DNA of 64,000 nt from sequence record HM114315.1. One strand, 5' to 3'. The notes beneath the pieces were generated by a model. The model worked only from the letters and a program-made list of their open reading frames with translations. It did no database searches and was not told the DNA's origin. This DNA comes from Acinetobacter phage 133. The first letter of the stretch is position 1, and every line of letters begins with the position of its first letter. Below are positions 1 to 64,000 of this stretch, in pieces. The position numbers and the translations under genes are program-made.

Positions 1-170
1 TCTTCATAGCCTTCTGATGCGGTACCAAATGCGTACTTAAGCCCCTTATCCGTCATTTCCAATTCGGTGATATAAACCAGGTGTTCTTGCCCGTCTAGTA
101 AGATTGTCATTTCTTGTAGAACTGTCATTATATGCTCCTATATTAATGCGAAAGGGGCTTGCGCCCCTAC

Positions 171-1334
171 TTAGTCCTCGTCAACGAAGTCTTCAAGTTG
201 TTGCTCTTTATCAGCAGCAGATTCAGCTGGGCCAAAATTAACACCACTAATTTTGGCCGTAGTTTTAGATCCGATAAGCGCATCCACTTCAGCATCCACT
301 TCAGCATCAGATTCAATTGATCCTAATTGATATCGGGTTTCAATCGCTTTGCGGAACTCGTCGTGTTTAAATAGCGGTCCCCAGAAATCAATGCTATCAG
401 TGTCTTTTGCACGCCATGATTTTTCTTCATGTTGCATCACACCATCCACCATCATTGCTCGTTTGTACCATCCCACTTTAGGCTTAACCACAAACCCTAG
501 ATCGGTTGCCATTTCCAATAAACCTGAATACGGATCGATACCACCATCAAATTTAACAGTGATTGGGAACACTGATTTTTCTTTAACCATACGGGACTTT
601 TCGGCCTTTAGAATAAATTCATACCCGGCCAGCTCGGTACCATCTTTAACCTGACGCTTGCCAATAAAGAACACTGTATCAGCAGAATACATTACGCCGG
701 TTCCGCCCGTCATCACTTCTTTACTGAACATTTCAAGAGTTTGCAATGTATGGTTTACTGCTACACACGGAATATCTTTGATACTAAAGTATGGTGTAAC
801 AATACGAAATAACGATTTAAGTGCTTTGGCCCGAGTCATATCCGCAGTTGTTTTTTCATTCAACGCGTCCTCAGTTTCCTTTTTAGAGGCCAGGTTACCA
901 ATGGAATCAATAAAGACAATGACTTTTTCACCTCGCTTAACTTCTTCAAGTTGGTTTGTCATATCGATTTTTAATTGTTCGACCGACTGAACAGGAGTGT
1001 GAATAACACGGTCTGGATCAACGCCCATTGCTTTTAAATAAGCCGGTGTAATACCGAACTCAGAATCGTAGAACATACATACCGCATCTGGAAACGCTTT
1101 CATATATGCCGCAACCATAGTTAAACCCATATTGGATTTAAAGTGCTTTGACGGGCCTGCAAAAATAGTCAACCCTGATTGCATACCACCATTCAGGGCA
1201 CCTGAAATTGCAATATTCAACATCGGGATACGAGTACGGACTACAGTTTTATCATTAAAGAATTTGGATTTCGTTAACTCCGCGGTCATTTTTGATGTAG
1301 ATGCTTTGATTAAACGTTCTTTTAAACTTGACAT
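171..1334 (-). CDS. uvsX: UvsX RecA-like recombination protein
   Basis: 387 aa. RecA/UvsX-like sequence through the Walker A region (LTIFAGPSKHFKS) and ATPase core. Tail has an AEVDAEVDA repeat. Close to T4 UvsX in length and sequence. Confidence 0.9.
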   Translation of the reverse strand: MSSLKERLIKASTSKMTAELTKSKFFNDKTVVRTRIPMLNIAISGALNGGMQSGLTIFAGPSKHFKSNMGLTMVAAYMKAFPDAVCMFYDSEFGITPAYLKAMGVDPDRVIHTPVQSVEQLKIDMTNQLEEVKRGEKVIVFIDSIGNLASKKETEDALNEKTTADMTRAKALKSLFRIVTPYFSIKDIPCVAVNHTLQTLEMFSKEVMTGGTGVMYSADTVFFIGKRQVKDGTELAGYEFILKAEKSRMVKEKSVFPITVKFDGGIDPYSGLLEMATDLGFVVKPKVGWYKRAMMVDGVMQHEEKSWRAKDTDSIDFWGPLFKHDEFRKAIETRYQLGSIESDAEVDAEVDALIGSKTTAKISGVNFGPAESAADKEQQLEDFVDED

Positions 1335-1374
1335 AATTACCTCGGGTAATCATAATGTTCTCCTCACGTTTTAG

Positions 1375-1905
1375 TTAATGTTTGTAACGCCAAATGAATC
1401 CAAGAGATGTTTTGTTTCCATCGCTTAAATTCAATCGAGCACATGTAGATATTAAATCATTTTTTCTGAAGCATGGAGAAGAAATTGATTCTCCTGCGTC
1501 CATTGGTGATCGGTACACGGCCAGGATATTTCCTGTAATGGGTTCGATCTGAATAACTGGAGTTGCTGCCCATCTCGCCCGGGCACTAATCTTGGCGCAC
1601 GTATAAGACGATACATATCGCCCAGTTGCTTGCTCAATTACTTTGGCACGCTTAATTACATATGCCTTTGTACCTTGAGAACACATAAAATTCCAAGCGG
1701 CCCGCATTTCGGGGGAGTCTGGATAAATCTTACGCAATAACATATGTGCAAGACAATGTTCTCTTGGAGTCAAGGCAACCAGGTTTGATGGGTGGTCGGT
1801 ACCACCCAAAGATCTAGGCACAATGTGGTGTACTTCTTTAGGCGACGGTTCAGGGCGCTGACCAGCAATAGTCACGAGTTGATTATAGATCTTTAGGTAA
1901 TCCAT
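1375..1905 (-). CDS. HNH-family endonuclease, probable free-standing homing endonuclease
   Basis: 176 aa. HNH-type motif HHIVPRSLGG...HPSNLVALTPREHCLAH near the N-terminus. Inserted between uvsX and upstream ORFs where T4 has other genes. Confidence 0.55.
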   Translation of the reverse strand: MDYLKIYNQLVTIAGQRPEPSPKEVHHIVPRSLGGTDHPSNLVALTPREHCLAHMLLRKIYPDSPEMRAAWNFMCSQGTKAYVIKRAKVIEQATGRYVSSYTCAKISARARWAATPVIQIEPITGNILAVYRSPMDAGESISSPCFRKNDLISTCARLNLSDGNKTSLGFIWRYKH

Positions 1906-2303
1906 TATCGCACCTTTAGCTCAAATACAATACGAGCAGGGTATTCAGTGTGGTCACCCAGAGACGGACCGCTTGGTGGATCATACTTAACAGTGAGCTG
2001 GGATTTAAATGAACCCTCACGCAAACCTTTTTCAAGAGCATCGTACAGTTGGTACACAGTCATGCCTTGAATCTTTGGTGTCGTGACATGCTGGTATTTG
2101 TCATATGTATTGTTTGTTACGATTTGATAACGGATTTGTTCTTCTGCCTTACACAGTAAAATCCCAGCTTCAACTGTAATTCGTTCTTCTTTAGACTGAC
2201 ACATTGATAATAAATCGATACCCATATTTGATACCTCTGTAGGGTTTGACGGTTTAAATAATTGATAAAGTTTTTGGAAATCTATATATCCTGATTTATG
2301 CAT
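1905..2303 (-). CDS. hypothetical protein (start adjusted to an internal Met to avoid a 50-nt overlap)
   Basis: ORF track 1905..2357. The internal Met (MHKSGYIDF...) leaves a 4-nt gap to the upstream stop. Confidence 0.35.
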   Translation of the reverse strand: MHKSGYIDFQKLYQLFKPSNPTEVSNMGIDLLSMCQSKEERITVEAGILLCKAEEQIRYQIVTNNTYDKYQHVTTPKIQGMTVYQLYDALEKGLREGSFKSQLTVKYDPPSGPSLGDHTEYPARIVFELKVR

Positions 2304-2307
2304 CTGG

Positions 2308-2751
2308 TCAATTGAATAGAACCCAATGTAATGGATTTGACTCCATAGGTTCAACAACTACCAATACTTCACCATCCCAGAAACGTACTTTATACTGAGG
2401 CTTAAGATCGCCAATACCACCTTCTGATAAAGGCCACCCATCAGTGGTGTCTAATGAGAACACAACTTCGACAATGCAAGGTTCCAATTTCAGCGCTTTA
2501 TCACGTTGTCGGGTAATGTTGGCAGTAGTCAAACAAATATCTGATTCCCGATCACGGGAGAATTCTGAAAAATTACGACCGAACTCGGTTATAACCCATA
2601 CCCATTTTGACCCCACTCGCTCTACTTCACCAGGCAATACTTTGAAGCCCATAATATCAAAAGGTACACCTTGCTTAAAAATATATCCTTCGAAAGTGCC
2701 GCATTCAATGCCAAAGGGTTTAAGTTCGCGATAAGGTAATTTCATTTTCAT
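2308..2751 (-). CDS. hypothetical protein
   Basis: 147-aa ORF in the co-directional gene array; no recognisable motif. Confidence 0.4.
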   Translation of the reverse strand: MKMKLPYRELKPFGIECGTFEGYIFKQGVPFDIMGFKVLPGEVERVGSKWVWVITEFGRNFSEFSRDRESDICLTTANITRQRDKALKLEPCIVEVVFSLDTTDGWPLSEGGIGDLKPQYKVRFWDGEVLVVVEPMESNPLHWVLFN

Positions 2752-3356
2752 TTCAGTCCTGTTGGAATAGCGTACGCATTATTGTGAAAATCATACGCTG
2801 GCATACTAAGGCCCATTTGAGATTCAATGTCAAACTGGGCAACGCCGTCAAAATAACGTGTATAAAACGCTTTACGAGCTGCAATAATATCACGAATTTC
2901 ATGAAGCGAAATTAATTTAAAGCCAATATTTTCCATTGAGGTATTGAAATAACGACAGTCGTTAATTGTAGCATGATGCACATGGCCATGGAGATTGACC
3001 TTACCCCGAAGCTCAGCAGGGTGAATCGGCGCGTGCGTGATCCAGAACTCTTTGTACTTGACCATTGCATGCACTTCATCAAAGCATTCAACCAGCACAT
3101 CCATTGGAACATGTTCTGTACAATGATTACCGGCTACTAACACCTTCTGACCGGGCCATTTAGCAATGCGGCGGGCCATTTCTTCGGTGAAGGCAGTATC
3201 CCCCGTCATATAGCACTTATCACGCTTAGTTACGCGATCATGATATGCTTTTTCAATTGCTTCAAAATGATCCTGGACATCGCGAAATTGTGGTCGATAT
3301 TTACAAATATTGTTGTGACCTAAATGGAAGTCACCGCCAAATAATACGTTACTCAT
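2748..3356 (-). CDS. calcineurin-like metallophosphoesterase (Ser/Thr phosphatase-like)
   Basis: Motifs GDFHLGHNN (GDxHG), VAGNHCTEH (GNH[DE]) and HGHVH. Start taken at the internal Met MSNVLFGGDFH, which gives an ATGA-type junction with the upstream gene; the ORF track extends to 3407. Confidence 0.55.
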   Translation of the reverse strand: MSNVLFGGDFHLGHNNICKYRPQFRDVQDHFEAIEKAYHDRVTKRDKCYMTGDTAFTEEMARRIAKWPGQKVLVAGNHCTEHVPMDVLVECFDEVHAMVKYKEFWITHAPIHPAELRGKVNLHGHVHHATINDCRYFNTSMENIGFKLISLHEIRDIIAARKAFYTRYFDGVAQFDIESQMGLSMPAYDFHNNAYAIPTGLK

Positions 3357-3691
3357 TTTTGGCCTCCAAATTTGACCAGGATTTGTTTTGAATGCCGAGC
3401 CTGGCAAATTAATTTATTGTACTCACGCATCTGATTTTCGCATTTTAACAACTGATGACTGTGAATTAATAGCCCTGGCATATACGTCATTTTACATTTT
3501 GCAATATGATCTTTGTGGTGACGAATCAAACGCTTTAAGTCATCTTTTAACCATATCAGAGCGTCAATAATTGAAACATGATAATCCAAGCTGCACGGGA
3601 TCGCATACATAATGTTAAAGCTATGTGATGGTATCGAATTTACAAGGTTTTCGTAGTGTCGTTTTTTCGTGTAGTAATTTAAATCATTCAT
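3353..3691 (-). CDS. hypothetical protein
   Basis: 112-aa ORF in the array. Confidence 0.35.
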   Translation of the reverse strand: MNDLNYYTKKRHYENLVNSIPSHSFNIMYAIPCSLDYHVSIIDALIWLKDDLKRLIRHHKDHIAKCKMTYMPGLLIHSHQLLKCENQMREYNKLICQARHSKQILVKFGGQK

Positions 3692-3692
3692 A

Positions 3693-4061
3693 TCACACCA
3701 TAAATTTGTGGCCTAAAAATAAGCCAATCATTAATCCAATAAAGGGCCCAAAAAATTGTAACCAGGAGAACCGCACACCTTCTGTCACCGCTCGAGCAGG
3801 CAACGTTTCCTCATTATCATAATCATACACCACAATAGGTGGACCGTCAATCTCCGGTGGTACAATAATTGGCTTTGGTTTCTCGTACAATTCAAACCGT
3901 TGTGGGTCGCCAGTGGAAACACACTTTAGTCTTTTCCCATTATACAAAACCAATTGGCCACGTTTGTACGTTTTGTCGGGTTGCCACTTAGTGATAGGTA
4001 AATCCGCAACGTTATATTGATCCATTAGTCCACCGTTGTATAAGGAATTGCCTTCAAGCAC
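3693..4061 (-). CDS. hypothetical protein with C-terminal transmembrane helix
   Basis: 122 aa; C-terminal hydrophobic stretch FFGPFIGLMIGLFLG. Confidence 0.4.
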   Translation of the reverse strand: MLEGNSLYNGGLMDQYNVADLPITKWQPDKTYKRGQLVLYNGKRLKCVSTGDPQRFELYEKPKPIIVPPEIDGPPIVVYDYDNEETLPARAVTEGVRFSWLQFFGPFIGLMIGLFLGHKFMV

Positions 4062-4261
4062 TCAACTTGTTTGGGTTTCAAAATGGTTGATTTGCCAGTA
4101 CGCAAGTTTTTGGCCCCGATTTCAGCTGCGCACCCGTAACTGACTGAAGGCACATAACTCAGTTCTAGGTCAGTTGGGAATTGACCTTCACATAGCTCAA
4201 CAATTTTCACTCGACTTTTTGGATCTGTTTCAATTCGGATTGTACGTTTAAGCGTTAACAT
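4025..4261 (-). CDS. hypothetical small protein
   Basis: 78-aa ORF. Confidence 0.3.
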   Translation of the reverse strand: MLTLKRTIRIETDPKSRVKIVELCEGQFPTDLELSYVPSVSYGCAAEIGAKNLRTGKSTILKPKQVECLKAIPYTTVD

Positions 4262-4628
4262 ATGTGGAGTCTCCTCGGGTTAGGGTTACTTGGATGCTGA
4301 CTTGAGCAGTAAAAGATTTTGACACCAAAACCGACAACTGGTTATCACCCAATAAATCTGGATGAATGCCTCTCAACGATCGGCTCAGCTTTTCTTGTAG
4401 CTTTGCGGCTGAAAAAGTATGATCGCAGTCATATACTTCTTTGAACTCAAACGTATTACGGTTTGGGTTTTTAGTGACCGCTTCACTGAGTTTGGTAAAG
4501 ACATGATCCAACCATTGTTGTTTTTGCTTCGCAATATCAGCAGGAGGTTTTTTGTTTGGATTTTCCAACAGTAATTTATTAAAGTTCATTGAACACCTTC
4601 GATTCAATACCGTACGCAATAGGATCAC
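4248..4628 (-). CDS. hypothetical protein
   Basis: 126-aa ORF; the true start may be the internal Met MNFNK (about 4589). Confidence 0.35.
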   Translation of the reverse strand: MILLRTVLNRRCSMNFNKLLLENPNKKPPADIAKQKQQWLDHVFTKLSEAVTKNPNRNTFEFKEVYDCDHTFSAAKLQEKLSRSLRGIHPDLLGDNQLSVLVSKSFTAQVSIQVTLTRGDSTYVNA

Positions 4629-4986
4629 GGTGTAAAGTCATAGTAATTTTCATGTGTAAAGTTTCTGCGCCCTGCATGTTTGCGTTCGAGTTGGCCTTTT
4701 TAACGGGCTCCATAGATACGGATAAACGCGTCTTTTCTTCAGTCGTTAAATTGTTAACCAGATACGTCTTGAACTTCGTTTTGAATATATCCGGGTCGCC
4801 CTCATTTTGATGACCTTCGTATAAGTCAACATAATCGATCAGTTCAAACTTTTCTTTATACTGCACTAGACGGATTGAATTGCCTAGACCGTTAATAAAT
4901 GAGATAAAAGTCTGGTGAATTATACTTGTGTAATTAAACCCGTTTGGGTGTTTCGCAAGTTCTTCAAATAAATTGTTGCGTTTCAT
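4579..4986 (-). CDS. hypothetical protein
   Basis: 135-aa ORF. Confidence 0.4.
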   Translation of the reverse strand: MKRNNLFEELAKHPNGFNYTSIIHQTFISFINGLGNSIRLVQYKEKFELIDYVDLYEGHQNEGDPDIFKTKFKTYLVNNLTTEEKTRLSVSMEPVKKANSNANMQGAETLHMKITMTLHRDPIAYGIESKVFNEL

Positions 4987-5327
4987 TAGTACATGTCCTC
5001 AGAATATAAAGTACCAGGTTGACCCGTAACACGACGAATTTGATTTGCATTCTTTGCAACTTCCCAGGCTTCTTCCCGTGTTAAGAAATCACGACGGTTT
5101 GATACAAAACCTTGATCCCAATCATGATAACGCACAAGTTCCCCAGACGGAGTGTGTGAACCAAAAATTTTATCTGTAATTTCGTAAAAGTCTGGAGACC
5201 CGTGACGCTTACACATAACCACAAGACCATCCGGGCTACGATTTGCTGCGCTAATAATAATCTCAGGTAACTCAATATAACCTGTACGTTCATTTACATC
5301 TTTAAGAGGTCGACCGGTCATTTGCAA
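4986..5327 (-). CDS. hypothetical protein
   Basis: 113-aa ORF. Confidence 0.4.
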   Translation of the reverse strand: MQMTGRPLKDVNERTGYIELPEIIISAANRSPDGLVVMCKRHGSPDFYEITDKIFGSHTPSGELVRYHDWDQGFVSNRRDFLTREEAWEVAKNANQIRRVTGQPGTLYSEDMY

Positions 5328-5659
5328 TGCTCCTGTACAATATTCAAGTGTTTCAGTTTAAGATCCAAAAAGGAATCTCGTTGTACTTCGCCCGTAGAGA
5401 GGGCTTGCTGTTTACCATCGCGATTATACACAATTTTATATGTTACACCACGACCTTTAGAACGAATTTGAGGAAAAATCAAACATTGTCCTCGATCGCT
5501 AGCGATCATCATTTTTACAGATCGCGACACATACTCAGATTGGACTTTACCAGATAATGCATATTCGGGAACCTCATTACCATGGGCTGGACAAAATGCA
5601 CCGCCGATACCCAAAGCAAGAATAATACCAGTGCTGATAAGAAAACTACGAGGGCTCAC
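5318..5659 (-). CDS. hypothetical secreted/periplasmic protein
   Basis: N-terminal signal-peptide-like segment MSPRSFLISTGIILALGIGGAFCPAHG. Confidence 0.4.
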   Translation of the reverse strand: MSPRSFLISTGIILALGIGGAFCPAHGNEVPEYALSGKVQSEYVSRSVKMMIASDRGQCLIFPQIRSKGRGVTYKIVYNRDGKQQALSTGEVQRDSFLDLKLKHLNIVQEHCK

Positions 5660-5910
5660 ACAGATGCTCCCATTCCAAATAGCAATACCATAATTGCGAC
5701 TGCAATTGTCAACCCAGTAACAACAAGAAAGTTTTTAAAACTTGTGTTAAGCACGGCCATAATTAACGCTGCAAACCAACCCACAATAGTCCAACCAAGA
5801 CAAGTATTGATTAGAAAAATAATCATTGCTGGTGCAGCTTGGCCTTTCCAAGCAATAAAGGTTGGATAAAAATATACCAACACAAATAAAATACCGACAG
5901 TTAAAATCAT
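5656..5910 (-). CDS. small two-helix membrane protein, Imm-like by position
   Basis: 84 aa, almost entirely hydrophobic. Sits directly downstream of gene 43, where T4 has imm. Confidence 0.35.
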   Translation of the reverse strand: MILTVGILFVLVYFYPTFIAWKGQAAPAMIIFLINTCLGWTIVGWFAALIMAVLNTSFKNFLVVTGLTIAVAIMVLLFGMGASV

Positions 5911-5973
5911 AGTTAAATTCCATATGAATATGGCTCATTATAAACGAGCCATATTCAATTGTACAACTTTATT

Positions 5974-7152
5974 TTAGAAGAAATCAAACATATCTGCCAA
6001 TGATGCACGATGTTCATAATGAATATCACATGCTGTACATAAAGCTTGCAATGGTTTAATGAATGATTTGGTGAATAGAGCAGGGTAATCAATTGCATCA
6101 ATTACGTCTTGTCGAATTTCCCGGGGCAATTCTGTTCCAGACGGCCATGCGATCGATTCAGAGTCAAACATATTGCCAGGTTGAAGAGGGAGTATCATTA
6201 CTTTTTCACCTTCACGAATTCGGACCATGCCTGGGAATCCGTCCGCGATTCGGTGATAGGCTAATACTGCTTTGATGTGGCCTGGGCATCCTTTAATTGG
6301 CAACCCCTTCGAGTCACTATATTTGGCAATATTATTGGCAGACGAAACTGATGCAATAGTTTTATAGTTCAATTGACGATACTCTTTTTCGTACTTCAGG
6401 AAGTATTCGTGCAATGAACTTTCACCTTCAATAAGCATCAGTCGAATTGACTCTTTTAATGCTTTTTGTACAGATTTTGGTGTGCTTGATTTCTGAGTTT
6501 CAAGGCCCATGATCTTAAGTTTAGGCTCAACAAAACGAACCCCTTCCATATCCCACACACAAAGAGCGTATCGTTTTTTCGCGGTCCAGAATCCACCCAA
6601 CCCGTGAGAACCGATTGGAGGACAAGCAATAGCTTCTCGGTCCATGAACATTAAATGTTCTCGGTTATTCATGTACTCGCATAGCTCACGATATCCTTTG
6701 TCAATGACTGGTTCCATGTTGTTCTTGCCAAATTTGTCCAGGAAGTCAACCAGCTTAGTTGTGGTGTCAAATTTGTCCATACCGAGTTTATTGATCAATA
6801 GTTCAACGTTTACATAGATAGAATCCGTATCACAATAGAAAACATACTCAAAGTTTGTGGTACCACATAATTGATTGAGATACTCATTTACTTTCCGGGC
6901 AATCCACTGAATAGCTACACGACCAAAGGTTGTAATGGCCGTTGCATTGCGCAGATCATACATACGGAAGTGAATGTTGCCCAGTGCACCGTATAATGAA
7001 TTTAATAAAATTTTTCGGTTCTGCTGGTTTGTGTCGCATTTTATTTCGTATCCATTACATTCAGCCAAGATGCGTTTAAGCTCTTCGTCCGTACATGTTT
7101 CAAGATACGCAATCTCGTCTTCATTAAATTTAATGCCGTAGTTTAATTCCAT
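5974..7152 (-). CDS. 43B: DNA polymerase gp43, C-terminal segment (43B; palm/thumb with YCDTDS motif)
   Basis: Carries the PolB motif C (YCDTDSIYV) and matches the T4 gp43 C-terminal region. Start taken at MELNYGIKF, which has a GGAGA Shine-Dalgarno 5 nt upstream. The ORF track starts at 7179 with a non-ATG codon. Confidence 0.85.
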   Translation of the reverse strand: MELNYGIKFNEDEIAYLETCTDEELKRILAECNGYEIKCDTNQQNRKILLNSLYGALGNIHFRMYDLRNATAITTFGRVAIQWIARKVNEYLNQLCGTTNFEYVFYCDTDSIYVNVELLINKLGMDKFDTTTKLVDFLDKFGKNNMEPVIDKGYRELCEYMNNREHLMFMDREAIACPPIGSHGLGGFWTAKKRYALCVWDMEGVRFVEPKLKIMGLETQKSSTPKSVQKALKESIRLMLIEGESSLHEYFLKYEKEYRQLNYKTIASVSSANNIAKYSDSKGLPIKGCPGHIKAVLAYHRIADGFPGMVRIREGEKVMILPLQPGNMFDSESIAWPSGTELPREIRQDVIDAIDYPALFTKSFIKPLQALCTACDIHYEHRASLADMFDFF

Positions 7153-7170
7153 TATGTCTCCAAAAATAAA

Positions 7171-7190
7171 AAGGACCACTAAGGTCCTTA
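7171..7190 (-). terminator. intrinsic terminator / operator-like hairpin just upstream of the 43B Shine-Dalgarno
   Basis: AAGGACC-nnnn-GGTCCTT hairpin followed on the minus strand by UUUUUAUUUUU, then GGAGA and the 43B ATG. Confidence 0.55.
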
Positions 7191-7206
7191 ATTATATCAA
7201 ATATGA

Positions 7207-7512
7207 CTAAAGCATACGGGCCGGCATATAAGGTGTATTTTTAGCACCTTTTACAGGAACCATAATGCGATCTTCAGACAACATTGTTCTGCACTTTTTA
7301 CACATTGTAATAGTTTCAACTTCAAACATTCGAGACGTTTGAGCATTGCGTTTACTCGCTTGAGTAAAATATGCCTTATGGTTAAATCCCGTGTTTTCAT
7401 ATTTGCCAGTGTATACCCCACGAGTCATTGGATCATGCTCGCAACGAAGTTTAAGTACAATTAATAAACGTTGAATCATTTTCTGTAAAAATTTCATAAT
7501 AAATTCCTTCAT
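7207..7512 (-). CDS. hypothetical small protein with CxxH...CxxC (possible zinc ribbon)
   Basis: 101 aa with RCEHD...CKKC. Last gene of the insertion that splits gene 43. Confidence 0.3.
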   Translation of the reverse strand: MKEFIMKFLQKMIQRLLIVLKLRCEHDPMTRGVYTGKYENTGFNHKAYFTQASKRNAQTSRMFEVETITMCKKCRTMLSEDRIMVPVKGAKNTPYMPARML

Positions 7513-7583
7513 TGGTTTCGTTCATTGTATATTATATTATAGCTTAAGTACATCTATTTAAATTAACCCATCATTGGACACAA

Positions 7584-8321
7584 TCATAATTCCAATTTCC
7601 CGGCAAATTGGGCAATAGGTAGCCACTCTGTTTCTGATTCTTCATCATCTGCCCATGCAAATAATAATTGATCTACAGGACGCGGTGGTTGAGGGCTATG
7701 ACGGATTACATTGACCCATAGTTGCATAGATCCAGACGGCCCTTGCACAATTTCACTAATTGGATACCCTTGAAATAATTCTAAACCTTTATCATCCGTA
7801 ATATGGCGCACCATCACGCCAATTAAGGGATGAATAGGTTTCAAAGGCTTTCCCTCGGGTAAATCATCTAATTGGTACACAATGATGTCCAAATTCGGCG
7901 TTACTTCATTGATGATTTGTTCAATTACAGCCCAGTCACCACCTGCAATTCCAGCACCAATTTTTGGGATACCTACTTCAGGTCGACCTACTATAATGGA
8001 TGGTAAAATGAGGTCTAATTTTGTGAATAATGCGCGAATTGCGGTGTACAGATATTTAGGATCTGCTCGGCCTGGATTAAATTGTGTGTACCCGTTAACA
8101 ATTTTTCCATATGGTGTTTCGGCAAGCGTATATCCACCCCGTTTATCTCGACCATATTGGGTCAGCTTGTCAGCATCATACGCAACTGGAAATTGCTTTG
8201 CAATAGCCGCAGCGATACCAGCGCCCATAGTATGGAAGCAATTGCATCCATGCACAATAGCATCAAATTTACGCTCGCGGAAAGCGTCAAGTAAATCACC
8301 TTTTACGTATTGAGTAATCAT
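7584..8321 (-). CDS. macro-domain (ADP-ribose binding/hydrolase-like) protein with C-terminal extension
   Basis: VHGCNCFHTMGAGIAAAI resembles the macro N-terminal motif (NAAN..GGGV..AI). PKIGAGIAGGDW resembles the second glycine-rich macro motif. The ORF track extends to 8348; the start here is the internal Met MITQYV. Confidence 0.5.
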   Translation of the reverse strand: MITQYVKGDLLDAFRERKFDAIVHGCNCFHTMGAGIAAAIAKQFPVAYDADKLTQYGRDKRGGYTLAETPYGKIVNGYTQFNPGRADPKYLYTAIRALFTKLDLILPSIIVGRPEVGIPKIGAGIAGGDWAVIEQIINEVTPNLDIIVYQLDDLPEGKPLKPIHPLIGVMVRHITDDKGLELFQGYPISEIVQGPSGSMQLWVNVIRHSPQPPRPVDQLLFAWADDEESETEWLPIAQFAGKLEL

Positions 8322-8623
8322 TATTTCTCCTCCGAATAAATGATGCATTGCATGAAAGTATGATAGTCCAAATACACGGTGTCGAGTCCGTCATCACAGT
8401 CAGCCCAAGCAAAATTCAAATAACAATCATCAAATACTTTGCCATCGTTGGTGTAAATTTTCAATCGAGGTGACATATTAGTATCAAAATATGAACGGAC
8501 CTCAACAACATGGCCTGTGATTTCAGGATGAGTTTTATGTTGGTATATTACACCAATTAACGGGTGTAATATAGTAGAGGGCCAGTTAGTCGTACCCTCT
8601 AAAATAGGTAAATGTGGAATCAT
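8321..8623 (-). CDS. hypothetical protein
   Basis: 100-aa ORF inside the gene-43 insertion. Confidence 0.35.
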   Translation of the reverse strand: MIPHLPILEGTTNWPSTILHPLIGVIYQHKTHPEITGHVVEVRSYFDTNMSPRLKIYTNDGKVFDDCYLNFAWADCDDGLDTVYLDYHTFMQCIIYSEEK

Positions 8624-8904
8624 ATTTGCACTCCAAAGAAAGCAGTTAATACTTTAAACGGACGATTCAACGCCTGGTCAGTTAATAGACTATCGGTAGC
8701 CACCATGGTTACCAATTCAGGGCCGCCGTTTGGGCATTGAACATCAAGTGAAACTTTTAAATTACGTACAATATCATCAATTGTTCCACGGTGATTAGGC
8801 ATGGTATTCAACGCTTGATCAATAACCGGGTGTAATTCAACAACAAAACCATCTAGTCCAGGTTGGATAATCATTGGACCAACCATAATGTTAAACTGAT
8901 GCAT
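8620..8904 (-). CDS. hypothetical protein (start at internal Met MHQFNIMVGP)
   Basis: The N-terminal part of the tracked ORF 8620..9084 looks non-coding (R/L-rich). The C-terminal ~94 aa look protein-like. Confidence 0.3.
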   Translation of the reverse strand: MHQFNIMVGPMIIQPGLDGFVVELHPVIDQALNTMPNHRGTIDDIVRNLKVSLDVQCPNGGPELVTMVATDSLLTDQALNRPFKVLTAFFGVQI

Positions 8905-9115
8905 GTTCTTTCTCCGAATAGAAAGTATCAATTTTTTGCGTAACCTCATCCATTGATGCCGCGTCAAATGACGGATGATCAATAAGTGGGCAATACGCTT
9001 CCCAAGAAGTTTCAACCATACCACACCCACATTGGCATGAGCTAGCTGAAGAGGAGAGGTGATACTCGCGGTAAACGATTTCACCCTTTTCTACTGAAAT
9101 TGTAATCTGGCGCAT
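8891..9115 (-). CDS. hypothetical Cys-rich small protein
   Basis: 74 aa with the cluster CQCGCG...CPL. Confidence 0.3.
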   Translation of the reverse strand: MRQITISVEKGEIVYREYHLSSSASSCQCGCGMVETSWEAYCPLIDHPSFDAASMDEVTQKIDTFYSEKEHASV

Positions 9116-9129
9116 GTTAATCTCGCGTT

Positions 9130-9200
9130 TGTTGACATGGAAGAATATTAAACCAATAAAAATATTTTGTAAACCCTAAAACGAAAAAAGGTCCCGAAGG
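9130..9200. repeat. intergenic repeat copy A (aatattaaacc..ataaaaa..gtaaaccctaaaacgaaaaa plus hairpin)
   Basis: Shares a 45-nt consensus with the copies at 27100..27175 and 32225..32295. Confidence 0.6.
9183..9196 (-). terminator. intrinsic terminator embedded in repeat copy A
   Basis: GGTCC-cgaa-GGACC hairpin with an adjacent run (A on plus, U on minus), downstream of ORF 9211..9531. Confidence 0.5.
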
Positions 9201-9210
9201 ACCATAAACC

Positions 9211-9531
9211 CTAGTTGTACTCTTTCTCGTCTACGTAAAACTCGATATCATGCATAATCCCATCGACAGTAACAACACCGGTTTCAAAATTAACATCCTT
9301 GACAAGAAATTTTACACGCCATGGATCAATTGTCCATCCAAATGGAGCTTTGCGATACGGACAAACATAATGTGCATTTGTAATTGTTTTGATTCCATCT
9401 TTAGTATTGATTTGGATTCCAGGGGCTCCAACGAATTGAACTACCCAACGTTCAGAAATGGTGTTACGAATGAAATCGTTATCCGTTGTCAATTTAACTT
9501 TTGATGAATCGAAAGAACTAACTTTAGCCAT
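9211..9531 (-). CDS. hypothetical protein
   Basis: 106-aa ORF followed by an intrinsic terminator. Confidence 0.4.
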   Translation of the reverse strand: MAKVSSFDSSKVKLTTDNDFIRNTISERWVVQFVGAPGIQINTKDGIKTITNAHYVCPYRKAPFGWTIDPWRVKFLVKDVNFETGVVTVDGIMHDIEFYVDEKEYN

Positions 9532-9541
9532 ATCAGTTTAC

Positions 9542-9790
9542 TCATTTTGTTGCATGATTTGATAGAAACTCGTTACGAGCAGCGTTTTGCAAGTCGCGTA
9601 CGAATTGAGTTTTTTGATCTATATCATCCCAACGAACACCATATTGCAGATACCCTTTTTCATCCAGCATCTGGTTGATGCTGGCAATGATCTTTGCTGG
9701 CACTCGGACGCCATTATTAGGACCCAGTGAAAAACAACGGTTATTTTTTAAGGTGAAAATAAGACTAGGAAGCACGATAATTGCACGCAT
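9542..9790 (-). CDS. hypothetical protein (start adjusted to MRAIIV)
   Basis: ORF track 9542..9835; the internal Met avoids overlap with the upstream gene. Confidence 0.3.
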   Translation of the reverse strand: MRAIIVLPSLIFTLKNNRCFSLGPNNGVRVPAKIIASINQMLDEKGYLQYGVRWDDIDQKTQFVRDLQNAARNEFLSNHATK

Positions 9791-9791
9791 A

Positions 9792-10073
9792 TTATTTCTC
9801 CACAGAAGTGTCAACAGGACGAACAGAATCAACATAAACCAGGTTTGCAGTTAGTGCTTTCAGTTCAAGGTCTAAGTTAAAAATAGTAGTGTCATTAATT
9901 GGTTCACCGATGTAACGGTGTAAGGCCGATTCGATATTTGCAACAACTTGTTTATTTGCAAGACGGTCAGCATGGTGAATATCCATTTTAATTGGGCATC
10001 CAGCTTGTACTGTAATTTTTACCATGCCGTAATCAAGAACAATTGGTTGTGTAGCAGATTGGATCAATTTCAT
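9792..10073 (-). CDS. hypothetical protein, first gene of the insertion after 43A
   Basis: 93 aa; its start overlaps the 43A stop. Confidence 0.4.
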   Translation of the reverse strand: MKLIQSATQPIVLDYGMVKITVQAGCPIKMDIHHADRLANKQVVANIESALHRYIGEPINDTTIFNLDLELKALTANLVYVDSVRPVDTSVEK

Positions 10074-11602
10074 TTTTTACGTCTCGCAAGTATTGATTTA
10101 ATTACCTCGGCATTTTGTTCTGCCGTGATCATTTTTTTCTTCCATTCTTTACGCTGTACAAACATTTTAGTGGTTTCAATAGGAATGATTCCCTCTAAAA
10201 CTTTATCGTACATCATACCGTTTGGAGCACAACTAAATTCGGAGCTAGGTCTTGGAGCAGTCTTATCAATATACTGTTCCTGCGTACCGGGGCTAAACAT
10301 ACCACGAATTGTTTCGGGGCTAATATTGACCTGGCGAATAATGCTCGGGTACAAACTTGTTAAGTCAAAGCTCATCACATATTTTTGAAGACTTGGTGGA
10401 ATCTCTTTAACAAACGCACCAGGGAACTTCTGTTTAATGTGGCTTTGTGACTCAGGCAATACTACCTTGGTTTCTTTAAGCGAATTGAATAAAATCGCAT
10501 CCCATGTTTTTACCGGCGAAAGTACCGATCCAATGTTGATCTTAGCGTAATACGCCAAAGCAAGAGACAAGTCAATGAATCCGCGCTTTTTATCAATCAT
10601 CTGTACACAGTACACATCAATGATGTTATAGCTGATGTAACGTTGGTGGTTGGTCTCACGGAGTTTGTTAATAGGACCATCATACTCTAATTTTGAGACA
10701 TCTGTCTCCGCTTCAGAAATATAATCCAATGAATATGACGGTTGAGTCGTAAAGCCGAACTTTTTGTACAAGTCCATATAGTCAAGCACGTTAATTCCAG
10801 CAATGGTGAATAACTCGGCTTCATTATCATACTTATCCCGCATGACTTTTGAAGTTACACGACCAAAAGGTGACATACGCTTGACGAATGTCTGACCCAG
10901 CACATTCTTGATGCGGTTCATCACATATGGAATATCGAACTTGTCACAGTTCCAACCGGTCAACACCGCAGGAGGTTTCTGCTCAAATAAGTTGATATAC
11001 TCAAGCAATAATTCTCGTTCATTGTCAAATGGCATATAGACAACACGATCTAAAATGTGTTGAGGTACCATGTCCCCGCCTTCAGCTTCGGCCTTAGCCG
11101 CTATTTTCGCGCACCATTGATCCACAGTGGCCGATGTACTATGAGTTAAGTCAAATACATAGTAAGCATCATCAATTGAGTCATAATGTGTTATGGCATC
11201 AATCTCGTACACTGCAAGCATTGGTTCAGGGAAGTCAATACCGGTTACCTCGATGTCAAAATAAACAGTGCGGATTTTGGACTTATCGAATTCAACGTCG
11301 TCCTTGTAGATATCGCTGATATACGCCAGACGAAAGTCGTCCATGCCCATAATTTCAACGATGCCTTTTGTCTCGCGCATCCACTGTCGACAAGATGAAA
11401 TCCCATCAAACTTACGAGGTTTAGCATACTTTCCATAGATGTCTTTGTATTCAGACTCATCTTGGGTATGTACGAACATTGTTGGACCATAGTTAACCGA
11501 TCGAATTTGATCCTGTCCATCCACATCAATGTAACGCTCTAAAATTTCACCCCGATTGATGTCAACGTTAATATAAAATTCAGGTTTCATCAATTTCTCC
11601 AA
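10070..11602 (-). CDS. 43A: DNA polymerase gp43, N-terminal segment (43A; 3'-5' exonuclease plus N-terminal palm)
   Basis: 510 aa. Exo I motif FDIEVTG. Matches the T4 gp43 N-terminal half. Stops before the motif-C region, which is encoded separately. Confidence 0.85.
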   Translation of the reverse strand: MEKLMKPEFYINVDINRGEILERYIDVDGQDQIRSVNYGPTMFVHTQDESEYKDIYGKYAKPRKFDGISSCRQWMRETKGIVEIMGMDDFRLAYISDIYKDDVEFDKSKIRTVYFDIEVTGIDFPEPMLAVYEIDAITHYDSIDDAYYVFDLTHSTSATVDQWCAKIAAKAEAEGGDMVPQHILDRVVYMPFDNERELLLEYINLFEQKPPAVLTGWNCDKFDIPYVMNRIKNVLGQTFVKRMSPFGRVTSKVMRDKYDNEAELFTIAGINVLDYMDLYKKFGFTTQPSYSLDYISEAETDVSKLEYDGPINKLRETNHQRYISYNIIDVYCVQMIDKKRGFIDLSLALAYYAKINIGSVLSPVKTWDAILFNSLKETKVVLPESQSHIKQKFPGAFVKEIPPSLQKYVMSFDLTSLYPSIIRQVNISPETIRGMFSPGTQEQYIDKTAPRPSSEFSCAPNGMMYDKVLEGIIPIETTKMFVQRKEWKKKMITAEQNAEVIKSILARRKK

Positions 11603-11607
11603 AAAGC

Positions 11608-11642
11608 ATCAGAACTAATTTTAACATTTAGCCCTGATGCAA
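11608..11642 (-). promoter_or_regulatory. hairpin plus U-tract immediately upstream of the 43A Shine-Dalgarno
   Basis: Minus strand: GCATCAG-22nt-CTGATGC, then UUUUUGGAGAAAUUG-AUG. Confidence 0.4.
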
Positions 11643-11645
11643 ATG

Positions 11646-12002
11646 TCATTTGCCAATTGTATACTTTGGAACTAATTTCCATTCTGCTTTTTGAGAGTGT
11701 TTAATAATACGGAAGTTATTGGTTGGTACCAAGTCAGTCTGGGTTTCAATCTGGCATAAATCCCAAGACTCAAGCATTGTTGCGATAGATAAAGTACGTA
11801 CTTTATCTTCTTCGGTAATATCAGTTGGTTTACCATCAAGCTTCAAGAGGTCTTTGAAGTGTGCAATATAATAGCGGCCTTGCTTTTGCAAAATGTGGCA
11901 ACTTTGGTACAATACTTTGTCACGGCTATTGGCAATGCCCATGCGAGTTAGGGTTTCTTTAATCTGTAAGAATGCACCTTGATGTGGAGTAATTTCAATC
12001 AT
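11646..12002 (-). CDS. regA: RegA translational repressor
   Basis: 118 aa; near-identical stretches to T4 RegA (MIEIT...LTRMGIAN..KVLYQSCHILQK...EWKLVPKYTIG). Confidence 0.85.
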   Translation of the reverse strand: MIEITPHQGAFLQIKETLTRMGIANSRDKVLYQSCHILQKQGRYYIAHFKDLLKLDGKPTDITEEDKVRTLSIATMLESWDLCQIETQTDLVPTNNFRIIKHSQKAEWKLVPKYTIGK

Positions 12003-12562
12003 ACTAATTTCCTTAACTCTTTTTGAGTTTTTACATTTTTGGTGATGGTTTTTAAAAACGCATCAGTTACATAAGAAGAACAACGTTTCAGGTCAGACTC
12101 AAGACGGCCATTCTTTGTAAGAATTGTTTTGTACATTTTGGCATCGAGTTCATTGATATCATATAACAACATCAATAAGCGAATGACAAAGGTTTCTTTA
12201 ACGTCTTCATCAAGCTTGGCTTTAGATGCATATCGCTTGCCATGAGGAACTGCGTGCAGAAGATATCTAAAATGATCCTGGTCGCGCAATGTCTTGATAC
12301 CCAGGTTTGCCATATAGGCAGGATACAATGCGTCTGTATGGAGAGATAAGAGCTCAGTAATTAAGAACTTTGAATATGAGTCATCAACCATACGATGCTG
12401 CTTAAGATGATTAATCGCATTTAAATTTGCGAATAACTCAGACTCAGCAGATTCTTTATAGGAATCTGCTAGCTCTTTAACTTTTGCCCAATCTTTATCT
12501 TCCCATGCTATTTGATGCTCATTTAATTCGGGAGCTTGGATAAGATCAGTCAATAAGAACAT
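11999..12562 (-). CDS. 62: clamp loader small subunit gp62
   Basis: 187 aa, the same length as T4 gp62. Sits between 44 and regA. Confidence 0.75.
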   Translation of the reverse strand: MFLLTDLIQAPELNEHQIAWEDKDWAKVKELADSYKESAESELFANLNAINHLKQHRMVDDSYSKFLITELLSLHTDALYPAYMANLGIKTLRDQDHFRYLLHAVPHGKRYASKAKLDEDVKETFVIRLLMLLYDINELDAKMYKTILTKNGRLESDLKRCSSYVTDAFLKTITKNVKTQKELRKLV

Positions 12563-12563
12563 A

Positions 12564-13523
12564 TTAAATCCATTTCAATGTAAAGGCAAGACGAGCAACC
12601 AACATGCGCATATGTACTTTGTGGGAACCTGCAATACCGTAGAATTGGTTATTTTCGCCCATGATTTCAATTAATTGAACTTTGGATTGATCATCCACTA
12701 AAGGATAAATTTTGTCCATCAGTTGTTCAATTACGCTTGCATAGGAACCGACGTACTTATCGACCATAGGGAAAATCATTTTTACATCTTTTGTACGAAT
12801 TACGTGCATAAGATCTGATAAATCACGTTGTTCCAATACCAGGGTTAAAATACCCGAATCAATCACTTTATTCGAGCTATACAAATCCAGCAAGTTGGTA
12901 ACTTTACGGAAATCAGGGAAGTTCTGTAATACCAGAGCACCCAATACTTTAGGCTCCAGGATTTCGATCCCTTCGTTCGCACAAATTAATTGAGCGCGTT
13001 TAACCATTTGCACCATCATGGATTTGCGATCGGTTTCAGACGGAGTACCAAACTTAATTACTCGAGAACGAGAACGTAATGGCTTAACGATACCTTCCAA
13101 GTTATTCGCAGTAATGATAACTGAACAGTTATCACCGTATGCTTCCATGAAAGTACGCATATGAAGTTGTGCATCTTGTAAACCGTTACGGTCAAATTCA
13201 TCAATGACAATTACTTTTGGTCGACCATCATTTGAAAGAGAAGACGCAAACGTGGTTAACGGACCTCGCACAAAATCAATTTTACAATCAGACCCATTTA
13301 CAAACAACATATGGGCGTCAACACCATTGCATAATGCTCGTGCCACTGTTGTTTTGCCAGTACCAGGCTGGTCTGAATGTAGAATAAGATGCGGAATATT
13401 TCCAGATGCCACAATTGCTTTAAGAATGGCCTTATCCGCAGCAGGTAAAATGCACTCGTCAATATTATCAGGACGGTACTTCAATTCGAACATATGTTGG
13501 GTTTTATCAATTGAAAGTGTCAT
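12564..13523 (-). CDS. 44: clamp loader large subunit gp44 (AAA+)
   Basis: 319 aa. Walker A GTGKTT. Extensive identity to T4 gp44 (KYRP..IDECILPA, SNCSIIITANN). Confidence 0.9.
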   Translation of the reverse strand: MTLSIDKTQHMFELKYRPDNIDECILPAADKAILKAIVASGNIPHLILHSDQPGTGKTTVARALCNGVDAHMLFVNGSDCKIDFVRGPLTTFASSLSNDGRPKVIVIDEFDRNGLQDAQLHMRTFMEAYGDNCSVIITANNLEGIVKPLRSRSRVIKFGTPSETDRKSMMVQMVKRAQLICANEGIEILEPKVLGALVLQNFPDFRKVTNLLDLYSSNKVIDSGILTLVLEQRDLSDLMHVIRTKDVKMIFPMVDKYVGSYASVIEQLMDKIYPLVDDQSKVQLIEIMGENNQFYGIAGSHKVHMRMLVARLAFTLKWI

Positions 13524-13532
13524 TTTTTCACC

Positions 13533-14222
13533 TTAGAAACTGTGGCTTGAAGTTTTTTCTACAGAGATAATGTGCAATGCGCTTGCACTTTCGAAGCATG
13601 ATGCAATCTGCTTATCTTTAGCAAAGAACTTCACTTTATAATCATCCACTGGAATTTTCATGTTCTGCATATGAAGTACAAACTTAAATGGGGTGTTTAC
13701 TGGGCATGGCCCCATGTCAAGCGATACTAAAGGATTTGCTAAGTCTGCATCAGTAATGCGGTTGTAGCCGTCCATTACAATGCGATCGTCTTTCTTAGAA
13801 ACGGCGATCAAGTCAACAGCCAAGGCACGGGACACTCGTGTAAATTGTGACCAGTCATCGGATTTTAATTCAAACTCAATGGTCCCAGGTGGGAATACTG
13901 CAGTGCGAGCAGGAGTTAGAATTTTTTCAACATCAATTGTCGGCCAATAAATTACAGAACGCTCGCCTCGAATCGCTAAGCTGCCGTCAACCACCGTCAC
14001 ATTGGCATCTGCATCGGCAAGTTGCAAAATTGATAAGAAACCTGCTAAATCATGAATCGCGCATTCAATATCAATATTATCTTCAATTGTCGCATGGGCA
14101 TAGTTCGTAGTTGCACGGTTTGCAGTGCGGACCAGGTTGCCCGGGGTCAAATGAATTGATGGGTTAATAGTTGCAAAGTTTTTAAGCACAGCAATAGTAT
14201 TTTTACTAAATTTCATATTCAC
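13533..14222 (-). CDS. 45: sliding clamp gp45
   Basis: 229 aa. N-terminus M.FSKNTIAVLKNFATIN matches T4 gp45. Confidence 0.9.
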   Translation of the reverse strand: MNMKFSKNTIAVLKNFATINPSIHLTPGNLVRTANRATTNYAHATIEDNIDIECAIHDLAGFLSILQLADADANVTVVDGSLAIRGERSVIYWPTIDVEKILTPARTAVFPPGTIEFELKSDDWSQFTRVSRALAVDLIAVSKKDDRIVMDGYNRITDADLANPLVSLDMGPCPVNTPFKFVLHMQNMKIPVDDYKVKFFAKDKQIASCFESASALHIISVEKTSSHSF

Positions 14223-14223
14223 C

Positions 14224-14589
14224 TCAAGGTTGTTGAACAGATAATTGAATTACTTCAAGAGCAGCATCAATAAGCATTTGATCTTGTTGATCGCAATATT
14301 CATCCGGTAAACGGTAGAAACCATTTACTCGAATCATTTTAACACCGTTTGCCAAAGCGTCTTCACGATGTTGACGCATTTTGCTGATCCAAAGTTCAAG
14401 GACTTCTTTATCCAACGATTTGTACAATGCTCGACGTGATTCCAAAGGCATGGCCTGGTACATTTCACGGAGTGTATCAGGAGTTTGAAGGACCCAAGCT
14501 TTACGGATTTTTGTATCTGCAGAATCTGAAATTTTGCCTTGAATATCTTGAACTGTAATAGTATTCATAACTACTCCACTAATAACCAT
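14224..14589 (-). CDS. RpbA-like RNA polymerase-binding protein (by position)
   Basis: 121-aa ORF directly upstream of gene 45, as T4 rpbA is. Confidence 0.4.
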   Translation of the reverse strand: MVISGVVMNTITVQDIQGKISDSADTKIRKAWVLQTPDTLREMYQAMPLESRRALYKSLDKEVLELWISKMRQHREDALANGVKMIRVNGFYRLPDEYCDQQDQMLIDAALEVIQLSVQQP

Positions 14590-14750
14590 AATTCATGTCG
14601 ACCCGATCGGATTCGGGCCAACTCATCTTCATTTTTGAATCGTTCGCGTAACATTGCATCAGTTACGCGAAACTCTTCATTATTGTAGAGGCAAATCAAT
14701 GTATATTGCTTAACCTCTGGGTAACATTCTAATTCATTTATTTCAAGCAT
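14571..14750 (-). CDS. hypothetical small protein
   Basis: Small ORF between gene 46 and the rpbA-like gene, in the position of T4 46.1/45.2. Confidence 0.3.
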   Translation of the reverse strand: MLEINELECYPEVKQYTLICLYNNEEFRVTDAMLRERFKNEDELARIRSGRHELWLLVE

Positions 14751-16446
14751 TTGAAATGGTTTCCAACACACTAAACCGGCCGACTTTACGCATTTTTAAG
14801 TGTTGCCCATAGTCATCCGGGTTGTGATCACGGTGAGAAATAATAAAGCAATTTAAATCTGGAATAGAATTTAAGATCTGCTGAATTGCTTTAACCCCTT
14901 CGGCGTCCGTTGCCCCATCAGCAACTTCGTCCAAAATCAATGTTGATATATTAACACCTGTTACCGCCGAAGCAATCTTACGCCAAGTAAAAAGTAATGC
15001 AATGTCAATACGAGCTTTTTCGCCCTGACTGAACGAAGCATAACTAAAGTCTTCTCGACCTCGAGACTTGATGGATTCCCCAAATTCCTGGTTTAACGTG
15101 AATACATAATCAGCACCCATAATCTGCAAGTATTCATTGATGTATTTATTGAACAGAGGAACGTATTTCTGTACAATTGCGCCTTTAATACCAGAGTCCT
15201 TGAGCATTTCGGTAATACATCCGCGGCGGTACTTATCCATGACCATATCGGCCTTGTTTGTGTACTCGGCGTTTAGATCATCTTGTAAAGCCTGGATCTG
15301 CTGACTGTTATCAACATATTCTTTACTGGCTTCTTCAATCAGCGCTTTGATCTTCTTGGCCTGCCCTACCGCAGCCACAGCAGCGCTCTTAAATTGAGCC
15401 TGTTCGCTCTGTAAGGCGCGTATTTGATTTACGGCTGATAAGTATAAGCGTTGATCGTCTTGAGCTGAATTAAGCGACGCAGTGAGCGTATGGGCTGCTG
15501 TATCTTCAGCATCGCGGCGAGCTTTAATTTGGCCCACCAATTGAGGATTGCTCAACGGTTGAATGCAGGTCGGACACACCCCACCAGTATTGTATAGGTG
15601 TAGCACTTTATCATATTGATGACATTTTTGATCATGGACCGCCAAGTCGCGTTGGATGCGACCGATTTCCGTCGTCAAATCTGGAGGCGAAATGATTGCA
15701 TTAATTTTTTCCGAATGGGCAATAGCCTTATCCTTATTGGCGTTCACAATAGCAACTTGTTCATCGTACATTTTGTTTAAACGTATCAAGTTATCACCCG
15801 ATAAACGTTTCTGCTTTTCATCATGGTCCTGGTGGGTCTTGATTTGAATATTCAGGTGCTGAATTCGTTGGTCGCATAAAGATTGAGCAGTGTTTAGTTC
15901 CCGAATTGCAGTCTTATTCAACTTATCCATATCTGCAAGGACTGTGATTTCCAATAGGTCTTCAACTAGCTTGCGGCGGTTTGGTGCAGTCAATGCCATA
16001 AATGGAGTATAACCCGCCGTACCTAATACAATGATCTGTTTGAATGAGTTATAGTTCAATCCGATCAATTGTTCAAAGTATTCTTGGAAGTCTTTAGCCG
16101 AGGCTGACTCATCTAATGGAACACCATCACGTTTGATTTCAAAGATTGTGGGTTTCTGACCACGACGAACTTCAAATAATGAACCGTTAAAACGGATATC
16201 CACCTCAACCAGTTGGTCTTTTTTGTTCATTGAGTTAATAAGTTGACCTTTCTTAATGTCACGGAATGGTCGTCCAAAGATGCCAAATGTTAAAGCTTCA
16301 ATAAAGGTGGATTTACCGTCACCGTTTTTCCCTGTGACCAGGGACTTATGGCAACGATTCAAAAAGATTTCAATTGGCTGTTGTCCAACCGATAAGGTGT
16401 TTTTATATTTCACCCGTAAGATTTCAAGTTTTTTCATGCTGTACAC
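14743..16446 (-). CDS. 46: recombination endonuclease subunit gp46 (Rad50/SbcC-like ATPase)
   Basis: 567 aa. Walker A GKNGDGKST. Coiled-coil middle region. Matches T4 gp46. Confidence 0.85.
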   Translation of the reverse strand: MYSMKKLEILRVKYKNTLSVGQQPIEIFLNRCHKSLVTGKNGDGKSTFIEALTFGIFGRPFRDIKKGQLINSMNKKDQLVEVDIRFNGSLFEVRRGQKPTIFEIKRDGVPLDESASAKDFQEYFEQLIGLNYNSFKQIIVLGTAGYTPFMALTAPNRRKLVEDLLEITVLADMDKLNKTAIRELNTAQSLCDQRIQHLNIQIKTHQDHDEKQKRLSGDNLIRLNKMYDEQVAIVNANKDKAIAHSEKINAIISPPDLTTEIGRIQRDLAVHDQKCHQYDKVLHLYNTGGVCPTCIQPLSNPQLVGQIKARRDAEDTAAHTLTASLNSAQDDQRLYLSAVNQIRALQSEQAQFKSAAVAAVGQAKKIKALIEEASKEYVDNSQQIQALQDDLNAEYTNKADMVMDKYRRGCITEMLKDSGIKGAIVQKYVPLFNKYINEYLQIMGADYVFTLNQEFGESIKSRGREDFSYASFSQGEKARIDIALLFTWRKIASAVTGVNISTLILDEVADGATDAEGVKAIQQILNSIPDLNCFIISHRDHNPDDYGQHLKMRKVGRFSVLETISNA

Positions 16447-17456
16447 TCAATCCACAACTGTTTAACCATATGTTTAATTGCAACGACATCTTCGGGGGTA
16501 CACTCCGGCATTGATGCTACATATTCATCCATTAACTCAGGCATTGACTTGATGGTCAAATCAATTTCTTCACCTTCTGCTAATTCAATGGAATTATCAA
16601 TACCTGATACCGTGCGCAAACTATGTACCACTTTTTCCAATTCATTTTCAAATGCCGGTAAATTCTTATCAACCGCTTCAATAACAACCCGCACCGACTT
16701 ATTTTTGAATTTTGAAAAATCAATGTCTGTAGCTGGGTAATAAATCTTCTCATGCCACATTGTTTCATTTTCAATGAAAGTGTACTTACGAGTTTCAGTG
16801 TCTAGGATTACAAATCCGCGAGGATCATTCTCATCACCAGCCGTTAAAGTATACGGGGTGCCAATATACTCGATGTTGCCTTTCTTTGATCGGGTGTGAA
16901 AGTGGCCAGACACGACGTGTTCGTATTTGGATAAGAAATCCGATTCAATACCATGAGATTTCAGTCCCTTGTAGAACCAGAACCCATTTAATTCCCAATG
17001 CCCAACACAATGGGTCGCAGCTGAGGTTTTAATATGTGTTAGGATTTCACTTGTATTGGTACTACACATCCAAGGAATAAGATCAATCCAGAGTCCATCA
17101 TAATCAACGGTAGTCGGTTTATCGTACACCTTGATATTGCTGTAATGTGTGAGTAACTCGGTGCAAGCGTTTGGGTTAACCGTATTTTTATGGTGCATAT
17201 CATGGTTGCCCACGATCACATCAATTTCAATACCTTCCGCAGCAATTTGTTCACACATCTCACGGTTAAATTCTAACGTGGTATGAGTAATCGCTTTGCG
17301 CACATCAAACCAGTCCCCAGTCTGAATCCACTTTTTAATACCATATTTGCGGCTAATTTCAATTGCTTGGCGAATACCATCGCGTTGAATAAATTGAATC
17401 CAGGGGTCATCCTGTTTAGCACCAAAGTGTAAATCGCCCAAATGTAAAATTTTCAT
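16434..17456 (-). CDS. 47: recombination endonuclease subunit gp47 (Mre11/SbcD-like)
   Basis: 340 aa. MKILHLGDLHFG phosphoesterase motif I. GNHD. Confidence 0.85.
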   Translation of the reverse strand: MKILHLGDLHFGAKQDDPWIQFIQRDGIRQAIEISRKYGIKKWIQTGDWFDVRKAITHTTLEFNREMCEQIAAEGIEIDVIVGNHDMHHKNTVNPNACTELLTHYSNIKVYDKPTTVDYDGLWIDLIPWMCSTNTSEILTHIKTSAATHCVGHWELNGFWFYKGLKSHGIESDFLSKYEHVVSGHFHTRSKKGNIEYIGTPYTLTAGDENDPRGFVILDTETRKYTFIENETMWHEKIYYPATDIDFSKFKNKSVRVVIEAVDKNLPAFENELEKVVHSLRTVSGIDNSIELAEGEEIDLTIKSMPELMDEYVASMPECTPEDVVAIKHMVKQLWIECTA

Positions 17457-17459
17457 TGT

Positions 17460-17717
17460 TTAACTGCCTCGTGAATGGTCCAAAAGAAAATCATTACTCG
17501 TCAGACCGCGTTTGCATAAAGTTGTTACTACTGTAACGCCCCCGGTCGAAGCAATAAAGGCATTACCAACATAAACTTTGACGCTTTTTGTACAGCGTTT
17601 ACTCCGTGTAAATCGAGTCTTTAATTCATACCGGTACAATTTGTAATTGCCCATGTGTAAACCATAAAATAGTGGTGGTAAAGGTTTAAAAGGTTTAGTT
17701 TTCATATCATACTCCAA
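17460..17717 (-). CDS. hypothetical small protein
   Basis: 85-aa ORF immediately downstream of gene 47. Confidence 0.35.
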   Translation of the reverse strand: MEYDMKTKPFKPLPPLFYGLHMGNYKLYRYELKTRFTRSKRCTKSVKVYVGNAFIASTGGVTVVTTLCKRGLTSNDFLLDHSRGS

Positions 17718-17750
17718 AAAAACTTACTTATATTATCATGCTTAAATGAA

Positions 17751-17770
17751 AAAAGGAGCCGAGGCTCCTT
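17751..17770 (-). terminator. intrinsic terminator
   Basis: AAGGAGCC-gag-GCTCCTT hairpin with a flanking A/T run, between 17773..18120 and 17460..17717. Confidence 0.5.
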
Positions 17771-17772
17771 AA

Positions 17773-18120
17773 TTATTTTACTTCTTGTTTCATTTTGACC
17801 ATTTCTTCACGGGCCAACAGAATCAATGCGGCATTATTACGATTCCACATTTCATCAGCTTCAGCAGTAGATAATGGTTTCTGACGATAGATACGACGCA
17901 GTTTTTGAATCGCGTATACATACCCGAACTTATTGCCTTCGATCATTGACTTTTCGGCCCAGGCCTTCAGGCGAGTAATTTCACGGCGGTTCTTTTTCAA
18001 GATTTTCTTGACTCGCTGATCAACTTCCTTTTTAACGTACTCTTCTTGTGCTTTGGCCAAAATATCATCATCATGATTTGGATCAAGGTCAACTTGGGAT
18101 AGATCAGTCGGTAGATTCAT
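17773..18120 (-). CDS. hypothetical protein (55.x position)
   Basis: The ORF track runs to 18168. Start taken at MNLPTDL, which overlaps the gp55 stop by about 17 nt. Confidence 0.35.
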   Translation of the reverse strand: MNLPTDLSQVDLDPNHDDDILAKAQEEYVKKEVDQRVKKILKKNRREITRLKAWAEKSMIEGNKFGYVYAIQKLRRIYRQKPLSTAEADEMWNRNNAALILLAREEMVKMKQEVK

Positions 18121-18640
18121 TTTCTTCCTCGAATAAAAAAGACAGGCTTGTGTCAGGTAGGTTTTCAATTTGATTGTTTGCTTTTTTGTTCAGCGAAGTT
18201 TCAAATTTTTGCATTTTATCATATATGTCCTGGATGAAATCTTCATCAGCCATTGAGGCCATTTCAGGATCACGAGAATCATACACATTATGCACAAAGT
18301 ATGAATACTTTGTCGCTGCTTGCTTTTTCTCTTGTGTGATGCGTTGGATAAAGCAGTTATTGCATATCATGGTGATATAAGCGTGGGGATTTTTATATTT
18401 AGTCTCGTCAAAACGATCCAGATATTTGACCACAATTTCAATCGCGTCCCCAACCATTTCTTCTTTCCAATCTTCAGTGTATCGACTGAATTTATGGAAT
18501 GAACTAAACCCTCGAGCAATATCTATAATTGCATCGCCAATTGAATTGGGCATTTGCACTTTCTGACCTGCCTCGTAGCAGGCCTGTTTCCATGTGCAAA
18601 TATCCTCATACAATTTTTTATTGTCTACATAATTTGCCAT
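18104..18640 (-). CDS. 55: late-promoter sigma factor gp55
   Basis: 178 aa. Strong identity to T4 gp55 (ETKYKNPHAYIT, KYSYFVHNVYDSRD, DEDFIQDIYDKM). Confidence 0.85.
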   Translation of the reverse strand: MANYVDNKKLYEDICTWKQACYEAGQKVQMPNSIGDAIIDIARGFSSFHKFSRYTEDWKEEMVGDAIEIVVKYLDRFDETKYKNPHAYITMICNNCFIQRITQEKKQAATKYSYFVHNVYDSRDPEMASMADEDFIQDIYDKMQKFETSLNKKANNQIENLPDTSLSFLFEEENESTD

Positions 18641-18694
18641 TTAATTACCAATTCGCTTGTGTTGAATTATATTATACTAGGGATTACCAAAGCA

Positions 18695-18991
18695 TCATAG
18701 CTCAGCATCATGTCCCAAGTTAACCAGGGTTTCGCGTAACGTGTGTATTCGAGCAATATGATTATCAATAAAGATAACAGGATACACAATCCGACGAGAG
18801 GGTAACTTTGCACGGGCAACTAGGGAGTCAATAACGGCCAGATCATACTGAGGCATTCCATCAGGACCTTTGCTTAGCACCCGAATAAAGTTATATTCTA
18901 ACCCGGCTTCTGCACAAATCCGCTTTGCTTCCTTACATGAGAAGCATAAGAAATCATCTTCATGAATTCCGTAGATGTCTATTTTAGGCAT
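18695..18991 (-). CDS. nrdH: NrdH-like glutaredoxin
   Basis: 98 aa; CFSC redox motif near the N-terminus. Sits between 55 and 49, as T4 nrdH does. Confidence 0.5.
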   Translation of the reverse strand: MPKIDIYGIHEDDFLCFSCKEAKRICAEAGLEYNFIRVLSKGPDGMPQYDLAVIDSLVARAKLPSRRIVYPVIFIDNHIARIHTLRETLVNLGHDAEL

Positions 18992-19470
18992 TGGTTGTCC
19001 TTTAATATTTTGCGAATACCGTTACGATAGCATTTCACGAGCTGTTCTTTGCCCATAGTCAGATTGTGCATAATCGCTTGAGTATCGAGTTCTGCGATCA
19101 TCTCAGTCTTGTTTAAGCGGCTGAACCACTTAACTCGATCTGGGACGAACTGTGGATGAATAGAACTATCATGGACACACGTTTCATGGTATTCTACTAA
19201 TGACTTAAGCCATTCTACCATATCTATATCTTGACCCTTTAACCCAGATCTATCGAACTTGTGTTTAATTTGGCCTTCGGCTGCATTGCAGAGCGAACAT
19301 AAAAGTCCACGAACCTTGCCGGCACGTGGACCTGTTAAAGCGTGATCATGGTCCAGGTGATTGCTGTACACATCTGGATTTAGGCCACGCTTGCAGATTC
19401 TACACACTCCGTTTTGGACAGAGTATAAATGTAGTTTTTCTTCTTTAAGGGTTTTAGCAGTTAAAAGCAT
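18979..19470 (-). CDS. 49: endonuclease VII (Holliday junction resolvase) gp49
   Basis: 163 aa. NPDV..NHLDHDH.L.GP.AGKVRGLLC.LCNAAEGQ.KHKF.RSGLKGQ matches T4 gp49 almost residue for residue. Confidence 0.85.
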   Translation of the reverse strand: MLLTAKTLKEEKLHLYSVQNGVCRICKRGLNPDVYSNHLDHDHALTGPRAGKVRGLLCSLCNAAEGQIKHKFDRSGLKGQDIDMVEWLKSLVEYHETCVHDSSIHPQFVPDRVKWFSRLNKTEMIAELDTQAIMHNLTMGKEQLVKCYRNGIRKILKDNQCLK

Positions 19471-19492
19471 ATCAAAGTCTCCTTTGATATAT

Positions 19493-19753
19493 TTAGCCTT
19501 TAATCACACGGATGAAATCAGTATCCATGAAAATGCACCATAGATCTAAATCTGTTGCTTCTGCAACATCAAGTTCATTACCGTCTGGATCTTTAACCAC
19601 AACAGCACCAGTTAAACCCATTAATGTACCTGATTCTACCACTTCATAGGAGTGACCCACTTTAATACCAAATCGAGCCGCAATTTCTGGATTATGCACT
19701 TGGTATAATTCATTGGGGACAATTTTATCACCAACTTCAATAATATCACTCAT
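19493..19753 (-). CDS. hypothetical protein
   Basis: 86-aa ORF. Confidence 0.35.
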   Translation of the reverse strand: MSDIIEVGDKIVPNELYQVHNPEIAARFGIKVGHSYEVVESGTLMGLTGAVVVKDPDGNELDVAEATDLDLWCIFMDTDFIRVIKG

Positions 19754-20031
19754 ACCGGCACCATTTGATGTGAAGACAAAAAAACACCATCGTTATCTTG
19801 GGACCACGTTACAAAGGCCCAATAAGTAGTAGCAAATGGCGATCCAGTCAATAATGAATGCACTTCGCCGGTTACAGTGTTGCGAATTTCATCCGCAAAA
19901 TGAAAACCTAAACCTTCTTCAAATTTAATGTCGACAGGTTCATATACAGTGTCTGGACTCAGATTGAATTCTTGAGCAAATGCTTCAACATCATGTTCTG
20001 ATAAAAAAACGGGATCAAATTTAAATAACAT
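19750..20031 (-). CDS. hypothetical protein (start adjusted)
   Basis: ORF track 19750..20127; the internal Met MLFKFD reduces overlap with the next ORF. Confidence 0.3.
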   Translation of the reverse strand: MLFKFDPVFLSEHDVEAFAQEFNLSPDTVYEPVDIKFEEGLGFHFADEIRNTVTGEVHSLLTGSPFATTYWAFVTWSQDNDGVFLSSHQMVPV

Positions 20032-20260
20032 TGTATTCACCTGGAATTGCAGTAGATAATAAAAGGGTATGTGGTTGAGCTTTGATAATTTCTTGGGTAT
20101 CCTCATTTTTAAGTGAAGTAACTCCAATAAATCCGTCGGTCATAACAGTCCGCTTCATTACTCGATATTTTACACCGAGTTCAAACTGACTTGCAAATTC
20201 TTCATTTCCATCAAACTCGAAGAATTCTGTGGTTAGATATACACAATCGCCTATGTTCAT
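20021..20260 (-). CDS. hypothetical protein
   Basis: 79-aa ORF. Confidence 0.3.
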   Translation of the reverse strand: MNIGDCVYLTTEFFEFDGNEEFASQFELGVKYRVMKRTVMTDGFIGVTSLKNEDTQEIIKAQPHTLLLSTAIPGEYNVI

Positions 20261-20487
20261 GGTGGAACCTCTTCTGAATAAAATTCTTGCTCGGTCATAT
20301 GGCCTAGATACGCAAAGCCAGTATATGTTACATCGTGTTCTAACATATGTTGTTCAAACTCTTTAAGACGGGCCAGATTCACTTTATACGGCCCATCAAA
20401 TGAAGCAATAACACGAGTCGTCTTATTTGCGGATAACCCTGCAAGCTCAACCCAATGTTTAGCCAATGCAGATTGATTTGTTTGCAT
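20257..20487 (-). CDS. hypothetical protein
   Basis: 76-aa ORF. Confidence 0.35.
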   Translation of the reverse strand: MQTNQSALAKHWVELAGLSANKTTRVIASFDGPYKVNLARLKEFEQHMLEHDVTYTGFAYLGHMTEQEFYSEEVPP

Positions 20488-20944
20488 TTACTTTAGCCTC
20501 CAATTTTGAAGCAACTAACTTAGTGAAGGCTGTTTTTCGTTTATCTTTGAATGAAAACAATTCAACTAGCTCATCTTCAGTAAAAATAGCATCCAGTTGA
20601 CGAATAGCAAGCTCAACTTTATAAGTCTTGTCCGAAACCTCTTTTTGCTTTAAATATGCACTATACCAATTCCAGAAGACGTCAAAATTTGGTTTTTTCA
20701 AATCAATTGATTCAACAATTTCATTTGGAATATGGAGTACCGTATCAAAACGAGTAGCCCATTTTTCTGGATCGCGGTGAGAAACCGTTAAAATATAAGT
20801 ACCGTTATGAGCAGGCTCAATAACACCTTTTTCAGAACTTACACTCGAATCACGATAACTAATCTGTTCTGCCAGCATTGTCCCAATTCTTTCCATCCAG
20901 CGCATAAAATTCCACGCGGACATTGAATTTACATCTATGGTCAT
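20459..20944 (-). CDS. hypothetical protein
   Basis: 161-aa ORF. Confidence 0.4.
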   Translation of the reverse strand: MTIDVNSMSAWNFMRWMERIGTMLAEQISYRDSSVSSEKGVIEPAHNGTYILTVSHRDPEKWATRFDTVLHIPNEIVESIDLKKPNFDVFWNWYSAYLKQKEVSDKTYKVELAIRQLDAIFTEDELVELFSFKDKRKTAFTKLVASKLEAKVNANKSICIG

Positions 20945-21270
20945 ACTGATACCTTCGCGAAAAAGTGTGGGGTTGATTCAGTAAAGAATGCCCAAAAATT
21001 TGGATCATCTTCCAGACGAAACACTTCTTTAGTATCCGTGTCTTGAAGAGTGACTACGCCAATAGTTAAACTGCGTAATTCAGTTTGATCATCCATTGCA
21101 TTTGACTCAACAAGGCGAAGGATTTTAAACTTTGCCCCAACTCGACCAAGACTTGGATTTTTCTTGATGTATAGTCGAACATTTTTACGACCTAAATCAG
21201 TCAGAGTTACAATTTGACCCACTTCAAGTTTTACTGGGTTTAGGTAAGTTTCCATTGACATATTATTCAC
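20941..21270 (-). CDS. hypothetical protein
   Basis: 109-aa ORF. Confidence 0.4.
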   Translation of the reverse strand: MNNMSMETYLNPVKLEVGQIVTLTDLGRKNVRLYIKKNPSLGRVGAKFKILRLVESNAMDDQTELRSLTIGVVTLQDTDTKEVFRLEDDPNFWAFFTESTPHFFAKVSV

Positions 21271-22171
21271 CGTTCATAATGGCTTGGGCTTGAGTTAAAC
21301 ACACAATCTGTGCGGTTAATAGAAGGCAATCCTCTTGCAATTTAGACTGCTCTTTCTGTAAAGTGTTAGTACGTTCTTTATAAGTTTTTAACTTATCTTG
21401 CAACTCGAGTATTTTATCACTTAATTTTGGTTCTGTACATGGTGCTTCGGAAATAGTAGGGTCATTTATTGGCCCCGCCTTAGGTCCCACTGCATTAGCC
21501 ATAGAAATAAATGGATTAGCAGACTTTACTAAAATAACACCAATATTAGCCGAATTTTGATCAATGGTAATATCCAGATTATTGGATTGCTTCAAATATT
21601 CAACCAGTGTATTGGTAATTACATATACTTCTGATAGAGGTGTTTCCATTTTCACAGGCGATACTCGGATGGTGTACGGTCCTGGTCCTTTGAATCCCTG
21701 AATATACACCGCTCCATACTTAATTCCGTCTGGCTTAAATTCAAGCTTTAGAGTACGATGGTTCACTCTTGCGAATGACGCAATCAGATAATTTAATTCT
21801 TGATGCATGAAATAATTAAATGCCTGGTTTGTATGGTTAAGTGTGTACCGACCACGAAGTCCTGTTGCTTCACCACATACAAATTTACCAAACTGTGACA
21901 TACGTCGGTTATCAACTATCGTGCGAAACCACATGGTTTGTTGTAACTTTTTATTAATCAGTAAAATCGCAGGCTTACTTGAAGGAGATCCTTCGTATTG
22001 CAAATGTCGTTTAACAATACGCTCAACTGTTTTACTCGGAGGCAACCCAAATCGTGAAAATAAAGCCGTCGTGACATGATTTACATGCGCAGTAAGTTGA
22101 CCAGCATGAGAAGTGCGCGGCATCACTTGACGGAATGCCGCAGTTAGTTCATCGAGTATTTGTCGCTTCAT
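21263..22171 (-). CDS. hypothetical protein with C-terminal coiled coil
   Basis: 302 aa; heptad-like C-terminus KILELQDKLKTYKERTNTLQKEQSKLQ. Confidence 0.4.
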   Translation of the reverse strand: MKRQILDELTAAFRQVMPRTSHAGQLTAHVNHVTTALFSRFGLPPSKTVERIVKRHLQYEGSPSSKPAILLINKKLQQTMWFRTIVDNRRMSQFGKFVCGEATGLRGRYTLNHTNQAFNYFMHQELNYLIASFARVNHRTLKLEFKPDGIKYGAVYIQGFKGPGPYTIRVSPVKMETPLSEVYVITNTLVEYLKQSNNLDITIDQNSANIGVILVKSANPFISMANAVGPKAGPINDPTISEAPCTEPKLSDKILELQDKLKTYKERTNTLQKEQSKLQEDCLLLTAQIVCLTQAQAIMNGE

Positions 22172-22887
22172 ATTAAAGCCCCCATGTCAAAACCGTTCGC
22201 AACCCAAATCACATTACCAAGTTGCAGCACGTGCGTAATTGAGGTAATTTCAGTCACTTTCCATTCAGCTTTTTCCAAATTGCTGCATACTCGGAATGGA
22301 ATTGACGATGTATCATAAAACGCGACTTGTTTGACCCCAGCGTGACTAATCATCAATATGGCGAAATCCGCTTTATTTAATTTTTGCACACGAGCATTGT
22401 TTTTACGGTAGCCAGGTGAGCCAAAAATTGTATGCCCAACCTGTGGAATAGGCCGCACTTTAATACTGTCAATGGTGTGAATACCAAATTCACCAAACGG
22501 AAGTAATTCGCTGATTTCTTCATATGCGGTATCAAAAATGTCTTCATACTTACTAAAATCATCATCAAATTTTGATTGGAATTCTTCGCTGTTCAGGTCG
22601 ACCCCAAACAACATTGAAAACACGTGTGTAATTGTTTCATTTGATGCCTTGCGATTATCATATTCTTGTCGGGACCAATTATGATAATCTTCACGAGGAA
22701 ATAATAAAGTGGTACCCAATGTGTTCAGAAATTCCATTGTACCTACGCTAGGGTGGCCATCAAAAAATTTATTCTCTTCGAATAAAATTGGGTCAGGCTC
22801 ATGCGGGTTAAATGTAAATGAAGTATCGATATAATCACCATCATTTGTATCGCCACGGATGATGCATTCATGTGTATGGTTATTCAT
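22168..22887 (-). CDS. hypothetical protein
   Basis: ORF track 22168..22920; start taken at MNNHTHE. Confidence 0.4.
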   Translation of the reverse strand: MNNHTHECIIRGDTNDGDYIDTSFTFNPHEPDPILFEENKFFDGHPSVGTMEFLNTLGTTLLFPREDYHNWSRQEYDNRKASNETITHVFSMLFGVDLNSEEFQSKFDDDFSKYEDIFDTAYEEISELLPFGEFGIHTIDSIKVRPIPQVGHTIFGSPGYRKNNARVQKLNKADFAILMISHAGVKQVAFYDTSSIPFRVCSNLEKAEWKVTEITSITHVLQLGNVIWVANGFDMGALI

Positions 22888-23191
22888 CGCCAAAGTCCTG
22901 TAATAAAGATAAAATTGCATTTTTCATGCGTAAACGTTTTGCATTAGCTCGGTTCAACTCGTCTACGTACTTTTGGTTCAATGCCATAATTTGCATTAAC
23001 TTAGTATCGTGCTGGTCATCAAACACACCAACAATTTGGCTAATCCAATAGCACTTATCGTTCATGCTTTGGAATGTGTTATTGCCAACGCCTTGATCGG
23101 TTTTCACTTCGTGAAGTTCCAAGAAGGCGTCAATTTCAGGTCGACTGATAAGTACAAACTTGCCAGTTAAATTTTTAATTTTTTCCATGTT
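22880..23191 (-). CDS. hypothetical protein
   Basis: ORF track 22880..23239; start taken at MEKIKNL. Confidence 0.35.
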   Translation of the reverse strand, partial: NMEKIKNLTGKFVLISRPEIDAFLELHEVKTDQGVGNNTFQSMNDKCYWISQIVGVFDDQHDTKLMQIMALNQKYVDELNRANAKRLRMKNAILSLLQDFGDE

Positions 23192-23195
23192 TTCC

Positions 23196-24050
23196 TCAAA
23201 ATTCAGTTGACCAAATACCCCAATATTTGCGAGCATCATCCGGATTCATTACACAACCATTGTTGTAAACATACTTGCCCATAGTCCATTCCCAATTGGT
23301 AATGTAAGAATACGCTTGTGGTTGTTCAAGAGCGTTAATATAATTTTTTGATGCGTTACGGAAAATTGCGCAATGTTTGTAATCTGAGCAATTTTTAATT
23401 TTGTACACCAAAACATTGGCCATACAGCCACCGTTGCGTACATGTTTGTCAACCATACGTTCGAGCTTGTTCAATGCCTTACGAAAGCCTGCATTATTGG
23501 CCCAGGTAGAGCAAGATTCATATTGATGCAAATGTTCTTTTACATCCGGATGATTGAACTTCGGATCATAGCGTTTGTGGTTATTTTCATGCTTCACAAA
23601 TTTACGCAGTTTATCAACATTTTTCAGATGTTTAAGATCCACACTTCCCCATACACCATGGTCATGATCAAAGTGCCAATCATAAAATTCTTCATCTGAA
23701 ATTGGTTCGTAATCTGGTTCAAAATCAGATGTAAAGTGATCGTACTCATCCCACCAGTTAGATGTCTGTACAATAGGCAAGACGTCATAGTTAATTCCAG
23801 CGATGTATTGGATCTTTTCATATTTAAAATATTCACCGTATCGACCAATTGATTTAAGTTTAGAGATAGGAACATCAATACCTTGTGCAGCCAGCCATTG
23901 TTGAATATATGGATAGTCTTCAAATTTTGCATCCATTGCTTGATCGTTCAGGAAACGAGCAGCAGTAATTGCAGTTGTTTCCATAGGAACCACAAATAAT
24001 AAATCTTTGTGGGCTTCGCTATCCGAAATATAAACTACGAAAAGATCCAT
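23196..24050 (-). CDS. hypothetical protein
   Basis: 284-aa acidic, Trp/Tyr-rich ORF. Confidence 0.4.
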   Translation of the reverse strand: MDLFVVYISDSEAHKDLLFVVPMETTAITAARFLNDQAMDAKFEDYPYIQQWLAAQGIDVPISKLKSIGRYGEYFKYEKIQYIAGINYDVLPIVQTSNWWDEYDHFTSDFEPDYEPISDEEFYDWHFDHDHGVWGSVDLKHLKNVDKLRKFVKHENNHKRYDPKFNHPDVKEHLHQYESCSTWANNAGFRKALNKLERMVDKHVRNGGCMANVLVYKIKNCSDYKHCAIFRNASKNYINALEQPQAYSYITNWEWTMGKYVYNNGCVMNPDDARKYWGIWSTEF

Positions 24051-24055
24051 ATAAT

Positions 24056-24478
24056 TTAATCCTCAAATTCAATGATAGGACAAGACTTTTCTTTTTTCGC
24101 CTTGATGTATGATATCGTAACGCCGTTTTTGTTATTTGTAAACACTTTATCCTTAAGATTGCATGCGCAAACAACAAATATTGCAGAAACAATCACAATG
24201 ACTGTACCCACAATTAGGCCGACTATGGCCGAGGCCAGATAAGTTAGCCAGTGGTTTCCAACTGGAGCTACACTCATTTGAGTAATGATAGTTTCTCCAA
24301 TAGGAAATGTAACTATCACTGCAATGATGAATAATATTGCTAAAACCCCCAGAGGTTTTAGCACTTGCCAAACATAATCACATAGACCGTGTTTAGGGAT
24401 TTCCCCGGTTGCCTGGATGAAACGATAATGCCAAGAGTTCTTACTAATTTTCATAGTGTTTTCCACACGTATAAACAT
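24056..24478 (-). CDS. membrane protein, paralog A of 26377..26859
   Basis: 140 aa, 2 to 3 transmembrane helices. Shared N-terminus MKI...SWHYR and C-terminus KAKKEKSCPIIEFED with paralog B. Confidence 0.45.
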   Translation of the reverse strand: MFIRVENTMKISKNSWHYRFIQATGEIPKHGLCDYVWQVLKPLGVLAILFIIAVIVTFPIGETIITQMSVAPVGNHWLTYLASAIVGLIVGTVIVIVSAIFVVCACNLKDKVFTNNKNGVTISYIKAKKEKSCPIIEFED

Positions 24479-24732
24479 GTCGCAATGACCAAAATTGCCA
24501 CCACGTCAACAATGGTCGTAGCCCGCATAATTCGCGATGAGTGCTTATTTCCATTGTTAACAGTGTACATTTCGCCATCAATGGTGCTCATCGGGAAGTC
24601 ATTGTCTTTGTGGCGAACCCAGAGGACCATCTTTGACCCTTGATGACGAACTGATACAATTTTAACAAATGTCATCATAGACCAGAGCCAGATATATTGT
24701 CCAGATTTGAAGTGCTTAAACTTTGAACTCAT
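24451..24732 (-). CDS. hypothetical protein with C-terminal transmembrane helix
   Basis: 93 aa; C-terminal VVAILVIATCLYVW. Confidence 0.35.
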   Translation of the reverse strand: MSSKFKHFKSGQYIWLWSMMTFVKIVSVRHQGSKMVLWVRHKDNDFPMSTIDGEMYTVNNGNKHSSRIMRATTIVDVVAILVIATCLYVWKTL

Positions 24733-25834
24733 TTTGGTTCTCCGCTAGTTGAGTTAAGAAATATTCTGATACTTCCTTTGCATATACATGCTCGATCAGG
24801 TCGTACCAATAATCAAGGTCTACTTTATCGCGCCATCCATCCAAAGCACGTTTTTTGGCCAAGTTATCTACTTTCTCAACCAGTGTATCTAAATGTGTCT
24901 GAACGTCCGTAAACGGAATTATACCTTGTTTAATTTGAAGCAAATAATCAGCATATGGTAACGGGTAAACAATATCACCATTCGTGTAAATGTCTTCCAA
25001 TTGCAACCCACCACGGATTGCATGGTGTAATGATTTCCAATCGATGCCTTCATTTCGCTCGGCCTGGCGTGCTCGTTCTCCATAATCATTCCACTTACGG
25101 TTTACAGCATGTTTGAATCGCTTCACCGATAATGTACTTTGATACGCAGAACCCAATACTTTAAAGTACAAACCTTCGTTCACGGTGTCCATGAATGCAT
25201 ACTCCGGATCAATCGGAGCTTGGTCAAAGAAATCACCGATCAATGTGTCTTGGTGCATAACCCCATCCTGGAACGTCACATTTTTAATTCGCTTGTCACC
25301 TTCCACATAAAGATCTACTGGTTTTGTTTCGGGTAACGTAGCAGCCCAATCTTTAACTGTACGTAACGCACCAAGGCGCGAACCTTTGATTCCGTACTTC
25401 GCTGCTTGTCGCTTGACATAACCCAAGTATGCTTTCATGCTCGTAGTATAGAACAAATGCCGACGACTCTGAATCAATGTCCAAATATGGCCATATGTCG
25501 GGTCCAGTTCGACCATGTTCTCTGGTGCATGAAGCATGTCAATTGCAATAGTTTCGCCTTTGAATGCCATTTCCAGGAATGCCTGAAGGCTGAAGTATTC
25601 TTCATCTACGTCCTGGGCCGTATTTTTTACTTCATCGCTCGCAGTATTATGCAAGATGTTCTTTTTAACGTTGCCCATAAGAATGTCACGAGGCTCAGGA
25701 ATATAAATGCCCTTGTAGTCCGTGTCAGACTCTGGAGTTGAAGTTCCATATAGTTTAGAACCAAATTGTACGCGCATAATAAGTTTCATTATTTTCTCTC
25801 TACTGAAAAACGGATTCGTGTGGTTTCCCGACAC
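24716..25834 (-). CDS. Pol-beta superfamily nucleotidyltransferase (predicted)
   Basis: 372 aa. N-terminal GS-x9-DxD signature (QFGSKLYGTSTPESDTDYKGIYIP) typical of minimal nucleotidyltransferases. The remainder is alpha-helical. Confidence 0.5.
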   Translation of the reverse strand: MSGNHTNPFFSREKIMKLIMRVQFGSKLYGTSTPESDTDYKGIYIPEPRDILMGNVKKNILHNTASDEVKNTAQDVDEEYFSLQAFLEMAFKGETIAIDMLHAPENMVELDPTYGHIWTLIQSRRHLFYTTSMKAYLGYVKRQAAKYGIKGSRLGALRTVKDWAATLPETKPVDLYVEGDKRIKNVTFQDGVMHQDTLIGDFFDQAPIDPEYAFMDTVNEGLYFKVLGSAYQSTLSVKRFKHAVNRKWNDYGERARQAERNEGIDWKSLHHAIRGGLQLEDIYTNGDIVYPLPYADYLLQIKQGIIPFTDVQTHLDTLVEKVDNLAKKRALDGWRDKVDLDYWYDLIEHVYAKEVSEYFLTQLAENQNEFKV

Positions 25835-26112
25835 GTTGTAATAGTGAATATGTCCAATTTTACATTTGTTCGGTCTCGGTGACAGATCAGGGCAGACCCA
25901 ACTGCATCAGAGCTCAAAAGTTTATTTGGGAGATGTCTGTTGTACAAGTCCCGGGAGTCAATTTCAATTTGCCAATTTGCCTGGGTAGGATTATGCCGGA
26001 TATACTCGGCCATACATTCTTCAACTTCGGCAAATACGGCTAGGGCAAAATCTTCTGTGTCGGCCTTGAACTTGGCTGATACTTCATCGATTAAATTTTG
26101 AAAGTCAAACAT
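25789..26112 (-). CDS. hypothetical protein
   Basis: 107-aa ORF. Confidence 0.35.
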   Translation of the reverse strand: MFDFQNLIDEVSAKFKADTEDFALAVFAEVEECMAEYIRHNPTQANWQIEIDSRDLYNRHLPNKLLSSDAVGSALICHRDRTNVKLDIFTITTCRETTRIRFSVERK

Positions 26113-26113
26113 A

Positions 26114-26380
26114 TTACCTCAATTGTGAGTCTTTTGACCCACGCCTATTGTAGTACGACACATGCTTTGTATCATGATCGGATTGACACGATACGCAATA
26201 TTGCACACCTTTCACAGCCAATCTACGTCCTGCTGGAATCTCATTATCACAATCAAGACAATGAGTTTCAGTGGGTTTACTTTCTTTTAATTCCAGGTCC
26301 AATCTAGCCCAGTCAATAGCGTCATTAATTGTTGACGTCATTGTTTCAAATACTGGATCGCTTGGACCCCACCCGTTCAA
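26114..26380 (-). CDS. DksA/TraR-family C4 zinc-finger protein
   Basis: 88 aa. CLDC-x17-CVSC four-Cys finger with DksA/TraR spacing. Confidence 0.5.
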   Translation of the reverse strand: MNGWGPSDPVFETMTSTINDAIDWARLDLELKESKPTETHCLDCDNEIPAGRRLAVKGVQYCVSCQSDHDTKHVSYYNRRGSKDSQLR

Positions 26381-26859
26381 TGTTCAATCTCAATCATTGG
26401 ACAAAGTTTCTGCTTACGAGCTTTGATATAAGAACGAACTAGACCAGGCTCTTTTGGTTTATGTGTAATGTATTTGTTATACTTGCGATTATAAATCAAT
26501 TTAGATATCGCCTCACTCAATTCAATTACGATTCCGATCGCAAGACATACCCCACCTACGATGAAAACCGTAGTCAATATGCCCAAAAGTAATATCAATG
26601 GCCAGATATCAGGTGAATACCAATGTAGGTATAATGTATTAACTTCAAACACACCGGCTGCATTACCTAAAAAGCCCACTGCAACTGTACCTAGGAACCA
26701 AATGACAATCGCTGTGATTAATGCAATTGCGGCTAGACCCATTAAACGATACAAAGTTACCCGCACATATGGGCATAGTGAAGGGGGAACCGATTCATCC
26801 CAGTTTTTGCAGAATGAAGTATTAAGACGGTAATGCCAAGAAGTAGCTTTAATTTTCAT
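26377..26859 (-). CDS. membrane protein, paralog B of 24056..24478
   Basis: 160 aa, multiple transmembrane helices. N-terminus MKIKATSWHYR and C-terminus KARKQKLCPMIEIEH parallel paralog A. Confidence 0.45.
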   Translation of the reverse strand: MKIKATSWHYRLNTSFCKNWDESVPPSLCPYVRVTLYRLMGLAAIALITAIVIWFLGTVAVGFLGNAAGVFEVNTLYLHWYSPDIWPLILLLGILTTVFIVGGVCLAIGIVIELSEAISKLIYNRKYNKYITHKPKEPGLVRSYIKARKQKLCPMIEIEH

Positions 26860-27089
26860 TGCGGATTACCTTTAATAATGGTCAATACTACACGCTGTTC
26901 TTCACCATTTAAAAATGCATATTGACATACACCCGTTTGATCAACAGTTTCAATGATCGAAGCTGGGATACCTTTTGCATTGAAGGTCGCCACATGATTA
27001 GTGAATGCAAAATCAAACTGCTCGGTTGACAATGTAGATTGCCCTACAATTTGGGTTACGATAATATAATTAACCATTTTATTTCTCAC
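26856..27089 (-). CDS. hypothetical protein
   Basis: 77-aa ORF. Confidence 0.35.
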   Translation of the reverse strand: MRNKMVNYIIVTQIVGQSTLSTEQFDFAFTNHVATFNAKGIPASIIETVDQTGVCQYAFLNGEEQRVVLTIIKGNPQ

Positions 27090-27099
27090 GTTGGTTGGA

Positions 27100-27175
27100 A
27101 TAAGAGAATATTAAACCGATAGAAATAAAAAGTAAACCCTAAAACGAAAAAAGAGAGCATATGCTCTCTTTTCTT
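27100..27175. repeat. intergenic repeat copy B
   Basis: gaatattaaaccgatagaaataaaaagtaaaccctaaaacgaaaaaa plus hairpin. Confidence 0.6.
27151..27172. terminator. bidirectional intrinsic terminator embedded in repeat copy B
   Basis: AGAGAGCA-ta-TGCTCTCT hairpin flanked by an A-run and TTTTCTT. Confidence 0.5.
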
Positions 27176-27455
27176 AAGTTATTGGGACGTAAGGCTGTTC
27201 ACGCAGGTTTGCATACCAGCTATGACTTCGCCACTCAATGTTAAATGGAAATGGTTTGTTATATTCAACAGTCGAACTTAGAATTTTCTTCCATGCTCGA
27301 TATTGCGTACCATCAGGCATTGTAAATGTTGCAATTGGGTAGTTACCCAGGAATTCTTTCCCTACTTCCGTGAGAAAACGCGCGCGCTCTCCCTCGATTA
27401 GGTAAAAGCGGTCATTTTTCAACAAATGCATGGTTGGCGTATAGTCAAAACTCAT
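27174..27455 (-). CDS. hypothetical protein
   Basis: 93-aa ORF preceded by a terminator. Confidence 0.4.
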   Translation of the reverse strand: MSFDYTPTMHLLKNDRFYLIEGERARFLTEVGKEFLGNYPIATFTMPDGTQYRAWKKILSSTVEYNKPFPFNIEWRSHSWYANLREQPYVPIT

Positions 27456-27727
27456 TTATTATCCTTTTCCTTGACTTGAATGTTTTTACGTTTCACATAT
27501 TCCTTGGCTGTGACTTGGCCCCATTCCGTGCAGTCATTTTTACAACTAGTTTCGGTCCATTTGCTTTTAACAAAAGCGTAGAATCGTTCAGATTCGTCCT
27601 TGCTGGGATTTTCGAATTGGGAATATACAGTCATTGCACCCTCAAAATAGGTGTTAAACTTATCGGGGTTCTTAGCCGAACAGGCCAGACTGACAGTTAT
27701 AGTCAGCATCATTATTACCCACTTCAT
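27452..27727 (-). CDS. putative lipoprotein
   Basis: Signal peptide with lipobox-like SLAC-S (MKWVIMMLTITVSLACSAK). Confidence 0.4.
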   Translation of the reverse strand: MKWVIMMLTITVSLACSAKNPDKFNTYFEGAMTVYSQFENPSKDESERFYAFVKSKWTETSCKNDCTEWGQVTAKEYVKRKNIQVKEKDNK

Positions 27728-28032
27728 TATTTATCCACCATCTTTTTCTCATTTTCCAGGCAGGTCTCCATAAAAATGGAGTCGAAATTATCAATTACCC
27801 ATTTCTTATGTGAAACATCTTTATCCGGAATAGTCTTTAAATAACTATTCTTAACGTCTTCCAGCCCAGACCGGTTTGGGCACAGGTTAGATACGTAGAC
27901 TGGATATGCGTATGCAATAGACTTAGCGTTACGTTGATATTCATCTACGCCCCCATTTCTGGGAACCTGGAACAAAACCAAGTATATAATAACTAAGCCG
28001 AAGATTATGTATCCTACTGGGTTATCATTCAT
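27727..28032 (-). CDS. hypothetical protein with N-terminal transmembrane/signal anchor
   Basis: 101 aa; N-terminal GYIIFGLVIIYLVLF. Confidence 0.4.
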   Translation of the reverse strand: MNDNPVGYIIFGLVIIYLVLFQVPRNGGVDEYQRNAKSIAYAYPVYVSNLCPNRSGLEDVKNSYLKTIPDKDVSHKKWVIDNFDSIFMETCLENEKKMVDK

Positions 28033-28444
28033 TTTTAGACTCCTCTAAAGGGCCTAAGTTCTCAAACTTGTACGTTGTGTGTTCATTGTACATATTCCAT
28101 ACGCGTAGGAACATAGGTCGTTTGCAATCAATAAAGACCCGATGTAGATCGGGGCCTGAATTTGAGTTTATACTTTCCTTGACAATTGCCCCGGTTGTTG
28201 TCGTACCACAAGAACGCATGTTAAACATGCCGTAATTCGCTGTGGTTCGCTCACCATCGCGCGATATAAAATACAGCTTAAAATCATCAGCCCTACTATT
28301 ATAAATCAGTTCTGCGAAGGGTAGGGAGTCTGTACGATCAACCGATATTTTAGTACCATAACTGCTGTAAGTTGAATCCGCAACTTTCTCCCAGGCAAAT
28401 GCGACTGGGGATAATAGAGCCAGTAATAGGACCAGGTATTTCAT
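28025..28444 (-). CDS. secreted hypothetical protein
   Basis: Signal peptide MKYLVLLLALLSPVAFA. Confidence 0.4.
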   Translation of the reverse strand: MKYLVLLLALLSPVAFAWEKVADSTYSSYGTKISVDRTDSLPFAELIYNSRADDFKLYFISRDGERTTANYGMFNMRSCGTTTTGAIVKESINSNSGPDLHRVFIDCKRPMFLRVWNMYNEHTTYKFENLGPLEESKNE

Positions 28445-28764
28445 CGATCAAGTAATCCTGTGATGTATTGTAACATTAATTTTGATTTGTAAGCTTCACA
28501 CATCTTTTTCTCAGGTGCGTATTCACAATAACCGGATAGTTCTCGATGTTTGCGATTGACTAGTGTTCCGATTGTAACCGGGTCACGTTCATTTAGGCCC
28601 TGGAAGTACATGCTTTCCAGTTCTAATGAGATGACATCAATGCATTCTCGGTTTGTTGAGCAAAACCAGCCTGCTTCTTTTTGAACTTCATTTGCACTGA
28701 GTTTGGCATCAGCTGCCATAAAGGGCGTTAATACCAGTGCTAAGGCTAGTGCGATTTTCTTCAT
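28441..28764 (-). CDS. secreted hypothetical protein
   Basis: Signal peptide MKKIALALALVLTPFMAADA. Confidence 0.4.
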   Translation of the reverse strand: MKKIALALALVLTPFMAADAKLSANEVQKEAGWFCSTNRECIDVISLELESMYFQGLNERDPVTIGTLVNRKHRELSGYCEYAPEKKMCEAYKSKLMLQYITGLLDR

Positions 28765-29267
28765 TTTTCAACCTTCAATATGTTATTAGTTTTAAGGTAT
28801 TGGGCCTTCTTTAAAACACTACGAGAGTATCCTTGACCTTTGTGAATTTGCCATCCGGCATTATATGAAGCAATGGCTTTGCTTATATTGCCATTATGTA
28901 CCTTGAGCCAATACTCAAGTTCTACATTTGCCCAATGTGCTGAGGTATTAAAGCTGCGTAAATCCCCAGCAATTTGAGCATTGGTCTTAGTGACACCGTT
29001 TTGTTTCATGCGACTTTTAACGGTAGGAATATAATTCTGGAATGGCCCTACAGCGTGACCATTCTTTCCGCAGTTAATACCTGCGCTAGATTCCTGCCAG
29101 AGTATAGCAGCCATGATATATCCACGATCTAAATTGCCAGATCGGGACTGCGGGACTTTCTTCCCGTATTGATACGCCTTATGCATATTTTGGATTTGAG
29201 TGTCACTGAAATTATATGCCCATACGGGCGAGGCTACCAAGGCCAATATTAGTAATAGATATTTCAT
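28761..29267 (-). CDS. secreted SLT-domain-like lytic transglycosylase (predicted)
   Basis: Signal peptide MKYLLLILALVASPVWA. The ES...GPFQ signature (WQESSAGINCGKNGHAVGPFQ) resembles the soluble lytic transglycosylase catalytic motif. Confidence 0.4.
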   Translation of the reverse strand: MKYLLLILALVASPVWAYNFSDTQIQNMHKAYQYGKKVPQSRSGNLDRGYIMAAILWQESSAGINCGKNGHAVGPFQNYIPTVKSRMKQNGVTKTNAQIAGDLRSFNTSAHWANVELEYWLKVHNGNISKAIASYNAGWQIHKGQGYSRSVLKKAQYLKTNNILKVEK

Positions 29268-29295
29268 GGGTTCTCCATATATTTACGGTTATTTT

Positions 29296-29637
29296 TTAGC
29301 CAGTATAATAAAATGCGGAAATAATAGCAATCACAATAAAGTGCAATGCCTGGTCCACATGCAAATTAATTTTACCTTCGCATTTTAATGTGTCAATTAC
29401 CCAGTGAGTAACGAACATGAATAGGCCTAGATATAGGCTTTTGGTAATTAACAAAACTGGCAGTGCATGGATTGCAGCATGTGCAGTAATACAATGTAAC
29501 CAAAACTCATTTGGACCATCATTTACCCAACGAGCTTTATATTTTGCGATAAAGTCACCTTGCAGAGGATAATCACATAAAAAGTGAATGGCCATAAAAA
29601 CAGCAAAGATATAAAATAAATTTTCGTAGTCCATCAT
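29296..29637 (-). CDS. membrane protein
   Basis: 113 aa, 3 to 4 hydrophobic helices. Confidence 0.4.
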   Translation of the reverse strand: MMDYENLFYIFAVFMAIHFLCDYPLQGDFIAKYKARWVNDGPNEFWLHCITAHAAIHALPVLLITKSLYLGLFMFVTHWVIDTLKCEGKINLHVDQALHFIVIAIISAFYYTG

Positions 29638-30062
29638 TTTTCCTTTTTCCTGAGGCGGCCCTCAGTCATTTTAGTATACCAATCCATATAGAAAAATGGA
29701 TCTTGCATTTTAAGTTGAAATCTACGAGAAGCATATTCAGATCTGGCTTGTCGATCTTCTTTAGACAGTGTTTGATTGACATAATCAAATCCGCCTTTGC
29801 CTCCCAATTTAACATTGTATGTATCTGGCCTAGTCAGAAATTCTTCGGTTACAATGCTAGCTTCATGTTTGTACATGTCTTCCTGATTATAGTGCACCTT
29901 TAAAATCTCAGTATGGAAATTTTCAGGACCATACTTTTTAATTGCAGTTTTTAAAACTTTACCTGAACCAAGGTAATTGTCATATAAGTTTGACGTTTTA
30001 TGCACACCAACATAAAAATTTCCATTCTTGATGTTGGTGGTTTTATACGTAAAGTAGAACAT
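29634..30062 (-). CDS. GIY-YIG homing endonuclease, short form (catalytic domain only)
   Basis: FYFTYKTTNIKNGNFYVGVH...YLGSG GIY-YIG core. Only 142 aa, so it lacks the C-terminal DNA-binding region seen in the 228-aa paralog. Confidence 0.55.
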   Translation of the reverse strand: MFYFTYKTTNIKNGNFYVGVHKTSNLYDNYLGSGKVLKTAIKKYGPENFHTEILKVHYNQEDMYKHEASIVTEEFLTRPDTYNVKLGGKGGFDYVNQTLSKEDRQARSEYASRRFQLKMQDPFFYMDWYTKMTEGRLRKKEK

Positions 30063-30104
30063 AACAGGTACTAAAAGTATTAATACCTGTATTTATTCAT
30101 TTGC

Positions 30105-30398
30105 TTATTTAACGAGCTTGTCCAATGCAGAAGGGTCTACTTCCAACACATGCTGGACAGTTTTGCCGCTATACTTGCCACGAGCAACATAGATTTTACT
30201 ATTATGTACTTCAGCCGGGCTTTCACCAACAACCGATGGGACCATAATAGTTGACACTGTTGGATCAAGGCTTGCCATTGAAACATTTTTACCGTTGAAT
30301 CGGAAGTTCGCAGATTCATGCAATTCAGTGAATGATTTCATAATTGTTCCAGGTTTAAAAATATATTTACAGAATAATAAAAATCGCTTCGGGATCAA
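30105..30398 (-). CDS. hypothetical protein
   Basis: 97-aa ORF; the true start may be MKSFTEL (about 30341). Confidence 0.3.
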   Translation of the reverse strand: MIPKRFLLFCKYIFKPGTIMKSFTELHESANFRFNGKNVSMASLDPTVSTIMVPSVVGESPAEVHNSKIYVARGKYSGKTVQHVLEVDPSALDKLVK

Positions 30399-30804
30399 CT
30401 AAGCTGTATAAGTGCATAATCGTACGATTTCGCTTATTATGGTTCGTATGATCCTGAAAGTACATACCCTGGAAGTCAATAAACACTCGTTTGACATAAG
30501 AAAGGTCTTGGCCTCTCAAACAATTTGCGTGGTGTCGACCAATTGAGAACCTAGCAAGTTTCGGTGAAATTGAATCAGCGAACTTATCAGACTCTTTTGA
30601 CAGTGGGCCCACGTACATATCCGTATGAGGATTCAATGTCTGCTTTAACTGTTCAACAATGAATTTTTTAGAACAACTCGGCAATGCAACCATACGAGTT
30701 GCCACAACATCCATGTAACTTGGGCCAGTGTAATAACGAGTGTATTCAGACTCTGGTGTTAGTTCAAGTGTTAGTTCATTCAAAATATTTTGTAGAATGC
30801 TCAT
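30367..30804 (-). CDS. hypothetical protein, paralog of 32555..33004
   Basis: 145 aa. Shares NPxTDxxVG and LRGxQ...R.F.D blocks and an identical-style C-terminal end (IFIIL versus IFVVV) with the 149-aa protein. Confidence 0.4.
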   Translation of the reverse strand: MSILQNILNELTLELTPESEYTRYYTGPSYMDVVATRMVALPSCSKKFIVEQLKQTLNPHTDMYVGPLSKESDKFADSISPKLARFSIGRHHANCLRGQDLSYVKRVFIDFQGMYFQDHTNHNKRNRTIMHLYSLVDPEAIFIIL

Positions 30805-31091
30805 GATAAGGCCTTTGTTCGCTGTTTGACGGTCATTAAGCCATAATGACCAAATGTATTACGGGAAGTAGAATTCAGCATGCAATAGTATTTCATGTCC
30901 CAAATGCGAGAATCATTTTTTACTAAGCAATATAAAGAGTGAGCGTCTTTGGTAGACCATTCACATTTTGGGCGGCTATTTTTAATTGCATTCAATTGGA
31001 TTTTCGTACTGTTGGTGCAATACTTATAGCAATCATTCATAAATGCAATCAATTGTTTACGCTTATGTAACTTGTAATGCTTGTTATTCAT
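30801..31091 (-). CDS. hypothetical Cys-rich protein
   Basis: 96 aa with several Cys (CYKYC, C...C). Confidence 0.35.
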   Translation of the reverse strand: MNNKHYKLHKRKQLIAFMNDCYKYCTNSTKIQLNAIKNSRPKCEWSTKDAHSLYCLVKNDSRIWDMKYYCMLNSTSRNTFGHYGLMTVKQRTKALS

Positions 31092-31579
31092 TAGTACGCT
31101 CGATAAATGCAGAGGTCAACCGATGATTGATCCACAGGTTCACCCGGGATTGTATTATTCTCTTTGCATGTAGCATAGAGCTCTTTGTAACGATGGCTTG
31201 ATTTATCCATACCAGATGTATAATCAACAGGCTGTGACCAGTCGTCAGTAATAAAATCGTTTAGTTGTTCTTGAATGCAGTATTTTAAGTTTGAATAATA
31301 CTGAGTAAGAATTTTTGCACCTTCCTCGGTGGATGAGTCTAAATTTTGGTCTAAAGAACTGGCATAGCGTTCATGGCAAATATTTGCGGCCTTATGGTAA
31401 TCTTTACCATACTTGTCCATCAATGGCTCAAGCTCAGCGGTAACAAAATCAGTACCAAGTCCAGCATAATTGGAATCGGGAGTTTCATTCATTTCGTCAC
31501 TGAAACTATGTGAAAGGTCAACGTGAGTATTTGTACAGCCCACCAATAAAAATGATAATGCAATTAATTTAAATTTCAT
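31091..31579 (-). CDS. putative lipoprotein
   Basis: Signal peptide plus lipobox LLVGC (MKFKLIALSFLLVGCTN). Confidence 0.45.
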   Translation of the reverse strand: MKFKLIALSFLLVGCTNTHVDLSHSFSDEMNETPDSNYAGLGTDFVTAELEPLMDKYGKDYHKAANICHERYASSLDQNLDSSTEEGAKILTQYYSNLKYCIQEQLNDFITDDWSQPVDYTSGMDKSSHRYKELYATCKENNTIPGEPVDQSSVDLCIYRAY

Positions 31580-31749
31580 GATACGATACCTAAAATTGAT
31601 AAAAATATGAGTACGGCACCAATCACAAAATGAGTTAAAGCCGTGTGAAAATCTTTAGGATGGCGTTTACTTGGCCATATACAAACTGCAGCCGAAATGA
31701 TCAATAAACACCCAACAAAGAGACTAATTAAAAATCCTGTATTATCCAT
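31576..31749 (-). CDS. small membrane protein (57 aa), not in the ORF track
   Basis: Read by hand: MDNTGFLISLFVGCLLIISAAVCIWPSKRHPKDFHTALTHFVIGAVLIFLSILGIVS. Its stop overlaps the start of the lipoprotein gene (ATGA). Confidence 0.35.
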   Translation of the reverse strand: MDNTGFLISLFVGCLLIISAAVCIWPSKRHPKDFHTALTHFVIGAVLIFLSILGIVS

Positions 31750-31750
31750 G

Positions 31751-32077
31751 TTATCCTCGTAATTTCTTTGCGTTGAGTATCATATAACCGTCTAGATCAA
31801 AGTGAAACATTCCGAGCATTGACGCTGTGGGGTCGCCTGCAGAAGAGTATACTTCATAAATGGCATAGTCATAATCCATATCGGAATTAATATATTTAAC
31901 CAAGTATTTCCCCGGTTCTAAAATAGGGTCTTGATTTATTCTAAACGGCGGGTCATATACAATATCCGGACCCAAATTGATTTTAGGGTCAAAGGTATAA
32001 CCTACGTTAATATATTTAATATCATTATGATCCATTTTCAGATCAGGCAACAAATTGACCACCGACCAGGTGGGCAT
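31751..32077 (-). CDS. hypothetical protein
   Basis: 108-aa ORF. Confidence 0.35.
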   Translation of the reverse strand: MPTWSVVNLLPDLKMDHNDIKYINVGYTFDPKINLGPDIVYDPPFRINQDPILEPGKYLVKYINSDMDYDYAIYEVYSSAGDPTASMLGMFHFDLDGYMILNAKKLRG

Positions 32078-32224
32078 CGTTTGAATAGAGACATAACGCT
32101 TTTGTCCATTATTAAGACACGCAATAAAACCAGTGATATTTGGATTTTTTACTTACATCCGGAAGTTTATAGAAATCGGATGGGTAAATTTGGCGTTCTG
32201 TATACATAACAAATTCCTCATTAA

Positions 32225-32295
32225 TTTAGGACAATATTAAACCAATAAAAATAAAAACGTAAAACCCTAAAACGAAAAACGGCCCGAAGGACCTT
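32225..32295. repeat. intergenic repeat copy C
   Basis: caatattaaaccaataaaaataaaaacgtaaaaccctaaaacgaaaaa plus an imperfect GGCCCgaaGGACC hairpin. Confidence 0.6.
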
Positions 32296-32324
32296 AAGAT
32301 TTTGTTTCACTTATAATATGGAAT

Positions 32325-32555
32325 TCAGACTGTTTTAATCTGTTCTGTTAACCAGGCGGCAACACGTTTTTCAAGGCGAGACATAGCCTCATTTTTATTT
32401 CTGACTGAGCCGTGTTCAGTCCCACAACAAGCAGTTAAACCAGACGGGATATGCGTTAATCGGCATCCAGTAGGGGCTCTATTTAATTCTGTCCAAGCTC
32501 GTCCAGTTCGGTACCATTCCACTCGTATATCGCAAGCATCTAAAACATTCATCAT
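32325..32555 (-). CDS. release-factor domain-3 (GGQ domain) homolog lacking the GGQ motif
   Basis: 76 aa. DIRVEWYRTGRAWTELNRAPTGCRLTHIPSGLTACCGTEHGSVRNKNEAMSRLEKRV aligns with RF1/RF2 DLRIDxxRxSGAGGQHVNxTxSAVRITHIPTGIVVxCQxxRSQHKNKxxAM, with GGQ replaced by RAW. Confidence 0.5.
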   Translation of the reverse strand: MMNVLDACDIRVEWYRTGRAWTELNRAPTGCRLTHIPSGLTACCGTEHGSVRNKNEAMSRLEKRVAAWLTEQIKTV

Positions 32556-33004
32556 TATACCACCACAAAAATAACATTAGGATTACCTAATAATGCCATG
32601 AATTCATCAAGCATTTGCATAGTGCGGCGTACTATTTTAGTATTGCGTCCCAACATAGATGACATGGACACATCCATAAAAATACGAGTCATGCTTTTAA
32701 CTTCTTGTCGCCCGCGAAGCCCATCCGTATTAACTGTATTAATAGTCGAATATAAAAACTTCTTATGTCCCAATCTACGCTGGAAGTCTTCAACCATACG
32801 TAAATTCATTCCAACAAATAAATCAGTATTGGGGTTGAATATCTCAGCAAGTGCCCGAGTTGCACCATATTGTCTAGACGCGGAACATATTGTAGTGCGT
32901 AATTCAAATAATGCTTGCTCTCGATCAACCAAATGAGACATTTGTTTTAAATTGGTTTCCATACGGGGCTGGACTGTATCCAGGTGGTCTTGTAAGTAAT
33001 TCAT
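32555..33004 (-). CDS. hypothetical protein, paralog of 30367..30804
   Basis: 149 aa; see the paralog entry. Confidence 0.4.
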   Translation of the reverse strand: MNYLQDHLDTVQPRMETNLKQMSHLVDREQALFELRTTICSASRQYGATRALAEIFNPNTDLFVGMNLRMVEDFQRRLGHKKFLYSTINTVNTDGLRGRQEVKSMTRIFMDVSMSSMLGRNTKIVRRTMQMLDEFMALLGNPNVIFVVV

Positions 33005-33163
33005 AATTATCTCCTTATGAATAGCACTTCTGCAAAAATACGTGTGAGCTGCTGCCTCACTTGATGTATTTAGTCTTATCGTTGGATCATCACCTCACAC
33101 GGACCTGATTTACCGGCCAGACTAATTACCGGAAAAATAATTGAATTATTTTCAGTTAGGGGG

Positions 33164-33192
33164 TTTACAACCCAGTTGAATTTGGACATAAT
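33164..33192 (+). promoter_or_regulatory. sigma70-like promoter TTTACA-N17-CATAAT
   Basis: -35 TTTACA at 33164..33169, 17-nt spacer, -10 CATAAT at 33187..33192, about 35 nt upstream of the ATG at 33227. Confidence 0.4.
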
Positions 33193-33226
33193 GAACTCAT
33201 ACCAAACAAACACTGAGTAAAACATT

Positions 33227-33664
33227 ATGAAAACTTTAAACACAAACAACGTATTCTTTGCTTTAAACATGTTCTTCGCTGTTGTTGAATTAACAAATGC
33301 GCCGGCTGTTGAATCTGATATTACAGTACGTGCTGATATGTTACAACATCTTAGCGTTACTCAATTGGTTCAAATTGCGAAAAGCATGAACCCAGAGCTC
33401 AAAGTTAACAACAAGCAAAGTCGTGAAATTATCCTAACTGCCATCGAAGCTGAAATGGTTAACTATAACGTTAGAACGGTTGCATCTAAAACTGCTTCAG
33501 GAACTACTAAATCAATCTGCTGGGATGCGTTTGCTACTATCGATATGAGCAATAAAGAAGAAGGCCGCAAAATGGTTGAAAAACTTATTGCTGATCATGG
33601 GTTTTCAAAAGCAGTTGTTCAATCTTATGCTTCTGATTATCGTAAAGCACACCGCACTGCTTAA
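33227..33664 (+). CDS. hypothetical protein, lone plus-strand gene
   Basis: 145 aa. Has its own sigma70-like promoter and intrinsic terminator. N-terminus begins MKT. Confidence 0.45.
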   Translation: MKTLNTNNVFFALNMFFAVVELTNAPAVESDITVRADMLQHLSVTQLVQIAKSMNPELKVNNKQSREIILTAIEAEMVNYNVRTVASKTASGTTKSICWDAFATIDMSNKEEGRKMVEKLIADHGFSKAVVQSYASDYRKAHRTA

Positions 33665-33679
33665 TTCCAGATAGAACAA

Positions 33680-33704
33680 AGGCCTCAATTGAGGCCTTTT
33701 ATTT
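33680..33704 (+). terminator. intrinsic terminator
   Basis: GGCCTCAATTGAGGCC hairpin followed by TTTTATTTT, immediately after the stop at 33664. Confidence 0.6.
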
Positions 33705-33739
33705 TGCCCAGTGGTAAGTTCACTAGGTCTTTTTTTATT

Positions 33740-33853
33740 TGGTGTAGAGCAGTGGAATCAAACCACCTCAGCCAAGAACTTTCTTCCGGATTACTCATTC
33801 CACGACGCCGGGATTACAGTCCCGGGACACATCCCTCTGTGAGCAGACTCTAC
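33740..33853 (-). ncRNA. tRNA-like element (T-arm plus acceptor plus CCA 3' end) of aberrant length
   Basis: Minus strand ends ...GGTGGTTTGATTCCACTGCTCTACACCA, with a matching 5' GTAGAGT 114 nt upstream. No canonical D or anticodon arm could be folded by eye. Confidence 0.2.
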
Positions 33854-33860
33854 ATAATTT

Positions 33861-33937
33861 GGCGGCGCCGTGAAGGACTCGAACCCTCGATGGCGGATTT
33901 GGAATCCGCAGTGTTTCCAACTACACTAACGACCCTT
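33861..33937 (-). tRNA. tRNA-Trp(CCA)-like, possibly degenerate
   Basis: D-arm GTGT/ACAC. Anticodon arm GCGGA-TTCCAAA-TCCGC. T-arm GAGGG-TTCGAGT-CCTTC. The acceptor stem has a G-G mismatch and an irregular 3' tail. Confidence 0.3.
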
Positions 33938-33939
33938 AA

Positions 33940-34626
33940 TTATTTAAACATTTTTCGACCTTTAATCCAACCTTTCGGAATAGGGTCATTTTTATTTATT
34001 CGAGTAGATTTTCGCTCTTCTAAAGAGTGAATCCACATTTTACCAAACTGTGAATTTTTTTCGCCTTTCTGATGTTCTATTTCTGTAAAGGTTTTCTTGA
34101 CTTTTTCAATCGATTCAGGCTTATGTCTTCGTCCCGACCACGGGTGACCGTTTTTATCGAAAGCATCTTTTATTGAATTTGAAACAAGTTCTCTATACCC
34201 TGGGTTAGTCCACATTTTTATAGCAGATAAGCTCATATTAGAAATAAACTTTTCGTTATAGCCTGGTATTTCCAACCTTTTCCGCTGCCGTGCATTTCCA
34301 GCAAGACGTGCTCTTTTACTCATTTCTTGAGCGTCTTTATTCAGATGATCCCAACCGCCTTGTCCACCCAATTTAATATTGTAAGTATCAGAACGATCAA
34401 TAAAATCCTGGTCAACAATTAAAGATTCAATTTCAAACATCTCTTCTTCAGAATCGTGCATCATCAAAATATCTTTCTTGAAATTTTCGATACCGTGTTT
34501 TGAAATAGATCTTTTTAAAATTTTACCTGAGCCCATGTAGCCGTCTTCAAGATTTGCGGTCTTATGAACTCCGACATAAATTTTACCATTTATCAAGTTG
34601 GTAATCTTGTACGTGTAAAAATGCAT
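33940..34626 (-). CDS. GIY-YIG homing endonuclease (full length, Seg-like)
   Basis: HFYTYKITNLINGKIYVGVH...YMGSG..NIKLGGQGG. 228 aa with a basic C-terminal DNA-binding-like region. Sits next to the tRNA cluster, as T4 segB does. Confidence 0.65.
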   Translation of the reverse strand: MHFYTYKITNLINGKIYVGVHKTANLEDGYMGSGKILKRSISKHGIENFKKDILMMHDSEEEMFEIESLIVDQDFIDRSDTYNIKLGGQGGWDHLNKDAQEMSKRARLAGNARQRKRLEIPGYNEKFISNMSLSAIKMWTNPGYRELVSNSIKDAFDKNGHPWSGRRHKPESIEKVKKTFTEIEHQKGEKNSQFGKMWIHSLEERKSTRINKNDPIPKGWIKGRKMFK

Positions 34627-34680
34627 GAGTATCCTCGAATTGTAACGTTACAAGGATATTTATACTCATGCAATAATTTG

Positions 34681-34755
34681 GTGGTAATTGGTGGACTCGA
34701 ACCACCGACCTACGGATTATGATTCCGCTGCTCTACCTACTGAGCTAAACTACCG
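34681..34755 (-). tRNA. tRNA with CAT anticodon (Met or Ile2), copy 1
   Basis: Folded by hand. Acceptor GGTAGTT/AATTACC. D-arm GCTC..GAGC. Anticodon arm GCGGA-ATCATAA-TCCGT. T-arm GGTGG-TTCGAGT-CCACC. Confidence 0.65.
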
Positions 34756-34759
34756 GAAG

Positions 34760-34831
34760 CGAGGACACGATTTGAACGTGCGCGTAAGAGGTTATGAGCC
34801 TCTCATTCTACCAGGCTGAAGTTACCTCGCA
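34760..34831 (-). tRNA. tRNA with CAT anticodon, copy 2
   Basis: Anticodon arm AGAGG-CTCATAA-CCTCT. T-arm GCACG-TTCAAAT-CGTGT. Acceptor GCGAGG/CCTCGC. Confidence 0.55.
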
Positions 34832-34926
34832 ATAATTTGGACGGGTTTTTGAATTTAAGTACGGACTGATTGGTCATGCTAAACTTAAATCCGTGGATTT
34901 CCTGCAATCCACATGCCATGTGCGCA

Positions 34927-35002
34927 ATTGGCAATTTGGCAGACCCGACGGGTTTCGATCCCGCTACCTCCCGCGTGACAGGCGGGTGCTCTTCCGATTG
35001 AG
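34927..35002 (-). tRNA. tRNA-Asp(GTC)
   Basis: Anticodon arm CCCGC-CTGTCAC-GCGGG. D-arm GCTC..GAGC. T-arm GCGGG-ATCGAAA-CCCGT. CCA encoded. Confidence 0.65.
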
Positions 35003-35018
35003 CTACGAATCTATAATT

Positions 35019-35231
35019 TTACATCAAACATAAACTTGTAGCAACCCATTGATTTTGACGGGTCACATGATCAGTAGCGCTTGTTTCATTTGATACTCTA
35101 TGCCCAATTGGACTGGAAATATCTGGTTTTGATGAACGGTGCCCAGTTAAAATACCGGGTATTTTAACTGTTCGATTTGGATAACGAACTAGGCTAAAAT
35201 CTTTCTTGAGCTCGGATTCATATAAACTCAT
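35019..35231 (-). CDS. hypothetical small ORF within the tRNA cluster
   Basis: 70-aa ORF between tRNA-Asp and tRNA-Gln; coding status uncertain. Confidence 0.2.
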   Translation of the reverse strand: MSLYESELKKDFSLVRYPNRTVKIPGILTGHRSSKPDISSPIGHRVSNETSATDHVTRQNQWVATSLCLM

Positions 35232-35249
35232 CTTATACTCACTTAAAAA

Positions 35250-35324
35250 ATGGAAGTCGCAAAAGGAATCGAACCTTTACTAACAGAGTCAAATTCTGTG
35301 GTGCTACCGTTACACCATGCGACA
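35250..35324 (-). tRNA. tRNA-Gln(TTG)
   Basis: Anticodon arm ACAGA-ATTTGAC-TCTGT. T-arm AAAGG-TTCGATT-CCTTT. Weak 1:72 pair. CCA encoded. Confidence 0.65.
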
Positions 35325-35417
35325 ATTATTAGTTTTTGATCTGTTGAACTATAACAACAGCTCGATGGTAAGTTCATCGAGTCTCAAGAAGTGTATTTCT
35401 ACACTTAGACTAAAATT

Positions 35418-35494
35418 GGTCTCCCATGTTGGATTTGAACCAACGACATCTTCTTTCCAAAAGAAGTAGGCTACCAGACTGCCCTAATGAGAGA
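35418..35494 (-). tRNA. tRNA-Pro(TGG)
   Basis: Acceptor CTCTCAT/ATGGGAG. D-arm GGGC..GCCT. Anticodon arm CTTCT-TTTGGAA-AGAAG. T-arm GTTGG-TTCAAAT-CCAAC. CCA encoded. Confidence 0.7.
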
Positions 35495-35499
35495 TAAAA

Positions 35500-35575
35500 T
35501 GGTCGTCGAGGCTGGATTCGAACCAGCGACCACCGGATTATCGGTCCGATGCTCTACCAACTGAGCTACTCGACG
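35500..35575 (-). tRNA. tRNA-Ile(GAT)
   Basis: Acceptor CGTCGAG/CTCGACG. D-arm GCTC-AGTTGGTA-GAGC. Anticodon loop CCGATAA. T-arm GCTGG-TTCGAAT-CCAGC. CCA encoded. Confidence 0.65.
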
Positions 35576-35820
35576 GTAATATGTACTTTATTGTCAATGC
35601 GTACTATTCGGAACTTGCCATGGGGCAAATAAAAAACATCATAAGACTTACCACAGTATAAAACGGGTTCACGTATAACTGGGGCATTTGAATATTGTTC
35701 TTCAATGCAGTTAAATCCATGATTACGAAGTTGTTGAACAACTTCAAGTGATGTTTTATGACAGTGTTTAATAACAAGGCCAGGTTTTGTTCTAAATAGA
35801 CCAAACATAAAAATACTCAC
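35566..35820 (-). CDS. hypothetical small protein within the tRNA cluster
   Basis: 84-aa ORF. Confidence 0.3.
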   Translation of the reverse strand: MSIFMFGLFRTKPGLVIKHCHKTSLEVVQQLRNHGFNCIEEQYSNAPVIREPVLYCGKSYDVFYLPHGKFRIVRIDNKVHITVE

Positions 35821-35823
35821 AAT

Positions 35824-35915
35824 ATGGAGGTAAGACTGGGATTCGAACCCAGGGACGCCCGAAAGCGTCAGTGGTTTTCAAGACCACCGCAATAAGCCAG
35901 ACTCTGCCACCTTAC
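35824..35915 (-). tRNA. tRNA-Ser(TGA), long variable arm
   Basis: 92 nt. Anticodon arm GTGGT-CTTGAAA-ACCAC. Variable arm TGACGCTTTCGGGCGTC. T-arm CTGGG-TTCGAAT-CCCAG. CCA encoded. Confidence 0.7.
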
Positions 35916-36223
35916 CATTATTAGCTAATTAAACCTCAACGAGGAAATCTTACGCTAGACAAGTTACCCTTCCCGGGATTGCCTAAACACGGCCTGGATT
36001 ATTAGTCCACGCTATAACGGATTTTACAAATTATGTCGGTTAATGATCATAAATCACTAAACGAAATAATCTAAATGTGCCTACCAGGAAAGCAAATTAC
36101 GTGCAAGCACAACCTGGTCATTGGTCACATACTGTTAGGGTTGCTCCAAACCGACTAAGGTTCGTAAGGCCCCAGATTGTGTTCATCATCGGCTGATCAA
36201 TGCCTAGAAACAATCTTAACAAT

Positions 36224-36299
36224 TGGCTCCCCAGGTACGGTTCGAACGTACGACCAACGCAGTAACAGTGCGTCGCTCTACCAACTGAGCTACTGAGGA
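36224..36299 (-). tRNA. tRNA-Asn(GTT)
   Basis: D-arm GCTC-AGTTGGTA-GAGC. Anticodon arm ACGCA-CTGTTAC-TGCGT. T-arm GTACG-TTCGAAC-CGTAC. CCA encoded. Confidence 0.7.
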
Positions 36300-36305
36300 A
36301 TAATC

Positions 36306-36381
36306 TGGTGCCGTCACTAGGATTCGAACCCAGGACCTGACGATTACAAATCGCCTGCTCTACCATCTGAGCTATAACGGC
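36306..36381 (-). tRNA. tRNA-Thr(TGT)
   Basis: Acceptor GCCGTTA/TGACGGC. Anticodon arm GGCGA-TTTGTAA-TCGTC. T-arm CTGGG-TTCGAAT-CCTAG. CCA encoded. Confidence 0.7.
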
Positions 36382-36382
36382 A

Positions 36383-36459
36383 TGGTGTTCATACGGGGAT
36401 TTGAACCCCGGTTACCAACGTGAAAGGCTGGCGTCCTAGACCGCTGGACGATATGAACA
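36383..36459 (-). tRNA. tRNA-Glu(TTC)
   Basis: D-arm GTCC..GGAC. Anticodon arm CCAGC-CTTTCAC-GTTGG. T-arm CGGGG-TTCAAAT-CCCCG. CCA encoded. Confidence 0.65.
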
Positions 36460-36544
36460 TGGCGAGTGTGGACCGAGTCGAACGGTCAGTGCTTGCGGCG
36501 GCGGATTTACAATCCGCTGGGGTTACCAATTTTCCTACACACTC
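36460..36544 (-). tRNA. tRNA-Tyr(GTA), long variable arm
   Basis: Acceptor GAGTGTG/CACACTC. Anticodon arm GCGGA-TTGTAAA-TCCGC. T-arm GACCG-TTCGACT-CGGTC. CCA encoded. Abuts tRNA-Glu with no spacer. Confidence 0.65.
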
Positions 36545-36571
36545 AATATACGTTTATTTATAACGCAAAAA

Positions 36572-36647
36572 TGGACCCCCTCACAGGACTCGAACCTGTA
36601 TAAATCGCAATAGAACTACGATGCCTAATCCATTCGGCCAGAGAGGG
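36572..36647 (-). tRNA. tRNA-Arg(TCT)
   Basis: Acceptor CCCTCTC/GAGGGGG. Anticodon arm TCGTA-GTTCTAT-TGCGA. T-arm ACAGG-TTCGAGT-CCTGT. CCA encoded. Confidence 0.65.
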
Positions 36648-36743
36648 ATTATTAAGTTTAACCGCAATTTGGACAAGGGAAATAACGTACAGTTTGACCA
36701 CAACCTGAGCAATAATGCCCAATGGTAGAATAAATTTGATACT

Positions 36744-37091
36744 TCATTTTGATTTCCTTTTATTCCAATGACCTAAGTCTTTTATGTGAATAAGTGACTT
36801 AATTACGATAACGCCCGTGTCTTCGTAGTAGTTTCCGAAGTACGCAATGTGCTTTGACTTAGCGATAAAGGAGTTTTTCCCATATCGAGAGTCCCGCATA
36901 TTAACTTTACCCGGAGACATATGACTAGCCATATTAATTGTAGCAGTGGCGAAGTCATTGCGTAGAAAAACTACAGGATTAGTCAATTCATATTTTGACA
37001 TGAAAAGTTTGAAACGCTGAACGATTCGTTGTTTTGCATGACCTGAAAAGTGAACAGGAGCTCGACCGAAATTTGAAAACACTGGACTCAT
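36744..37091 (-). CDS. hypothetical protein within the tRNA cluster
   Basis: 115-aa ORF. Confidence 0.35.
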   Translation of the reverse strand: MSPVFSNFGRAPVHFSGHAKQRIVQRFKLFMSKYELTNPVVFLRNDFATATINMASHMSPGKVNMRDSRYGKNSFIAKSKHIAYFGNYYEDTGVIVIKSLIHIKDLGHWNKRKSK

Positions 37092-37363
37092 TCTAATTCT
37101 ACCAATTGTTTTCTTGTAATTTTCGCCGGTCGAAGCTTTAAAACTTTTTGACCTAATGCACCCGCATATATTACAACTAAAGAATGCGTGATATCTTCTA
37201 CAGTATAACGTACATTATCGGTGCAAATGTCATCAAGAGTATTCGCTTCGCGAAAGTCATCATCGGTTAAAACTAAACACGATGTACGTAAGTATTGTCG
37301 CTGTACTTCATTTAACATAATAAATTCCTCATAATATATCCGAGAGGGGAGCAATTGCAACAA
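37088..37363 (-). CDS. hypothetical protein within the tRNA cluster
   Basis: 91-aa ORF. Confidence 0.35.
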   Translation of the reverse strand: MLQLLPSRIYYEEFIMLNEVQRQYLRTSCLVLTDDDFREANTLDDICTDNVRYTVEDITHSLVVIYAGALGQKVLKLRPAKITRKQLVELE

Positions 37364-37379
37364 GACTCTCGGCTAATTT

Positions 37380-37467
37380 TGGCGGAAAGAAGAGGACTCG
37401 AACCTCAACCGATTTCTCAGTCCACTCGCTTAGCAGGCGGTGCATGTCCCATGACAGTTTACTTTCC
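37380..37467 (-). tRNA. tRNA-Ser(GCT)-like, long variable arm
   Basis: 88 nt. T-arm GAGG-TTCGAGT-CCTC. Acceptor GGAAAG/CTTTCC. Anticodon loop CTGCTAA in a stem with a bulged A. CCA encoded. The D-arm is atypical. Confidence 0.45.
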
Positions 37468-37474
37468 ATAATTT

Positions 37475-37550
37475 TGGAGGTGTCAACTGGACTCGAACCA
37501 GTATCGACGCGGATTTGCAATCCGCCGTATGACCATTCTACCATGACACC
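37475..37550 (-). tRNA. tRNA-Cys(GCA)
   Basis: Acceptor GGTGTCA/TGACACC. Anticodon arm GCGGA-TTGCAAA-TCCGC. T-arm ACTGG-TTCGAGT-CCAGT. CCA encoded. Confidence 0.65.
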
Positions 37551-37655
37551 ACGTAGAGGATTCAAACCTCTTAGCACTGTGCGGATTTACGTGAACCATT
37601 CTTTCAATGGAATCGAACCATATACGACCCAGGCAGCGCCTTCCACCTTGGTATT

Positions 37656-37731
37656 TGGAGCGGTTGACGAGATTCGAACTCGCGACATCTGACTTGGAAG
37701 GACAGCACTCTACCATCTGAGTTACAACCGC
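37656..37731 (-). tRNA. tRNA-Gly(TCC)
   Basis: Acceptor GCGGTTG/CAACCGC. D-arm ACTC-AGATGGTA-GAGT. Anticodon loop CTTCCAA (one T:T mismatch in the stem). T-arm GCGAG-TTCGAAT-CTCGT. CCA encoded. Confidence 0.65.
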
Positions 37732-37739
37732 AATTAATC

Positions 37740-37815
37740 TGGTGGGCCCAGCAGGACTCGAACCTGAAACCAACGGATTATGAGTCCGCTGCTCTGCCAA
37801 TTGAGCTATAGGCCC
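37740..37815 (-). tRNA. tRNA with CAT anticodon, copy 3
   Basis: Acceptor GGGCCTA/TGGGCCC. D-arm GCTC-AATTGGCA-GAGC. Anticodon arm GCGGA-CTCATAA-TCCGT. T-arm CAGG-TTCGAGT-CCTG. CCA encoded. Confidence 0.65.
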
Positions 37816-37820
37816 TTGTT

Positions 37821-38042
37821 TTATAACAAGTTATTATTGTAAAGCACAATATATGCACCTAACATTATTGCTTCAACTACTGCGATCATGTACAACAGAA
37901 CTAAAATCGCTTTGCGGACATGTTTTGTCCATTCTTCCATATTGGAAGGATTCATTTTATCTAAGGCCGAACATACCAAGCAACCTAGAACAGTATTTAT
38001 GGTCATGAGACCAATGAATACATAAAGAAGTTCAATTTTCAT
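37821..38042 (-). CDS. small membrane protein
   Basis: 73 aa, two hydrophobic helices. Confidence 0.35.
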   Translation of the reverse strand: MKIELLYVFIGLMTINTVLGCLVCSALDKMNPSNMEEWTKHVRKAILVLLYMIAVVEAIMLGAYIVLYNNNLL

Positions 38043-38359
38043 AATTTTCTCACATTAATTGAATAATATTTTTCCGAAGCGTTCTCACATAGTGGAGAAT
38101 ATGCTAAACAACGGAAAAACTGTTCTTTAGATTCAATAAAACAATCGTTAGACAAAAAATGCTCTTCGTAACGACAACGCTTATTAATAATAACAAATCG
38201 ATCGAAATCAACTTGTACTTGAACACCAAGCTCAGCAACAGAATAAGTCATTGCAGCAAAGGCCAAGAACGCTTCTTCTCGCGAAGAATAAATATACGCC
38301 AATTTCTTGTGCGTAGCTTTAAAAATAAGAGTTTCTAAAAGAGTCACATTCACACCCAA
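38039..38359 (-). CDS. hypothetical protein
   Basis: 106-aa ORF. Confidence 0.35.
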   Translation of the reverse strand: MGVNVTLLETLIFKATHKKLAYIYSSREEAFLAFAAMTYSVAELGVQVQVDFDRFVIINKRCRYEEHFLSNDCFIESKEQFFRCLAYSPLCENASEKYYSINVRKL

Positions 38360-38526
38360 AATAAAATCCGTGTGATACTGGACGTATGTCCCACGGAGGT
38401 TGATCAGTTACATTGCTAAGTGGTTTCTGACCAGTAATTATTCCAGGTCACTTTCGTCTTGGGTCGTATTATGAACTTAATCATAACACAATAGTCCAAG
38501 AGGTAGACCTGGAAGCCAAGTGGCTT

Positions 38527-38606
38527 TTCAATAAGAACGAAATGATCGGAGTCGAATCCCTGCCGCGGTAACTTGAGCTACACTCCGAACTTATTGAAAA
38601 GCCACC
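38527..38606. other. perfect 16-bp inverted repeat (GTGGCTTTTCAATAAG / CTTATTGAAAAGCCAC) enclosing a nested 6-bp stem
   Basis: Seen directly in the sequence. Part of a ~270-nt ORF-free, highly self-complementary region (38360..38628). Confidence 0.5.
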
Positions 38607-38628
38607 TCTTACGAGGTAGCCGAATTTT

Positions 38629-38889
38629 TTATGCTTGTGCACCAAGAGCAATTTCAAGTTTTACTGCATTTTCAGCATCAACTTGTTCGATTGCATCCAT
38701 AATAGTGTCGAAGCTTGTGTCAGTATAGACTAGTTGTAGACGACCACGGCCATCAACAAATTCAACAACAGTTTGACCGTTTACAAATTGTAATACGCCT
38801 TTAATTTTCGCTGCGTCAAGTGCAAAGCGAGCAACGTTAGTGTTTTGTGGGATATCAGCAGAAACAACGATAGAGATACGAGTAGCCAT
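38629..38889 (-). CDS. hypothetical protein
   Basis: 86-aa ORF. Confidence 0.35.
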   Translation of the reverse strand: MATRISIVVSADIPQNTNVARFALDAAKIKGVLQFVNGQTVVEFVDGRGRLQLVYTDTSFDTIMDAIEQVDAENAVKLEIALGAQA

Positions 38890-38890
38890 T

Positions 38891-39118
38891 TTAGAGTCCT
38901 TTGATTTGGATTGAGATTTTCACATTTGTGAAACAGAAGCGAATGGCTTCGAGTAAAACACCGAATAAAAATACATAAATTGCATTCTTACCCAATGATT
39001 GAATTTCCGCATTGGTCATTACTGCGCCAAATACGACCGCGATGAGTACCATCAGTAACGATGCTACAAACACTATATTACGCAATTTTTTCAAAGCATT
39101 TAAACATTTGTTTTTCAT
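38891..39118 (-). CDS. small membrane protein
   Basis: 75 aa, hydrophobic. Confidence 0.35.
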   Translation of the reverse strand: MKNKCLNALKKLRNIVFVASLLMVLIAVVFGAVMTNAEIQSLGKNAIYVFLFGVLLEAIRFCFTNVKISIQIKGL

Positions 39119-39187
39119 AACTAGATACTCACTTGGTATGAGGTTATAATATCATAAAAAACTCATTTGTACAACGCTTTGAAAAAA

Positions 39188-39676
39188 TTATTTATCGTCT
39201 GACCAATTATCATCCAATTCTTCAACTCGTTCATGATCAACAAACAAGTCAATATAGATGCCACCTTCAATATTAATCTTTTGTCCACCTAAGTTATAGG
39301 ACAAAGTAATATGAGGAGTATACTCAGGAAAGTCATATGTTGCACCCAAGATCATTGAGTATTCATGGCGTTCTTTAAGTTGATCAGAATTAAGCTTGAG
39401 TACCAGAGTTCGTCCGTATTTAGTATCCCAAATTTCTAGCTCACCAGAAATACCAGCGTAATAATTATTAAGCGGTCTAAACGGAATACCTACTCGTGAA
39501 TAACAAATGGTACAATGTAACTTTTCACGAGGAACCGGATTTAACAATCCGAGTTCCCTTTGAAATTTTTCAAGCTGATTTAGTGTAGAGTCACTAAAAT
39601 GGGCCGAGGCATAAGTACCTTTAGCCACCTTGTTCAAGCTCAACAGGTTGAGGGATAAGATCAGTGACTGCCGCAA
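39188..39676 (-). CDS. 57B: 2H-phosphoesterase, 57B/Acb1-like (anti-CBASS cyclic-oligonucleotide phosphodiesterase family) by motif and synteny
   Basis: Two H-x-T/S-x motifs (HCTICYS and HITLSY) about 60 aa apart. Sits immediately before 57A and gene 1, as T4 57B does. Confidence 0.5.
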   Translation of the reverse strand: MRQSLILSLNLLSLNKVAKGTYASAHFSDSTLNQLEKFQRELGLLNPVPREKLHCTICYSRVGIPFRPLNNYYAGISGELEIWDTKYGRTLVLKLNSDQLKERHEYSMILGATYDFPEYTPHITLSYNLGGQKINIEGGIYIDLFVDHERVEELDDNWSDDK

Positions 39677-39857
39677 TTAATTGATCAAACGTAATCTGCC
39701 CATTTTCATCGGGGGTCAGAGCTAAAGTCTGCGCGATTGTTTGCAGAACCCCTTGAGTTTCTTGAAGCTGGGCATTTAATTGATGGTTGACTTGACCTAC
39801 ATCAAACAATTGTGCTTTTAATTCAGTGACGATTTGTTCTGGAGTTTGATTGCTCAT
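39621..39857 (-). CDS. 57A: tail fiber assembly chaperone gp57A (coiled coil)
   Basis: 78-aa coiled-coil protein (LQETQGVLQTIAQTLAL) directly upstream of gene 1. Confidence 0.55.
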   Translation of the reverse strand: MSNQTPEQIVTELKAQLFDVGQVNHQLNAQLQETQGVLQTIAQTLALTPDENGQITFDQLIAAVTDLIPQPVELEQGG

Positions 39858-40525
39858 GTTAATTGATCTACCTTGTTGTATAAGTCTTCTAATGTACCGT
39901 TATTTATAATCAGTACATCGCTATCAGTTGGAGTTAAACCTTGTTCAGACAAGTGATTATCTGTATTGCCGGTTTCACGTTGCAAGAATATCATTTTAGC
40001 ATTAATATTTCGAAGCGCTTGAGCTTCGTTATCAAAACGCACATCTGAAACAATTACACCGGGATGGCCATTTTTAATAATGGTTTCGATATCACAAATT
40101 GTGATTTTGACCCAATAGTCAGGATGATATTTGGTTACAATGTCTGTGCCCAAGACCTGCATTAAGATTCGAATGGTCCACACTTTACGAGATTCAAATT
40201 TAATATCATCAGGGATACGTAATTCAATATCCGGATATGTTGTACGCAATACTTTTAAGGCGGATCGTAACCATAAATGGGCAGAGGCATTTGAAATACC
40301 GAGATCAAAGTTGTCTCGATCGTAACGACCCCCTTCATAAAAATCATCAAGGATGATGTTTAACCCAGTCAGCTCGTCAATTCCATATGTATGGAACGAT
40401 GCACTAAGTGCCTCTTTAATAGCATCCGCAAATGCAACTTGCACTAAACCAGGATGATTCTGCATAATGTGTTGTGCAACAGTATCTTTGCCCGATCGTT
40501 TAATTCCGTGGATTCCAATAATCAT
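39854..40525 (-). CDS. 1: deoxynucleoside monophosphate kinase gp1
   Basis: 223 aa. P-loop GIKRSGKDT. Matches T4 gp1 (MKLIFLSGVKRSGKDT, ...DTRQ...IITNDGSLEELF-like ending). Confidence 0.8.
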   Translation of the reverse strand: MIIGIHGIKRSGKDTVAQHIMQNHPGLVQVAFADAIKEALSASFHTYGIDELTGLNIILDDFYEGGRYDRDNFDLGISNASAHLWLRSALKVLRTTYPDIELRIPDDIKFESRKVWTIRILMQVLGTDIVTKYHPDYWVKITICDIETIIKNGHPGVIVSDVRFDNEAQALRNINAKMIFLQRETGNTDNHLSEQGLTPTDSDVLIINNGTLEDLYNKVDQLT

Positions 40526-40537
40526 TTTTGTCCTCGT

Positions 40538-41101
40538 CTACCGATTATCAATTCTCTTTTGTGCATGTTCATGAATAGTGCCACGGTGTTTAACTGCGAT
40601 ACCGTTATATACAATTTCAAAATACTTATATTGAAATGTGGCCATACATGTAACTGACACATCAGATTCTTCGGTGTAGTTATATTCAATTTCACCTAGA
40701 TCTGAAATCCAGGCACCATAATAATGAATACTCATAATAATATTGGATTTGGTATTGTCCAAAATATGTAGAGTAATAAATTTTGGTAAAACACCTTCCT
40801 CCCATCCCTCGTTTTCAAGAGTGAGATAGTTATTAATAGATAGCATCCAACGATATAGTTCAACCCAAGTTTTTAAATTTTCATCGATGATGAAACGGCA
40901 TACCAAGGGGTCAAACTCAAAAGTCGATCCTGGTAATTTTGCTCGGCCTAGGCCGCGTGTACCGGTTGGAGTATCTGTAACTGGTATTCTAACACCTGGA
41001 ATCAAAGCAGATTGAACGTTGCCTGTAAAGGCCTCAGTTATTCCTGCATCTGGGACATCTAGTACAAAATTCGTTGTGTTGGTTAAATTCTTTAATGACA
41101 T
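40538..41101 (-). CDS. 3: tail completion/sheath stabilizer protein gp3 (by synteny and size)
   Basis: 187 aa; sits between gene 1 and gene 2, as in T4. Confidence 0.45.
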   Translation of the reverse strand: MSLKNLTNTTNFVLDVPDAGITEAFTGNVQSALIPGVRIPVTDTPTGTRGLGRAKLPGSTFEFDPLVCRFIIDENLKTWVELYRWMLSINNYLTLENEGWEEGVLPKFITLHILDNTKSNIIMSIHYYGAWISDLGEIEYNYTEESDVSVTCMATFQYKYFEIVYNGIAVKHRGTIHEHAQKRIDNR

Positions 41102-41121
41102 ACCTTTCGCTTCAATATTGT

Positions 41122-41275
41122 GCCCTTATAATAAAGCAACGCTTTGCCCCTTAGGACCATTACTTTAAGCCGGGATAGATTAATAAATGTACAAATGAAT
41201 AAAAAATATTTTACACTCTCATTTGCATTGAAAAACTGACGTTATAATAAAGCAACGCTTTGCCCCTCACCCTAT
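41122..41275. repeat. pair of ~26-nt direct repeats (tataataaagcaacgctttgcccct) 120 nt apart in the gp2-gp3 intergenic region
   Basis: Exact copies at about 41125..41150 and 41245..41270. Each is followed by a similar ..attacttt.. tail. Confidence 0.6.
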
Positions 41276-41344
41276 TACTTTGGCCGCCGGTAGATATACA
41301 AAACCTACCAACGACCTTTATGGCGAAGCCGTGAGCTTGCGAAC

Positions 41345-42136
41345 TTACTTTTTACCCCATACTTTCTGAGAAGAATAACGCTTACCTTTAGACATAAAGC
41401 TTTGTAACGGCATTAGTACAACATTTGACCAATCACTGGGTTTAATTTCAGTTATTGTTCCGACAATATGAGATGGTAGATAATTCTTAATCATCTTGTC
41501 TGCGCCAGGTAAATTTTTTACTTTAGACCAATCCACCTTCAACATTGTCTTGTTACTAATCACACTCGTATTGGAATACTTCAGAATACTCTCTAAAAAT
41601 TCCTGTCTAGCCTTTGGCGGCACGTAGTGCATGTTCAATCCCTGCATCAGAATAGTACCAGACTTTGGCGACTTAACAAACCCTAAACATACAATAAGCG
41701 GAAATCGGTCCCAATACGGTAATGTATCTTTATACTTTGCATCATATGCAAAAGCATATACTTTTCCAGACGCGGGCTTAGACACTTTATGGCCACGTAC
41801 AGCGTCTTTAATTGTTTTGTCGAACCATTTTTGAGATTTAGTATTTGATGCTGCACCGTCATTCTTGATCTTCTCTCGCACGGATTGTCGAAACGAGTTA
41901 ATCATAATCAGGTTTTTATCAGCCTGGGTCAGCCTATTTGTCGGTTTCTGTAATAGTTCGTCTGCCCGTACCGCCAATTTGATCTTAGTTTGGTATCTAG
42001 ACATTGACTTGGTAAACGTACTGTAGTTTATGCCCTTTGATTCGGCAAATACCTTACTGGACATGCCTTTCTTTTTAGCTTGTGCCAATTCAACTCCGAG
42101 GCGGATCCAGTCTGCCTCCTGTCTACTAATTGTCAT
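41345..42136 (-). CDS. 2: DNA end protector protein gp2 (by synteny and size)
   Basis: 263-aa basic protein between gene 3 and gene 4, as in T4. Confidence 0.45.
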   Translation of the reverse strand: MTISRQEADWIRLGVELAQAKKKGMSSKVFAESKGINYSTFTKSMSRYQTKIKLAVRADELLQKPTNRLTQADKNLIMINSFRQSVREKIKNDGAASNTKSQKWFDKTIKDAVRGHKVSKPASGKVYAFAYDAKYKDTLPYWDRFPLIVCLGFVKSPKSGTILMQGLNMHYVPPKARQEFLESILKYSNTSVISNKTMLKVDWSKVKNLPGADKMIKNYLPSHIVGTITEIKPSDWSNVVLMPLQSFMSKGKRYSSQKVWGKK

Positions 42137-42603
42137 TTCACAGCTCCTTTAAATCCAAATTGCTTTAGATTATGTTCGGTCAGTATCTTAAATGTATATT
42201 TATTCTTTTCACAGAATTGCATTGTGGCCAACCACTTGTCCTTATTAACTTTGAATGTATACAACTCATTTAAATATCGGGTTTTAGTGGTCTTAGTCAT
42301 TCTAAGAGGAGGTTTTGGTGGTCTGGTTTCTTTATCAGGCTTAACCTCATATAAGAATTCTCGGATTGTGTTATCTTCAAGTCTATACTTGACATAAAAA
42401 TCCATGAAGTATCGTCGTTTTTTACCGTCTGCCGTTGAGAAGTAGGGGATAATAACGCATTCGCTATTCCATTGAATTACTTTGGGATTAGAATCAAGAT
42501 GTTCCATCATAAATTTTTCCCACGTTGATCGATATGTGATCTTTGTATAATCCCCTCTATATTTGTGTACGTTTTTAACTACGTACTTGCCAGAGTAAGC
42601 CAT
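42133..42603 (-). CDS. 4: head completion protein gp4
   Basis: 156 aa. MAYSGK...KITYRS.WEK...GKKRRYFMD...KPKKET.PP matches T4 gp4. Confidence 0.8.
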   Translation of the reverse strand: MAYSGKYVVKNVHKYRGDYTKITYRSTWEKFMMEHLDSNPKVIQWNSECVIIPYFSTADGKKRRYFMDFYVKYRLEDNTIREFLYEVKPDKETRPPKPPLRMTKTTKTRYLNELYTFKVNKDKWLATMQFCEKNKYTFKILTEHNLKQFGFKGAVK

Positions 42604-42650
42604 AAATTTCTCCTTTATTCTATTTACTAAATATATAAAAAGGAGTAGTC

Positions 42651-43217
42651 ATGCTTTTATCATTTTATAACCCAATTCAGTACGCTGCTAAGACAGTAGA
42701 TCCAAATGCCCCTCCTGTATTGATGACTCAGATTTTTCGTAACTACCAATCGTATTTCAATACTGTTGCAAAACGTTATCGTTTGATGAGTTTCAATATA
42801 CAAGGTGCTCCACGTCCAGAACAGTTGGCCAATACACTGTACGGTAACCCTCAGTTATACTGGGTGCTTTTGATGTGTAATAACGTGTATGACCCTTATC
42901 ATGGGTGGATCAAACCACAACAGGTTGTTTATCAATCAGTGCGCCAAGTACATCCCGAACCAGGCGTAGCATATCATTTGGATATAAAGGGCGAGCGATA
43001 TTACAATCTAGTTGAATCTGCACCTGGCTCAGGCCAATGGTTTGATAAAGGTGACATTAGTCAAGATCACAGACAATATCAAGGACCTCTTGCTGCAGTC
43101 AGTTATAGCGAGGCTGCAATATTAGAAAATGAGCGTTTGAGAAAAATTAAAATTATTAATCCGTCGGATATGGAACAATTTCTATCTGACTTCATCAAGG
43201 AATTGGAGCGTAACTAA
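42651..43217 (+). CDS. 53: baseplate wedge protein gp53
   Basis: 188 aa. ...F.PI.YAAKTV..NAP...MT.IFRNY..YF....YRL.....GSPRPE.LAN..YGNPQLYWVLLMCN matches T4 gp53. Confidence 0.85.
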   Translation: MLLSFYNPIQYAAKTVDPNAPPVLMTQIFRNYQSYFNTVAKRYRLMSFNIQGAPRPEQLANTLYGNPQLYWVLLMCNNVYDPYHGWIKPQQVVYQSVRQVHPEPGVAYHLDIKGERYYNLVESAPGSGQWFDKGDISQDHRQYQGPLAAVSYSEAAILENERLRKIKIINPSDMEQFLSDFIKELERN

Positions 43218-44971
43218 TGTTAATGCAACACTCTAACCCAGAATTTTTTAGTGGTGTAGTTGAAAATCGGATGGACCCAAATATGGCCGGCCGTGTGCAA
43301 GTTCGTGTTATGGGTGTGCATCCATTTTCTCGCATCCAAGGCGATATTGAAGGCATTCCAGTTGAAGATCTCCCCTGGATGAGCATTTGCATGCCGGCCA
43401 CATCAGCATCAAAAAATGGTGTTGGTTCATCTAATACAGGTTTGCTTGAGGGCTCTCATGTATTTGGTCTTTGGCTTGATAAGTATAAAACAAATGGTAT
43501 TGTGCTTGGATCTATAAGTGGAAAAATGTTAGTTTCGCCAAATCCTAATGAAGGGTTCAGTGATCCTACGGGCCAGTATAGTGAAGGTAATGATACCAAC
43601 CCACTTGGCATTGGCACTGAATCTGGACAAGGGGCAGACGCTAATGCAATACAAGACGCAAATCTTGGAACAGGCCTTGCCCCCGATGGTAAACCTTGGG
43701 ATCAGCAAACACCCGATAATAATCCCTCTATGACAATGGACACTATGCTACGTCGTGATGAAGGTGTCAAAAATCAGCTTTATTGGGATAAGTTAGGATT
43801 CCCCACCATTGGAATCGGGCATTTAATTCTAGCTACTAAAACTCGTGATTCAGGCCAGATCAATGCTGCACTAAGTCGGCAATTGGGACGATCTGTATCA
43901 GGGTCAAGACCTACTATTTCACACGATGAAATTATTCGTCTTTTTGAGGATGACTTAGCTCGAATTCAAAAATCGATGCGCAAAAATAAAAAGATTGCTG
44001 CGGCTTTAGCATCATGTAATAAATCTCGTCAGATGGCCTTAGAAAATATGGCTTTCCAGTTAGGCGTAGGTGGATTGGCAAACTTCAGTAATTCGTTGGC
44101 CCTAATTGCAGCACAGAATTGGAAAGCCGCTCGTGCATCTCTTATGAATTCATTGTGGGCTCGTCAGACCCCAGGTCGAGCCCAACGTGTATCATTAATC
44201 ATCCTTAGTGGCAACTTAAGTTCATACGGGGTTAAAGCCTCAACTAAAACCGCTCGAGGTACTCTTGTCGCACCAGTTAATAATGCCGAATCATTTTTGA
44301 ATAATATCCCTGACAACTGGGATGACATCGACTGGTCAGCTGAAATTCCTGATGACGATTCATTAGTGATGTTTACTGAACCTGCCAGTTCATACAAAGG
44401 CGAATATCCATACGTGCACGTGTATCAGTCTGAGTCAGGACATGTCCAAGAGTTTGATGACACTCCTGGCAATGAGCGGTACCGTATCATGCATCCAACT
44501 GGCACTTATACCGAAACCGCGGCGGATGGTCGGAAAACAGATAAAGTCGTAGGTGACCAATACAATATTGTCGATGGAACCCGATATGAATCGGCGTCAA
44601 ACTTAAAACGCAGTATTGCCGGCGATGATACACTTTACACAGTAGGCAATTCAAAACGCACTGTTGGGGCAGATTCTACATTAACAATTCATGGTAGTAG
44701 AACCGAAGTTATACAAGGCGACTGGTCAATTAATGTACAAGGATCTGCAAAGATCAATGTACAAGGAACTGCTGATATTGGAGTTCAAGGAAATGCGACT
44801 ACTGACGTGAACGGTGATTATTCACTGAAGGTTGGAGGCAGTCTCAATTGGGAAGTCGGTGGCGGAGTTAACTGGGAAGTGGGCGGGTCTGTTAATCAGA
44901 AAATGTCTGCACTTACTCAAGAAATGGGCGGAGCTTATTCTATTACGGCATCAAGGGTGGATATCCAATGA
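43217..44971 (+). CDS. 5: baseplate hub/tail lysozyme gp5
   Basis: 584 aa. OB-fold N-terminus. Lysozyme domain (LYWDKLGFPTIGIGHLI). C-terminal beta-helix repeats (VQGNATTDVNGD...). Confidence 0.9.
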   Translation: MLMQHSNPEFFSGVVENRMDPNMAGRVQVRVMGVHPFSRIQGDIEGIPVEDLPWMSICMPATSASKNGVGSSNTGLLEGSHVFGLWLDKYKTNGIVLGSISGKMLVSPNPNEGFSDPTGQYSEGNDTNPLGIGTESGQGADANAIQDANLGTGLAPDGKPWDQQTPDNNPSMTMDTMLRRDEGVKNQLYWDKLGFPTIGIGHLILATKTRDSGQINAALSRQLGRSVSGSRPTISHDEIIRLFEDDLARIQKSMRKNKKIAAALASCNKSRQMALENMAFQLGVGGLANFSNSLALIAAQNWKAARASLMNSLWARQTPGRAQRVSLIILSGNLSSYGVKASTKTARGTLVAPVNNAESFLNNIPDNWDDIDWSAEIPDDDSLVMFTEPASSYKGEYPYVHVYQSESGHVQEFDDTPGNERYRIMHPTGTYTETAADGRKTDKVVGDQYNIVDGTRYESASNLKRSIAGDDTLYTVGNSKRTVGADSTLTIHGSRTEVIQGDWSINVQGSAKINVQGTADIGVQGNATTDVNGDYSLKVGGSLNWEVGGGVNWEVGGSVNQKMSALTQEMGGAYSITASRVDIQ

Positions 44972-45405
44972 CATTAGACCCACAAGGTCCTTTATTAGAA
45001 CCTGTATTGGAAGGTGAACAATTTGACATTGAGTTTATTGGTGATTATACCACAATTGATATTGTTCTCCTTGATTTCCCTGATACGGTGACGGTAACGG
45101 GCAATAAAATACATGGTGTGTTCAATTTAGTTTTTGACCTCCCAAATCAAGGCCTTAAATATAGAGACGGGATGGACTACGGTTCAACCTCTCAATTTAA
45201 GGATGTGCCAGAAGATGCTGATATATACTCATATTCGCCACCGGTTGGCTCTATACGGAACTATAACCTAAGAGTTAATATAACCTATACCGATATCGCA
45301 ACTGGCGGTGGTGAGCAATCAGAGACGATTGAATACATACTACCGGTCGACATCAACTACAGTTTGTATGCTCAGGCATTGAGGGATGCGTTATGGCAGC
45401 AGTAA
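44968..45405 (+). CDS. gp5.1-like hypothetical protein
   Basis: 145-aa ORF between gp5 and the PAAR protein, as T4 5.1 is. Confidence 0.4.
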   Translation: MTLDPQGPLLEPVLEGEQFDIEFIGDYTTIDIVLLDFPDTVTVTGNKIHGVFNLVFDLPNQGLKYRDGMDYGSTSQFKDVPEDADIYSYSPPVGSIRNYNLRVNITYTDIATGGGEQSETIEYILPVDINYSLYAQALRDALWQQ

Positions 45406-45665
45406 CATATAACGGCGCGATGACAACGGGTCACGGGAAAGCAAAACCTACTCAACTAGTAGCCACTCAATCAAAAATGTTTGTTGATGGGTTGGCTGTT
45501 ATAGTAGCAGGCGATCCCATTATCCCTCATCGAGGTCACGAAGGCACAACAATTCCTTCACAATCAAAATTATTCATTCAGGGTAAACCTGCAATTATGA
45601 TCGGCGACAGTATATCTTGTGGCGACATGGTTGCAATGGGCAGCCCAAAATTATTCGTAGGATAG
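45393..45665 (+). CDS. 5.4: PAAR-repeat spike tip protein gp5.4
   Basis: 90 aa with PAAR-like repeats (VAGDPIIPHRGHEG, GKPAIMIGDSISCGD). Confidence 0.7.
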   Translation: MAAVTYNGAMTTGHGKAKPTQLVATQSKMFVDGLAVIVAGDPIIPHRGHEGTTIPSQSKLFIQGKPAIMIGDSISCGDMVAMGSPKLFVG

Positions 45666-45668
45666 AAA

Positions 45669-47621
45669 ATGGCAACACAAAACCCAATTCACGGTCAATT
45701 AATCCGAGCGGTAAATGCAATCCCTGAAGTGTTCACTGGTGGTACATTCCAAGAGATCAAAGCCGATCTTATCAACTGGTTACAGGGTCAAGATGAATTC
45801 AAAGACTTTGATTTTGCGGGATCTAGACTTAACGTACTTTTAGATCTTTTATCATACAGTATTTTATACGGCCAACAATTTGCCAATACTGCAGTTTATG
45901 AAAGCTTCATCCGTACGGCTAACCTGCGCTCATCAGTAGTACAAGCTGCTCAGGATAAATCATATCTTCCCGATTCGATGAGTGCATCACAAACCAACAT
46001 TTTGCTTAAAGTTAGTCATTCATTAAAGCCAAAAAGTGTAACTATTGCGCGAGGCACTAAATTCTTGGCATATGCTCGTGATACATCGGCTGAGCCATAT
46101 CCATTTGTTGTAACTGAGGATGTTGTTGCAGTAAAAGATACCAATAATCAGTATATGCCTACTGTTCGATTATCTCAGGGCCGTATTGTTCGTACAGAAA
46201 TGCTTTTCACTCGTAACCAACCTATCATTGTACGCGATGCCAATATTGATCGCGATACGATTCGTGTATTTGTTGACGGCGCACGCTGGACCGACTGGAC
46301 CCGCAAGTCAATGGTTCACGCTGGATCAATCAGTACGATCTACTATGTCCGCGAAACTATTGATGGATTCACTGAGGTTTACTTTGGTGAAGGTGAACAA
46401 TCAACCACAATTGAAAATGGCGCATTAGAAGGAAACTATGTAGGGGGTCTTAAGCCAGTTGAAAACAGCTCAATTGTAGTTGAATATATCCGTACCGAAG
46501 GTTCTAAATCAAATGGTGCGAAAGAATTCACGTATGCTGATACGCTCCAGTACATCACTGTGGATCAAGTAATAGAAAATCCTAATAATGACCCAGACTA
46601 TGTTGGTGCGACTGGTGGTGGAGATCCTGAGGACATTGAACGTATCCGCGAACTTGCAGTAGTTAAGCAAGAGACTCAAATGCGTTGTGTAACTGCAACA
46701 GATTATGATAGTTTTGTCTCGTCTCGTTTTGGATCTATTGTACAAGCGGTCCAAACTTTTACCGATAAAGACAAACCTGGATACGCATTTATTGCAATTA
46801 AACCTAAATCAGGTCTTTACTTAACCGCTGTACAACGTGAAGATATCGAAAATTATTTGAAAGATTACAATGTTTCCACAATTACCCCGACCGCGATTTC
46901 TCCTGATTATCTTTTCATTAAACATAATGTTAAGGTGACCTATGCGATTAATAAATTGCAGGAGTCTGAGCAATGGTTACAAAGTAAAGTAATTGATCAA
47001 ATTGATAAATATTATACAGACCAAGTAGAACTGTTTAATAAATCATTTGCCAAGTCAAAAATGCTAAATTACGTGGACAATACAGATCACTCGATCATTG
47101 GCTCCACCGCAAGTATTGAGATGGTTCGAGAAATACAGAACTTTTATATGACTCCTGAGTCCGGTATTAAGTTCAACAATATTGTCAAGCCTCGCTCGCT
47201 TTATACAAATGAATTTCCATTTACACCAGGCAACAATAACGATCCGTATCAAGTACGTATTCTAGCTACCGATGCAGATGCATCAGGACAAGGCAAAATT
47301 GTAATTGGGCCGTTTATCCCAGGTGACGTTCAAGAAACTCAATACGTTAAACCTTACTTGGGCGATGACTTTAATCGAGTCGTTATCGGGGCACAAACAC
47401 TTTATTTTGAAATCGGTCAAGTCAACTATCCATCAGATTTCATCTATTGGAATATTGGCGCAATTAATGTGTCATCTGACATGTTTGAAGTCCAAACTAT
47501 TGAATTGTATTCTGACCCTGTTGATGACAATATCTTTACAAAAGATGGGTCGTTAATTGTGTTTGAAAATGATATCAGACCACAATATACCAACATTATT
47601 ATGGAGGCGGTAACACAATGA
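45669..47621 (+). CDS. 6: baseplate wedge protein gp6
   Basis: 650 aa; position and size match T4 gp6. Confidence 0.8.
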   Translation: MATQNPIHGQLIRAVNAIPEVFTGGTFQEIKADLINWLQGQDEFKDFDFAGSRLNVLLDLLSYSILYGQQFANTAVYESFIRTANLRSSVVQAAQDKSYLPDSMSASQTNILLKVSHSLKPKSVTIARGTKFLAYARDTSAEPYPFVVTEDVVAVKDTNNQYMPTVRLSQGRIVRTEMLFTRNQPIIVRDANIDRDTIRVFVDGARWTDWTRKSMVHAGSISTIYYVRETIDGFTEVYFGEGEQSTTIENGALEGNYVGGLKPVENSSIVVEYIRTEGSKSNGAKEFTYADTLQYITVDQVIENPNNDPDYVGATGGGDPEDIERIRELAVVKQETQMRCVTATDYDSFVSSRFGSIVQAVQTFTDKDKPGYAFIAIKPKSGLYLTAVQREDIENYLKDYNVSTITPTAISPDYLFIKHNVKVTYAINKLQESEQWLQSKVIDQIDKYYTDQVELFNKSFAKSKMLNYVDNTDHSIIGSTASIEMVREIQNFYMTPESGIKFNNIVKPRSLYTNEFPFTPGNNNDPYQVRILATDADASGQGKIVIGPFIPGDVQETQYVKPYLGDDFNRVVIGAQTLYFEIGQVNYPSDFIYWNIGAINVSSDMFEVQTIELYSDPVDDNIFTKDGSLIVFENDIRPQYTNIIMEAVTQ

Positions 47622-50600
47622 CCGTTCAAGCACCTACAATAACCAGTTTAACTATTACTAAGTTATCTGCTAATGATGTACAGATTCGCTGGGACAATGT
47701 GGGTTCTAACTTTTTCTACTTAGTTGAGGTCACTGAAACACGTGACCCTCTAACAGGGATTAGCTGGAATCAACTCCCGTACACAACAGAGGCAGAATAT
47801 TTTTATTCTCAGCTCAAACCAAATACATATTATAAAATGCGTGTCGGAGTTACTGCTGAAGGGTTTACTCCTTCTGAATGGGTTGAAACTGAGGAGTTTC
47901 AGTCATTCACTCAAAATGCTTATACTTTTGAAACCATGGGTGAACTCAATTTAATTACTAAGTTCATTCAAGAAAAATTTGTAAAAAATAACCAGTCATA
48001 CGTTGATTTTAACAGTGATGTGGTATACGCGGCTTTAATGGGGGAATCATTCCAGTACAGCCCTCACTACGAAGACATTAGCAGTATTCAAAACCATATT
48101 CTTTTTGAAAACGAATATCATGAAATCCAAGAAGACATTCAAAAGGTTTGTACTGATATTGATCGAGTTTACTTAATGGAGTCCAATGGCATTCTATATC
48201 TGTTTGAACGATATCAACCAATTGTTAAAGTGTCAAATGACAAAGGTCAAAACTGGAAAGCTGTTAAATTACTGAATGATCGTGTTGGATATCCATTGTC
48301 TCGTACTGTTTTCTATCAAACATCCACAACCACATATTTGTTGGGGCTAGACCGCATTTTCTATGGTCGACAATCAACTGATGTTCGCTGGTCCGCGGAT
48401 GATGTTAAGTTTAGTTCACAAGATGTAACTTTCGCAAAAGTCGGTGATCAACTTAATCTTGGGTATGACGTTGAGTTATTCAGCTCATATGCTCGATTGC
48501 CAGCGGCTTTATCAAAGATAACAGAATCCATTGCATCAACTGAAGAATACGTATATGTGGTGGCTCGCGATAAAGTACAACGAATTAAAACGCAAAACGC
48601 ACCAACTGATACAGATCCTTTGTCTCCTACGTTCGGTGAAAAGTTGTTTGATTCTTGGACATCAAATATTACCGGTAGCCCCAAAGCAGTTTGTTATAAG
48701 TTGGATGCGGTTGATGGTGAAGTATTTGCTTTAATCACTGGTGAGGTCGCGCAGGTGGGGTTTGATCCTCGTACTAGCGAAATACTCGACTCTGATCTAA
48801 AAGGAGTGTACAGGCTCACTGGTGACACATGGACGCGTATATTCGGCAATACAGAAGAAGAACGTTATCGTATTGAAGTTGGTTATACTTCAATGTCTAC
48901 AGATGGTAATGAATTATTCATTAGTTCAAGTAATCATCGATTAACCGATGAATTTATTGTACCTGATCCGGAATTGTCTCAAAAATATCCAGATGTACAG
49001 GCTGCAGTTAAATCTGAATTTGATCAACAATATGTACATGACAAACACTATCTAATGATGTCATTCCGCACCGGTGAAGCTCTTGGATGGGCTGAAATGA
49101 AACCTGGTCGCATGAAATATTATGCCGAGCCATTCTTTTCATATTGTAAAAAATCAAGCACTCGATGCTGGATTACTAACTCAAATCGTGTACTGGTAGT
49201 TTACAATGATATTACTCATGCCTATCCTATTGATACATTTGGAGAGCGTAGCCCGAATCGAGTAATGAAAGAAACGTGGAAAAAAGGTACCTTTACTGCG
49301 ATTAGCCCGAATATTGAGTTTAATAACTTCAATCGGTACGCAGCTGGGGTTATATTCTATAAGTCAAGTGGTGAATTAATAGCATATTATGAGTTTAATT
49401 ATCGGGTACGGGATGATGTGCGTATTGTATGGAAGCCGACCAATGTGTTTTTTTCGGCCTACTTGCAGAACCAAACACGTGAAGACCCATGGGTGCCTGA
49501 TGTTAATCCAAACCGAGTTGATCCAGATTTAAGACCACTCTTGAACAAAATTATTCCTGATTCGTATCTTCTGGAAGATTCTAATTTTGAAAAATTCTGC
49601 GAGTATTACTTGCAGTATATCAGTACGGGTTATGGTACACAATATAACAACCTTTTGAACTTGATTCGTAACAAATATCCTAAAGAAGAACATTCTTGGG
49701 AATACATGTGGGGTGAAGTATACAAACGTAATTTGTATTTGGACCGCGAAAAACGTGATTATGTGGCTCGATTCTTTGAGACCCGTAAGTCTGATTTTTA
49801 TTCTACTAAAGGTATTGAAGCGAGCTATAAATTTTTGTTCCGGTTATTGTACAATGAAGATGTTGAAATCGATATCGAGTCTAACTCAGGTACAGAATAC
49901 GACATCATTGTTGAATCGGATAACATCAATGAAGGTATTGTGGGCCAAACCATTTATACTGAATCTGGTCGATGTAATGTAACATACATGCAGCGCAACT
50001 ATGTAAAGGGTAAGCTTCAATGGCGTATCACTATTCATAATATGTTGGGTCGTTTTTTGGTTGGTCAAGAAGTTAAAGCAGAGCGTTCGACGTTCGAAGG
50101 AACTATTGTTCAAGGTGTTCGCGGCAAGGATCTTATGACCAATAATATTGATTATATCAATCGTAGCCGGTCATATTACGTTATGAAAATTAAGTCAACT
50201 TTGCCGACTTCACGTTACCGTGAGGATATCCTTCGCTTTGTACATCCAGTTGGTTTTGGATTTGTTGGTATCACATTATTGACAATGTTCATTAATGCTG
50301 GACTTTCTCTAAAACATGTCGAAACTGTGATAAATAAGTACAAGACGTATCGTTGGGACGCGGGTTTACCATCGGTTTGGCCTGATCGAGTGGCAGTATT
50401 GAATGCACAAGATAAAATTGAAACTGACAGCATTACCGGGGAGCCTGTGTACGCACAGCATTCAAATGCGGGTCAGCCTTTCCCATTACCGCCAAACTAT
50501 GATGCTGAAAACAATAATTCAATTATCGGTGGTCAAACTCCGGGAGAACGTCGTAAACCGATGAGCCCGACATTTGACCAAACTGCTGTTACTTTCTCTA

Positions 50601-50692
50601 AGTTCCGTGCTTTGGTTGACGAACGATTGAAAGAAAATGTCGGCAACCCCCGCGATCCAGTTGATCCGACTCTTATTAATATTGGAGATTAA
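47618..50692 (+). CDS. 7: baseplate wedge protein gp7
   Basis: 1024 aa; position and size match T4 gp7. Confidence 0.8.
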   Translation: MTVQAPTITSLTITKLSANDVQIRWDNVGSNFFYLVEVTETRDPLTGISWNQLPYTTEAEYFYSQLKPNTYYKMRVGVTAEGFTPSEWVETEEFQSFTQNAYTFETMGELNLITKFIQEKFVKNNQSYVDFNSDVVYAALMGESFQYSPHYEDISSIQNHILFENEYHEIQEDIQKVCTDIDRVYLMESNGILYLFERYQPIVKVSNDKGQNWKAVKLLNDRVGYPLSRTVFYQTSTTTYLLGLDRIFYGRQSTDVRWSADDVKFSSQDVTFAKVGDQLNLGYDVELFSSYARLPAALSKITESIASTEEYVYVVARDKVQRIKTQNAPTDTDPLSPTFGEKLFDSWTSNITGSPKAVCYKLDAVDGEVFALITGEVAQVGFDPRTSEILDSDLKGVYRLTGDTWTRIFGNTEEERYRIEVGYTSMSTDGNELFISSSNHRLTDEFIVPDPELSQKYPDVQAAVKSEFDQQYVHDKHYLMMSFRTGEALGWAEMKPGRMKYYAEPFFSYCKKSSTRCWITNSNRVLVVYNDITHAYPIDTFGERSPNRVMKETWKKGTFTAISPNIEFNNFNRYAAGVIFYKSSGELIAYYEFNYRVRDDVRIVWKPTNVFFSAYLQNQTREDPWVPDVNPNRVDPDLRPLLNKIIPDSYLLEDSNFEKFCEYYLQYISTGYGTQYNNLLNLIRNKYPKEEHSWEYMWGEVYKRNLYLDREKRDYVARFFETRKSDFYSTKGIEASYKFLFRLLYNEDVEIDIESNSGTEYDIIVESDNINEGIVGQTIYTESGRCNVTYMQRNYVKGKLQWRITIHNMLGRFLVGQEVKAERSTFEGTIVQGVRGKDLMTNNIDYINRSRSYYVMKIKSTLPTSRYREDILRFVHPVGFGFVGITLLTMFINAGLSLKHVETVINKYKTYRWDAGLPSVWPDRVAVLNAQDKIETDSITGEPVYAQHSNAGQPFPLPPNYDAENNNSIIGGQTPGERRKPMSPTFDQTAVTFSKFRALVDERLKENVGNPRDPVDPTLINIGD

Positions 50693-50693
50693 A

Positions 50694-51698
50694 ATGGCTG
50701 TAACAAGCTCAATTTACCGTGCGATTATTACTTCAAAGTTTCGCACGGAAAAGATGCATAATTTTTACCTAACTGTGGGCGACACAGAGGGTCTAAATTC
50801 ATTGTTTCTCACATTCGGCCGTGACACTCCATGGGCAGTGAATGAAAAAGATCCTGGGTTTGCTCCGCCGTATCCGGTGGACAACCCTCAAGGGGTGATG
50901 AATGTATGGTCCGATATGCTTGGTTGTGTAAAAATCAAGCAATCTTATTTGGACGCCGTTGTGCCTCGTAAGGATTGGGGCGATGTTCGTTATCCCAATT
51001 CTCGTACGTTCTTGGTGGGTGAAATTGTAGTAACCAATACCGCACCGTTTAACCGGGCACCTGGTGCGGCAGGATGGATGGTCTACAAAGTAGTTGACGT
51101 GCCTTCGCAGGGTGAGTGTTCAATCTCAACTATTTCTGGTAAAGAGGAATGTGTAAAACTTGGTGGGAAATGGACTCCAAGTGTAGAATCATTTATTATT
51201 CCTACTGGTACCGGTGACTCAGAGGGTTTAATAGACACAGGGGATGGATACGTATGGGAATATTTGTATGAAATTCCGGCCGATGTGTCGATTAACCGAT
51301 GCACAAATGAGTATATTGCTGTGCCTTGGCCTGACGAGTTAAAGGCAGATCCTGTGCGTTGGGGATATCAAAATAATTTGACTTGGCAACAAGATGATTA
51401 TGGATTGATCTTCCGAATTAAAGCAACTCAGATTCGGTTTAAAGCATATTTTGATTCTGTATATTTCCCAGAGGCCTCTGTTTTGGGTAACACTGGATTC
51501 CGTCAGATTAGCATTATTGTTAATCCGCTAGAGAAGAAAACTAAGCCAACCAACACAAACATAGTGGCTCGTAAAGATAACTATTTGGCGTCTGGGTTGG
51601 AACGACACTCAGGAGAGATGATCTATATTGAAAATCATCCACCAATTATCCGTGCTGTTGACCAGACGGAGGAAATAAATATCGTATTTAATTTCTAA
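50694..51698 (+). CDS. 8: baseplate wedge protein gp8
   Basis: Start taken at MAVTSSIYRAI, directly after the gp7 stop; 334 aa like T4 gp8. The ORF track begins upstream at 50637, inside gp7. Confidence 0.8.
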   Translation: MAVTSSIYRAIITSKFRTEKMHNFYLTVGDTEGLNSLFLTFGRDTPWAVNEKDPGFAPPYPVDNPQGVMNVWSDMLGCVKIKQSYLDAVVPRKDWGDVRYPNSRTFLVGEIVVTNTAPFNRAPGAAGWMVYKVVDVPSQGECSISTISGKEECVKLGGKWTPSVESFIIPTGTGDSEGLIDTGDGYVWEYLYEIPADVSINRCTNEYIAVPWPDELKADPVRWGYQNNLTWQQDDYGLIFRIKATQIRFKAYFDSVYFPEASVLGNTGFRQISIIVNPLEKKTKPTNTNIVARKDNYLASGLERHSGEMIYIENHPPIIRAVDQTEEINIVFNF

Positions 51699-51703
51699 TA
51701 AAA

Positions 51704-51726
51704 AGGGCCTCTAAAAATGAGGCCCT
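51704..51726. terminator. bidirectional intrinsic terminator
   Basis: AGGGCCTC-taaaaat-GAGGCCCT hairpin flanked by an A-run and a T-run, between convergent gp8 and 51732..52004. Confidence 0.6.
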
Positions 51727-51731
51727 TTTTA

Positions 51732-52004
51732 TTAGAAAATTGCTTTGTATTTCATTTCATCATTTGCCACATTCATGATCATCATAAACACTTTGGCTTG
51801 ATCGTCAACACAGAAATTGTTTTTAATTGTTTCTCGTAATGAACCTGGTGTACATACCAGCTTGCTATTGAGTTTACGATCAATATCAAAATTGATATCT
51901 TGGAACTGATTGTTGACTTCAATCTGAACCGCATCCCCCAAAGAGTTTTTAAATGTAATAACTGAACTAATCATTTTTGCCATCCAAGTAGTTGATGAAT
52001 ACAA
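51732..52004 (-). CDS. hypothetical protein
   Basis: 90-aa minus-strand ORF between gp8 and gp9. Confidence 0.3.
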   Translation of the reverse strand: MYSSTTWMAKMISSVITFKNSLGDAVQIEVNNQFQDINFDIDRKLNSKLVCTPGSLRETIKNNFCVDDQAKVFMMIMNVANDEMKYKAIF

Positions 52005-52039
52005 TAATAGTCCAGTTCAACAAGAATGTAAACATAAAC

Positions 52040-52047
52040 TATAAATA
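52040..52047 (+). promoter_or_regulatory. T4-type late promoter TATAAATA
   Basis: Exact TATAAATA 24 nt upstream of the gp9 ATG. Confidence 0.6.
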
Positions 52048-52070
52048 ATTATAAATTAGCGAGGTTTCTC

Positions 52071-52934
52071 ATGTACGCACAAGTCGGAAAACAGAAAGTA
52101 GATATTGGCCAGATTGGTAACCCGTCAACTGGTGATATTTTATATGACGGCGGTGACAAAATTAATATAAACGGAGACGCGATCTTTAATACATTTGGTG
52201 ATCAACGTCTATATAGCCAAGGTATTGCAGAGGGCAATCAAGTTCTACATGCAACTGGGTATTATCAAAAGGCTACTCAATTGGATTTTCGTACTCCCGT
52301 TGCACTGGGCTCTATGTTTGATGTCGATACTACATCAGGATCAGTCAATCCTATTTTGGACGAAGGTAAACGAGGTGAAGGGGTAGTTTTTGTCAACTTT
52401 AATGGATCGCTTAGTGTTAATCGTCCAATGATTATCCAAGCGTCGGGCGGAGGGTCATTCGTAGGTGTTCAAGGCGCATTGTCTGTTACTGCCCCCTTTT
52501 CGCGAGTAGAGTGTTGGTGTATTGATGATACAGGTGGGGTGCCTATCTGGAATTATAAAATTACATCATTGTTTGGCACCGATCAGTCCCCAGTTGATAA
52601 AACATATGCTTTGACGGCAATACCTACAAATATTCAGCTATCACATTTATCTGAATTCCAATCGATGAAGGTCCTATTAACTGCTACTAATCAAAATAGT
52701 TCAAAAATGCGCAGCTCGGAGGCCAACCTATTAATTGACTCTGTAAATAAAAAAGTACATACAACAGAGTTTGCCGTATTACAAACTGGCTTCACTGAAG
52801 GCCAAGCAGAACTATTTAATTTTGAATTCACCATTGACGTACAAGGATACGTTAGCCTAACCGCAAAAACCACTTATTCTAATGTGAGGCTTGCAGTTAA
52901 GGTCATAACAACACAAAAAATCGGAGCTGCATAA
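52071..52934 (+). CDS. 9: baseplate wedge tail-fiber connector gp9
   Basis: 287 aa. IDIGQIGNPSTGDILYDGG, HATGYYQK and C-terminal VKVITTQKIGAA match T4 gp9. Confidence 0.85.
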   Translation: MYAQVGKQKVDIGQIGNPSTGDILYDGGDKININGDAIFNTFGDQRLYSQGIAEGNQVLHATGYYQKATQLDFRTPVALGSMFDVDTTSGSVNPILDEGKRGEGVVFVNFNGSLSVNRPMIIQASGGGSFVGVQGALSVTAPFSRVECWCIDDTGGVPIWNYKITSLFGTDQSPVDKTYALTAIPTNIQLSHLSEFQSMKVLLTATNQNSSKMRSSEANLLIDSVNKKVHTTEFAVLQTGFTEGQAELFNFEFTIDVQGYVSLTAKTTYSNVRLAVKVITTQKIGAA

Positions 52935-54736
52935 TGTTACAGGTTTTAGAAATTGGACAAACCGTTGACGACGGCACCGGAGATTATTTAAATCTAGGTG
53001 GCCGCAAAATCAAAGCTAACTTTGCCGAAGTATATGGCGACCTAGGTGATGGCAAAAATTTGTTCCCGGCTGGTGCTTGGCGAACATTGTCGGCTCCAAT
53101 GGTCAATACTGTTTTTGGTGGAGCCTTCATTTTAAATACAACCACCAATCGAATCGTAGTTAATTTACCAAAGGGTACTGCTGCAGATTATGGTAAACCT
53201 ATCAAATTGCGTGACACATACGCAACATGGCGGACTAATAATGTCACAGTGGTGCCTGCGGTAGGCGACACCATTAAAGGTAATTCAACACCTGTAGTTT
53301 TTTCAAATAATTACGCAGATCTAGAGCTTGTATATTGTGCTCCAGGTCGATGGGAATATAAGGCGAATACTCAAGTTGACCGTATTACATCATCAGATCT
53401 TTCTGCTGTAGCCCGTAAAGAATTCCTTGCTACCGCAGGCCAGACTGATTTCCTGGATATTTTTAACGGTCAAGAATATAATAAAGCAAACGTTGAAGTA
53501 TACCACCGAGGTAACTTGCTTTATTATGGAGATTCATTTAATGATAATTCGGACTTTGGTTCTGCTGGTACTGCTCCTACTGATTTGGTTGAATTGGATG
53601 GTAAAGGTATTCGTCTCCGCCGACCTTGTGTCGAAGGTGATTCTGTCATTATTATTTCTTATATTGATGGGCTTACTCAATGGCGTTCAACGTATAACCG
53701 CCTTGAACTTCGTGTACTTGATGAGAAGCTTACTAATGAAAAGACCTTAAAGGGGTCTGTATTTGTGGGGGATCTAAGCGTCATTCAGTCATTATCTATC
53801 AATGATTTTGGATACGATGTTTCGGCCGGTCTTATCAACCCAAACACATTTGAGGTACATCTTAATGGTGTATTCCAAACTGAAGCCGGTACTGGTGGTC
53901 TTCCTGCTGCGATCTGTGATGGGGCTGAAGCTGAAAACATGGCGGATTGCATTGCATCAGGTGGCAGTTGGGTCAAGTCAAGTGTTGATTATTCATATAC
54001 TCAAGACACATCAGGCAATATTGACCAAATCACATTTGGTAAACCTCTTGAACATGGGGACGTTATTACACTGAAATGGTTTAATAATAATATTGGCACC
54101 ACTTTAAGTATGGATGAAATTACGGATGAAACGGATGATCGTTACATTACCGCAGCCCGTGAAGTTCAAATTACTGGCGCTGTGCGAGTAACTGATTTTG
54201 ATAATCCTACTTGGCCTAATGTTGAGATGGTGCCTGAGTACACGTTGGATGTTAATAATGTCGTGTCATTGTTTGATATCCAATACCCGGTAGGATCAAA
54301 ATATGAAAACTTTATTAACCCTAACAACCCAGCTACATATAATGGTGGCTTTGGTATGTGGAAACTTTGGGGCGTAAGCCGAGTTTTGGTAGGTTGGAAT
54401 CCAGATGATTCCGATGCAATGTTTAACCAGAATAATAATGACCTCGATGCGCTTGGCAATCCAAGTAAACGAGCGGGTGGTACCGGTGGTACTCGTACCA
54501 ATACATTGACAAATGAAAATCTTCCGGTGACCCAAACCGATGAAAAAGTTTTGGTTTCTGATGTTAATGGCGGTGTAATAATTGGTGGATGTCAATTTGA
54601 TCCTGACGAACAAGGTCCAGCATACCAAAAGTATCGTGAAGACTACGCCATTACAAATAAAACCCATACGCCTCCTGTGGCTATTTCAAATGTCCAGGAA
54701 TACATGACCGTATATCGTTGGATAAGGATCGCATAA
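52934..54736 (+). CDS. 10: baseplate wedge protein gp10
   Basis: 600 aa; long collinear identity with T4 gp10 (VDDGTGDY, LELVYCAPGRWEY, ...TPPVAISNVQEYMTVYRWIRIA). Confidence 0.9.
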   Translation: MLQVLEIGQTVDDGTGDYLNLGGRKIKANFAEVYGDLGDGKNLFPAGAWRTLSAPMVNTVFGGAFILNTTTNRIVVNLPKGTAADYGKPIKLRDTYATWRTNNVTVVPAVGDTIKGNSTPVVFSNNYADLELVYCAPGRWEYKANTQVDRITSSDLSAVARKEFLATAGQTDFLDIFNGQEYNKANVEVYHRGNLLYYGDSFNDNSDFGSAGTAPTDLVELDGKGIRLRRPCVEGDSVIIISYIDGLTQWRSTYNRLELRVLDEKLTNEKTLKGSVFVGDLSVIQSLSINDFGYDVSAGLINPNTFEVHLNGVFQTEAGTGGLPAAICDGAEAENMADCIASGGSWVKSSVDYSYTQDTSGNIDQITFGKPLEHGDVITLKWFNNNIGTTLSMDEITDETDDRYITAAREVQITGAVRVTDFDNPTWPNVEMVPEYTLDVNNVVSLFDIQYPVGSKYENFINPNNPATYNGGFGMWKLWGVSRVLVGWNPDDSDAMFNQNNNDLDALGNPSKRAGGTGGTRTNTLTNENLPVTQTDEKVLVSDVNGGVIIGGCQFDPDEQGPAYQKYREDYAITNKTHTPPVAISNVQEYMTVYRWIRIA

Positions 54737-55386
54737 TGAATAGTAAAACTTTAAATCTAGCTCACAATTTTAGTCGCAACAGTGGGTTCCATGAATTTGA
54801 TATTGGTACGGACATTATGATTGGCAATAACTTGCCAATCGGATCCCTTAGTATTGATCAAACAATAAAGGGTGTCACGTATCCTAACGTCCAAGATGCG
54901 ATTAAAGACTTACAATCTCTTTATGAGCTACCAATAAATTCTGTTGTGATAAACACTGATGGTATTGAGCCGGGTTCAGTGTCGCAAGTTGATGTATATA
55001 AGTTCAGTGGAGTGGTTTCATCAGATATCCATAACCTTGGCGATCCAGTAGTTCTAAATGTATTTGGATTTCCTGTGGATGTATTAGTCGGAGACACTTC
55101 TGATGAAGTAAGTACCAAGGCCAAGGTTGTTTTGGATAGTGCAGCATTTAATAACATTGTATTTCGCAATATTGCTGCTCCAATTACATCAGAGCTTCAA
55201 GTAACATATATTGATCAAAAAACTCACATTTTGCCATCTTATACCAATATGGGCATCAAAATTGAACAAGTGATCACTTCCCCTTCGCGCCCAGGCTATG
55301 GATCATGGACTAAAATTGGTACTGCCGATCTTGTTTTGTCTGGCCAACCAAATACCACAGTATTTTATTTTAAGCGAGTTAGTTAA
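54718..55386 (+). CDS. 11: baseplate wedge protein gp11
   Basis: 222 aa; position and size match T4 gp11. Confidence 0.75.
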   Translation: MDKDRIMNSKTLNLAHNFSRNSGFHEFDIGTDIMIGNNLPIGSLSIDQTIKGVTYPNVQDAIKDLQSLYELPINSVVINTDGIEPGSVSQVDVYKFSGVVSSDIHNLGDPVVLNVFGFPVDVLVGDTSDEVSTKAKVVLDSAAFNNIVFRNIAAPITSELQVTYIDQKTHILPSYTNMGIKIEQVITSPSRPGYGSWTKIGTADLVLSGQPNTTVFYFKRVS

Positions 55387-56867
55387 TGTCAAATAATACA
55401 TATAAGCACACTTCTGACAGTGCACGGTATAAGGATTTTGATCCAGCAGGCACCGCGTTTCCTTCGACTGTGACTGATGTACAATCTGCCCTTGCAATGG
55501 CGGGGCCTTCTGTCCCTGCCTCTGAATCTGTATCAGGTCGTATTCAAATTGCGACTCTTGCCGAAGTTGACGCGGGTACAGATAACACAAAAGCCATAAC
55601 GCCGAAAACACTTGAATACCGAATGCAACGACCTGAGGCGACGACTACCGTTCGTGGTGTTATTCGTATTGGTACTACAAGTGAAGTACAGGCCGGCACT
55701 ATTAATAATGTGGTAGTGACTCCCGCAAGTTTATCGGGGTATTTTGCATTCCGTACTGCAACAGAAACTAGAAACGGTACTATTCGTATATCTAATACAG
55801 CTATGGCAATAGCGGGCACCGATGATACTACGGCCATGAGTCCGCTAAAGGTCAAGCAAGCTATTGCATCGGCGACAGCTCAGATCCCATCTTATGCTCC
55901 GGCTACTGAAACCACGCAAGGCACAGTCAAACTATCCACCTTAGGCCAACTTGAACAAGGACTACTTCGCGAAGGCGTAGCAGTGTCCCCATATTCATTG
56001 TCACAGTTGACCGGTAATTTAACCCGTCGAGGCATAGTTCGCGCAGCAACATCGGCTCAAGCTAACACTGGCACAGATGACAGTTTATACATCAGCGCTA
56101 AAGGGTTTAAAGAGTATGTGGCTAGTGCAACCCAAGTTGGTACTGTAAAATTAACCGATTCTGTTAAAACCGGTGCAGGCTTAGCTTTAAGTGGGAATGC
56201 TAAAGTTCTTGCATTAGATGGCACTTCTCAATCAGTCGCAGGTACTGTCAATTTTACAGGCACGCCACAACACAACGGATCCGATTTAGCGTCAGAAAAG
56301 TATGTAGATGACACTGTTATGGTCGGTTCAATGATGATGTTTTTTGGCTCGGCTATTGAGGGTGATCTATGGCAATTTGCTGATGGCGGTGCAATGTCAA
56401 AAGCCGCATATCCGAAACTATTTGCTCTATTAGGGTACAAATTTGGCGGAGCGGGTGATGTTTTTTATAAGCCCGATATGCGAGGACTATTTGCCCGCGG
56501 CGCCGGTGTAGGTAAAGACATCTTGGCGGCTCGTGGAGTAGACTTAAAAAATAAACCTCTCCTGGGTAATGACGTTTCTGGTGGCGATGTTGGCGAGGTG
56601 CAAAAACAACAATCTAGAACACATAAACACGTTGTTCCATGGGGTGAGTCATATGGGAATTCGTCATTTGGGCAAACTGCAACCCGACACTATGTAGGTT
56701 CGGGTAAATCAGACAGCAATAATCCTCGATTCTTTACAAACGAAGGTTTAGAAGTTGATGCCGAAGCACAGCGAGGCGATTACAATACATTGAATACCAT
56801 TGAATCTATGGGTCCTGAGACTCGTCCTTGGAATATGTCCGTTAACTATATTATAAAGGTGAAATAA
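55386..56867 (+). CDS. 12: short tail fiber protein gp12
   Basis: 493 aa. Repetitive TAxxGTD..A.TP motifs. Position matches T4 gp12. Confidence 0.7.
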   Translation: MSNNTYKHTSDSARYKDFDPAGTAFPSTVTDVQSALAMAGPSVPASESVSGRIQIATLAEVDAGTDNTKAITPKTLEYRMQRPEATTTVRGVIRIGTTSEVQAGTINNVVVTPASLSGYFAFRTATETRNGTIRISNTAMAIAGTDDTTAMSPLKVKQAIASATAQIPSYAPATETTQGTVKLSTLGQLEQGLLREGVAVSPYSLSQLTGNLTRRGIVRAATSAQANTGTDDSLYISAKGFKEYVASATQVGTVKLTDSVKTGAGLALSGNAKVLALDGTSQSVAGTVNFTGTPQHNGSDLASEKYVDDTVMVGSMMMFFGSAIEGDLWQFADGGAMSKAAYPKLFALLGYKFGGAGDVFYKPDMRGLFARGAGVGKDILAARGVDLKNKPLLGNDVSGGDVGEVQKQQSRTHKHVVPWGESYGNSSFGQTATRHYVGSGKSDSNNPRFFTNEGLEVDAEAQRGDYNTLNTIESMGPETRPWNMSVNYIIKVK

Positions 56868-58058
56868 ATGTTACCACACGTAGACGGGCTGCCAGTCGGC
56901 CCAGAACAAACTCGCATTAACTGGATTAAAAATGGTGACTTTTTAGAAGGAGCCAAAACTAGTTTAACCAATGAAGGCAATTTGAATGCAGCCGGTGTTC
57001 AATTGCAGCAGAATATTGTGTACCTACACACTCGCATGGAATTGGAGGGTACCTCATTTGGTTCTCGATTAACTCATCTTGAAAACATTGTGGATGAATC
57101 GTTATCGTTAAACGTAGTTGAGACGCTTAATCGCCATACTGTTGAAATTGAGACCTTGAATAACACCCAAACCGTTCAAGACAATCAAATCAGCTTAAAT
57201 CGTATTGATATCGATAAACATACCGAAATGCTGGGTCTACCTACCAATAATCCTTCAGGTCGTAATATAACTGAAGATGTCCAATGGGTTAAAGTTGAAC
57301 TTGGCAATTATCCAGAACAAGATATTAATGGCATGCCAGAACCTGGGGCACTCTCAACAGGCCTTAAACGTCGTGTATTGGACAATACCGCACAGTCAGT
57401 ACAAAACCGCAATGACATTGCAACTATTCGACAGGAGATCAATGACGCTGATTTAGGCACGCTCAGAAATGATGTTGAAGACCTTCGTGATGATGTTGGT
57501 ACAAATACACAGAACAAGACCGTATTCAGTCAATTGGATGAGCATAGTATTAAACTGGCAGAAGACGCTCAATCAATCCTTAAAATTAAACAGGATATTG
57601 GAGCAGGCGACGGTTTAACCATTAATGAACGTATGGGGAACCAAGAGACTGCATTTGCTGACTTGAAACAGATTGTACAAGCCCCTGATACTGGGCTGGT
57701 CGATAAGGTTGTTGATGTGCAAGAGCAATCTGATTTAACTGACGTCAAAGTGCAAGAAAACAGCACTGAGATTGGCACCTTGAAAACCACAGTAGGTGAT
57801 TCTACTACAGGTCTAGTTAAAGACATGACAGATGTCAAAACCAAAATAGGATTTGGATCTAATCCATCTGTGGACAGTCTAGAATATCGTTTTAACGCGC
57901 TCCAAGCTCTCCAAAATGATACGTCTATACAATTACAGGACTTGCAGACGGAAGTCGGTACGGCGTCAACTGGGCTCACTGGGGATGTACGTCAACTACA
58001 AGCTCAACTACTTGCATTGACTGCTCGTGTTGAACAACTAGAACAGGCGGGGCCGTAA
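56868..58058 (+). CDS. wac: fibritin (neck whisker) wac
   Basis: 396-aa coiled-coil-rich protein between gp12 and gp13. Confidence 0.65.
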   Translation: MLPHVDGLPVGPEQTRINWIKNGDFLEGAKTSLTNEGNLNAAGVQLQQNIVYLHTRMELEGTSFGSRLTHLENIVDESLSLNVVETLNRHTVEIETLNNTQTVQDNQISLNRIDIDKHTEMLGLPTNNPSGRNITEDVQWVKVELGNYPEQDINGMPEPGALSTGLKRRVLDNTAQSVQNRNDIATIRQEINDADLGTLRNDVEDLRDDVGTNTQNKTVFSQLDEHSIKLAEDAQSILKIKQDIGAGDGLTINERMGNQETAFADLKQIVQAPDTGLVDKVVDVQEQSDLTDVKVQENSTEIGTLKTTVGDSTTGLVKDMTDVKTKIGFGSNPSVDSLEYRFNALQALQNDTSIQLQDLQTEVGTASTGLTGDVRQLQAQLLALTARVEQLEQAGP

Positions 58059-58074
58059 GGTCCCTGGAGATACC

Positions 58075-58995
58075 ATGCGCAATTCAAATATTAAAACCGC
58101 ACACCAATTAAAAGACGACATTTTAGAACGCCTCGGTGCCCCAATTATTAACATCGAAGTAACAGAAAGTCAAATATTTCAATGTATACAACGAGCTCTT
58201 GAACTATATGGGGAGTATCACTATAACGGGGTTAACAAGTCATATATGGCTTTCCATGTAGACAGTGATGAAACATTTAAACATGGTGTGTTTGACCTAA
58301 GCAATGATAATGTGTTCGCTGTTACAAGTATTGTTCAAAAAACAGCCGGTACTTTGCTGACCATGGATGGTCATGGCGTTTATACGTGGTTTAGTGATTT
58401 TATACTAGGGTTGACCAAATTAAATGGCGGGTGCGGCAAGGGATTCGGTCCAAACGCATTTGGGGCAGATTTAGGATATTTCACTATGCTAGATCAACAA
58501 TGGTCAATGCTTCGTAAGATGTTCAACCCAATTCCTGACTATGCATACAACGATTCAACTGGTCAACTTAAGATTATGGGCAACTTTAAAAAAGGTGACA
58601 CTATCATTGTTGAAGTTTATGTGAAATCTTTTGTTGATACACATGCCTCCATTGGTGCATATGCCGGGTATGGATTTGCCGGATCCCAAGATGCAAACTC
58701 ATGGGGAGTTGGTGACATTTATCAAAACCCAGATCGTCAATTAGCTGGATATCGCGCAGGTATGGATAGTTCATTAGGTCAAGGAGCATTCAATAACCGT
58801 TGGGTTAAAGATTATGCTACAGTTCTAGTAAAGGAAGTTAATGGTCAAGTCCTAGCTAAGCACCAAGGAATGCAGTTGCCTGGCGGTGTTACGGTAGATG
58901 GTCTACGGCTACTCGAGGAAGTTAGAATTGAAAAAGAAGCCCTTCGGGAAGAACTGCTATTACTCGATCCTCCTTGCCCAATTTTAATAGGATAA
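58075..58995 (+). CDS. 13: neck protein gp13
   Basis: 306 aa; position and size match T4 gp13. Confidence 0.75.
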   Translation: MRNSNIKTAHQLKDDILERLGAPIINIEVTESQIFQCIQRALELYGEYHYNGVNKSYMAFHVDSDETFKHGVFDLSNDNVFAVTSIVQKTAGTLLTMDGHGVYTWFSDFILGLTKLNGGCGKGFGPNAFGADLGYFTMLDQQWSMLRKMFNPIPDYAYNDSTGQLKIMGNFKKGDTIIVEVYVKSFVDTHASIGAYAGYGFAGSQDANSWGVGDIYQNPDRQLAGYRAGMDSSLGQGAFNNRWVKDYATVLVKEVNGQVLAKHQGMQLPGGVTVDGLRLLEEVRIEKEALREELLLLDPPCPILIG

Positions 58996-58998
58996 CTC

Positions 58999-59754
58999 AT
59001 GTTAGATTCAACGCTATTCGCAAAGCTTGGGAACGGTACGGGATATGATAACACGAATGTGGCCAATATTCTTAATCCGTACGTGAATTTTCATAATCAC
59101 GCAAATACCCAAAGCCTGGCCGATACATTAGTTGCTGAATCCATTCAAATGCGCGGGGTTGAGTGCTATTACTTGCCCCGCGAGTTTGTTGATTTAGATC
59201 TAGTATTCGGAGAGGACCCATCTTCTAAGTTCACTAAAGCATGGAAATTTGCTGCCTATTTGGAATCATTTGAAGGATACGAAGGGGCTAACACATTCTT
59301 CTCTAAGTATGGTATGTCCGTTCAAGATGAAATCAATATCAGCATTAATCCTGGATTGTTTAAACATCAAACCAATGGGACAGAGCCTAAAGAAGGCGAT
59401 TTAATTTATTTTAAAATGGATAACTCTTTATTTGAAATAAAGTGGGTTGAACCATATAACCCGTTTTATCAAGTTGGACGTAATGCAATACGCAAAATCA
59501 ATGCCGCTAAGTTTGTTTATTCAGGTGAAGAAATTCAGCCAGATTTACAGCGTAATGAAGGCATTTATATTGATGATCATGCGGACTTGGATCTTGAACC
59601 ACTTAAGAATCTCGATGGTATGTTTGACATTTTAGATAAACCGTTCGAAGAAGTTAAAACTATAAATACAGAGGCGAAGGCCTATGTTGAACCATACGTA
59701 GTGCAAAACAATAGAGGCGAAGGGCAAACTAGTCCATTCGATGATGATTTTTAA
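58999..59754 (+). CDS. 14: neck protein gp14
   Basis: 251 aa; position and size match T4 gp14. Confidence 0.75.
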
Positions 59755-59763
59755 GGAATAATT

Positions 59764-60590
59764 ATGCACGGCAATTTTTATAATTCGTCTTTCAGGCGAT
59801 ACATTGTCCTCATGGGTGATCTGTTCTCACGAATAGAAGTAGAACGCCGTCGAGGCGATAAAACCCATTGGCAGCGTGTCCCAGTGACATATGCATCAAA
59901 AGAGCACTTTGTGGCTAAACTGGAAAGCAAATTTAGCATCAATACTGAGAATGGCGACGTTCCTAAAATTGATACGATCTTGCCGCGCATGAATTTGCAC
60001 ATGGTCGATGTTACGTACAATGCTCAAAAGAAAACAGGGATGCTTAATCGTAAAATTGTACAGAACCAGCATAAGCCGGGTGAGTTGGTATCCCAGTATA
60101 ATCCAGTGCCGGTTAAGATGATTTTTGAACTGGGAATTTATACTCGCCATCAGAATGATATGTTCCAAATTGTAGAGCAGATCATTCCGTATTTTCAGCC
60201 TCACTTTACAACAACAATTAAAGAATTCAATGGTCATGACCTTGTTATTGACCGAGATATCAATATTACCTGGCAGTCTATCGCAGTGGATGAAGATCTA
60301 CAAGGCGACAAGCAATCGGTGCGCCGCCTGGAATGGTCAATGATGTTTGAAGTGGATGGATGGATTTACCCACCCGTTGCCGAAATTCGGGGTGAGATTC
60401 GCACAATTTATTTGGACTTTTTCTCAGGAGAACGCGAGTTCACCGATAAAGCTGAATTTGAATCTGTTGATTTCCAAGTTGACCCAGCTGATATAAGTAT
60501 TGATGAATGGGATAAATTAGGCCGACCCCATGTTGAATCTGAAACCTCTAATACACCAATACCCGTGGAGCCAATACCACCAGGAGTGCG

Positions 60591-60594
<4 letters not shown>
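59764..60594 (+). CDS. 15: tail sheath stabilizer/completion protein gp15
   Basis: 276 aa; position and size match T4 gp15. Confidence 0.75.
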
Positions 60595-62898
<2,304 letters not shown>

Positions 62899-62933
62899 TT
62901 AAAATAACACCGTCGAGGTAAATATGACACTAC

Positions 62934-64000
62934 TTTCTCCGGGTATTGAATTAAAAGAGAATTCAACCCAAAGTACCATTGTACAGAACGCAACTGGGCG
63001 TGCGGCAATGGTAGGTAAATTCCAATGGGGCCCAGCGTTTAAACAGATTCAAATCACGAATGAAGTGGAATTGACTGAGGCGCTTGGTTATCCAGATGTA
63101 CAAACTGCCGACTACTTCATGAGCGCAGCCAACTTCCTGAATTACGGTAATGATTTACGCGTAGTTCGTGCTGTTAATGTTGAAACTGCTCGCAACAGTT
63201 CTCCTTTGGTAACGAACATCAACTGGACTATCACAGCAGGCGGTTCTAACTATGCAGTGGGTGACACCATTAAAGTTAAGTACATGCAAACTACTGTTGA
63301 AGATCAAGGTAAAGTTACTGAAGTGGACACTGATGGCCGTATTGTATCGATCTTCATTCCATCTGGCAAAATTGTTGATTACGCTCGTTCTATTGGCCAA
63401 TATCCACAACTCAGCGATTCATGGGTAGTTGAAATTGAATCTGTTTCATCAGGTATTTCAGGTGCAGTTTCTGTAACTGATATTATCACTGATTCTGGTA
63501 TCGTGCTGACATCTACTGACAAAGCAGCAATGGAAATTCAAAAACAAACTTTCCAGGATAAGCTTAAAAAATACCACATGCCTGCTATTGCGGCCGCTTA
63601 TCCAGGTGAACTTGGGGATCAAATTGAAATTGAAATTGTGTCAAAGAAACATTATGACACATCGATGACAGTTCCATTGAACATCTATCCAGCCGGTGGT
63701 ACTCGCTTAGCAACTACAAAAGCAGTGTTTGGATATGGCCCACAGACTGAAAACCAGTATGCATTCATTGTACGCCGTAATGGTGCAATCGTAGAACAGT
63801 ATATCTTGTCTACGTCACGTGAAGAACGTGATATGTACGGAAGTAACATTTTCATTAATGATTATTTCCAACGTGGTGCAAGCCGTTACATCTTCGCTTC
63901 TGCGCTTAATTGGCCAGCGGGTTTCTCTGGTATTATCCGTTTAGGCGGTGGTACTTCTGCTAATGCTTCGGTGACAACTGGAGACCTTATGCAGGCATGG
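62934..64000 (+). CDS. 18: tail sheath protein gp18 (N-terminal part; continues beyond the window)
   Basis: MTLLSPGIELKE...GKFQWGPAF...NEVEL...ADYFMSAANFLNYGNDLRVVRAVN matches the T4 gp18 N-terminus. Confidence 0.9.

What the first reader, a model, noticed from the sequence alone, without database searches (positions are those of the whole stretch)
32325..32555. 76-aa release-factor GGQ-domain homolog in which GGQ is replaced by RAW
The ORF aligns position by position with the catalytic domain 3 of class I release factors (DIRVEWYRTG-RAWTELNRA-PTGCRLTHIPSGLTACCG...KNEAM versus DLRIDxxRSSGAGGQHVNKTxSAVRITHIPTGIVVECQ...KNKxxAM). It lacks the Gln-containing GGQ tripeptide needed for peptidyl-tRNA hydrolysis, and it lacks all other RF domains. 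Such a protein could occupy the ribosomal A site or peptidyl-transferase centre without catalysing release. That would amount to a decoy or modulator of termination or ribosome rescue. It sits beside the phage tRNA cluster.
Basis: partly seen in the sequence, partly recalled or inferred. Interest (0 to 1): 0.7.

Follow-up and report, generated by a model that had tools for sequence, protein, structure and literature searches.

The report
Phage release-factor domain lacking GGQ
Acinetobacter phage 133 carries a small, conserved gene that copies only the peptide-releasing domain of bacterial release factors but has lost the catalytic GGQ motif, so it most likely binds the ribosome or an RNA without cutting; its actual role is untested.

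Summary
Window 32325-32555 (minus strand) encodes a 76-aa protein homologous to domain 3 of class I release factors (RF2 in PDB E=1e-7; family profile vs full-length RFs 99.8%, E=1.5e-29; AlphaFold model on ribosome-bound RF2, TM 0.82, rmsd 1.8 A). GGQ is absent and the loop is one residue shorter. The window is Acinetobacter phage 133. The gene is already annotated 'RF-1 domain peptide chain release factor' (phrog_20323). That label overstates its function.

New findings:
- All five Acinetobacter T4-like lineages examined carry a GGQ-less copy near their tRNA genes.
- In phage 133 the gene overlaps the stop codon of an orphan 149-aa gene and is followed by a terminator-like hairpin.
- Against a syntenic relative, these two genes are about 50% identical while most flanking genes are 75-99%. 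Both are still under purifying selection (pN<pS, z=4.8 and 5.7).
- Stand-alone phage RF domains exist with and without GGQ. The losses are repeated, and Trp often replaces the motif.

The 'non-catalytic ribosome binder' reading is plausible but untested, and the protein has no anchoring domain. I found no paper describing this. Verdict: new variant of a known kind, moderate interest.

The parts
32325..32555 (-). CDS of the 76-aa stand-alone release-factor domain-3 homolog without GGQ (phage 133 member of phrog_20323)
   Evidence: ORF; 100% identical to the NCBI protein 'RF-1 domain peptide chain release factor [Acinetobacter phage 133]'; RF homology; fold; pN 0.32 vs pS 0.68 against the L063 ortholog, z=4.8
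32469..32507 (-). Codons 17-29: the loop that replaces the GGQ loop (TGRAWTELNRAPT), one residue shorter than in RF1/RF2, with W21 where the second Gly would be
   Evidence: Alignments; lowest-confidence part of the model; W21, L24, N25 and P28-C31 are conserved in the L063 ortholog; Trp is enriched in GGQ-less loops
32555..33004 (-). CDS of the 149-aa orphan partner protein (Acj133p134; phrog_20652). Its stop codon overlaps the mini-RF start codon
   Evidence: ORF; PHROG hit E=1.6e-66; no Pfam, PADLOC or PDB match; co-diverges with the mini-RF at 51% identity, dN 0.45, z=5.7; homologs precede the mini-RF in L063, ZZ1 and Ac42
32553..32557 (-). TAATG overlap of the partner stop codon and the mini-RF start codon (translational coupling), preceded by GGTGG
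   Evidence: Sequence; junction GTGGTGGTATAATGA is identical in L063
33011..33016 (-). Shine-Dalgarno AAGGAG of the partner gene, within a leader that is 92% identical to L063
   Evidence: Sequence; identity profile
32281..32293 (-). Terminator-like hairpin GGTCC-TTCG-GGCC followed by a T-run, about 30 nt after the mini-RF stop codon; it closes the two-gene unit
   Evidence: Consensus scan; conserved and stronger in L063 (GGTCC-TTCG-GGACC + TTTTTT)
33864..37815 (-). Context only: cluster of 16 tRNA genes upstream on the same strand. Functional linkage is not shown
   Evidence: ARAGORN; the same neighbourhood occurs in L063, Ac42, ZZ1 and Berthold

Best explanation
The ORF is a real gene for a stand-alone, catalytically dead copy of the release-factor peptidyl-hydrolase domain (domain 3 of RF1/RF2). 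It belongs to a small family kept near the tRNA genes of Acinetobacter T4-like phages, and every member examined lacks GGQ. In phage 133 it is made from a two-gene unit together with an orphan 149-aa protein. The unit has a strong SD, overlapping stop and start codons, and its own terminator-like hairpin. Both genes change much faster than their neighbours but remain under purifying selection. The most likely mechanism is inferred, not shown. The retained three-stranded sheet and long basic helix would still dock in the 50S A-site pocket used by RF and ArfB domain 3. The shortened loop, with a Trp in place of Gly-Gly-Gln, would reach toward the peptidyl-transferase centre or a tRNA CCA end but could not position the hydrolytic water. 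The protein would then act as a non-hydrolytic competitor or modulator of peptide release or ribosome rescue during infection, possibly needing the co-translated partner for affinity. Shown: homology, fold, loss of GGQ, conservation, selection, operon anatomy. Inferred: ribosome binding, competition, role of the partner.
For: Identity and fold. GGQ is absent here and in all five Acinetobacter-phage lineages. The core motifs are kept: H35, N53 and A57 invariant; P37, G39 and L61 nearly so. The protein is basic like RF domain 3: net +3, pI 8.9, versus +5 for E. coli RF2 domain 3 and +2 for RF1 domain 3. Purifying selection: pN 0.32 vs pS 0.68, z=4.8. The two-gene cassette has a conserved junction and terminator. 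The divergent island coincides with the two ORFs. Trp recurs in place of GGQ: 14/30 GGQ-less vs 1/21 GGQ-containing representatives. ArfB's RF-type domain docks on the 50S A site (PMC7427801). Inactive RF homologs that act as A-site binders or structural parts are established or proposed (Dom34, baeRF-1, MRPS35; PMC6514570).
Against: There is no experimental or direct computational evidence of ribosome binding. The protein has no anchoring domain. In ArfB most residues needed for binding and hydrolysis are in the C-terminal tail, which is missing here. The partner has no recognisable fold, and its model is unusable (pLDDT 54). The partner linkage is not universal: Berthold has the mini-RF only and ME3 the partner only. 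The retained motifs could reflect fold stability alone. The phage needs working ribosomes, so a general A-site blocker would be costly. In phage 133 the unit is separated from the tRNA genes by an opposite-strand gene and a terminator-like hairpin, so co-expression with the tRNAs is unlikely.
Confidence: 0.4

Rival explanations
1. It is an off-ribosome RNA-binding protein. Like plant PrfB3, the GGQ-less RF domain has been re-used to bind an RNA end, for example phage tRNA or mRNA 3' ends. It would protect or mark that end rather than act in the A site.
For: PrfB3 is an RF2 homolog that lost SPF and GGQ. It binds the petB 3' UTR and protects it from 3'-5' exonucleases (PMC5897788). The phage gene is kept near tRNA clusters in five Acinetobacter-phage lineages. 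The protein is basic. An aromatic residue in the loop could stack on a base. The same region of the phage carries an RlaP RNA-repair nucleotidyltransferase.
Against: PrfB3 is a full-length RF2-like protein, not a 76-aa domain. tRNA proximity is not general for stand-alone phage RF domains: few of 59 viral loci have tRNAs within 3 kb. In T4-like phages the tRNA region is simply a variable region rich in small accessory genes (own knowledge).
Confidence: 0.2
2. It is a protein-level decoy or inhibitor in a phage-host arms race. The dead RF domain, with its partner, mimics host RF domain 3 to bind a host factor that recognises that domain. Candidates are the PrmC methyltransferase, a toxin, or a defence sensor.
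For: The two-gene island is about 50% identical between phages whose flanking genes are mostly 75-99% identical. The leader and terminator are conserved, and dN is 3-10 times that of neighbours with similar dS. This pattern is typical of accessory or counter-defence genes. Acb1 (anti-CBASS) lies in the same region. GGQ has been lost repeatedly and independently in phage stand-alone RF domains.
Against: No target is known. There is no PADLOC or anti-defence family hit. Overall dN/dS is about 0.3, so positive selection is not shown. High dS (about 1.5) also fits replacement by recombination with a distant allele.
Confidence: 0.15
3. It is a decaying relic of a once-active phage GGQ-domain gene, such as the 70-aa GGQ-containing phage proteins, and has no present function.
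For: The catalytic motif is gone. The otherwise well-kept RSQ motif is also degraded in phage 133 (EHGSVRNK). The gene evolves fast. The gene immediately downstream is frameshifted in phage 133, which shows that decay occurs in this region.
Against: The reading frame is intact in five divergent lineages. pN is significantly below pS (z=4.8). The translational-coupling junction and terminator are conserved. The model is confident (pLDDT 83.5).
Confidence: 0.1
4. It is still a peptidyl-tRNA hydrolase that uses a non-canonical loop.
For: In class I RFs the Gln side chain is not strictly required; catalysis depends on the backbone amide and the loop conformation (own knowledge of RF mutagenesis). 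PDB holds ribosome complexes of GGS and GGD RF1 mutants. GGQ-containing stand-alone 70-aa phage proteins exist, so the scaffold can be compatible with activity.
Against: Both glycines are missing and the loop is one residue shorter. Gly substitutions reduce release by orders of magnitude (own knowledge). The loop sequence is highly variable among orthologs (RAWTELN, QQWLGLN, KHSNWVN, SQGHYLN, GARRWVN), which is unlike a catalytic site. There is no anchoring domain.
Confidence: 0.07

Closest known systems
Domain 3 (peptidyl-hydrolase, Pfam RF-1 PF00472) of bacterial RF1/RF2
   Same: Same fold and clear sequence homology over residues 6-71. THIPxG and (R)SxxxNKxxA motifs are retained. The long helix alpha7 is present.
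   Different: No GGQ, and the loop is one residue shorter. Domains 1, 2 and 4 are absent, so it cannot read stop codons. The Pfam score is below the gathering threshold.
ArfB (YaeJ) / ICT1 stand-alone GGQ rescue factors
   Same: A release-factor hydrolase domain that exists without codon-recognition domains. That domain docks on the 50S A site.
   Different: ArfB keeps GGQ and has a linker plus a basic C-terminal helix that inserts into the mRNA channel and carries most residues essential for binding. The phage protein ends with alpha7 and lacks both. In sequence it is closer to RF1/RF2 than to ArfB-like phrog_3122 (E=0.003).
PrfB3 (plant plastid RF2 homolog)
   Same: A bacterial-type RF homolog that lost GGQ and was kept for a non-catalytic role (PMC5897788).
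   Different: PrfB3 is a full-length RF2-like protein of plants that binds the petB 3' UTR. The phage protein is a 76-aa single domain of unknown target.
MRPS35 RF-like domain; Dom34/Pelota; bacterial aeRF1-like (baeRF-1) families
   Same: Catalytically inactive release-factor relatives lacking the Gln. They are used as structural ribosome parts or as proposed non-catalytic A-site binders, with unconstrained catalytic-loop length (PMC6514570). The phage family shows the same loop variability.
   Different: Dom34 and baeRF-1 have the unrelated archaeo-eukaryotic RF fold. MRPS35 is a eukaryotic mitoribosomal protein with flanking helical domains. None is a phage protein; that survey never mentions phage.
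Stand-alone ~70-aa phage RF-domain proteins that keep GGQ (IMG/VR loci L019, L036, L042, L047, L059)
   Same: Same size and architecture, phage-encoded, and they match the same PHROG more weakly.
   Different: They retain GGQ (WPPRxxGGQHVG...) and so may be active. The phage 133 clade and several other small clades have lost it independently.
PrfH (RF-H), partner of the RtcB RNA ligase
   Same: A short RF paralog linked to RNA damage and repair; the model also superposes on PrfH domain 3.
   Different: PrfH keeps GGQ and a codon-domain-like module of about 200 aa. The TIGR03072 hit is partial (21.9 bits vs cutoff 166.65). The 149-aa partner is not a diverged PrfH/PCRF domain (hhalign probability 1% or less).

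Membership tests
RF-1 / release-factor peptidyl-hydrolase domain superfamily (Pfam PF00472) | Significant sequence similarity to RF domain 3 | tested here: met
   PF00472 E=2e-6; prfA 2.7e-8; PDB RF2 1e-7; family profile vs RF1/RF2 profile 99.8%, E=1.5e-29
RF-1 / release-factor peptidyl-hydrolase domain superfamily (Pfam PF00472) | Score at or above Pfam's curated gathering threshold (35 bits) | tested here: not met
   28.1 bits. The source database's precomputed Pfam column nevertheless lists PF00472 for this protein.
RF-1 / release-factor peptidyl-hydrolase domain superfamily (Pfam PF00472) | Three-stranded sheet plus long helix alpha7 fold of domain 3 | tested here: met
   AF2 pLDDT 83.5, E10-15, E30-35, E41-44, H50-75; Foldseek RF2 8p16 TM 0.82, rmsd 1.8 A over 72 columns
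Catalytically competent class I release factors (RF1, RF2) | GGQ tripeptide in the loop between strand 1 and strand 2 | tested here: not met
   No GGQ; the aligned residues are A20-W21-T22 or gap-W21-T22
Catalytically competent class I release factors (RF1, RF2) | Stop-codon recognition domains 2/4 (PCRF, PxT/SPF) and domain 1 | tested here: not met
   The protein is 76 aa and has no PCRF hit. The adjacent 149-aa protein is not a PCRF relative.
ArfB / ICT1 rescue factors | GGQ motif | tested here: not met
ArfB / ICT1 rescue factors | Flexible linker and basic C-terminal helix that enters the mRNA channel | tested here: not met
   The protein ends within helix alpha7 at residue 76. The feature is described in PMC7427801.
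PrfH (TIGR03072) | Full-length match above the curated cut-off and an RtcB neighbour | tested here: not met
   21.9 bits vs cutoff 166.65, partial match only; none of the neighbouring ORFs tested against Pfam gave an RtcB hit
phrog_20323 ('RF-1 domain peptide chain release factor', 73 positions) | Full-length profile match | tested here: met
   E=1.9e-38 over profile positions 1-73. ZZ1 1.1e-37, Ac42 4.3e-30, Berthold 9.8e-21 and L063 2.5e-20 match the same PHROG.
Non-catalytic ribosomal A-site binders (functional class: Dom34, baeRF-1/Balon-like) | Binds the ribosomal A site or PTC without hydrolysing peptidyl-tRNA | not testable with these tools
   This needs ribosome-binding and release assays or cryo-EM. 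Only the loss of the catalytic motif and the retained fold are shown.

The most novel reading that the evidence does not exclude
The 149-aa orphan and the GGQ-less RF domain form a fast-evolving counter-defence module. The dead RF domain, with Trp in place of GGQ, plugs the 50S A-site/PTC pocket of ribosomes stalled by host tRNA- or rRNA-targeting immunity. It thereby blocks premature peptide release by host rescue factors (ArfB, ArfA-RF2, PrfH) or by an abortive-infection effector until phage tRNAs and RNA-repair enzymes restore decoding. That would make it an 'anti-rescue' factor, a class of phage protein not yet described.
Probability: 0.12. Interest if true: 0.85.

Novelty: new variant of a known kind. 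Interest (0 to 1): 0.55.

Why it matters
Release-factor domains without the catalytic glutamine are known from eukaryotic organelles (PrfB3, MRPS35) and, in the unrelated archaeal-type fold, from Dom34 and bacterial aeRF1-like proteins. A bacterial-type, stand-alone, GGQ-less domain kept by lytic phages does not appear in the survey of RF diversity I read or in any paper I could find. It would be the smallest natural pseudo-release-factor. If it does bind the ribosome, it gives a minimal natural tool for probing what domain 3 alone can do at the peptidyl-transferase centre. It would also be a new way for phages to tune termination or rescue. On the practical side, the current database label 'peptide chain release factor' for phrog_20323 is misleading. 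Annotation pipelines propagate it to new Acinetobacter phage genomes, some of which are candidates for therapy.

Tried and rejected
1. Recent capture of a host prfA/prfB/prfH fragment: rejected. Identity to Acinetobacter prfA is about 32% and to any RF 25-33%, and the gene is conserved in related phages.
2. Split release factor, with the upstream 149-aa protein as a diverged codon-recognition or PrfH N-domain: rejected. hhalign probability is 0.4-1.1% and there is no Pfam hit.
A profile search against PDB sequences found nothing.
4. General linkage of stand-alone phage RF domains to tRNA genes: not supported. Few of 59 viral loci have tRNAs within 3 kb. The linkage is specific to the Acinetobacter T4-like phages.
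5. Obligatory partner/mini-RF pairing: not supported. Berthold has only the mini-RF and ME3 only the partner.
6. RlaP (RNA-repair nucleotidyltransferase) association: seen near an RF-domain gene in L074 (375 bp), L040 (2.8 kb) and the 133/L063 lineage (6.5 kb) only. That is too few to call.
7. More 133-type orthologs: none in IMG/VR or JGI metagenomes; only one divergent allele exists (P0002, four contigs). Site-wise selection tests were therefore not possible.
8. Anti-defence or defence family membership: no PADLOC hit.
9. Literature: seven searches on phage, GGQ-less and stand-alone RF domains found no description of this family. The nearest items are a remark that an RF-1-domain CDS is a core gene of some mycobacterial tRNA arrays (PMC5966550) and the Burroughs and Aravind survey, which does not mention phage.
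10. A promoter for the two-gene unit: the sigma-70 consensus scan found no more sites than shuffled sequence, so none is assigned.

Full report
WHAT IS THERE. The window is Acinetobacter phage 133, a T4-like phage. The 76-aa product of the ORF at 32325-32555 (minus strand) is 100% identical to the NCBI protein 'RF-1 domain peptide chain release factor [Acinetobacter phage 133]'. Phage 133 itself is not in the phage collection I could search by DNA. The gene lies 1.3 kb downstream of a cluster of 16 tRNA genes on the same strand.

The similarity to domain 3 of class I release factors is significant by every independent test.
- Pfam RF-1 gives E=2e-6 over residues 9-68, although 28.1 bits is under the gathering score of 35.
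- NCBIfam gives partial hits to prfA 2.7e-8, prfB 1.8e-7 and prfH 1e-4.
- phmmer against PDB sequences finds E. coli RF2 at 1e-7.
- A profile of the GGQ-less family against a profile of nine full-length RF1/RF2 proteins gives 99.8% probability, E=1.5e-29.
- An AlphaFold2 model built with a 67-sequence alignment is confident (pLDDT 83.5). It shows three strands and a 26-residue helix.
- The model superposes on ribosome-bound RF2, mtRF1 and RF1 domain 3 with TM 0.82-0.84 and rmsd 1.8 A over 72 columns.

The protein contains no GGQ, and its only glutamine is Q72. All three aligners put the catalytic Gln opposite T22 and the second Gly opposite W21. The loop is one residue shorter than in RF1/RF2. 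No PCRF or codon-recognition domain is present, and no other RF-like ORF exists in the window.

IT IS A CONSERVED FAMILY, NOT AN ACCIDENT. The protein is a full-length match to phrog_20323 (E=1.9e-38). Small RF-domain genes of other Acinetobacter T4-like phages match the same PHROG, and all lack GGQ. Their loops are:
- ZZ1 (76 aa): RVGKHSNWVNTPDRG
- Ac42 (64 aa): RTESQGHYLNAYPKG
- Lazarusvirus group, e.g. Berthold (78 aa): RTGGARRWVNRPFNA

An exhaustive HMMER search of 1.84 billion representative proteins found only one close relative, P0002 (51% identical, 100 aa), which is also GGQ-less (YRTQQWLGLNK). P0002 lies on a 37.9-kb contig (L063) from a phage with the same gene order as phage 133 and the same number of tRNA genes (16) just upstream, so it is the positional ortholog. 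That criterion is not met: identity to Acinetobacter prfA is about 32%.

ANATOMY OF THE LOCUS. The mini-RF start codon overlaps the stop codon of an upstream 149-aa gene (TAATG), which has a strong Shine-Dalgarno (AAGGAG). About 30 nt after the mini-RF stop codon lies a terminator-like hairpin with a UUCG loop and a T-run. Both the junction and the hairpin are conserved in L063. Upstream lie an opposite-strand gene (33227-33664) and a bidirectional terminator-like hairpin (33678-33699). These separate the pair from the tRNA genes in phage 133. The pair is therefore probably its own transcription unit, although I could not assign a promoter. In ZZ1 and Ac42 the partner homolog follows the last tRNA gene directly on the same strand.

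The partner (Acj133p134, phrog_20652) has no Pfam, PADLOC or PDB-sequence match. Its structure model is unusable. It is not a diverged codon-recognition domain. Partner and mini-RF overlap in 133 and L063, are adjacent in ZZ1, and are 1.2 kb apart in Ac42. Berthold has only the mini-RF and ME3 only the partner.

EVOLUTION. I compared the window with L063 gene by gene. Most flanking genes are 75-99% identical (dN 0.005-0.17). The mini-RF (49%, dN 0.42) and its partner (51%, dN 0.45) stand out together. A sliding identity profile shows the boundaries clearly:
- the leader before the partner is 92% identical;
- both ORFs are 45-65% identical from about 32990 to 32320;
- the terminator region is 82-83% identical.

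The divergent island therefore coincides with the two genes. Their dS (about 1.5) is at the high end for the region. Neighbours with equal or higher dS have 3-10 times lower dN, so part of the divergence is faster protein evolution. Replacement by recombination with a distant allele may also contribute. Both genes remain under purifying selection: mini-RF pN 0.320 vs pS 0.679, z=4.8; partner z=5.7. Between the two orthologs the loop keeps W21, L24, N25 and P28-C31.

THE WIDER PICTURE. Among 59 viral-contig loci fetched with a family profile I found several kinds of protein:
- full-length RF1/RF2;
- PrfH-like and ArfB-like proteins;
- about nine stand-alone 68-76-aa proteins that keep GGQ;
- several stand-alone proteins that do not.

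Nearest-neighbour analysis shows the GGQ-less proteins form several small clades, many with GGQ-containing closest relatives. The motif has therefore been lost repeatedly. Trp occurs in the replaced loop segment in 14 of 30 GGQ-less representatives against 1 of 21 GGQ-containing ones (Fisher p=0.0014). These representatives are not phylogenetically independent. A Pseudomonas-phage group (LPPA15, P0151-P0154) fuses the GGQ-less domain to a conserved C-terminal domain.

HOW IT MOST LIKELY WORKS. What is shown is a folded, selected, basic RF domain 3 with no catalytic loop and no anchoring domain. Its net charge is +3, against +5 and +2 for E. coli RF2 and RF1 domain 3. Canonical hydrolysis is very unlikely. 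Both glycines are gone, the loop is shorter, and its sequence varies freely among orthologs; this loop behaviour was also noted for inactive aeRF1-like families (PMC6514570).

The best-supported inference is a non-hydrolytic binder that uses the surface RF-type domains use to dock on the 50S A site (PMC7427801). It would act as a competitor or modulator of release or rescue, possibly with the co-translated partner supplying affinity. The main weakness is that in ArfB the residues essential for binding lie mostly in the C-terminal tail, which this protein lacks. I give this explanation 0.4. The rivals are:
- an off-ribosome RNA-end binder like PrfB3 (PMC5897788): 0.2;
- a protein-level decoy in an arms race: 0.15;
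- a functionless relic: 0.1;
- a non-canonical hydrolase: 0.07.

COMPARISON WITH WHAT IS KNOWN, AND NOVELTY. The homology is already recorded in GenBank and PHROG annotation, and the Ac42 record notes 'similar to bacterial peptide chain release factor 1'. The published survey of RF diversity lists RF1, RF2, ArfB, PrfH, ICT1, C12orf65 and the inactive MRPS35, and never mentions phage. Seven full-text searches on this question found no description of phage stand-alone or GGQ-less RF domains. One paper notes an RF-1-domain CDS as a core gene of some mycobacterial tRNA arrays (PMC5966550).

I therefore rate this a new variant of a known kind: a catalytically dead release-factor relative. The gene itself is already catalogued under a misleading name. 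Interest is moderate (0.55). It is a clean, conserved, fast-evolving pseudo-enzyme in a translation-related region of a phage genome, but its function is entirely untested.

Noticed in passing
window 30367-30804 (-): This is a paralog of the 149-aa partner gene; both hit phrog_20652 and share the NPxTD..VG, LRG and RVFID motifs. Unlike the partner (51%), it is 90% identical to its L063 ortholog, so only the copy coupled to the mini-RF evolves fast.
   Followed up: partly
window 31751-32207 (-): The gene just downstream of the mini-RF appears frameshifted in phage 133. The 31-aa ORF 32112-32207 (MYTERQIY...) matches the N-terminus of the intact 151-aa L063 ortholog, and the 108-aa ORF 31751-32077 matches the rest. 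They are in different frames with a stop codon between them. This could be decay, a sequencing error or programmed frameshifting.
   Followed up: partly
window 24716-25834 (-); L074 5588-6415; L040 4672-5538: Phage 133 encodes an RlaP-family RNA-repair nucleotidyltransferase (PF10127, E=5e-17) about 6.5 kb from the mini-RF. In two unrelated contigs an RlaP gene lies 375 bp (L074, next to a GGQ-containing 70-aa mini-RF) and 2.8 kb (L040) from an RF-domain gene. This may point to an RNA-repair link, but there are too few cases.
   Followed up: partly
L070 182-252 (ZZ1); L002 4228-4302 (Berthold): The tRNA clusters of ZZ1 and Berthold each include a tRNA annotated 'tRNA-Pyl'. The ZZ1 record gives its anticodon as CTA and calls it a possible amber suppressor. 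Each lies a few kb or less from that phage's GGQ-less mini-RF. Phage 133 and L063 have no such tRNA.
   Followed up: no
L001 3001-3366 (Pseudomonas phage LPPA15); P0151-P0154: These GGQ-less RF domains (loop NSGSAWVPNYNG) are fused to a highly conserved ~55-aa C-terminal segment (WKPTKESFDNSTIRERTPGKPHIVFVAGYWRVSTWKRGTGDLYYKAH...) of unknown function. They occur in ~40-kb Pseudomonas phages and are annotated 'peptide chain release factor RF1'.
   Followed up: no
L019, L023, L028, L036, L042, L046, L047, L059, L060 (IMG/VR): This is a family of 68-76-aa stand-alone phage RF-domain proteins that keep GGQ (consensus WPPRxxGGQHVG..GVKVTHxPxG..RSQxxNRxIAxxMI..LTxPxxR). They have neither an ArfB-type tail nor codon-recognition domains. 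How such proteins could act on ribosomes is unclear.
   Followed up: no
window 39188-39676 (-): The gene at the T4 57B position is an Acb1 anti-CBASS phosphodiesterase homolog (PF23474, E=1e-49). The region flanking the tRNA cluster therefore carries known counter-defence genes.
   Followed up: no
window 33940-34626 (-) and 29634-30062 (-): GIY-YIG Seg-like homing endonuclease genes lie inside and beside the tRNA cluster. The one at 33940-34626 is only 61% identical to its L063 counterpart, which makes it another divergent spot.
   Followed up: no
window 37845-38021 (-): Another small gene at the far edge of the tRNA cluster is only 37% identical to its L063 counterpart (73 aa, dN/dS about 0.47), while its neighbours are 91-98% identical. 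It is a second fast-diverging island.
   Followed up: no
window 33678-33699: A perfect 9-bp-stem palindromic hairpin (AAAGGCCTC-AATT-GAGGCCTTT) lies between tRNA-Trp and the opposite-strand gene 33227-33664. It scores as terminator-like on both strands.
   Followed up: no
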